Shown here piece after piece: positions 1-31,120 of a stretch of DNA of 31,120 nt. The position numbers and the translations under genes are program-made. The DNA comes from Alphaproteobacteria bacterium (GTDB lineage: Bacteria; Pseudomonadota; Alphaproteobacteria; GCA-2731375). The stretch is from assembly GCA_965225945.1 (NCBI GenBank), contig CBDDBZ010000017.1, forward strand, positions 1-31,120, written 5' to 3'. The notes under the pieces were generated by a model, which did not search any database, had not been told where the DNA came from, and saw only the letters and a list, made by a program, of their open reading frames with translations. Each line of letters starts with the position of its first letter. The stretch's first letter is position 1.

Positions 1-45
1 GCCGTGGCGGAGGTCGGGGGAGGAAGCTTCCCAATTGTGGGGCGC

Positions 46-1290
46 TCAGGCCGCCTTGCGCGCGGCGATCAGGGCCAGGGTCCGTGCCATCTCGTTGGTC
101 AGCACCGCCAGCCCTTCGTCGACGCCTTGGCCGGGCTTGTTCATGATGAAGTCGGCCCTGCAGGCGAGGCCGACATGGGCCGAAAGACGGGCCGATTGAT
201 CGGTCTCGTTGGCGGAGCCGCCGAGGTAGACCCCGGCGCCCTTTTCCCGGCAATGGAGCAACGCCAGAATCGAGTTCTGGATGCCGCCGAGATCGGGCAT
301 TTTCACCTGCAGGAAATCGGCCGCGCCGACCGCGGCGAAGGCCTCGATGTCGTCGAGCGTGTTGCACCATTCGTCGGCGACCAGCTTGACCTCGACGCCT
401 TGGCCCAGGCAGGCCAGGCCCAAGTCCTGGAAGGCCTGGATCTGGCCCTCGCGGCTGGCCGCGATCATCGGCGTTTCGAGGTAGAGCGGCATCGGGCCCG
501 AGGCTTCGGCCAGCCGGCCGATGAAGCCCGCCATGGCGTCCCAGTCTTCGCCGAAGAGCTGACCGAGCGTGCCGTAGACATCGAGATGCATCGCCGGGTG
601 GTAGTCCGCCGCGCCCAGGGCCTGGACCCGGCCCGAGACCCAAGCGGCATAGGCGAGCAGTTTGGCGCCATCGGGACCGAGATCGTTCTGTAAATTGGCG
701 AAGGAGCCGTGCGGCAGAATGTCGACCCGCTTCAGGATCATTTTTTCGACCATCACCCGGTGGTCGGTCGGGCACATGGCGAGGATGGGGAGGGGGCCGT
801 CGGCGATGTCGGTGCCCCAGGCGCGGGCGATCACTTCCGCCGCCGTCCGCCCCGCGGAAAGTGCCGAGGCGTGCAGCAGCGCCTGCGAAATGCCGTAACG
901 CAGCGCCGTGTGGAGGGCCTGGCCGCAGGCGCGATAAGCTTCGATCTCGCCCGCCAAGGTGCGAAAATCCGCGGCGTCTCGGCCCACCAAGAGCTCAGCG
1001 ATGGGGCCTTCGACCACCCCGCGATGCGCTTCGGCGCGGAACAGCGGATCGCGCCCGGCGGCCCCGGTGAAGATGACATCCATGCAATCGCCGAAGGCGA
1101 CCTGGCCGTCTTCCAAAACCAGCATCACCGACAGCGCCTCGCCCGGCTGGATTACGTGTTCGAAGCCCGCCGTCACCGGAGGGTCGACATAGGCGAAGCC
1201 GTCCTGGCGGGCACCGCCGCGGACCGCCGCCAAATCCTTGTTGAAATAACCGCTCCGCCCCGCCGAACAGATGAGATTGGTAATTTGCAT
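46..1290 (-). CDS. mal: Methylaspartate ammonia-lyase family protein (enolase superfamily), 414 aa, divergent substrate pocket
   Basis: Start reassigned to ATG 1290 (MQITNLICSAG..., GGGGAG upstream). Motifs LEDGQVAFGDC, GRDPLF, LHTALRYG, HLDVYGT, ADEWCN, QVKMPDLGG and KPGQGVDEG are colinear with MAL. Confidence 0.9.
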   Translation of the reverse strand: MQITNLICSAGRSGYFNKDLAAVRGGARQDGFAYVDPPVTAGFEHVIQPGEALSVMLVLEDGQVAFGDCMDVIFTGAAGRDPLFRAEAHRGVVEGPIAELLVGRDAADFRTLAGEIEAYRACGQALHTALRYGISQALLHASALSAGRTAAEVIARAWGTDIADGPLPILAMCPTDHRVMVEKMILKRVDILPHGSFANLQNDLGPDGAKLLAYAAWVSGRVQALGAADYHPAMHLDVYGTLGQLFGEDWDAMAGFIGRLAEASGPMPLYLETPMIAASREGQIQAFQDLGLACLGQGVEVKLVADEWCNTLDDIEAFAAVGAADFLQVKMPDLGGIQNSILALLHCREKGAGVYLGGSANETDQSARLSAHVGLACRADFIMNKPGQGVDEGLAVLTNEMARTLALIAARKAA

Positions 1291-1358
1291 GGACCCTGCT
1301 CCCCAGTGCCGTCGGGCCCAGGATGCCGCGTTTGGAGGCACTGGGGAAAGCCTTTGCC

Positions 1359-2492
1359 TCATGCGATGACGAAGGGTTCGTCGGTGGACATCTTGTCGGA
1401 GAGCAGTTCGGGGCCGCCCGGGCGGACGACGACCATGTCCTGGATATGCCAATGGCCGATATGCGGCTCCAGCGCCAACACCATGCCGTCTTCCAGCACG
1501 ATGTCGCTGCCGCGCCGCAGGATCGGTTCCTGCTGGTGCCACCAGGCGCCGACGCCATGACCGATCAACAGCGATTCGAACTTCCAGCCGCCGTCGGTGA
1601 AGGCCGCCACCGTCGCGTCGTAGATATCGCCGACCCGTGCGCCGGGACGGCAGCGGTCGATGGCGGTGCGGTAGATATCGCGGATCGCGCGATATTCGTC
1701 CCGTTGCGTCTGGGTCGGCTGGCCAAAGACGAGATTGCGCGATTGGTGTCCCGGATAACCGTCGAGATAGGCGACGTAGTCGGTGCGCATGACATCGCCG
1801 AGGTGAAACACCACGTCGCTTTCACCGGCGTAGGGGATCGTGTTGGAACTGGAATTCAGAATGCCATGCGCCCAGTTGCAGCCACCTTCGAGGCATCCGG
1901 CGATGATTCGGGCGTGGGCCGAGCGTTCGCTGTCACCAACCCGCAATTGGGGAAAGACATCGAGGTATACATCGTCCAGCAGGTCGGCCCCGCGCTTGAT
2001 GCGGGCGATTTCCGCGTCGGTCTTGATCCACCGGACCCGGTCCATGATCGCGGTGCAATCGACCATCGTCAGGCCCGGCGTGGCGTCCTGCACCAAGGCC
2101 CAATCCCGCGCGCTGACATAATCCCGCTCGAAGCCGACGCGCGCGCCGCCGAGCCCTTCCTGGCGCAACACTTCGGCGAGCCGCGCATAGGGCGATTCGA
2201 CATAGCCTTCGTAAAGGACCTGGCGCTCGACCCAGGAATCGCGCGCCGCCAGCCCGGCCGCCGTCGCGTTCACGACGAGCACCGGATCGCCCTCGCGCGG
2301 CCAGAGCACCATCACGGCGCGGTCGGAATCGGTCAGGTCCATCAGCCGGGCCAAGGTGCCCGGATAGGCGAGACCCGTGAGATAAGTGAAATTCCGCCCC
2401 GACCGCGCCACCACCGCAGCCAAATCGTTCTCATCCATCAACCGGTTCAAGCGGTCGATGTTGGCAATGATCTGGGGTCTCTTGCCTACCAT
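1359..2492 (-). CDS. M24 (Xaa-Pro peptidase/creatinase fold) hydrolase, 377 aa
   Basis: Start ATG 2492 (MVGKRPQ..., AGGA upstream). Creatinase-N region NFTYLTG, then RWIKTDAEI, GHGVG and LEDGMVLALEP. Confidence 0.85.
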   Translation of the reverse strand: MVGKRPQIIANIDRLNRLMDENDLAAVVARSGRNFTYLTGLAYPGTLARLMDLTDSDRAVMVLWPREGDPVLVVNATAAGLAARDSWVERQVLYEGYVESPYARLAEVLRQEGLGGARVGFERDYVSARDWALVQDATPGLTMVDCTAIMDRVRWIKTDAEIARIKRGADLLDDVYLDVFPQLRVGDSERSAHARIIAGCLEGGCNWAHGILNSSSNTIPYAGESDVVFHLGDVMRTDYVAYLDGYPGHQSRNLVFGQPTQTQRDEYRAIRDIYRTAIDRCRPGARVGDIYDATVAAFTDGGWKFESLLIGHGVGAWWHQQEPILRRGSDIVLEDGMVLALEPHIGHWHIQDMVVVRPGGPELLSDKMSTDEPFVIA

Positions 2493-2989
2493 GTTCCTGG
2501 CCTTTCCCCTGTAACCTTCAATTCCATGGCGATGATATCCAAATCCCACCGTCGTTCGAGTGGGTTCACTCCCTCGCCAGCCCAATATTGGTATTCCGAG
2601 CGTGCTCGGAAGCCAATTTGAACGCCGGCGGCAATCGCAGTCGGGCAAGCCGCGTTCGAGACCTCGCAACGGCACGGTTGCCAGGTTCCTGCCGCCAGCT
2701 TCACCGCCAGCGCGTCGGGCGGCTCCGGCCGCCAAAAGCGTCGGACACCGAGGTTTCCACTACATTCAAACAACTCGGCCTCGACCGCCGCCGGCTAGCC
2801 GAAGGTGCGGGATACTTCTCCACGCCATGTTCTATGGCGCCGCCTACCACAAGTCGATGGTGGGGATAGGGAGCTGTGGAACGGCGTGCAAAGTTGACCC
2901 CTGTTGAGGGGTGATCGGCGTCCAAATTTGACCCCCTGAGCCTGGCTAGTCCAAGTCACCTCGTTTTTGGGCGGACGAGGTGGTGGGGG

Positions 2990-4501
2990 ATGTTGGTCGT
3001 GGAGACGATAGCGCGGATCCGGCGGGAGTATTTCGTCAAGGGGAAGCCGATCAAGGAGATCGTGCGGGACGTGAAGGTCTCGGGCAACACGGTGCGCAAG
3101 GTGATCCGTTCGCAGGCGACGGCGTTCACCTACGACCGGCGGGTCCAGCCGATGCCGAAGCTGGGGCCGTGGACGGTCGAGCTGGAGCGGATGCTGGAGG
3201 CCAACGAGACCAAGTCGAAGCGGGAGCGGCTGACGCTGCTACGGATCTCCGAAGCCCTCGAGGGTCTGGGCTATGGCGGCGGCTACGACGCGGTGCGGCG
3301 CTACGCCAAGGCGTGGCGGTGGCGCCGTTCGGCATCGACGGCGCAGACCTATGTGCCGTTGGTGTTCTCGCCGGGCGAGGCCTATCAGTTCGACTGGAGC
3401 CACGAGTACGTGGTGCTGGCGGGGGTGACGACCAAGGTCAAGGTCGCGCACGTCCGGCTGTGCCACAGCCGAATGTTCTTCGTCCGCGCTTATCCGCGCG
3501 AGAGCCAGGAGATGGTGTTCGACGCCCACGACCGGGCATTCCGGCTGTTCCAGGGTGCCTGCCGGCGAGGCATCTACGACAACATGAAGACGGCGGTGCA
3601 GACCGTCCTCATCGGCAAGGAGCGCGCGTTCAACCGGCGCTTCGTGCAGATGTGTGGCCACTACCTGGTCGAACCGACAGCATGCACGCCGGGAGCGGGA
3701 TGGGAGAAGGGGCAGGTCGAGAACCAGGTCGGGATCATCCGCGGTCGGTTCTTCACCCCGCGGCTGCGCTTCAAGACCTACGACGAGCTCAACGCCTGGC
3801 TCTTGGACCAGTGCGTCGCCTACGCCCGGCGTCATCCCCACCCGGTGTTCAAGGACAGGACTGTCTGGCAGGTGTTCGAGGACGAGCGTCCGTCCCTGGT
3901 CGGCTATCGCGGGCCGTTCGACGGCTTCCACGCGGTCCCGGCGTCGGTGTCGAAGACCTGCCTGGTGCGCTTCGACAGCAACAAGTACAGCGTGGCGGCG
4001 CGCGCCGTCGGCCGTCCGGTCGAGGTCCATGCCTACGCCGATCGCATCGTCATCCGCCAGGACGGCGAGATCGTCGCCGAGCATGCCCGGCGCTTCGGCC
4101 GCGACCAGACCGTCTATGACCCGTGGCACTACGTGCCCGTGCTGGCGAGGAAGCCCGGTGCGCTTCGTAACGGCGCGCCGTTCAAGGACTGGGCGCTGCC
4201 CGGCGCCCTGGGTCGCGTGCGCGTCCGGCTCGCCGGCCACGACGACGGCGACAGGCAGATGGTCGAGATCCTCACCGCCGTGCTGGCGGATGGGCTGGCG
4301 GCGGTGGAGGCCGCCTGTGCCGAGGCGCTCGCTGGCGGCGTGTGCAGCGCCGACGTCGTGCTCAACATCCTCAATCGTCGGCGCCAGCCGTCCGAGACGG
4401 CGCCGATCCCGACGCCCGCGAACCTGCGTCTTCGCTTTGAGCCGGTGGCCGATTGCACCCGCTACGACCGCTTGAGGGGGGTCGGCCATGGAGCGCCATG
4501 A
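2990..4501 (+). CDS. istA: IS21 family DDE transposase IstA
   Basis: N-terminal HTH; QFDW, IYDNMKT and GWEKGQVE motifs. Confidence 0.95.
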
Positions 4502-5216
4502 GGTCCTGGAGATGATGGCCGCACTCAAGCTCGCCGGCATGCGCGACGCGTTCGACGAGGTGCTCGCCGACGGCCTCAAGCGCCAGCATCCGATGCAGCG
4601 AATCATCGGCGAGCTGTTGAAGGCCGAGATCGCCGACAAGCAGGCGCGATCCATCAAGTACCAGATGAGTGGCGCCAAGCTGCCGCTGGCCAAGGAGCTG
4701 GCCGACTTCGACTTCACCGACACCCCGGTCAACGAGCCGCTGGTCCGCGAGTTGGCGGTCGGCGGCTTCCTGGCCAACCAGCGCAACGCCGTGCTGATCG
4801 GCGGCACCGGCACCGGCAAGAGCCATCTCGCCGTCGCCATCGCGCGGGCCTGCATCCGCGATGGCGCCCGGGGCCGCTTCTTCAACGTCGTCGACCTGGT
4901 CAACCGGCTCGAGGCCGAAGCCCGCGCCGGCCGCCAGGGCCGGCTCGCCGATCAGCTGGCCCGGCGCGACCTCGTCATCCTCGACGAGCTCGGCTACCTG
5001 CCCTTCGCCCAAACCGGAGGCCAGCTGCTGTTCCACCTCGTCAGCCGGCTCTACGAGCGCACCTCGATCATCGTCACCACCAACCTGACCTTCGGCGAAT
5101 GGCCGTCCGTCTTCGGCGACGCCAAGATGACCACCGCGCTCCTCGATCGTCTGACGCACCACTGCGAGATCATCGAGACCGGAAACGACTCCTGGCGCTT
5201 CAAGAATCGGTCCTAA
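4488..5216 (+). CDS. istB: IS21 helper AAA+ ATPase IstB
   Basis: Walker A GGTGTGKS, Walker [18 protein letters not shown]; overlaps istA by 14 nt. Confidence 0.95.
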
Positions 5217-5474
5217 AGGCAACCGATCCACCTGCCGCCCGGTCGCCCAGGTGGGCCCACAGGAACCTCCCACGCGCGGTCCGCCGCCAGCCGCGTGGTG
5301 GGCGCGTCGGCCCGCGCGCGGGCCCCTCCTATGGACTACCTGTACGACCTCCGCCGTGCATCCCCAAAGGGGTCAACATTGCACGCCGATAGGGGGTCAA
5401 TGTTCAACGCCGATTGACAGGGGAGCAGCGCTGAAGCCAACACCAAACGCGGGAATCGCGGTAAAATCCCCGAC

Positions 5475-5900
5475 ATGGCGATTCGCGAACACCCGACCCC
5501 GGGCACAATCTTGCTCTGCAATTTCGAGAATGGCTTCAAAGTGCCAGAAATGGTGAAGAGGCGGCCATCGGTTGTGGTTAGCCCAAAAATTAGCGGTCGG
5601 CCGAACTTGTGCACGGTGGTCCCGCTCAGCACGACACCACCCAAACCGAAAATGGCCTATCATCTTCTTCTCCACATTGACCCTCCGCTGCCACCGCCTT
5701 GGCACGAAGGGCCGAATTGGGCCAAGGCAGACATGATCATCTCCGTGGCGTTCCACCGCCTCGATTTGATCCGCCTCGGCAAGGCCATGACCGGCAAACG
5801 CAACTATCGATACGAGACACTTTCGTCCGATCAGATGAAACAGCTACGACGATGCATGCTGTACTCCCTCGGTATGGGCCGGTTGACGCAACACCTGTAA
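5475..5900 (+). CDS. PemK/MazF-family endoribonuclease toxin (YifN-like); no antitoxin ORF seen
   Basis: PGTILLCNF..GFKVPEMVKRRPSVVVSP...LCTVVPLSTT carries the K-x-R-P and VVPLST signatures of the PemK fold. Confidence 0.85.
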   Translation: MAIREHPTPGTILLCNFENGFKVPEMVKRRPSVVVSPKISGRPNLCTVVPLSTTPPKPKMAYHLLLHIDPPLPPPWHEGPNWAKADMIISVAFHRLDLIRLGKAMTGKRNYRYETLSSDQMKQLRRCMLYSLGMGRLTQHL

Positions 5901-5910
5901 AATGCATACT
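5883..5910 (+). promoter_or_regulatory. Putative sigma70 promoter overlapping the 3' end of the toxin gene
   Basis: TTGACG (5883-5888), 16 nt spacer, CATACT (5905-5910), in an AT-rich patch of a GC-rich genome; no credible CDS downstream on this strand. Confidence 0.5.
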
Positions 5911-6022
5911 CTGTTGGTGATTGCGGCGCTCTAGCTTGGAGACAGGCAGATCCGCGTCTAAGACCCCAACAGGGGCACGGCCGCCCAGGCGACACCAAGC
6001 CGAGGGCGGCCGCGATCGTTTT
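5911..6022 (+). ncRNA. Candidate structured small RNA downstream of the PemK-like toxin
   Basis: Follows the promoter motif. Stems GCGG/CCGC (5923-5926/5952-5955), CCCC-AACA-GGGG (5964-5975) and a perfect 9-bp CGGCCGCCC/GGGCGGCCG (5978-5986/6004-6012), then TTTT at 6019-6022. Confidence 0.45.
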
Positions 6023-6060
6023 GGGCCCCGTCACGCTGCCTCGCGCACCGCCAGCGCGTC

Positions 6061-6185
6061 GAGGCCATAGCCGAGAAGGACTCGCCATTCGAGCCGAGGA
6101 CGGCGCGGATGCTCATGGAAGTGGGCCGCAACGAGCGACTTCGGAACCAATGGTTCCGATTTGCCGCCGTCGATGGACCCTCTAG
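6061..6185 (+). pseudogene. Frameshifted relic of a DUF3102-like phage protein
   Basis: Reads EAIAEKDSPFEPRTARMLMEVGRNERLRN, then after a frameshift GSDLPPS; resembles the recalled LPF..RTA..LM....N..L......LP.SW pattern. No start codon context. Confidence 0.45.
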
Positions 6186-6219
6186 GTGACGATCGGAATT
6201 CGTGTCTCGATGGCGCGGC

Positions 6220-7245
6220 TCACTCGACCGCCAGTTCCGCCCGTACCAGCGCCGCGCCCGCCACCAGGGCCCGCAACTTCCGCTCCGCCACGTCGCGGGC
6301 GAGCGGCACCATGCCGCAATTGGTGCAAGGATAGAGCTTCTCGGGCCGGACGTACGCCAGCGCCTCGCGGATCGTCGAGGCCACCGCTTCCGGGCTCTCG
6401 ATCTCGCTCGTCGCGACATCGATAGCGCCGGCGAGGACGTCCTTGCCGTCGAGCAGCGCGATCAGTTCGATCGGCACCTTCGAATTCGCGCACTCTAGCG
6501 AAACCTGGTCGATGCTGCTCCGCGCCAGGACGGGGAAAGTCTCGCGATACTGGGTCCATTCCTCGCCGAGCGTCGCCTTCCAATCGAGGTTCGCCTGGAT
6601 CCCATAGCCATAGCAGATGTGGACCGCGGTCTTGCAGGAAAGACCCTCGGCGGCGCGTTCCAGCGCCTCGATGCCCCAGCTCTTGACCTCGTCCAGGTAG
6701 ACGTTGAAGGCGGGTTCGTCGAACTGGATGACGTCGACGCCCAAGGCTTCCAACTGCCTGGCTTCTTGGTTCAGCACGTCGGCGAACGCCATGGCCAGCT
6801 TGGGCCGGTCGCGGTAGTGCTCGTCGGCGAGCGTATCGACGATGGTCATGGGTCCGGGCATGGTGAACTTCAGCTTGCGCCTGGTATGGGCCCGGGTGAA
6901 GCGGACTTCCTCGGCGTGGATCGGTCCGCGACGCCGGATCGGGCCGGTCACGGTCGGCACCTCGGCCTTGTAGCGGTCGGCGCGGATGCCGATGATCGTC
7001 TTCTTGGTGAAATCGACGCCCTCGATATGTTCGAGGATGCCGTGGACGAAATGCCGGCGAAAGACCTCGCCGTTGCTGACGATATCGATGCCAGCGTCTT
7101 CCTGGTCCTTGAGCACGACGAGTGCGGCATCGCATTGCGCCTCCCAGAGCGCCTCGCTCTCGATCCGCCACGGCGCCCAAAGGCTTTCCGGTTCCGCCAG
7201 CCAGGTCGGCTTCGGCAGGCTGCCGGCGACTGTCGTTTGCAACAT
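6220..7245 (-). CDS. mesD: Cobalamin-independent core methionine synthase (catalytic barrel only, MesD-like), 341 aa
   Basis: TTVAGSLPKP, PGPMTIVDT, QFDEPAF; Zn ligands HIC, SLEC and PCTNCGMVPL. ATG 7245 chosen (GTG 7251 is an alternative). Confidence 0.85.
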   Translation of the reverse strand: MLQTTVAGSLPKPTWLAEPESLWAPWRIESEALWEAQCDAALVVLKDQEDAGIDIVSNGEVFRRHFVHGILEHIEGVDFTKKTIIGIRADRYKAEVPTVTGPIRRRGPIHAEEVRFTRAHTRRKLKFTMPGPMTIVDTLADEHYRDRPKLAMAFADVLNQEARQLEALGVDVIQFDEPAFNVYLDEVKSWGIEALERAAEGLSCKTAVHICYGYGIQANLDWKATLGEEWTQYRETFPVLARSSIDQVSLECANSKVPIELIALLDGKDVLAGAIDVATSEIESPEAVASTIREALAYVRPEKLYPCTNCGMVPLARDVAERKLRALVAGAALVRAELAVE

Positions 7246-7266
7246 TTCCACCCCCCGTCCGGCTTT

Positions 7267-7294
7267 ATCTTATCGTCGAGCGATTGTCGCGCAA
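7267..7294 (-). promoter_or_regulatory. Putative sigma70 promoter of the methionine synthase gene
   Basis: Minus strand TTGCGC, 16 nt spacer, TAAGAT, about 20 nt before the start codon. Confidence 0.35.
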
Positions 7295-7346
7295 CCGAGC
7301 CCGACATGCCCTTCCCCGGGGCGCTCGGATCGACCTCCCATCGGCA

Positions 7347-7640
7347 CTATAGGGGTTGGCGTCTTCGAGGCCGCGGCTGTGCCTCCCCGACCCCCTCCGC
7401 CTCGACCATCGCCACCACGTCCACCACTGCCCCCATCGGCGAGGCCGGCGCCATCGCCGCCCCGAGGCCGCCACCAAGACGGGACATCGAGCGCCGGAGC
7501 TGCTCGGCCGTCCCGCCGCGCTGGCCGGTGACGAAGACCTCGCGGACCCGGCCGTCGGTGGCGAAGCCGACCGAGACGGCGCAGACGTGGCCCTCGAAGG
7601 CGAGATTGATCGTCTCATGCCGGCGGCGGTTCGGCAGGCG
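7347..7640 (-). pseudogene. 5'-truncated, internally deleted relic of a small stand-alone protein related to the class II ribonucleotide reductase C-terminal (TSCPD-like) domain
   Basis: Open frame with no start at its 5' end: RLPNRRRHETINLAFEGHVCAVSVGFATDGRVREVFV...PASPMGAVVDVVA. In-frame TAG immediately upstream. Confidence 0.55.
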
Positions 7641-7651
7641 ACCCTAAGGCG

Positions 7652-7923
7652 ATGTTGGGCACGCTTCGCGAGAAGCTGATCAAGATCGGAGCAAAGGTGG
7701 TCCGCCATGGGCGGTACGTCACGTTTCAACCTGCCGAGGTCGCAATCCCGATAAGTCTGTTCGCCAACATCGTGCGCCTGATTGACGGCCTGCGATCGGC
7801 CCCTCTACCGCCATGGCGGCGCTCGATCCCGTGGCATCGAGTTCTTCCGACGGGAAGTGTGGCGCGATCGCCCTTCATGCTACCATCGTCGGCAACCGGG
7901 AGCAGCCATCTGGGGATTTTCGG
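7652..7923 (+). mobile_element. 3' remnant of an IS1380-family element (transposase C-terminus plus right end)
   Basis: TLREKLIKIGAKVVRHGRYVTFQPAEVAIP..LFANIVRLIDGLRSAPLPP matches the IS1380 transposase tail; the end CATCTGGGGATTTTCGG (to 7923) resembles the family terminal repeat. Confidence 0.8.
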
Positions 7924-7924
7924 T

Positions 7925-8707
7925 TTGAAAGCTACATGGCGAATATCGGTTAAACCATGGTCCTCATGGGTTGCCCTCATCGCTGCGTTCCTGGCGCTGG
8001 GCGGCGCACTTGCAGACGGGAAGGGGCGCGCGAGCAGTGACGTGGATTTACTGTTGGTGATTGCGCTCGATGTATCGGGCAGTGTGGATAAGGGCGAATT
8101 TAATTTACAGCGTGAGGGGCTTACTCGCGCTCTCGCATCGCCGCAAGTGGCTGAGGCAATCGTCGGCGGGGTGAACGGGTCGATTGCCGTTACCGTGGTT
8201 CAGTGGTCGGGTTTTATCGAAAAAATTGTCATGGTTGACTGGGTGAGGGTGTCAAACGCTAGCGATCTATCGCGCCTTGCCGATGAAATCCGTCAGATGA
8301 CGCGCCGCTATGATGACGGCGCGACCGACATCGGGGGAGCCATCAGCTTTTGCCAGCGGCTGTTCGCCTCCGCCCCGTATTCGGGCATGAGACGGGTGAT
8401 TGATATCGTCGGCGATGGCACCAACAATGTAAATTACTCGCCTAATCTCGAACGCGATCGTGTCGTTGAGACAGGAACGACAATCAATGCACTTGCCATT
8501 ACCGCCACCACCTCTACGCTTGCCGGCTATTACCGCGACAAAGTGATTGGCGGCGCCGGCGCGTTCGTTGAATCAGCAGCAGACTACAGCGCCTTTGAAA
8601 CCGCAATGCTTCGAAAACTCGTGCGCGAAATCGGGGGCCGATTATATTCTGCTGGCGCTGACCAACGCCTTCCCGTCATTTCCGCGCCTTCCACTTCATT
8701 CCTCTGA
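7925..8707 (+). CDS. DUF1194 (von Willebrand factor A-like) exported protein; start uncertain
   Basis: Signal-peptide-like WVALIAAFLALGGALA; MIDAS-like LDVSGS, VVQWSG, TDIGGAI, RRVIDIVGDG, VIGGAGAFV, KLVREI. The in-frame start candidate after the IS end and before the hydrophobic segment is TTG 7925. Confidence 0.8.
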   Translation: MKATWRISVKPWSSWVALIAAFLALGGALADGKGRASSDVDLLLVIALDVSGSVDKGEFNLQREGLTRALASPQVAEAIVGGVNGSIAVTVVQWSGFIEKIVMVDWVRVSNASDLSRLADEIRQMTRRYDDGATDIGGAISFCQRLFASAPYSGMRRVIDIVGDGTNNVNYSPNLERDRVVETGTTINALAITATTSTLAGYYRDKVIGGAGAFVESAADYSAFETAMLRKLVREIGGRLYSAGADQRLPVISAPSTSFL

Positions 8708-8961
8708 AAGTAGGAATCCATGGTTTCGGCATCCAGATTTGCGCGTGGTGGGTATAGCGCGACAAATAGGCGAGCACGGCCTCGGGTCCGCCGAAGGGTG
8801 GCTTGGCATGGACGACCCAATCCTATTTGCGGATCGGCGCCAAGAAGGCCTGGAAGGCGTGAGGCTCGGCGAGGGGGCGTAGCCATCGGGTAAGACACGG
8901 CCTTCCATACCGCCGGGCGCCATGGGTTATAGTCGCTCTGCCAAATCGAAGAGAGGGAACC

Positions 8962-9789
8962 ATGGCTCGACTGGACGGCAAGGTCGCCTTCATCACCGGC
9001 GCGGGCTCCGGCATCGGGCGCGCCACGGCCAGGCTGTTCGCGAGCGAGGGCGCGCGCGCCTTCATCACCGGCGCGGGCTCCGGCATCGGGCGCGCCACGG
9101 CCAGGCTGTTCGCGAGCGAGGGCGCGCGCGTCGTCGTCGCGGACATCGACGTTCCCGCCGGCGAGGAGACGGTGGCGCTGGTCGAGGAGGCGGGCCACCA
9201 AGCGGTCTTCGTCGAGACCGACGTCACGGCCGAGGAGAGCGTCGCCGCCGCCGCGACGCGCGCGCTCGAAGCCTTCGCCACGGTGAACGTGCTGCACAAC
9301 AATGCCGGCGGCTCGTCCCTAAAAGACAGCCGGCTGACGGAGGGCTCCATCGACGAATTTTGGCGGGTGATCGGCGTCGATCTCTTCGGCACCTGGCTCT
9401 GCAGCCGCGCCATCATCCCGATCATGATCGAGGGCGGTGGCGGCTCGGTCATCAACATGACCTCGAACGTCGCCCTGATGGCGATCCCCGGCCGCGATTC
9501 CTATACCGCCGCCAAGGGCGGCGTGGCCTCGATGACCCGCTCGATGGCGGCCGAGTACGCCGCCGAGGGCATTCGCGTGAACGCCATCGCGCCCTCGGTG
9601 ACGCTGACGCCCCGGGTGCGCAACATCCTCGCCAACGATCCCTTGGTGGGCGAGCTCTCGCGCACCCACCTGGTGGGCCTGGCGGAGCCGGAGGATATCG
9701 CCAACACGGCGCTGTTCCTGGCCTCGGACGAATCCCGCATCACCACCGGGCACATCCTCACCGTCGACAGCGGCACCACGATCTCCTGA
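8962..9789 (+). CDS. Short-chain dehydrogenase/reductase (NAD-preferring type) with internal 24-aa duplication
   Basis: TGAGSGIG, VADID, NNAG, YTAAK; SD GAGGG upstream. Confidence 0.92.
   Translation: MARLDGKVAFITGAGSGIGRATARLFASEGARAFITGAGSGIGRATARLFASEGARVVVADIDVPAGEETVALVEEAGHQAVFVETDVTAEESVAAAATRALEAFATVNVLHNNAGGSSLKDSRLTEGSIDEFWRVIGVDLFGTWLCSRAIIPIMIEGGGGSVINMTSNVALMAIPGRDSYTAAKGGVASMTRSMAAEYAAEGIRVNAIAPSVTLTPRVRNILANDPLVGELSRTHLVGLAEPEDIANTALFLASDESRITTGHILTVDSGTTIS
8986..9129 (+). repeat. Perfect 2 x 72-bp tandem duplication inside the SDR
   Basis: 8986-9057 is identical to 9058-9129; each encodes AFITGAGSGIGRATARLFASEGAR. Confidence 0.97.
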
Positions 9790-9853
9790 GCCCGCTCATG
9801 GCACTGGAGATGAACCTCGACCGGCGCCAGGGGAGCAGAAGCGGGACTGGCCC

Positions 9854-11944
9854 GTGAGCCGCTATTCTCTCGGCATCGATATCGGCGGCACCTTCACCGA
9901 TATCGTCGTCTTCGATCACCGGGCCGGCGCCAGGCTGAGCCGCAAGGTGCTGACCACGCACGACGATCCCTCGGTGGGCGTGTTGCGGGGAATCGATCTG
10001 ATCGTGAGCCGGGACGGCGTGCCGGCGGGCGAGATCGGCCGAGTGGTGCACGCCACCACGCTCTTCTCCAACGCGCTGATCGAGCGCAAGGGCGCCCGCA
10101 CCGGACTGGTCACCACGGCGGGCTTCCGCGACACGCTGGAGATCGGGCGGGAGCGCAAGTACGAGCTTTACGACGTGAGCATCCGCAAGCCCGAGCCGCT
10201 GGTCCCCCGGCCGCTCAGGCGCGAGGTGGTGGAGCGGGCCCGCGCCGACGGGCGGATCGAGACGCCGCTCGACTGCGATCAGTTGCGCCGGGTGGCGGCG
10301 GGCCTGGTGGCGGACGGGGTCTCCTCGATCGCCGTCGTCTTCCTGCACAGCTACGCCAATCCGAGTCACGAGGTCGAGGCGGCGGCCGCAATTCTGGCTG
10401 CGCATCCAGAAATCGCGGTGACGAGATCGAGCGAGGTGGCGCCCGAGGTCCGCGAATTCGAACGCGCCTCCACCGCCGTCGCCAACGCCTACATCAAGCC
10501 CTTGGCCGCCACCTACCTGGACGCGCTGGCCGCGCGGCTCGCCGAACGCGACATCGCCGCGAGTTTCCTCCTGATGCTTTCCAGCGGCGGGCTCACCCAC
10601 CTGGCCGAGGCGAAGCGGGCGCCCGTGCAACTGCTGGAAAGCGGGCCGGCGGCCGGCGCGCTCGCCGCCGCGCACCTGGGGCGGGCCGATGGCGGCGCCG
10701 ATCTGCTCGCCTTCGACATGGGGGGCACCACCGCCAAGCTCAGCGTGATCGCGGACGGCGAGCCGCTGATCGCGCACGGCTTCGAGGCGGCGCGGCAGAA
10801 GCGCTTCATCGAGGGAAGCGGCCTGCCGATCCGGATCTCCACCATCGAGTTGATCGAGATCGGCGCCGGCGGCGGCTCGATCGCCGGCGTCGACGATATC
10901 GGCCTGCTGAAGGTCGGCCCGAGGAGCGCCGGCTCCGAGCCCGGGCCCGCCGCTTACGGGCAGGGTGGACGCGAAGCGACGGTGACCGACGCTGACTTCC
11001 TGCTCGGCTATTTGAGCCCCGAGTATTTCGCCGGCGGCGAGATGGCGATCGATATGACCGCCTGCCGCGCCGCCATGGCGGCGGTGGCGGAACGAACCGG
11101 CCTATCCCTCGAGCGCGCCGCCTGGGGCATCCACGACATCGTCAACGAGAACATGGCGAGCGCGGCGCGCGTGCATATCGCCGAGCGGGGCCGCGATCCG
11201 CGCTCCTTCACCCTGCTGGCCACCGGCGGCGCGGGGCCGGTGCACGCCTATCACGTCGCGGCCAAGCTCGCCATTCGCCGCGTGATCTGTCCGCCGGCGG
11301 CGGGCGTCGCCTCGGCGCTGGGCCTGCTGTTGGCGCCGGCCCGGGTCGATCGCGTCACCACGCTCACCCGCCGGCTCGAGGAATTGGATTGGCCGGCGCT
11401 GGAGGCGGCGTATCTGGCGATGGAACGCGAGGCGCGCGCGGTGATCGCCGAGACCGGCCTCGACCCGGCGACGGCGACGGTGCAACGCCAGGCCGACATG
11501 CGCTTCACCGGCCAGGCCTTCGAGATCGTGGTGGGGTTGCCGCCGGGACTTTACGACGTGGACTCCTTGCCGGCCTTTCTCGCCGCCTACCAGCGGGTCT
11601 ACCTGGAGAAGTTCACCCGGACGCCGCCGGAGGTGGCGGTGGAGATCGTCAATCTCCGCGTCTCGCTCCGCGCGCCGGTGCCCGGCGGCGGTCTCGGCGC
11701 TTCGAGGCCGGGCGAGGTGGGCACGAGCCCGCCGAAGGGCGAGCGGCCGGTCTACTTTCCTGATTTCGACGGCCCGCGCGCGACGCCGGTGGTGAAGCGT
11801 GCCGGCCTCCGCCCGGGCGACCAATTCCAGGGTCCGGTGATCGTCGAGGAAGCGGAATCGACCTTGGTCATCGGCCCGAGGGCGAGTGCCGAGGTGGTGG
11901 CGAGCGGCAACATCGTGATGACCATGGAGGAGGACGCCGAATGA
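9854..11944 (+). CDS. Hydantoinase/oxoprolinase family subunit A (ATP-binding)
   Basis: DIGGTFTD, ESGPAAG, DMGGTT, IGAGGGS, GPRSAGSEPGPA, ATVTDA; GTG start. Confidence 0.92.
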   Translation: MSRYSLGIDIGGTFTDIVVFDHRAGARLSRKVLTTHDDPSVGVLRGIDLIVSRDGVPAGEIGRVVHATTLFSNALIERKGARTGLVTTAGFRDTLEIGRERKYELYDVSIRKPEPLVPRPLRREVVERARADGRIETPLDCDQLRRVAAGLVADGVSSIAVVFLHSYANPSHEVEAAAAILAAHPEIAVTRSSEVAPEVREFERASTAVANAYIKPLAATYLDALAARLAERDIAASFLLMLSSGGLTHLAEAKRAPVQLLESGPAAGALAAAHLGRADGGADLLAFDMGGTTAKLSVIADGEPLIAHGFEAARQKRFIEGSGLPIRISTIELIEIGAGGGSIAGVDDIGLLKVGPRSAGSEPGPAAYGQGGREATVTDADFLLGYLSPEYFAGGEMAIDMTACRAAMAAVAERTGLSLERAAWGIHDIVNENMASAARVHIAERGRDPRSFTLLATGGAGPVHAYHVAAKLAIRRVICPPAAGVASALGLLLAPARVDRVTTLTRRLEELDWPALEAAYLAMEREARAVIAETGLDPATATVQRQADMRFTGQAFEIVVGLPPGLYDVDSLPAFLAAYQRVYLEKFTRTPPEVAVEIVNLRVSLRAPVPGGGLGASRPGEVGTSPPKGERPVYFPDFDGPRATPVVKRAGLRPGDQFQGPVIVEEAESTLVIGPRASAEVVASGNIVMTMEEDAE

Positions 11945-13554
11945 AGGGAACCACGCCGACGCTGGACGCGGTGCTGCTTGAGGTGCTCTGGACGCGGCTG
12001 ATCTCGATCGTCGACGAGGCGGCGAAGGCGATCGTGCGCACTTCCTTTTCCACCCTCTCGAACGAGGCCAACGATTTCGCCTGCGTGCTGACCGATGGGC
12101 AAGGCGAGCTGATCGCCCAGAACACCGGCTCGATTCCCTCCTTCATCGGCACTTTGCCGGCGACGGTGCGCCACTTCATCGCCCACTTCGGCCATGACGG
12201 GCTCGAGCCCGGCGACGTGCTCTCGACCAACAATCCCTGGCAGGGGACCGGTCACCTGAACGACGTCTGCATCGTCAGGCCGATCTTCCACTCCGGTCGT
12301 CTGGTCGCCTTCTCCGCCACCACCTCGCACGTGCCCGATATCGGCGGGCGGATCCGCTCGATGATCGCGCGGGAGGTCTTCGAGGAAGGCTTCCACATCC
12401 CCTTGATGAAGATCGTCCGGGCGGGCGAGGCGGACGAGACCTTCTTCCGCCTGCTCCGGACCCAGGTGCGGACGCCGGAACAGACCGAAGGCGACATCCA
12501 GGCCCAGATCAGCGCCAACGGCCTGATGGAACGCCGCCTGTTGGCGCTGCTGGAGGAATATCGCCTGGGCGATCTCGACGCTTTGTCAGCTGAGCTGAAT
12601 GGGCGCTGCGAAGCGGCGATGCGGGCGGCGATCCGGAGCTTGCCCGACGGCGTCCAGCGTTTCGCCATGGAGACCGACGGGCACGATCCCGCCACGCCCT
12701 ACCACTTCGAGCTGGCGCTGGAGATCGCCGGCGACACGGTCCGCTTCGACTATAACGGCACCTCGGCGGAGCAGCCGCGCTCGATCAACTGTCCGCTCTG
12801 CTACACCTTCGCGATGTCGGCCTATGCGCTGAAGTGCGCGCTGTTGCCGGAACTGCCGAACAACGCCGGCATGCTGAGGCCGATCTCGGTCTCGGCACCC
12901 GAGCGCTCGCTGCTCAATCCACTGCCGCCCGCTGCCGTGGGGGCCCGGGCCAGCACCGGGCATTACGTGCCGGTGCTGGTCTTCGGGGCGCTGGCGCCGG
13001 TGCTGCCGGATCGCGTGATGGCGGCCCCGGGCTCGCCCTTGTGGAACTGCACCCAGGGCGGCATTCGGGCGGATGGGCGGAGCTATACGACCAACCTGTT
13101 CTTCAACGGCGGCATGGGAGCGACCCAGGGCGGCGACGGCGAGTCGGCGCTTTCCTGGCCCTCCAACCTCTCTTCGACGCCGGTCGAGGTGGCGGAGCAA
13201 ATCTCGCCGCTGCTCTTTCGCTACAAGCGGTTGACGCCGGGCTCCGGCGGCCGGGGGCGCCACCGCGGCGGCCTGGGCCAAGAGATGGAGATGGTGAACG
13301 AATCCGAGACGCCCACCACCGTCACCTTCCTGGGCGAGCGGACCCGGGTGCCGGCGCCCGGCCTCGACGGCGGGGAGGCGGGCGGGCTGGGCGCCGTCGA
13401 GATCAACGGCGTCGCGCACGATCCGCGCGGTGTCTACTTCCTCGAGAGAGGTGACGTGTTGATGGTGCGCACGCCGGGCGGTGGTGGCTTCGGTCCGCCT
13501 GAGGAGCGCGAGGAGACGGAGCTGAACCGCGACGTGACGCATGAATATCTCTGA
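11941..13554 (+). CDS. Hydantoinase B/oxoprolinase family subunit
   Basis: NNPWQGTGHLND, HVPDIGG, EEG, GSGGRGRHRGGLG, TPGGGGFG; ATGA overlap with subunit A. Confidence 0.92.
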   Translation: MKGTTPTLDAVLLEVLWTRLISIVDEAAKAIVRTSFSTLSNEANDFACVLTDGQGELIAQNTGSIPSFIGTLPATVRHFIAHFGHDGLEPGDVLSTNNPWQGTGHLNDVCIVRPIFHSGRLVAFSATTSHVPDIGGRIRSMIAREVFEEGFHIPLMKIVRAGEADETFFRLLRTQVRTPEQTEGDIQAQISANGLMERRLLALLEEYRLGDLDALSAELNGRCEAAMRAAIRSLPDGVQRFAMETDGHDPATPYHFELALEIAGDTVRFDYNGTSAEQPRSINCPLCYTFAMSAYALKCALLPELPNNAGMLRPISVSAPERSLLNPLPPAAVGARASTGHYVPVLVFGALAPVLPDRVMAAPGSPLWNCTQGGIRADGRSYTTNLFFNGGMGATQGGDGESALSWPSNLSSTPVEVAEQISPLLFRYKRLTPGSGGRGRHRGGLGQEMEMVNESETPTTVTFLGERTRVPAPGLDGGEAGGLGAVEINGVAHDPRGVYFLERGDVLMVRTPGGGGFGPPEEREETELNRDVTHEYL

Positions 13555-13641
13555 GCGACAGGGCTTCTGGTAGACTGGTGCAAGCATGGACCGGGGGCGC
13601 GGGCGAACGCCCCTCGGCAATAGAGGAACCGACGTCGGGAA

Positions 13642-15282
13642 ATGACCGCAAGCCGAGCATCAACCCTCCACGTTCGAGGATCCCCCGAACTCGACTTCGA
13701 CGCCATCGTGATCGGGGCGGGCATGTCGGGCATGTACCAGTTGTACCGTTTGCGGGAATTGGGCCTGCGCGTGAGGGTATTCGAAGCCGGTACCGGCGTC
13801 GGCGGTACCTGGTATTGGAACCGGTATCCGGGTGCCCGCTTCGATTCCGAGAGCTACTCCTACGGCTATTCCTTCTCCCAGGAATTGCTCGACGAGTGGG
13901 ACTGGTCCGAGCATTTCTCCTCTCAGCTGGAGGTCGAACGCTACCTGAATCATGTCGCCGACAAGTTCGATTTGCACGGGGATATTCAGTTCTCCAGCCG
14001 CGTCGCCTCCGCCGAATATGACCAAGACGGCGGTTACTGGGCGATAACGCTGGAAGACGGCGCTCGCTATCGGTCTCGGTTCATGATCACGGCGATCGGG
14101 CTGTTGTCCGCGCCGACCATGCCGCGCTTCGAAGGCATGGATGAGTTTCGGGGCCAGTCCTGTCATACCGGGCTCTGGCCGAAGGCGCCGGTCGACTTCG
14201 AAGACAAGCGGGTCGCGGTCATCGGCACCGGCGCGAGCGGAGTCCAGGCGATCCAGGAAATCGCCAAGACGGCCGGGCATCTGACCGTTTTCCAGCGCCG
14301 GCCCAACTGGTGTACGCCGCTCCACAACCGGCCCATCGACAGCCAGGAAATGGCCAGGATTCGGGCGGGCTATCCGGAATTGTTCCAGCTTTGCCGCGAG
14401 ACCGCCGCCTGCTTCATCCACACGGTCGACCCGCGCGGTACCTTCGAAGTGTCCGAGGAGGAACGCCAAGCCTTCTGGGAGGAACTGTATGCCGGCCAAG
14501 GTTTCGGTATTTGGCAGGGCAATTTCCGGGACATGTTGATCGATCGCGAGGCGAACGGACTGATGTCCGATTTCGTGGCCGACAAAATTCGCCAGCGGGT
14601 GAAGGATCCGAAGACCGCCGAAATGCTGATCCCGAAGGATCACGGATTCGGGACGCGCCGGGTTCCCCAGGAATCGCACTATTACGAGACCTACAACCAG
14701 CCGAACGTAAAGCTGGTCAGCATGCTCGAGACGCCGATCGAGCGCATTACCCCCACCGGTATCAAGACCGGCGAGGCCGACTACGAATTCGATATCATCA
14801 TTTACGCAACCGGTTTCGACGCCGTGACCGGCAGTTTCGACCGTATCGATATCAGGGGTATCGACGGGCGGAAGCTGAAAGATAAGTGGCGGGGCGGGCC
14901 GGAGACTTTCGTCGGCTTGATGGTCGACGGCTATCCCAACATGTTCATGATCATGGGGCCGCACGCCGCGCTCGGCAACAATCCCCGGAGCATCGAATAC
15001 AACGTCGAATGGCTACGGGATCTGATCGGCTACATGGGCGAGCGGGACTTGACGGTCGCCGAGGCCCGGCCGGAGGCGGTGAATGATTGGGCCGACGTCG
15101 TCAGAGCGAAGGCCGAGGGTCTGCTGTCGAACGAGATCGACTCCTGGATGACTGGTATCAACATGAACGTCGAGGGCAAGCAGACCCGCACCATCGTCCG
15201 CTACAGCGGCACCGCGCCCGAGTATCGCGCGAGGTGCGACCAAATCGCGGCCGAGGGCTATCGGGAAATCAGGCTCGCGTAG
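13642..15282 (+). CDS. Type I Baeyer-Villiger monooxygenase (FAD/NADPH)
   Basis: GAGMSG, GGTWYWNRYPGARFD, fingerprint FRGQSCHTGLWP, second Rossmann GTGASG, ATGFD. Confidence 0.93.
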   Translation: MTASRASTLHVRGSPELDFDAIVIGAGMSGMYQLYRLRELGLRVRVFEAGTGVGGTWYWNRYPGARFDSESYSYGYSFSQELLDEWDWSEHFSSQLEVERYLNHVADKFDLHGDIQFSSRVASAEYDQDGGYWAITLEDGARYRSRFMITAIGLLSAPTMPRFEGMDEFRGQSCHTGLWPKAPVDFEDKRVAVIGTGASGVQAIQEIAKTAGHLTVFQRRPNWCTPLHNRPIDSQEMARIRAGYPELFQLCRETAACFIHTVDPRGTFEVSEEERQAFWEELYAGQGFGIWQGNFRDMLIDREANGLMSDFVADKIRQRVKDPKTAEMLIPKDHGFGTRRVPQESHYYETYNQPNVKLVSMLETPIERITPTGIKTGEADYEFDIIIYATGFDAVTGSFDRIDIRGIDGRKLKDKWRGGPETFVGLMVDGYPNMFMIMGPHAALGNNPRSIEYNVEWLRDLIGYMGERDLTVAEARPEAVNDWADVVRAKAEGLLSNEIDSWMTGINMNVEGKQTRTIVRYSGTAPEYRARCDQIAAEGYREIRLA

Positions 15283-15401
15283 CGGAACGCCCCGCCCGGG
15301 CGGCGATCGTACGGCCGAGGGTGGCGCCTTCCTACGGCGCCGATCGAGTCCAGCGCCGCGGACAGCCGGGCGATGTCGCCCGCGACTATCGAGAGAGGCA
15401 C

Positions 15402-15438
15402 GCAAAGGAACGGCCCGGCGAGGGTATCGCCGGGCCGT
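15402..15438 (-). terminator. Rho-independent terminator of livK (possibly bidirectional)
   Basis: 12-bp perfect stem ACGGCCCGGCGA/TCGCCGGGCCGT (15410-15438) followed by TCCTTT on the minus strand, between convergent genes. Confidence 0.65.
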
Positions 15439-15470
15439 GGAGGGTTGTCGGACGGGGTCTCGGGCCAGCT

Positions 15471-16580
15471 CTACATGGCCTTGTAGTAGTCGTAGTTGCC
15501 GTTCTTCCACTCGTACATCACGTAGCCGGGCGCGGTCACGTCACCCTTGGCGTCGAAGCCGAACTCGCCGAGCACGGTGTTGAACTTGCCGGCCTTCAAG
15601 ACCTTGATGACCGCGTCGGTGTCGGTCGTGCCGGCCTTCGTCACCGCTTGCGCCCAGGCCTGGATGGTGCCGTAGGTATAGAGCGTATAGCCCTCCGGCT
15701 CGAAGCCCGCCTTGCGGAACTTCGCCACCACCGGGGCGGCATCCGGGTTCTTGCGCGGGTCGGGGCTGAAGGTCATCAGCGTGCCCTCGCCCATTTTGCC
15801 GGTGATGCCCCAATACTCCTGGGTCACCAGCGCGTCGCCCGACATGAGCAGCGCGTCCAGACCCTGGTCGCGCATCTGGCGCACGATGAGCCCGGCCTCG
15901 GTGTGGTAGCCGCCGTAATAGAGCACGTCGATATTGTTCTTCTTCAGCTTGGTCACCAGCGCCGAGTAGTCCTGCTCGCCGGCGGTCACGGTGTCGTACA
16001 GCGCCTCCTTGACGCCGCGCTTGTTGAGCTGCTTCTTGGTCTCGTCGGCGAGGCCCTTGGAGTAGGTCTGCTTGTCGTGGACCACGGCGATCCGCTTGCC
16101 GGCAAAGCTGTCGGCGATGAAGTTGCCGGCGACGATGCCCTGCTGGTCGTCGCGCCCGCAGGTGCGGAAAACGTTGTCGAGTCCTCGCTCGGTCAACTGC
16201 GGGTTGGTCGAGGCCGGCGAGATCTGCAGGATCCCCTCTTCGGCATAGACCTCGGAGGCCGGTATGGACGAGCCGGAGCAGAAGTGCCCGGCCATCAGTT
16301 TGATGCCCTTGTTGACCATCCGGTTGGCCACCGCGACGGCCTGTTTGGGGTCGCAGGCATCGTCGCCGATTTCGAGCTTCAGCTGCTGACCGAGAACGCC
16401 GCCCGCGGCATTGAGGTCGGCCACGGCTTGTATGGCGCCGCGCTTCATCTGCTCGCCGAACGAGGCATACGGCCCGGTCATCGGACCGGCGGTGGCAATG
16501 ACGATCTCGGCCTTGACGGCCGTTGCGCCGAGAGCCAGAGCCGCGGCGGCGGCGTATAGGGTTAGTTTCGGGTAATTCAT
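15471..16580 (-). CDS. livK: Branched-chain amino acid ABC transporter substrate-binding protein
   Basis: Signal peptide; DDACDPKQAVAVAN, GHFCSGSSIPAS, FRTCGRDDQQG. Confidence 0.93.
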   Translation of the reverse strand: MNYPKLTLYAAAAALALGATAVKAEIVIATAGPMTGPYASFGEQMKRGAIQAVADLNAAGGVLGQQLKLEIGDDACDPKQAVAVANRMVNKGIKLMAGHFCSGSSIPASEVYAEEGILQISPASTNPQLTERGLDNVFRTCGRDDQQGIVAGNFIADSFAGKRIAVVHDKQTYSKGLADETKKQLNKRGVKEALYDTVTAGEQDYSALVTKLKKNNIDVLYYGGYHTEAGLIVRQMRDQGLDALLMSGDALVTQEYWGITGKMGEGTLMTFSPDPRKNPDAAPVVAKFRKAGFEPEGYTLYTYGTIQAWAQAVTKAGTTDTDAVIKVLKAGKFNTVLGEFGFDAKGDVTAPGYVMYEWKNGNYDYYKAM

Positions 16581-16683
16581 CTTTTCCTCCCTGATGAACC
16601 ACGTTGTGGGCTCGGTGTCGGCCGGCGCATGCCACCAATCCGGTACCGCCGACCATCACTCAATTGATCTTACTACTGGCGAC

Positions 16684-16711
16684 ACTTTAGCACCCGCGAC
16701 AATTCGGGCAA
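16684..16711 (-). promoter_or_regulatory. Putative internal promoter for livK
   Basis: Minus strand TTGCCC, 16 nt spacer, TAAAGT with TG extended -10. Confidence 0.3.
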
Positions 16712-16764
16712 GCTCTTGGCGCCGGGCCCGGGCCTCGTGGGCGCCCGCCGAGCCCTGGCGAGGT

Positions 16765-17115
16765 CTACCCCGGCGAGCGCTTTTCGCGGTAGCTCCACAA
16801 TCCGGCGCGCTCGTACAGCCAGGGGTACTGGGCGAGGATCTTGGCGACCCGAGTGATGCGGTAGGCGGAGAGCGAGATCGCCATCAGCACCGCGGTGTCG
16901 ATCATGAAGCCGGTGGCGGACAGCAGCTCGCCCTCGAACAGTGCCCAGGTCAGAAAGCGATCGGTGAGCCCGATCAGCACAGCATAGAACACCACTTGCC
17001 CTACCGGCCGCCATGTCCTCGCTACCGCCTGCCCGGTCATGAAGGCGGCGGCGCCCATGATGACGACGGTCACCGTGATGAATACCGCCTGGCTGGTCCC
17101 CAGGATGGCTTGCAA
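16765..17115 (-). CDS. Small membrane protein of alphaproteobacterial liv operons (DUF6867-like)
   Basis: Three hydrophobic segments, TGQAVARTWRP, RFLTWALF, QYPWLYER; TTG start at 17115 after GAGGA. Confidence 0.75.
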   Translation of the reverse strand: MQAILGTSQAVFITVTVVIMGAAAFMTGQAVARTWRPVGQVVFYAVLIGLTDRFLTWALFEGELLSATGFMIDTAVLMAISLSAYRITRVAKILAQYPWLYERAGLWSYREKRSPG

Positions 17116-17122
17116 TCGATCC

Positions 17123-17847
<725 letters not shown>

Positions 17848-17848
<1 letters not shown>

Positions 17849-18722
17849 TAGCGGGCCTCCCCACCATGGGCGCCGCCGCTCATGGGACCAGCCGGCACCG
17901 CCTCGCTCTCCTCCTCGCCGAGATAGGCGCGGATCACGGCCGGGTCGTCACGAATTTTCTCGGGCCGGTCGTCGGCGATCTTGCGGCCATAATCGAGCAC
18001 GACGATGCGATCGGAGATAGCCATGACCACGTTCATGTCGTGCTCGACGAGCAGGATCCCGATGCGCTCGGCGTCGCGGATCGACAGCAACAGCTCGTTC
18101 AGCTCGGCGCTTTCGCGCAGGTTGAGCCCCGCGGCCGGCTCGTCCAGGCACAACAGCACGGGCTTGGTGCACATGGCGCGGGCGATCTCCAGCCGCCGCT
18201 GGGCGCCGTAGGGCAGATTGCCCGCGTCGATATCGGCCTGCTCGACCAGGCCGATGCGCTCGAGCCAACCCCGGGCGAACTCGATCGCCTCGCGCTCGGC
18301 ATCGCGATAGCCAGCCAGCCCGAAGAGCCCCGCGAAGGTATAGCCCGAGGCCCGCATCAGGGCATTGTGCTGCGCCGCGATCAAATTCTCGAGCACCGAC
18401 ATGTGCGGGAACAGCCGGATGTTCTGAAACGTGCGCGCGACGCCGGCCTGCGCGATACGGAATCCCTCCATCTGCTCGAGCAGCAAATCGTCGCCGTCCA
18501 GATGCAGCGTCAGGCGCCCGACGGTGGGACTGTAGAAGCCGGTGAGACAGTTGAACACGGTGGTCTTGCCGGCGCCGTTGGGCCCGATGATCGCCGTGAT
18601 CAGGCCGTCATGGGCGACGAACGATAGATCCTCGACCGCTATTAACCCGCCGAACCGCATGGTCAGGTGCTCGACCGTCAGCAGCGCTCGCAAGTCGGTG
18701 GAGCGATGGCTCGTGCCCTCGC

Positions 18723-18726
<4 letters not shown>
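17848..18726 (-). CDS. livG: Branched-chain amino acid ABC transporter ATPase LivG
   Basis: [45 protein letters not shown]. Confidence 0.95.
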
Positions 18727-20030
<1,304 letters not shown>

Positions 20031-20034
20031 GGCG

Positions 20035-20952
20035 TCACACCTTTTCGACCTCGGGCGCGCCGAGCAGCCCGGAGGGCCGGAACACCAGCACCAGGATCAG
20101 GATCGAATAGGCCGCCAAGTCCTTGTATTCGGCGGTGAAATAGGCGGCCCACATAACCTCGACCACGCCCAGGATGAAGCCTCCGAGCATCGCTCCCGGC
20201 AGCGAGCCGATGCCGCCCAGAACCGCCGCCGTGAAGGCCTTGAGGCCGGCGAGGAAGCCGATGTAGAAATTGATCACGCCGTAATAGACGACCACCATCA
20301 TGCCGGCGACCGCGGCCAGCGCGGCGCCGATGATGAAGGTCATGGCGATCGTGTGGTCGACGTGGATACCGAGAAGTGCCGCCATGTCCCGGTCTTGCTG
20401 ACAGGCGCGCTGGGATCGCCCCAACGAGGTGCGCGCGATCAAGTAGCCGAAGGCGGCCATCAGCACCAAGGTCGTGGCGACGATGACCAGCTGGATATAG
20501 CCCAGCCGAACGGTGAAGCCGCCGGCCTGCTCGTAAAGGGTGAAGCCGCCCGAGAAGACCGGCGCCAGCGGCTTGATCCGCGCGCCCTGGAGAACCTGCA
20601 CGTAGTTTTGCAGAAAGATCGACATGCCTATCGCCGAGATCAGCGGCGCCAGCCGTGGCGAGCCGCGCAGCGGGCGATAGGCCACCCGCTCGAGGGTCCA
20701 GCCGTAGACGGCGGTGAACGCCATCGTCACCAGCAGCACGACGATCAGGGCCAAGGGCAGCCAGGTCACGCCCGCCAAGCCGAGGATGATGAAGCAGATG
20801 ATCGAGATGAAGGCGCCGATCATGTAAATCTCGCCGTGGGCGAAATTGATCATGCCGATGATGCCGTACACCATCGTATAGCCGATCGCGATCAGGCCGT
20901 AGATACCGCCCAGGGTGAGACCGTTGATCAGCTGTTGCGAGAAATAGGCCAT
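20035..20952 (-). CDS. livH: Branched-chain amino acid ABC transporter permease LivH
   Basis: [41 protein letters not shown]. Confidence 0.95.
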
Positions 20953-21067
20953 GGGCCGCGGCTAGCTACCGAGCGTTTTCAAAAACACATCAAACCCCCA
21001 TTCCGAAACATCTCGCAGCCGAACCGACATTGCCCCGACAAGCGCCGGATCCGGCGTCAGAGGCGTC

Positions 21068-21096
21068 AGAGTAGCCATATGGACCCTCGACGGCAA
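21068..21096 (-). promoter_or_regulatory. Putative sigma70 promoter of the liv operon
   Basis: Minus strand TTGCCG, 17 nt spacer, TACTCT. Confidence 0.35.
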
Positions 21097-21145
21097 CATG
21101 GCGCCGCGAGGGGATTGGCATCGGACGGCCTCCGGGCGGAGTCAT

Positions 21146-21889
21146 TCAATGATCCTCGAGCAGGGTGCCGAAGCCCTCGATCCGATCCCGGATTGCGAGC
21201 CCGCGCAGCACGTGCCAGTAGGTCGCCGTGTTGATCGCGATCACCGGCTTGGCGAGCCAGCGCTCGGCCTCGGCGGCGAGGCGGACCATGGAGAGGTTGG
21301 TGCCGGCCTGCACCAGGGCGTCGACGTCGTCGCCGTCCAGCTCCCGAAGTGCGGCACGAAGCCGGTCCTCGTCCAGCTCGGCGATGGCGAGCGGCGTGGC
21401 GCAGCGGAGGCCGACGAAGCGGCGCACCTCGAAGCCGCAATCGCCCAAAAAGCGGCTGACCTGATCGTCGGCGATTTGGGGATAGGGCGAGAGCACGGCC
21501 ACGCGTCGCGCACCGTGGGCACGCAAGGCCTCGACCAGCGCGAAGGAGCCGCCGGTGACCGGCACGCCGGCGTGCTTCTCCAGGGCGCTCCGTCGCGCTT
21601 CCGAGGCTTCCAGCCCCTCCCAGAAGATGAAGGAGGAAATGCCGATCACCACGCAGTCGGGCGCGGCGGTCATGATCCGATCGACGGCGGCGTAAATTTC
21701 CACCTCGATCATTCCCATCAGCCGCTTGAAGTCCTCGTCGCTGTCGATCTTCGCGTTGGGCACCATGATGCGGCCGACGTGATTGGTGACGCCGTCGGGG
21801 CGCATGGCCTCGAAATCCGGCTGCAGGATGGTGTTGGTGGAAGGTAGTGCTACGCCGATCTTGGCCCGCCAGCCGAGTACGTCCCCCAT
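21146..21889 (-). CDS. Asp/Glu racemase superfamily protein (maleate isomerase/arylmalonate decarboxylase-like)
   Basis: GWRAKIGVALPSTNT, RVAVLSPY, DALVQAGTNL, KPVIAIN; ATG 21889 after GGGAGG. Confidence 0.85.
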   Translation of the reverse strand: MGDVLGWRAKIGVALPSTNTILQPDFEAMRPDGVTNHVGRIMVPNAKIDSDEDFKRLMGMIEVEIYAAVDRIMTAAPDCVVIGISSFIFWEGLEASEARRSALEKHAGVPVTGGSFALVEALRAHGARRVAVLSPYPQIADDQVSRFLGDCGFEVRRFVGLRCATPLAIAELDEDRLRAALRELDGDDVDALVQAGTNLSMVRLAAEAERWLAKPVIAINTATYWHVLRGLAIRDRIEGFGTLLEDH

Positions 21890-21961
21890 CGCCCCGCCGC
21901 CTCCCAAGATTGTCGCCAGTGCTCGTGATCTTGCCTGCTCGCAGTCCCGCTGGCCAGCCGC

Positions 21962-22738
21962 TCAGGCGCCGGGCCGGCCGGGCCGCGTCGCGTGCAGGGC
22001 GATCGCCGCGGCTTGGGAGACGTTGAGGCTCGCCATCGGGGCTGCGAGCTCGATCCGGGCCAGCGCGTCGCAGCGCTCGGCGGTGAGCCGGCGAAGCCCG
22101 CTTCCCTCCGCCCCCAGCACCAGGGCGAGGCGGCCCGAAGGCACTGCCTCGGAAAGTGGCGTTCCGGCCTCGGCGTCGAGGCCGAGGCGCCAGAATTGGA
22201 GCATCGCCAAGGCGTCGAGGGTGCGGGCGAGATTGGCGACACGGACCAGCGGCACCCACTCCAGCGCGCCCGAGGCGGCCTTGGCCAGCGCCCCGCCCTC
22301 GGGCGGAGAATGGCGCCGTGGCAGCACAACGCAGGCGACGTCGAAGGCGGCCGCCGCCCTCACCACGGCGCCGACGTTGCGTGGATCCGCGACCCGGTCG
22401 AGCACCAGGACACGGGCAGCCTCGTCCCGGAGCCTCGCCAACTCCCCGAGCGCCACCTCGGCCAAGGGCGCCACGTGGAGCGCCAAGCCCTGATGCGTGG
22501 TGTCGGGCGGCAGGTGGCGCTCGATCTCCTCGCGGGGCACGATTTCGGGCGCGGGCGTCTGCGCCAGCGGCGGCGCGTCGTCGGCGAGCCGCGCCGCAGC
22601 TTGCCGGGTCGCCAACAGGCGATCGGCGCGCCGCGCGGGGTTGGCGAGCGCCGCCCTGACCGCATGGGTGCCATGTAGCCAATAGGCGGCGGCGCGGCCG
22701 GCAGCCTCGGCCGTCCGAGATCTTCGTGTCTTCGCCAT
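21962..22738 (-). CDS. rlmB: TrmH/SpoU family RNA 2'-O-methyltransferase (RlmB-like)
   Basis: LDRVADPRNVGAVVR, KAASGA, VLGAEGSGLR, SLNVS; divergent from tRNA-Tyr, the usual alphaproteobacterial position. Confidence 0.85.
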   Translation of the reverse strand: MAKTRRSRTAEAAGRAAAYWLHGTHAVRAALANPARRADRLLATRQAAARLADDAPPLAQTPAPEIVPREEIERHLPPDTTHQGLALHVAPLAEVALGELARLRDEAARVLVLDRVADPRNVGAVVRAAAAFDVACVVLPRRHSPPEGGALAKAASGALEWVPLVRVANLARTLDALAMLQFWRLGLDAEAGTPLSEAVPSGRLALVLGAEGSGLRRLTAERCDALARIELAAPMASLNVSQAAAIALHATRPGRPGA

Positions 22739-22856
22739 GTTTTGGCCCTTGCACGGGTTGGCTCGCGCACAAATATTGACAATTGACGGCAAAAGCCATA
22801 ACCCCACGTCGCCGCGTCGGCGCCGCCTGGCCTCGGCGCCGCGTGCCGTACTTTCC

Positions 22857-22941
22857 GGAGGGGTGCCCGAGTGGTTAAAGGGGACGGGCTGTAAACCCGT
22901 TGGCTACGCCTACGTTGGTTCGAATCCAACTCCCTCCACCA
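22857..22941 (+). tRNA. tRNA-Tyr (GTA)
   Basis: Cloverleaf; anticodon arm ACGGG-CTGTAAA-CCCGT, long variable arm, GGTTCGAATCC, encoded CCA. Confidence 0.97.
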
Positions 22942-23008
22942 ACGGCGCGGGCAACGGCACGGGACGTGCGGCGAAGATCGGGCGGAGAGGGGTAGCGAGA
23001 GACGTTTC

Positions 23009-23082
23009 GCGGGTGTAGCTCAGTGGTAGAGTCCCAGCCTTCCAAGCTGGTTACGTGGGTTCGATCCCCATCACCCGCTCCA
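23009..23082 (+). tRNA. tRNA-Gly (TCC)
   Basis: GCGGGTG/CACCCGC acceptor stem, CCAGC-CTTCCAA-GCTGG anticodon arm, encoded CCA. Confidence 0.97.
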
Positions 23083-23083
23083 T

Positions 23084-23131
23084 GACGAGGCCGGCGACGA
23101 GGCCGGCGACGAGGCCGGGGACGAGGCCGGG
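23084..23131 (+). repeat. 4 x 12-bp tandem repeat GACGAGGCCGGS
   Basis: GACGAGGCCGGC twice then GACGAGGCCGGG twice, 1 nt after tRNA-Gly. Confidence 0.95.
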
Positions 23132-23220
23132 CTGGGGCCTCCGAGACCGGGGCGAGCACCGGATCACGGCGGTGCGGGGCAGCCAACGAGAAGGTTGGCG
23201 AGCGAGAAGGTCAGCGAGCG

Positions 23221-24411
<1,191 letters not shown>

Positions 24412-24433
24412 ACAGTAAAAGCGACGAGAACAT

Positions 24434-24509
24434 AGGAGTGTAGCTCAATTGGTAGAGCACCGGTCTCCAAAACCGGGGGTTGGGGGTTCGAGCCCCTCCA
24501 CTCCTGCCA
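24434..24509 (+). tRNA. tRNA-Trp (CCA)
   Basis: AGGAGTG/CACTCCT acceptor stem, CCGGT-CTCCAAA-ACCGG anticodon arm, encoded CCA. Confidence 0.97.
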
Positions 24510-24630
24510 ACGGCTATGGCGGTGCGCGGCGGGTCCAGGGTGTCTCGAGCTCGTTCGAACCCGCCGGCCCGGCGAAGCGCTTCAAGCCCGAAGCGGGCTA
24601 GGGCGCGGCGAGCGGAAGGAATCCGAGAGC

Positions 24631-24828
24631 ATGGCGAAGATCTCACCGGCCGAATTCGTCCGCCAGGTGCGTCAGGAGACCTCCAAGGTCACCTGGCCGA
24701 GCCGCAAGGAGACCGGCATCACCACGGTGATGGTCTTCATCATGGTGACGCTCGCGGCGATCTTCTTCCTGCTGGTCGATCTCGCTCTGTCGAATATCGT
24801 TCGGTTGCTTCTCAATCTCGGGGGCTAG
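24631..24828 (+). CDS. secE: Preprotein translocase subunit SecE
   Basis: [15 protein letters not shown] plus one TM helix; between tRNA-Trp and nusG. Confidence 0.96.
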
Positions 24829-24832
24829 GGCC

Positions 24833-25363
24833 ATGACGGCCAGGTGGTACATCGCGCACGTCTATTCTGGCTTCGAAAAGAAGGTCCAAGCCTCGATCCG
24901 CGAGCAGGTCCAGACGCTGGGCCTGGAAGAGGAGATCCTCGAGGTCATGGTGCCGACGGAAGAGGTCCTGAGGGTGCGCCGCGGCCAGAAGGTGAGCGCC
25001 GAGCGCAAGTTCTTCCCGGGCTACGTCCTGGTGAATATGGATATGACCGACGAGGCCTATCACCTGATCAAGAACACGCCCAAGGTGACCGGCTTCCTCG
25101 GCACCGGCAATCGGCCCTCGCCGATCAGCGAGGCCGAAGCGGCGCGGATCGTGCAGCAGGTACAGGAGGGGATCGAGCGGCCCAAGCCCTCGATCACCTT
25201 CGAGATCGGCGAGCAGGTCCGCGTCTGCGACGGTCCGTTCACCTCCTTCAACGGAGAAGTCGAGGAGGTGGACGAGGAGCGGGAGCGGCTCAAGGTCGCG
25301 GTCTCGATTTTCGGCCGGGCGACGCCGGTCGAGTTGGAATATGCCCAGGTCGAGAAGACCTGA
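24833..25363 (+). CDS. nusG: Transcription termination/antitermination factor NusG
   Basis: [22 protein letters not shown] motif, [12 protein letters not shown]. Confidence 0.98.
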
Positions 25364-25372
25364 GCGGAAAGC

Positions 25373-25405
25373 GCGTGGGAGGCCTGGCCAGGGCCGCGAC
25401 CACGC
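25373..25405 (+). promoter_or_regulatory. Putative L1-binding autoregulatory hairpin in the rplK leader
   Basis: GCGTGG/CCACGC stem with an asymmetric internal loop containing GGAG, upstream of rplK-rplA where L1 feedback is established. Confidence 0.5.
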
Positions 25406-25469
25406 CATCCCAGGGCCGCCCGGGGAGCGATATCCGGCCGCGGCGGCAGTTCGATGAGGGGACGCGTGA

Positions 25470-25898
25470 ATGGCGAAGAAGATCAGCAGCTACATCAAGC
25501 TGCAAATAGCGGCGGGGCAGGCCAACCCCTCGCCGCCCGTGGGCCCCGCGCTCGGCCAGCGCGGCGTCAACATCATGGAGTTCTGCAAGGCGTTCAACGC
25601 CGAGACCCAGAACGCGGAACAGGGCGTGCCGACGCCGGTGACGATCACGGTCTATGCCGACAAGAGCTTCAGTATCGTCACCCGGACGCCGCCCGCCTCT
25701 TATTTCCTACGCAAGGCCGCGGGGCTGGAGAAGGGCTCCGAGACGGCGGGGCGCGAGATGGTCGGCAGCGTCACCATCGATCAGGTGCGCGAGATCGCAA
25801 AGTTGAAGATGGTGGACCTGAACGCCAACGACATCGACGCGGCGGCGGAGATGATCGCCGGCTCGGCCCGTTCCATGGGCATCGAGGTGAGGAGGTAG
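25470..25898 (+). CDS. rplK: 50S ribosomal protein L11
   Basis: [26 protein letters not shown]. Confidence 0.98.
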
Positions 25899-25902
25899 GG
25901 CG

Positions 25903-26601
25903 ATGAGTAAGACCGGCAAGCGCCTGAAGGAGGGCCGCGAGGGGATCGATCGCCACCGCCTCTACGATCTGGACGAGGCCATCAAGATGGTGAAGCAGTG
26001 CTGTTCGGCGAAGTTCGACGAGACCTTGGAGCTCGCGATCAACCTCGGCCTCGATCCGCGCCACGCCGACCAGAACCTGCGCGGCACGGTGCAGCTCCCG
26101 AACGGCACTGGCAAGTCCATTCGGGTCGCCGTCTTCGCCAAGGAGGGCAAGGCGGACGAGGCGCGCGAGGCCGGCGCGGACATCGTCGGCGCCGAGGACC
26201 TGGCGGAGAAGATCCAGGGCGGAGAGATGGATTTCGACCGCTGCATCGCCACGCCCGACATGATGAGCGTGGTCGGTCGGCTGGGTCGCGTCCTCGGACC
26301 GCGCGGCCTGATGCCCAACCCGAAGCTCGGCACCGTCACCATGGACGTCGGCGAGGCGGTGCGGGCGGCCAAGGGCGGCCAGGTGGAGTTCCGGGTCGAG
26401 AAGGCGGGCATCATCCACGCCGGCGTCGGCAAGGCGAGCTTCGAGGACGACAAGATCAAGGAGAATGTCATGGCCCTGGTCGTCGCCCTGCTGCGGGCCA
26501 AGCCGTCCGGCGCCAAGGGAACCTATTTCCAGCGGATCGCCGTCAGCTCGACCATGGGGCCGGGCGTCAGGGTGGATACGCAGAGCGTGCTGGGCGGCTG
26601 A
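25903..26601 (+). CDS. rplA: 50S ribosomal protein L1
   Basis: [29 protein letters not shown]. Confidence 0.98.
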
Positions 26602-26681
26602 GGGGCCGGCGCGTATTCGAAAGTTTTCGTGCCGGCCGCTCGGCCGGCGCGGAGCCGGGAAGCGGTGAATTCCGCTTCCCA

Positions 26682-26813
26682 CCTGTCCGAGATTGCGGGT
26701 GTCGCGCGGGCGACCTAAGGCCGAAAGGCGCCGGCATGAGACGGGTGGAACGAGTTGACAGGCGGCGTTGCCCGAACGGGCGAGCAGATGTCGGCCTCAT
26801 TCCCCTGGACAGG
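26682..26813 (+). promoter_or_regulatory. Putative L10 leader (rplJ-rplL autoregulation)
   Basis: CCTGTCC (26682-26688) pairs with GGACAGG (26807-26813) and encloses GAGATTGCGGG...CCGGCATGAGAC, resembling the L10-binding leader core. Confidence 0.6.
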
Positions 26814-26903
26814 CGAGAACGGGTTTGGGCCTCGGGCCGGAACCTCGATTGCAACCGTGTCGCGGCGGCGCTCGCCGTTGCGACCAGGCGTGAGGAGGCA
26901 ACG

Positions 26904-27431
26904 GTGGATAGAACGCAAAAGGAGGCGTTCGTGGCCGAGATGCACGAGATCCTGAACGGGAGCTCGACGGTGGTGGTCACGCACTACAACGGTCTCGACG
27001 TGGCGCGGATCAGCGATCTGCGCCGCCGCATGGGCGAGGCCGGCGCGACCTTTCGCGTCATCAAGAACCGACTGACCAAGCTCGCCCTCAAGGGCACGCC
27101 CTACGAGGCGCTCGACGAGCTCTTCGTCGGGCCGACGGCGATCGCCTTTTCCGACGATCCCGTGGCGCCGGCCAAGGTCGCCGTCGAGTTCGCCAGGACC
27201 AACAATGCCTTGGTGGTGCTGGGTGGCGGCATGGGAGAGCGGCGGCTGGACCTCGCCGCCGTCAGGGCCCTGGCGGCGCTGCCGTCGTTGGACGAACTGC
27301 GCGGCCTGTTGATCGGGCTCATGCAGGCACCGGCCGGCAAGGTCGTGGGCGTGCTGCAGGCGCCGGCCGGTCAATTGGCCCGCGTGCTGGCGGTGCATGG
27401 CGATCAGTCGGACGCCGATCAGGCGGCCTGA
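26904..27431 (+). CDS. rplJ: 50S ribosomal protein L10
   Basis: GTG start after GAGGAGG; VIKNRLTKLAL, GPTAIAFS, LPSLDELR. Confidence 0.96.
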   Translation: MDRTQKEAFVAEMHEILNGSSTVVVTHYNGLDVARISDLRRRMGEAGATFRVIKNRLTKLALKGTPYEALDELFVGPTAIAFSDDPVAPAKVAVEFARTNNALVVLGGGMGERRLDLAAVRALAALPSLDELRGLLIGLMQAPAGKVVGVLQAPAGQLARVLAVHGDQSDADQAA

Positions 27432-27500
27432 ACGAAAATCTCGAAACGACATCCACGCGCGCCAGCGCGTCGATCCGATGCAACGAAGGAGTGTGACGAT

Positions 27501-27878
27501 ATGGCGGATCTGGAACAGATCGCGGAACAGCTTTCCGGCTTGACGGTTCTCGAGGCGGCGGAACTCGCCAAGCTGCTCGAGGAGAAGTGGGGCGTCTCGG
27601 CGGCGGCGCCGATGGCGATGGCGATGATGCCGGGCATGGCCGCCGAGGCCGAGGAAGCCGAGGAGCAGACCGAATTCGACGTCATTCTGGCGTCTTTCGG
27701 CGAAAAGAAGATCAACGTCATCAAGGAGGTGCGGGTCATCACCGGCCTCGGCCTCAAGGAGGCGAAGGATCTGGTCGAGTCGGCGCCGAAGGCGGTCAAG
27801 GAGGCCGTCAATAAGGACGAGGCCGACAAGCTCAAGGAGCAACTCGAGGGGGCCGGCGCCACCGTGGAGGTGAAATAG
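27501..27878 (+). CDS. rplL: 50S ribosomal protein L7/L12
   Basis: [30 protein letters not shown]. Confidence 0.98.
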
Positions 27879-27891
27879 CCGGATTTTAGCG

Positions 27892-27927
27892 GTCGCGCGG
27901 GCGGTTCCTCGGACCCGCCCGCGCGAC
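27892..27927 (+). terminator. Long GC-rich hairpin after rplL (terminator or processing/stability element)
   Basis: GTCGCGCGGGCGG...CCGCCCGCGCGAC 13-bp stem; lacks a U tract. Confidence 0.45.
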
Positions 27928-28217
27928 GCCACGAGCGCATTCGTCGGCTAGCTGCACGGAACGCTTGAATTGATCCGGCCGAATCGCATATATTCCCGGC
28001 CAATCGCCGCGGGTCGATTGATTGAAAACTGGAATCCTTGTAGCAGGTCTTGCGCCGACCGGTCGCTAATGCGACCGGTCGGCGTTCGCGTCCGCCAAAC
28101 GCACAGCGTTTTAGGGCGCCCGTCCTGTCGTGCTCGTCGCCACGGGCGAGCCATCGGAGGACCTAGGCACCGCGCGAAGTATCGACCCGCGTCCGGCGGG
28201 CGTAAAGAGGAGAAGGC

Positions 28218-31120
<2,903 letters not shown>

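What the first reader, a model, noticed from the sequence alone, without database searches (positions are those of the whole stretch)
46..1290. Methylaspartate ammonia-lyase homologue with a rebuilt substrate pocket
Seen, against the Clostridium tetanomorphum MAL sequence as I recall it: the Mg ligands (HLDVYG, LET, ADEW), catalytic Lys (QVKMPD) and His (LPHG) are kept. Pocket residues differ: AAVQYSG becomes MDVIFTG (Q73 to I), PVFAQSG becomes PILAMCP (F170 to L, Q172 to M), GGTCNET becomes GGSANET (T360 to S, C361 to A), and QVLAKPGMG becomes FIMNKPGQG (L384 to M, M389 to Q). Established: Q73/Q172 line the amine pocket and L384 the substituent pocket, and Q73A or L384A widen the substrate range. 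The upstream neighbour is a hydrolase, not glutamate mutase. Inference: a natural C-N (or other) lyase for a different, possibly N-substituted, substrate, of biocatalytic interest.
Basis: partly seen in the sequence, partly recalled or inferred. Interest (0 to 1): 0.7.

Follow-up and report, generated by a model that had tools for sequence, protein, structure and literature searches.

The report
Methylaspartase cousin with swapped pocket residues
This marine bacterial gene is labelled a methylaspartate ammonia-lyase, but it keeps only the catalytic core, has different substrate-pocket residues and has no partner mutase in the assembled genome, so it likely breaks down a different, still unknown succinate-like compound.

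Summary
Observation confirmed. Window 46-1290 (-) encodes an intact 414-aa MAL-fold protein (44% identical to C. tetanomorphum MAL, TM 0.94). The Mg ligands, both bases (K331, H194) and Q329 are kept. Q73I, F170L, Q172M, T360S, C361A, L384M and M389Q are real; D18K, A71D, S173C, L196S and D277I were missed.

It belongs to a large non-canonical clade: 0 of 38 such loci carry glutamate mutase E, against 37 of 42 canonical loci, and none was found in its own genome. Within that clade it sits in a subgroup with a reciprocal Q172/M389 to M172/Q389 swap (70 of 70 full-length), which lacks the MmgE/PrpD and binding-protein neighbours of the sister subgroup.

Best guess (0.4): an Mg-dependent lyase removing a modified nitrogen group from a (3-methyl)aspartate skeleton to give mesaconate or fumarate. 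The substrate is unproven. The scan noted the wider clade twice on other DNA; my searches found no characterised member in print.

The parts
46..1290 (-). MAL-fold enzyme, 414 aa, non-canonical M172/Q389 subgroup (P0001)
   Evidence: TIGR01502 456.7 bits, cut-off 286; pLDDT 94; TM 0.94-0.96 to 1KCZ/1KKO
1072..1080 (-). beta5-alpha2 loop codons D71-V72-I73 (Ala and Gln at 71 and 73 in CtMAL)
772..783 (-). codons 170-173, L-A-M-C (F170L, Q172M, S173C)
709..711 (-). H194, R-specific base, kept
   Evidence: role from PMC7586795 passage
580..582 (-). Mg ligand D237 (CtMAL D238); E272 at 475-477 and D306 at 373-375 are also kept
301..309 (-). Q328 and K330 (CtMAL Q329 and K331, the S-specific base), kept
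   Evidence: roles from PMC7241714
211..228 (-). Y355 (Y356, methyl pocket, kept), S359 and A360 (T360S, C361A; C1-carboxylate site, tolerated changes)
127..144 (-). M383 (L384M) and Q388 (M389Q, reciprocal of Q172M)
1299..1304 (-). Shine-Dalgarno-like GGGGAG supporting the ATG at 1290
   Evidence: sequence
1359..2492 (-). co-oriented upstream M24/creatinase-fold hydrolase, 377 aa, 68 nt from the lyase; several peptidase metal ligands look altered in the alignment to proline dipeptidases
   Evidence: junction bridged by independent contigs; no close orthologue in 32 family genomes
2990..5216 (+). IS21-type transposase and IstB bounding the two-gene unit upstream

Best explanation
The gene encodes an intact enolase-superfamily enzyme with the full methylaspartase catalytic core but a re-polarised leaving-group pocket, and it likely works as an Mg2+-dependent lyase that removes a modified nitrogen group (a small N-alkyl or amide-type nitrogen, not plain ammonia) from an aspartate or 3-methylaspartate skeleton, giving fumarate or mesaconate. 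Shown: fold, conserved Mg ligands, K331, H194 and Q329, the pocket changes, clade membership, and no mutase in the assembly. Inferred from MAL chemistry: the C4 carboxylate binds Mg/H194/Q329, K331 or H194 takes the C3 proton, and the enolate expels the C2 substituent. Inferred from residues: the C1-carboxylate site (S360, A361 backbone) and the 3-methyl pocket (L170, Y356, M384) survive, while the ammonium-binding amides Q73 and Q172 are replaced and a new amide appears at 389. Weakly inferred from context: an amide-cleaving neighbour supplies the substrate, and the C5 product would enter the mesaconyl-CoA route.
For: Catalytic residues H194, D238, Y240, E273, D307, E308, Q329 and K331 are invariant in all 121 aligned sequences. 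The model superposes on solved MALs at TM 0.94-0.96. Q172 and Q73 bind the amino group; Q172A raises Km and Q172N nearly abolishes activity (PMC7241714). Glutamate mutase E is in 0 of 38 non-canonical against 37 of 42 canonical loci and was not found in the own genome. Y356 is kept in all 70 full-length M172 sequences but in only 4 of 49 other non-canonical ones, which suggests the methyl pocket is kept. Amide-cleaving neighbours recur in separate lineages: M24 here; a PuuE/HpPgdA-like hydrolase whose gene abuts the lyase start in 9 of the 11 M172-bearing genomes of one order (these genomes are kin); an amidase in 3 of 11 loci; an M20 amidohydrolase in genus g5. In 4 of 4 lyase-bearing g5 genomes the gene lies between a mesaconyl-CoA isomerase-like gene (TIGR04253 594 bits, under the 725 cut-off; 7XKG E 3e-170) and a split MaoC-type hydratase pair that directly follows it in 11 of 14 lyase-less g5 loci. 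A 90%-identical relative is flanked by an acyl-CoA dehydrogenase and an HMG-CoA-lyase-like gene (L091).
Against: No activity was measured and no coordinates were available for docking. I73, M172 and M384 are not small, so room for an N-substituent is not evident. No neighbour is conserved across the subgroup. The PuuE-like gene occurs without the lyase (G001, G002, G009; 3 of 5 genomes) and is unlinked in the own genome (C32:141746). The isomerase-like gene is family-wide (30 of 33), and G041 carries the same inserted block without the lyase. The M24 neighbour has no close orthologue in 32 family genomes. A true MAL can lack an adjacent mutase. The protein passes the MAL equivalog cut-off. Tree support for the M172 subgroup is mixed (FastTree 0.935; SH-aLRT 58.7).
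Confidence: 0.4

Rival explanations
1. It acts on nitrogen-free C5 diacids by proton shuffling: a methylsuccinate racemase using K331 and H194 as the two bases, or an itaconate/mesaconate-type double-bond isomerase, with I73 and M172 filling the space of the amine.
For: Both S- and R-specific bases are kept. The amine pocket becomes hydrophobic without shrinking. The methyl pocket and distal carboxylate site are kept. Mesaconyl-CoA, acyl-CoA dehydrogenase and HMG-CoA-lyase-like neighbours occur. Methylsuccinate isomerisation is a real catabolic need (PMC12290011, passages).
Against: The known methylsuccinate isomerase is an MmgE/PrpD protein that always lies beside methylsuccinyl-CoA dehydrogenase; no such fixed pairing is seen here. 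The recurring amidohydrolase neighbours would be unexplained. No general acid for gamma-protonation was identified.
Confidence: 0.15
2. It is a C-O or C-S lyase on a 2-substituted succinate, for example a 3-methylmalate or citramalate dehydratase, or a small-thioether lyase, giving mesaconate or fumarate.
For: The enolase superfamily includes many dehydratases (established; passage). A Met/Ile pocket suits sulfur. The mesaconyl-CoA context in g5 fits.
Against: Loss of a hydroxide needs an acid catalyst, and none is evident (C173, K18 and D71 are untested candidates). Class I fumarases already hydrate mesaconate (PMC4682846, abstract start in listing).
Confidence: 0.15
3. It is still an ordinary methylaspartase: Q389 takes over from Q172, and the cell deaminates scavenged L-threo-3-methylaspartate or aspartate without a mutase.
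For: TIGR01502 score above cut-off. Strict Q172/M389 versus M172/Q389 reciprocity. M389 is listed as a pocket residue. Carboxydothermus MAL is active without an adjacent mutase. Two Nocardioides loci keep Q73/Q172 without GlmE.
Against: Q73, D18, L196 and D277 also change. Every natural MAL I could align that has been assayed (1KCZ, 1KKO) keeps Q73 and Q172. There is no evident source of 3-methylaspartate in the genome.
Confidence: 0.12
4. The Gln swap moves the amine-binding amide across the pocket, so the enzyme deaminates D-configured aspartate, 3-methylaspartate or N-methyl-D-aspartate.
For: Reciprocal swap in 70 of 70 sequences. Marine hosts and habitats. D-aspartate uptake in marine plankton is noted in PMC6946804 (passage).
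Against: The geometry of 172 and 389 relative to C2 could not be inspected, and inversion at C2 is pure inference. No D-amino-acid genes recur nearby.
Confidence: 0.1
5. It is the partner of a divergent B12 glutamate-mutase-like enzyme found in some host genomes, in a variant mutase-lyase pathway.
For: 4 of 13 M172-bearing genomes tested hold a divergent GlmE-like gene elsewhere, and the M172 gene is their only MAL-family gene.
Against: Never adjacent. In 91 genomes of one order: 14 with the mutase, 12 with a MAL-family gene, 3 with both, against 1.85 expected (Fisher p 0.39; kin not independent). Not found in the own genome.
Confidence: 0.03

Closest known systems
3-Methylaspartate ammonia-lyase (EC 4.3.1.2) of Clostridium tetanomorphum (1KCZ) and Citrobacter amalonaticus (1KKO/1KKR)
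   Same: Fold (TM 0.94-0.96, 44% identity), Mg ligands, K331/H194/Q329, Y240, Y356, N362/E363; Pfam MAAL_N and MAAL_C; above the TIGR01502 cut-off.
   Different: Q73I, Q172M, M389Q, F170L, L384M, D18K, A71D, S173C, L196S, D277I; no glmS/glmL/glmE; falls in a separate clade.
Carboxydothermus hydrogenoformans MAL (PMC3310078)
   Same: No adjacent glutamate mutase; Ser at position 360.
   Different: It keeps 9 of 10 active-site residues; this protein changes 6 of the 10 pocket residues listed in bioRxiv 583088 and also M389.
Engineered CtMAL Q73A (3ZVH) and L384A (3ZVI)
   Same: The same positions are altered; these variants accept alkylamines and bulky fumarates (PMC7586795).
   Different: The engineered changes create cavities; here Ile and Met are of similar size to the originals (volumes recalled).
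Sister non-canonical subgroup with Ser/Asn172
   Same: D71, I73, L170, C173, no mutase; one clade with the M172 group.
   Different: It has a small residue at 172, mostly loses Y356 and has F/L/I at 389. It lies with MmgE/PrpD in 17 of 27 loci and an SBP-5 binding protein in 15 of 27, against 0 of 11 for both in the M172 subgroup.
EDDS lyase and iminodisuccinate C-N lyase (aspartase/fumarase superfamily)
   Same: Proposed type of reaction: release of a substituted amine from a succinate skeleton.
   Different: Unrelated fold and mechanism (PMC7586795; iminodisuccinate lyase recalled).

Membership tests
Enolase superfamily, MAL subgroup | Capping domain plus barrel of the MAL type | tested here: met
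   PF05034 and PF07476; Foldseek TM 0.94-0.96
Enolase superfamily, MAL subgroup | Three Mg ligands D238/E273/D307 and bases K331/H194 with Q329 | tested here: met
3-Methylaspartate ammonia-lyase EC 4.3.1.2 | Score above the TIGR01502 equivalog cut-off | tested here: met
   456.7 against 286.15 bits
3-Methylaspartate ammonia-lyase EC 4.3.1.2 | Amine-binding Q73 and Q172 | tested here: not met
   I73, M172; Q389 may partly compensate
3-Methylaspartate ammonia-lyase EC 4.3.1.2 | Methyl pocket F170/Y356/L384 | tested here: inconclusive
   L170/Y356/M384: still hydrophobic, two changes
3-Methylaspartate ammonia-lyase EC 4.3.1.2 | C1-carboxylate site T360/C361 | tested here: inconclusive
   S360/A361; both tolerated singly in CaMAL; S360 natural in ChMAL
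3-Methylaspartate ammonia-lyase EC 4.3.1.2 | Deaminates L-threo-3-methylaspartate to mesaconate (Mg2+, K+) | not testable with these tools
   needs an assay
Glutamate mutase (methylaspartate) pathway | glmS/glmL/glmE beside the lyase or in the genome | tested here: not met
   PF06368 0 hits (controls ring in 84), PF13941 0 hits; genome 96.6% complete; DNA downstream of the gene lies beyond the contig end
Ser172 sister subgroup (MmgE/PrpD plus binding protein) | Small residue at 172 and MmgE/PrpD or SBP-5 neighbour | tested here: not met
   M172; 0 of 11 M172 loci have either neighbour
Q73A-like wide-amine C-N lyase | Cavity-creating change at 73 or 172 | tested here: not met
   Ile and Met at sequence level; loop reshaping could not be examined without coordinates

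The most novel reading that the evidence does not exclude
The MAL subgroup of the enolase superfamily is not one reaction but a large, functionally split family, and this M172/Q389 branch performs chemistry never recorded for it: nitrogen-free racemisation or isomerisation of C5 diacids, or deamination of D-configured aspartates, set by a natural Gln-Met swap across the active site.
Probability: 0.3. Interest if true: 0.75.

Novelty: new variant of a known kind. Interest (0 to 1): 0.52.

Why it matters
Databases call these proteins methylaspartate ammonia-lyase (names; TIGR01502 passes them), so marine and soil genomes are probably credited with a glutamate-fermentation step that they lack. 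MAL is an established biocatalyst scaffold whose scope has been changed by engineering positions 73 and 384; a natural family that varies these and neighbouring positions is a ready library of new specificities. A short substrate panel on one purified protein would settle whether the MAL subgroup has more than one reaction.

Tried and rejected
Downstream operon: not readable, because the window starts at the contig end. The first 300 nt match nothing else in the genome. Contigs X3 and X5 run only about 43 nt further and X2 about 188 nt, letters not shown.

(TIGR01503) rang nowhere, controls included, so it was not used; one search replaced it.

Divergent mutase as partner: rejected.

MmgE/PrpD or SBP link for this subgroup: rejected (0 of 11).

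PuuE-like and mesaconyl-CoA isomerase links as obligatory: rejected; kept as weak hints.

Expression: RNA contigs of three runs match parts of the gene's 3' half at 0-1 differing letters, but no silent control was laid, so transcription is not claimed.

Promoter and terminator scan: nothing above shuffles.

The Atlas search with a homologue returned only MAL-named clusters.

Dropped rows: in the neighbourhood counts 3 of 83 loci (L021, L024, L079) were dropped because my simple gene caller missed the MAL gene; many loci are cut short by contig ends. The tree left out L015, L033 and one partial paralogue, and has no haloarchaeal or actinomycete outgroup.

Literature: ten searches of an open-access library found no characterised member of this clade. 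Most subscription papers, including the primary MAL structure and mutagenesis papers, were not searchable. No supplements were read.

Full report
What is there. The window is contig C17 of a 6.27-Mb, 96.6% complete genome, starting at its first base; close homologues come from Alphaproteobacteria. Bases 46-1290 on the minus strand encode 414 residues without a break. Pfam finds both MAL domains, NCBIfam TIGR01502 scores 456.7 against a cut-off of 286, and the only solved sequence relatives are CtMAL, its Q73A and L384A variants and CaMAL. An AlphaFold model from 87 sequences (pLDDT 94) matches these at TM 0.94-0.96 and 44% identity. It is the only MAL-family gene in the genome. The stretch is held by sponge and marine-sediment metagenome runs (X10 laid with 0-1 differences).

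Residues. Against 1KCZ the Mg ligands, K331, H194, Q329, Y240 and Y356 are kept. K331 and H194 are the S- and R-specific bases (PMC7586795, passages). Their weight differs. Q172 and Q73 (through water) bind the amino group; Q172A raises Km and Q172N almost abolishes activity; T360S is near wild type and C361A costs about 6-fold in CaMAL; F170, Y356 and L384 form the methyl pocket (PMC7241714, passages). So the distal carboxylate site and a hydrophobic methyl pocket plausibly survive, and the real change is at the leaving group. Further clade-wide changes are D18K, A71D, S173C, L196S and D277I; positions 18, 196 and 277 are named among residues of the gating subdomain and pocket entrance in bioRxiv 583088 (passages). 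Ile73 and Met384 are not cavity-forming as Ala is (side-chain volumes recalled), so the engineered variants are a poor guide to pocket size.

Family. All 120 best homologues listed (53-96% identical) lack Q73 and Q172 while keeping the catalytic set. A tree of 110 sequences separates 68 non-canonical from 42 canonical ones (FastTree 0.999; SH-aLRT 93). The non-canonical clade splits into a Ser/Asn172 group (32 sequences, support 99) and a Met172-Cys-Pro group (34; 0.935 and 58.7) that holds this protein. In the Met172 group position 389 is Gln in 70 of 70 sequences that cover it (2 truncated); canonical loci have Gln172/Met389 in 41 of 42. This is a reciprocal swap between two pocket positions, but it is one inherited event, not 70 independent ones. 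A search of 50%-identity representatives gave 180 hits at E up to 1e-30; among 78 near-full-length ones only 26 have both Gln residues (this set includes fragments and poorly aligned rows), so the family is far more varied than the assayed enzymes.

Context. Of 80 typed loci from genomes, GlmE lies in 37 of 42 canonical and 0 of 38 non-canonical ones. PF06368 and PF13941 find nothing in the own genome. This is not decisive alone: Carboxydothermus MAL is active without an adjacent mutase (PMC3310078, passages). The Ser172 group lies with MmgE/PrpD (17 of 27) and an SBP-5 binding protein (15 of 27); the Met172 group has neither (0 of 11), so the earlier scan notes on the wider clade do not describe this subgroup's setting. 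Met172 neighbours vary by lineage: an M24 hydrolase here (21-23% identical to two M24 genes beside three paralogues in L108); a PuuE/HpPgdA-like hydrolase abutting the start codon, often followed by an amidase or an Ldh_2-type dehydrogenase, in a marine order; in genus g5 a block with a mandelate-racemase-family gene inserted between a mesaconyl-CoA isomerase-like gene and a split MaoC-type pair (calling that pair a mesaconyl-CoA hydratase is my inference from position and PF13452); and an acyl-CoA dehydrogenase and HMG-CoA-lyase-like gene in the 90% relative L091. Controls weaken each link: the isomerase is in 30 of 33 family genomes, the block occurs without the lyase in G041, and the PuuE-like gene occurs without it in six genomes. 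The gene is patchy: 4 of 32 other family genomes, 0 of 2 in its genus, and 1 of 400 class genomes (four paralogues, none Met172). With IS21 upstream, this fits a mobile or often lost accessory gene.

A lead that failed. Four Met172-bearing genomes hold a divergent GlmE-like gene, but across 91 genomes the two are not associated (14, 12, both 3; p 0.39).

Mechanism. The first half-reaction is well supported by inference from the conserved core: Mg-assisted removal of the C3 proton of a succinate-type diacid. The second half is open. I commit to elimination of a modified nitrogen group (0.4), because the scaffold is an eliminase, the ammonium contacts are replaced but an amide is re-installed at 389, and amide-cleaving enzymes recur beside the gene in three lineages. 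Rivals are nitrogen-free racemisation or isomerisation (0.15), C-O/C-S elimination (0.15), ordinary MAL activity rescued by the swap (0.12), and D-amino-acid deamination (0.10).

Comparison and novelty. It is a member of the MAL structural subgroup but fails the amine-pocket and pathway tests for EC 4.3.1.2. Ten literature searches found no characterised member of the clade in the open library. Papers were read as passages only (PMC7241714, bioRxiv 583088, PMC7586795, PMC10992142, PMC3310078, PMC12290011, PMC6946804, PMC8307300, bioRxiv 2025.11.12.688011). The scan had noted the wider clade twice on other DNA, and I reached the same general view from my own calls. What this report adds is the Met172/Gln389 subgroup, its different neighbourhoods and the corrections to the pocket argument. 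Verdict: real, a new variant of a known kind, readily testable, substrate unknown; interest 0.52.

Noticed in passing
L160-L164, L167-L180 (e.g. L161:7556-9049): Divergent glutamate-mutase-like genes (glmL-glmE, with glmS where seen) in marine alphaproteobacteria, about 40% identical to a canonical GlmE, with R149L, H150S and E171L against 1CB7 in the copy aligned (the roles of these residues in binding glutamate are recalled). 11 of 14 such genomes have no MAL-family gene: a likely orphan B12 mutase with another substrate.
   Followed up: partly
window 1359-2492 (-): M24-fold protein with altered metal-ligand motifs against proline dipeptidases, no close orthologue in 32 family genomes; function unknown.
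   Followed up: partly
L108:2627-14146; L112:5115-9221; G364 (L121-L124): Clusters of 2-4 non-canonical MAL paralogues with different pockets, in L108 with two M24 hydrolases and, in L108 and L112, an aminotransferase-like gene (by eye).
   Followed up: partly
L035, L038, L039, L044, L069, L114-L117: Ser172-group lyase with MmgE/PrpD and an ABC transporter beside histidine-degradation genes (HutH in 5 of 27 loci; urocanase and HutF-like genes too), hinting at a histidine-succinate adduct as substrate.
   Followed up: no
G000:C5:12386-14464 and family loci L125-L144: Mesaconyl-CoA C1-C4 isomerase-like gene in 30 of 33 genomes of this family, followed by a MaoC-type hydratase-like gene that is split into two genes in genus g5.
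   Followed up: partly
window 8962-9789 (+): The short-chain dehydrogenase begins with a perfect tandem duplication of about 25 codons; possibly an assembly artefact.
   Followed up: no
window 5475-5900 (+), 7652-7800: Orphan PemK/MazF-like gene after the IS21 element, and a DDE transposase remnant fused in frame before a DUF1194 gene.
   Followed up: no
window 9854-15282 (+), 21146-21907 (-): Hydantoinase/oxoprolinase A and B genes, a flavin monooxygenase and an arylmalonate-decarboxylase/EutA-like gene lie between the island and the tuf-rpoB cluster; no link to the lyase was shown.
   Followed up: no

Follow-up and report, generated by a model that had tools for sequence, protein, structure and literature searches.

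A conserved four-helix RNA gene coupled to an orphan MazF/PemK-fold toxin gene: a candidate RNA-antitoxin module

The toxin gene and its surroundings

Within the 31,120-nt stretch of DNA analysed here (the window), an intact-looking gene for a putative toxin of the PemK/MazF type is followed by a gene for a structured RNA (table 1). A preliminary description of the locus had claimed a full-length PemK-fold toxin with an antitoxin ORF on neither side, and this held up: the ORF matches Pfam family PF02452, and no antitoxin-like ORF flanks it in the window. The same description had placed phage-gene relics next to the toxin, which was not borne out, as the genes scanned between 2990 and 9789 are an IS21-type IstA/IstB pair and otherwise chromosomal genes. 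The G+C content is 0.56–0.58 at the module versus 0.64–0.70 in the flanks. The right end of the IS21-type element lies approximately 53 nt 5′ of the toxin ATG, so that the toxin has possibly been severed from its own promoter; the end repeat of the element, at 5369–5414, was the sole repeat that our repeat search found. For the window copy, we counted an insertion at this distance from the ATG against the RNA-antitoxin reading developed below.

Table 1. Features of the toxin–RNA locus, with their positions in the window.
Feature	Position	Strand	Remarks
IstA, IS21-type element	2990–4501		upstream side of toxin
IstB, IS21-type element	4488–5216		upstream side of toxin
PemK/MazF toxin gene	5475–5900	+	141-aa ORF, intact-looking; MazF/PemK-fold, YifN-like, endoribonuclease type
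−35 box TTGACG	5883–5888	+	doubles as Leu-Thr codons of the toxin
−10 box CATACT	5905–5910	+	16-nt spacer after the −35 box; just past the stop codon (5898–5900)
Structured RNA core	5917–6017	+	covariance model R1, 59.5 bits, E 3e-13; approximately 100 nt
P1	5923–5955	+	two-part hairpin with conserved internal loop (5′ C-U-C type, 3′ U)
Linker	5957–5964	+	single-stranded, ends in nearly invariant AAGAC; final C closes P2
P2	5964–5975	+	4-bp hairpin, CCCC/GGGG, 4-nt loop
P3	5978–6012	+	9-bp GC stem in the window; encloses P4
P4	5988–6001	+	nested in P3; 3-bp stem, 8-nt loop of conserved form G-A-n-n-n-C-A-A
MetE-like gene	6220–7251	−	downstream, convergent with toxin

Residues 9–127 of the protein match PemK_toxin (PF02452) with 43.8 bits (cut-off 23.1) and an E-value of 3.3e-11. 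Pfam reported this family alone, with no other at E-values up to 1, so the toxin does not belong to the ToxN family. An AlphaFold model (pLDDT 90, pTM 0.84) was compared with the PDB using Foldseek, and its top matches were all MazF (E approximately 5e-6, TM by target 0.63–0.80), which gives the protein a predicted MazF/Kid fold, an SH3-like barrel. In profile alignments, the invariant R30 aligns with R29 of E. coli MazF, the arginine of GHRPAVV, and S52/T53 align with T52, in CTTQS; R29 and T52 are the catalytic residues of MazF. All 22 invariant columns of the family are kept in the window's toxin, which at 141 aa is approximately 30 residues longer than E. coli MazF (111 aa). The protein was further predicted to form a homodimer (ipSAE 0.85 versus 0.00 for the best control), with runs sharing at least 98% of contacts and a partner pLDDT of at least 87. 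This mark is attained by 20 of 30 solved homodimers and by one of 23 single chains, and the prediction may mirror resemblance to solved MazF dimers. Judging from these sequence and model comparisons, the protein is probably toxic. None of the PADLOC defence models matched it, and we counted this against the RNA-antitoxin reading.

The RNA gene and its promoter

The preliminary description had proposed that the last codons of the toxin, TTG ACG, form a −35 box, with CATACT 16 nt further on as the −10 box. This promoter was the sole sigma-70-like site found in 5200–6300, where shuffled sequences average 0.2, and it is conserved. A −35 box with at least five of six matches is present in 74 of 80 homologues, and TTGAC was found in or at the final codons of the toxin in 74 of the 80 loci; in L025, L044, L045, L053 and L075 it overlaps or trails the stop codon. 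TTG makes up 17.6% of the 966 other leucine codons in the same toxin genes. The −10 box of the homologues has A at position 2 in 68 of 80 and T at position 6 in 57 of 80, and the spacer measures 17 nt in 52 of 80.

The RNA, predicted to start at approximately 5917–5919, is encoded on the plus strand, since G-U and U-G pairs occupy 122 cells of the alignment versus 12 for A-C and C-A. The region 5898–6025 folds stably (z −3.9). In the seed-related set, 94.4% of cells pair, versus 36–44% in slid controls, and both sides vary in 20 of the 22 pairs. An independent set of 67 distinct rows, kept outside model building, gave 91.3% versus 30–42% in slid controls, with compensatory changes in 21 of 22 pairs and 430 compensatory cells versus 128 ± 12.8 in shuffles. 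The stems downstream of the toxin thus covary strongly. Both parts of P1 do so (at pair 8–80, for example, 39 sequences have GC and 36 have CG), and its apical part is longer in the window than in most relatives. Pair 95–128 of P2 occurs as CG in 37, UA in 19, AU in 15 and GC in 4 sequences, and in P3 all seven modelled pairs vary on both sides. Many copies from beta-, gamma- and deltaproteobacteria have AAGUC in place of the AAGAC at the end of the linker.

These results amend the picture of the RNA in several respects. It had been described as an ORF-free region of three stems, the last of them a 9-bp GC stem that ends the RNA as a terminator together with TTTT. The region folds well and has no conserved ORF, as claimed. 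The conserved helices number four, and the GC stem is helix P3 of the core. A separate terminator hairpin lies 3′ of the core in 59 of 80 homologues; in the window, a scan recognised none at this place, which we counted against the RNA-antitoxin reading. Three cross-complementarities between elements had been held to allow pseudoknots. The pairings do exist at the positions given, but with a minimum length of 6 nt no more than five, three and one of 80 homologues have them; they are specific to the window and probably due to chance. Among the 45 pairs of highest mutual information, the strongest were the annotated helices, and no further covarying or pseudoknot pair stood out. Tandem or direct repeats were absent from the RNA region of the window and of L004, L021 and L036. 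A hidden peptide was rejected, as the three reading frames are open in only 37, 41 and 21 of 80 homologues.

RNA libraries gave contigs that start at 5919, 5928, 5935 and 5935 and run rightwards, which is 2–18 nt past the predicted start and a weak hint of an RNA beginning there. As these contigs are unstranded and are the only expression evidence, expression was counted against the antitoxin reading. No contig covers 5622–5918, an observation of no weight by itself.

The RNA falls outside Rfam 15, which was scanned and holds no matching family: none reached an E-value of 10 on 5900–6025, and none reached 1 on the RNA in the 15 related loci scanned. The hits in these 15 loci were tRNAs and sub-threshold matches. 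A gut-2 match inside the toxin gene, from an E-value scan of 5200–6400, was set aside as chance. The only family overlapping the RNA in the 15 loci was BjrC68 (RF02353), on the 3′ part of L036, at 23 bits for a cut-off of 39. We rejected it as the family of the RNA: the L036 match is to a generic hairpin plus terminator, and RF02353 misses the RNA in the window's own genome and fires in nine of 14 unrelated control genomes. With approximately 160 members and strong covariation, the RNA is a new and well-supported structured family that Rfam 15 lacks.

In the window copy, the promoter matches the consensus at nine of 12 positions. Such a match and a GC stem are weak when taken alone, and from this copy by itself one could take the region for an ordinary terminator with hexamers that resemble a promoter by coincidence. 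The wider comparison refutes that view and leaves it a negligible probability: sequence and covarying structure of the RNA are kept over approximately 160 loci from several phyla, and the −35 box is retained even outside the reading frame.

Linkage of RNA and toxin across relatives

Our survey took in the best 80 of 257 genome relatives and the best 80 of 91 viral relatives. The window and 79 of the 80 genome loci each have a single R1 match, which adjoins the toxin; 21 of these loci are absent from the model seed. The remaining genome locus, L050, stops at the toxin stop codon. Among the viral contigs, 75 of 80 have a match at default filters, and turning the filters off revealed weak matches in L114, L179 and L175. 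The two contigs then left without a match are L154, which ends at the toxin stop, and L152, which has approximately 144 nt beyond it. R1 further scores 61.4 bits on plasmid pH8NP1 and 22.7 bits on a phage-like element from Vibrio. Linkage can also be read from the presence of the two genes in whole genomes: among 150 genomes of the same class and the window's own, the five with an uninterrupted full-length or near-full-length toxin are the five with a strong RNA match, and no RNA match occurs in the single genome whose toxin is broken. The RNA is thus obligately linked to the toxin, and relatives of the module occur in 28 plasmid records, 11 phage-collection records and 91 viral contigs.

The position of the RNA can change within the pair. 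In L164, L170 and L174 it precedes the toxin and has a promoter and a terminator of its own, and L167 and L171 have a match at the same place. In L135 it is encoded on the opposite strand, again with a promoter of its own, and L140 shows the same minus-strand match. An extra copy is present in L125. Adjacency to the toxin survives these rearrangements, which argues that the RNA acts in trans. Linkage, promoter and covariation together give good support to what the preliminary description had put forward, that an orphan MazF-fold toxin is paired with an RNA gene present in one copy and driven from a promoter of its own. Of the checks proposed there, all those that we ran turned out in favour of it.

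We then consider whether a protein partner accompanies the toxin. Across 81 loci, the 149 ORFs flanking the toxin (400 nt upstream and 450 nt downstream) fell into 141 clusters, the largest of size two, and no ORF family recurs in more than five of the 81 loci within this span. No protein partner is therefore conserved beside the toxin. A protein antitoxin might have been overlooked, as a small ORF or a distant gene, with the RNA doing something unrelated. The only recurrent small upstream ORF, an XRE-like HTH protein directly upstream of the toxin in five of 81 loci, could be such a partner in those five, and on E. coli plasmid p5217 a distant relative is preceded by an ORF of 86 aa, with an RNA-like match of 9.5 bits only. 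We nevertheless find an overlooked antitoxin very improbable, given that ORF families recur in at most five of the 81 loci, that no reading frame is conserved across the RNA region, and that a partner encoded elsewhere would not move with a plasmid or prophage module.

Another possibility is that the RNA governs synthesis of the toxin and not its activity, either as a type I-like antisense RNA in trans or as a 3′-UTR element in cis that sets mRNA stability. At most loci the RNA lies in the 3′ region of the toxin gene and hence within any read-through toxin transcript, and small RNAs transcribed from promoters inside an upstream gene are known. Pairing with the toxin mRNA was, however, not specific. 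The longest complementary run averaged 6.83 nt for cognate versus 6.59 nt for non-cognate pairs at the toxin start region, and 7.64 versus 7.59 nt over the whole toxin mRNA (n = 80). Duplex energies gave the cognate mRNA a median rank of 32 of 80; these energies are inflated, as the method ignores each strand's own folding, and we therefore relied on the run lengths. Antisense pairing was rejected on this ground, cognate runs being no longer than non-cognate ones. The upstream regions of the toxin show no conservation among homologues, the RNA has its own conserved promoter, and the upstream or opposite-strand positions seen in some relatives are impossible for a 3′-UTR element. Control of toxin synthesis by the RNA is thus improbable.

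Some R1 matches lie apart from the typical pair. Those in G049, G069 and G112 (23–26 bits) fall within long ORFs and are probably false. The window's own genome holds a second, weak copy of the RNA beside a 179-aa ORF, for which we found no Pfam family and no homologue but itself. Near E. coli K-12 yifN, R1 has no match, and its best score anywhere in that stretch is 5.3 bits. This yifN is a pseudogene; by eye, its end reads TTGACA, 17 nt and GATAAT, and beyond this there are two short hairpins before a terminator. The RNA downstream of K-12 yifN would be too divergent for the model, and this was counted against the RNA-antitoxin reading.

Possible function and relation to known systems

We consider it probable that the locus pairs a toxin with an RNA antitoxin in a type III-like module whose family and layout are both new. 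As in type III systems, a protein endoribonuclease-type toxin adjoins a conserved non-coding RNA gene, with no protein antitoxin. ToxN has a Kid/MazF-like fold, and in ToxIN, CptIN and TenpIN the antitoxin consists of tandem repeats that the toxin processes. The RNA described here, in contrast, is a single copy of approximately 100 nt with four helices and no tandem repeats, a difference that we counted against the antitoxin reading. Unlike ToxN/AbiQ, CptN and TenpN, the toxin is a true member of PF02452, and its fold matches MazF in the PDB and not ToxN. In ToxIN, CptIN and TenpIN, as outlined in PMC4627078, the protein toxin is suppressed by an RNA antitoxin, and ToxI usually lies directly upstream of ToxN in the account given in PMC8040213. 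A minority of the relatives share this order, of promoter, RNA, terminator and toxin, whereas in most of them the RNA is downstream, with its promoter inside the last codons of the toxin. The AvcID system, which PMC10511110 presents as a type III system that has an RNA antitoxin and takes part in phage defence, offers a precedent for type III pairs beyond the ToxN family. Its toxin AvcD is, however, a deoxycytidylate deaminase and not a nuclease, and its AvcI RNA is unrelated to the RNA of our module.

With the type II systems MazEF, PemIK and Kis-Kid, the toxin shares its fold, its Pfam family, the residues aligned with R29 and T52 and a predicted homodimer, but a gene for a MazE/PemI-type antitoxin is not adjacent in the great majority of the approximately 160 loci. 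The absence of cognate-specific complementarity to the toxin mRNA sets the RNA apart from type I antitoxins.

A toxin–antitoxin module of this kind would consist of two genes, for a MazF/PemK-fold nuclease of the endoribonuclease type and for a single-copy four-helix RNA of approximately 100 nt. The near-consensus sigma-70 promoter, with its −35 box in the toxin's last codons, would drive the RNA. Toxin transcripts that escape early termination would include the RNA towards their 3′ end, with further RNA supplied by the internal promoter. The RNA would most likely be the antitoxin, binding the toxin dimer directly in the manner of type III systems, with the AAGAC linker, the internal loop of P1 and the G-A-n-n-n-C-A-A loop occupying the RNA-binding groove as a pseudo-substrate. 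Once RNA synthesis halts, either by loss of the element or because a phage shuts off host transcription, a labile RNA would decay and free the nuclease. Such a module may stabilise mobile elements or serve in phage defence.

The protein and the RNA could instead form a working ribonucleoprotein that is no poison–antidote pair. The two would then act together, with the RNA as a cofactor, sensor or dedicated substrate, for instance as a decoy that reports phage infection or as an RNA matured by the nuclease. Strict linkage, invariant single-stranded motifs and the lack of antisense pairing would suit any stable protein–RNA complex, and a four-helix RNA is bigger and more elaborate than simple inhibition seems to require. 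Against this, the MazF fold and the residues aligned with the MazF catalytic residues are retained, and free-standing nucleases of the MazF type normally come with an inhibitor. Moreover, the mobile and patchy distribution is typical of addiction or defence modules, and the RNA has no long variable stretch that could be used as a guide. We therefore judge a ribonucleoprotein of this sort to be rather unlikely.

Returning to the RNA-antitoxin reading, we lean somewhat towards its fullest form, in which the module represents an undescribed and widespread class of RNA antitoxin, and a genuine MazF/PemK-family nuclease is neutralised by RNA and not by MazE/PemI. In that form, a single-copy four-helix RNA would be expressed from a promoter overprinted on the toxin's last codons, and prophages, plasmids and islands of at least six bacterial phyla would carry the pair as an addiction or abortive-infection switch, which would fire once transcription of the RNA stops. 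Type III systems would then be extended by another family and by a gene order new to them, and an RNA inhibitor would have taken over a classical type II toxin fold.

Databases contain thousands of PemK/MazF genes annotated as ‘type II toxin’ that have no recognised antitoxin next to them. The subfamily of the present toxin comprises 708 representative clusters at an E-value of 1e-10 or better, and for the whole of it the RNA provides a testable answer. If the RNA is the antitoxin, the narrow type III repertoire gains a non-repetitive RNA architecture, nucleases of the MazF type become tied to RNA inhibitors, a compact two-part module of prophages and plasmids is explained, and the locus offers a clean case of a promoter overprinted on coding sequence. 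No published account of the RNA or of yifN function was found in a search that reached main texts, mostly outside subscription journals.

Two further kinds of RNA resemble the one described here in part. The Firmicutes pemK 5′-UTR motif is an RNA linked to PemK genes and is like ours in this tie; it was not found in the main text of PMC5737381. Small RNAs such as DapZ and MicL likewise have their promoter within the last part of the upstream coding sequence, and they share their 3′ end with the mRNA of that gene. They act by base pairing with mRNAs from distant genes and do not move together with the neighbouring gene as a mobile pair, whereas the RNA described here stays with its toxin partner through rearrangements.

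An RNA gene and promoter at the end of the toxin gene

The preliminary description had proposed that an orphan PemK/MazF-type toxin gene is followed by an embedded promoter and a structured RNA. This core idea holds under all computational tests applied, and the observation behind it is real: the analysis establishes an RNA gene with its promoter and fold, as well as the coupling of this gene to the toxin. The sequence at 5898-6025 is more strongly folded than shuffled versions of it (z -3.9), and nucleotides 20-120 past the toxin stop are visibly conserved in nearly all of 80 genome loci that carry toxin relatives. Fifty-nine sequences seeded a covariance model, R1, whose 22 base pairs form a two-part P1 helix, P2, P3 and, nested within P3, P4. 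R1 had exactly one match in the window (59.5 bits, E 3e-13). Of the 80 loci, 79 were likewise matched once each, and all matches lie on the toxin strand directly after the toxin; in the remaining locus, L050, the sequence breaks off at the stop codon. The seed left out 21 of the 80 loci. In the genome-locus alignment, 94.4% of cells are paired compared with 36-44% when the 3' pairing partners are slid along the alignment, and 20 of 22 pairs vary on both sides; compensatory cells number 412, where shuffles give 126 +/- 11.5. These covariation figures are conservative, because about 16 rows of the beta, gamma and delta classes are off by one column in P1. G-U/U-G pairs outnumber A-C/C-A pairs ten to one (122 versus 12 cells), which places the RNA on the plus strand.

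Three unpaired elements are near-invariant, namely a C-U-C/U internal loop in P1, a linker with AAGAC at its end (AAGUC in many non-alpha copies) and the P4 loop G-A-n-n-n-C-A-A. As the lack of a credible ORF after the toxin had suggested, no reading frame is conserved in the RNA region: the three frames are open in 37, 41 and 21 of the 80 loci, core lengths are spread over all residues modulo 3, and the longest ORF has a median of 16.5 aa. We found no tandem or direct repeats in the RNA. Past the core, 59/80 loci have a hairpin and T-run resembling a terminator; the same scan detected none there in the window.

The -35 and -10 boxes pointed out earlier in the last toxin codons and 16 nt further on form the sole sigma-70-like site in 5200-6300, compared with an average of 0.2 in shuffled sequence, and the toxin stop codon falls in their spacer. 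Conservation of TTGAC in the final codons of homologues, proposed as a check, was found at the gene end in 74/80 genome loci. It is read as Leu-Thr in 70 sequences, 49 of which use ACA for threonine; across the same toxin genes, TTG makes up 17.6% of 966 leucine codons and ACA 21.9% of 479 threonine codons. In five loci (L025, L044, L045, L053 and L075) the stop codon comes sooner, with TTGAC lying across or beyond it. Because it is kept there, comparison of these sequences indicates that the hexamer is conserved as DNA, beyond its codons. The -10-like hexamer that follows has A at position 2 in 68/80 loci and T at position 6 in 57/80, the spacer is 17 nt in 52/80, and the conserved RNA starts 3-6 nt past the -10 in 65/80.

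RNA contigs from four runs of two studies (three metatranscriptomes and one run with a guessed RNA label) cover this region, starting at 5919, 5935, 5928 and 5935 and extending rightwards past 6080 or 6130. They are unstranded and unable to define transcript ends, and their cover could partly be the 3' region of the convergent downstream gene; they give a weak hint that a transcript begins at the predicted site and does not terminate near 6020 in the source organism.

Features of the window around the toxin and RNA genes
Feature	Position	Strand	Remarks
IS21-type element ends	near 2871 and 5421		
Doubled terminal inverted repeats	2882-2937 and 5368-5414		IS21-type element
IstA	2990-4501		rve and Mu-transposase C-terminal domains; upstream of toxin
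IstB	4488-5216		upstream of toxin
Toxin	5475-5900	+	141 aa; PemK_toxin, PF02452
-35 box	5883-5888		TTGACG
Toxin stop codon	5898-5900		
-10 box	5905-5910		CATACT; 16-nt spacer
RNA core (R1 match)	5917-6017	+	
MetE-like gene	6220-7251	-	downstream, convergent with toxin
DUF1194/VWA-domain ORF	7652-8707	+	
Short-chain dehydrogenase ORF	8962-9789	+	

The toxin and its neighbours

The toxin scored 43.8 bits against its Pfam model (cut-off 23.1) and matched no NCBIfam model. We searched the PDB with a structure model built from 40 homologues (pLDDT 90, pTM 0.84), and the best matches were all MazF proteins, from S. aureus, E. coli, M. tuberculosis and B. subtilis (E about 5e-6, TM by target 0.63-0.80). 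Profile-to-PDB alignment places the family-invariant R30 on the arginine of GHRPAVV in E. coli MazF and S52/T53 on its CTTQS site, residues with a catalytic role in MazF. A homodimer is predicted with an ipSAE of 0.85 (best control 0.00), contact agreement between runs of at least 98% and partner pLDDT of at least 87; the mark is passed by 20/30 solved homodimers and 1/23 single chains, and the pass may be mere resemblance to solved MazF dimers. All 22 invariant family columns are present and the gene is intact, with a G+C content of 0.56-0.58 compared with 0.64-0.70 in its flanks. PADLOC holds no model for this toxin, and PHROGs assigns it to phrog_15698, of unknown function there. The subfamily is sizeable: homology search gave 1107 representatives at an E-value cut-off of 1e-3, 708 at 1e-10 and 126 at 1e-30.

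Since an IS21-type element lies upstream and a convergent MetE-like gene downstream, the toxin has no adjoining antitoxin ORF in the window, in agreement with the preliminary description; the 'phage relics' it placed here are in fact the insertion-sequence genes IstA/IstB. The toxin ATG lies about 53 nt past the right end of the element. This end terminates in TTGACA, which may have supplanted the native toxin promoter; no conservation of toxin upstream regions was found. Further downstream, the first 45 or so residues of the DUF1194/VWA-domain ORF resemble, below threshold, the C-terminal end of a DDE transposase, which suggests another transposon scar near the locus. Within the translated short-chain dehydrogenase ORF, about 23 residues around the glycine-rich nucleotide-binding motif are duplicated in tandem.

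The largest flanking ORFs of the module loci, 149 altogether, fell into 141 clusters with a maximum size of 2. Comparison in six frames over 400 nt of upstream and 450 nt of downstream sequence revealed a sole recurrent small ORF, an XRE-like HTH protein in 5/81 loci (just upstream of the toxin in L028, L032, L053 and L062, a fragment in L046). These loci retain the RNA, and the protein could be a transcriptional regulator or an extra protein partner in its sub-branch.

Distribution and linkage of toxin and RNA

The 80 genome loci are the best of 257 toxin relatives in a one-genome-per-species scan, and their record titles name Alpha-, Beta- and Gammaproteobacteria, Desulfobacterota-type bacteria, Nitrospirae, Planctomycetes and Acidobacteria. 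In IMG/VR, 91 viral contigs carry a toxin relative; R1 matched 75 of the 80 examined with default filters and three more weakly with filters off (L114, L179 and L175), while L154 ends at the toxin stop and L152 has no match, with about 144 nt present after the toxin. Polaromonas plasmid pH8NP1 has the pair, too, with an RNA match of 61.4 bits; the RNA copy of a 13.5-kb Vibrio phage-like element is weaker (22.7 bits) and lies about 115 nt past the toxin. In the Vibrio elements of this size (L086, 877-1920), the toxin sits at the end of the element, preceded by two ORFs, one a CI-repressor-like HTH ORF and the other resembling S24 peptidases. An independent alignment of 75 matches outside the seed (67 distinct rows) was 91.3% paired compared with 30-42% for slid controls, which bound the bias from fitting rows to R1; 21/22 pairs vary on both sides, with 430 compensatory cells against 128 +/- 12.8.

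When the window's own genome and a sample of 150 from the same class were compared, five had a toxin match that was uninterrupted and full or nearly full in length, exactly the five with a strong RNA match (56-79 bits, about 20-35 nt past the end of the protein match). One genome with a stop-broken toxin had no RNA match. Three weak RNA matches without a toxin lay inside long ORFs and were set aside as probably false.

Role of the RNA and its distant relatives

An antisense regulator would be expected to pair with its own toxin mRNA. The longest complementary run was equal for cognate and non-cognate pairs, both at -100 to +45 (6.83 versus 6.59 nt, n=80) and over the whole mRNA (7.64 versus 7.59 nt, n=80), and we rejected this role. 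We likewise rejected a mere 3'-UTR element, since upstream, opposite-strand and extra copies exist on viral contigs. In L164, L170 and L174 the RNA precedes the toxin by 40-130 nt and has a promoter and terminator of its own, a ToxIN-like gene order; L167 and L171 have a match at the same upstream place. The RNA of L135 runs towards the toxin from the opposite strand and has a separate TTGACA promoter. L140 has the same minus-strand match, and in L125, which has a single toxin, a second RNA copy lies about 500 nt before it.

The RNA would be a protein-binding antitoxin of the MazF-fold nuclease. This is the best explanation because adjacency survives rearrangements, because the single-stranded motifs are invariant and the promoter near-consensus, and because no other companion of this nuclease, which keeps the residues for catalysis, is conserved; we hold it with moderate confidence as the best-supported role. 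The proposed module would share the RNA-antitoxin mode of action of type III systems, but differs from their known families in two features that define the layout of these: it lacks a repeat array and the RNA position upstream of the toxin. Rfam 15, whose scan had been suggested, holds no matching family; BjrC68, the only sub-threshold overlap, was examined and discarded. The literature searched offered neither a function for yifN nor an RNA that partners PemK/MazF proteins.

The window's own genome holds a second, weak RNA match (G000:C39:519211-519297 (+), equal to L082:1501-1587; 31.1 bits, E 1.4e-4). It includes the AAGAC linker, P2 and a P4-like loop, and a terminator follows. No PemK gene lies beside it; two overlapping ORFs (179 and 98 aa) precede it on the same strand, neither with a Pfam family, the larger having only itself as homologue. 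This copy may be a distant relative tied to other proteins. On an E. coli plasmid, p5217 (L085, 90-875), a distant toxin relative (32% identity, 169 aa) directly follows an 86-aa ORF and has just a 9.5-bit RNA-like match on the opposite strand; the two genes may be an ordinary type II pair. In E. coli K-12 (L083, NC_000913.3, 2815-3461 (-)), the yifN pseudogene ends in TTGACA, 17 nt and GATAAT; two short hairpins, which include a CUAAGU stretch, and then a terminator stand between this site and ppiC. The overprinted-promoter layout is thus shared, with a much reduced RNA that R1 does not score.
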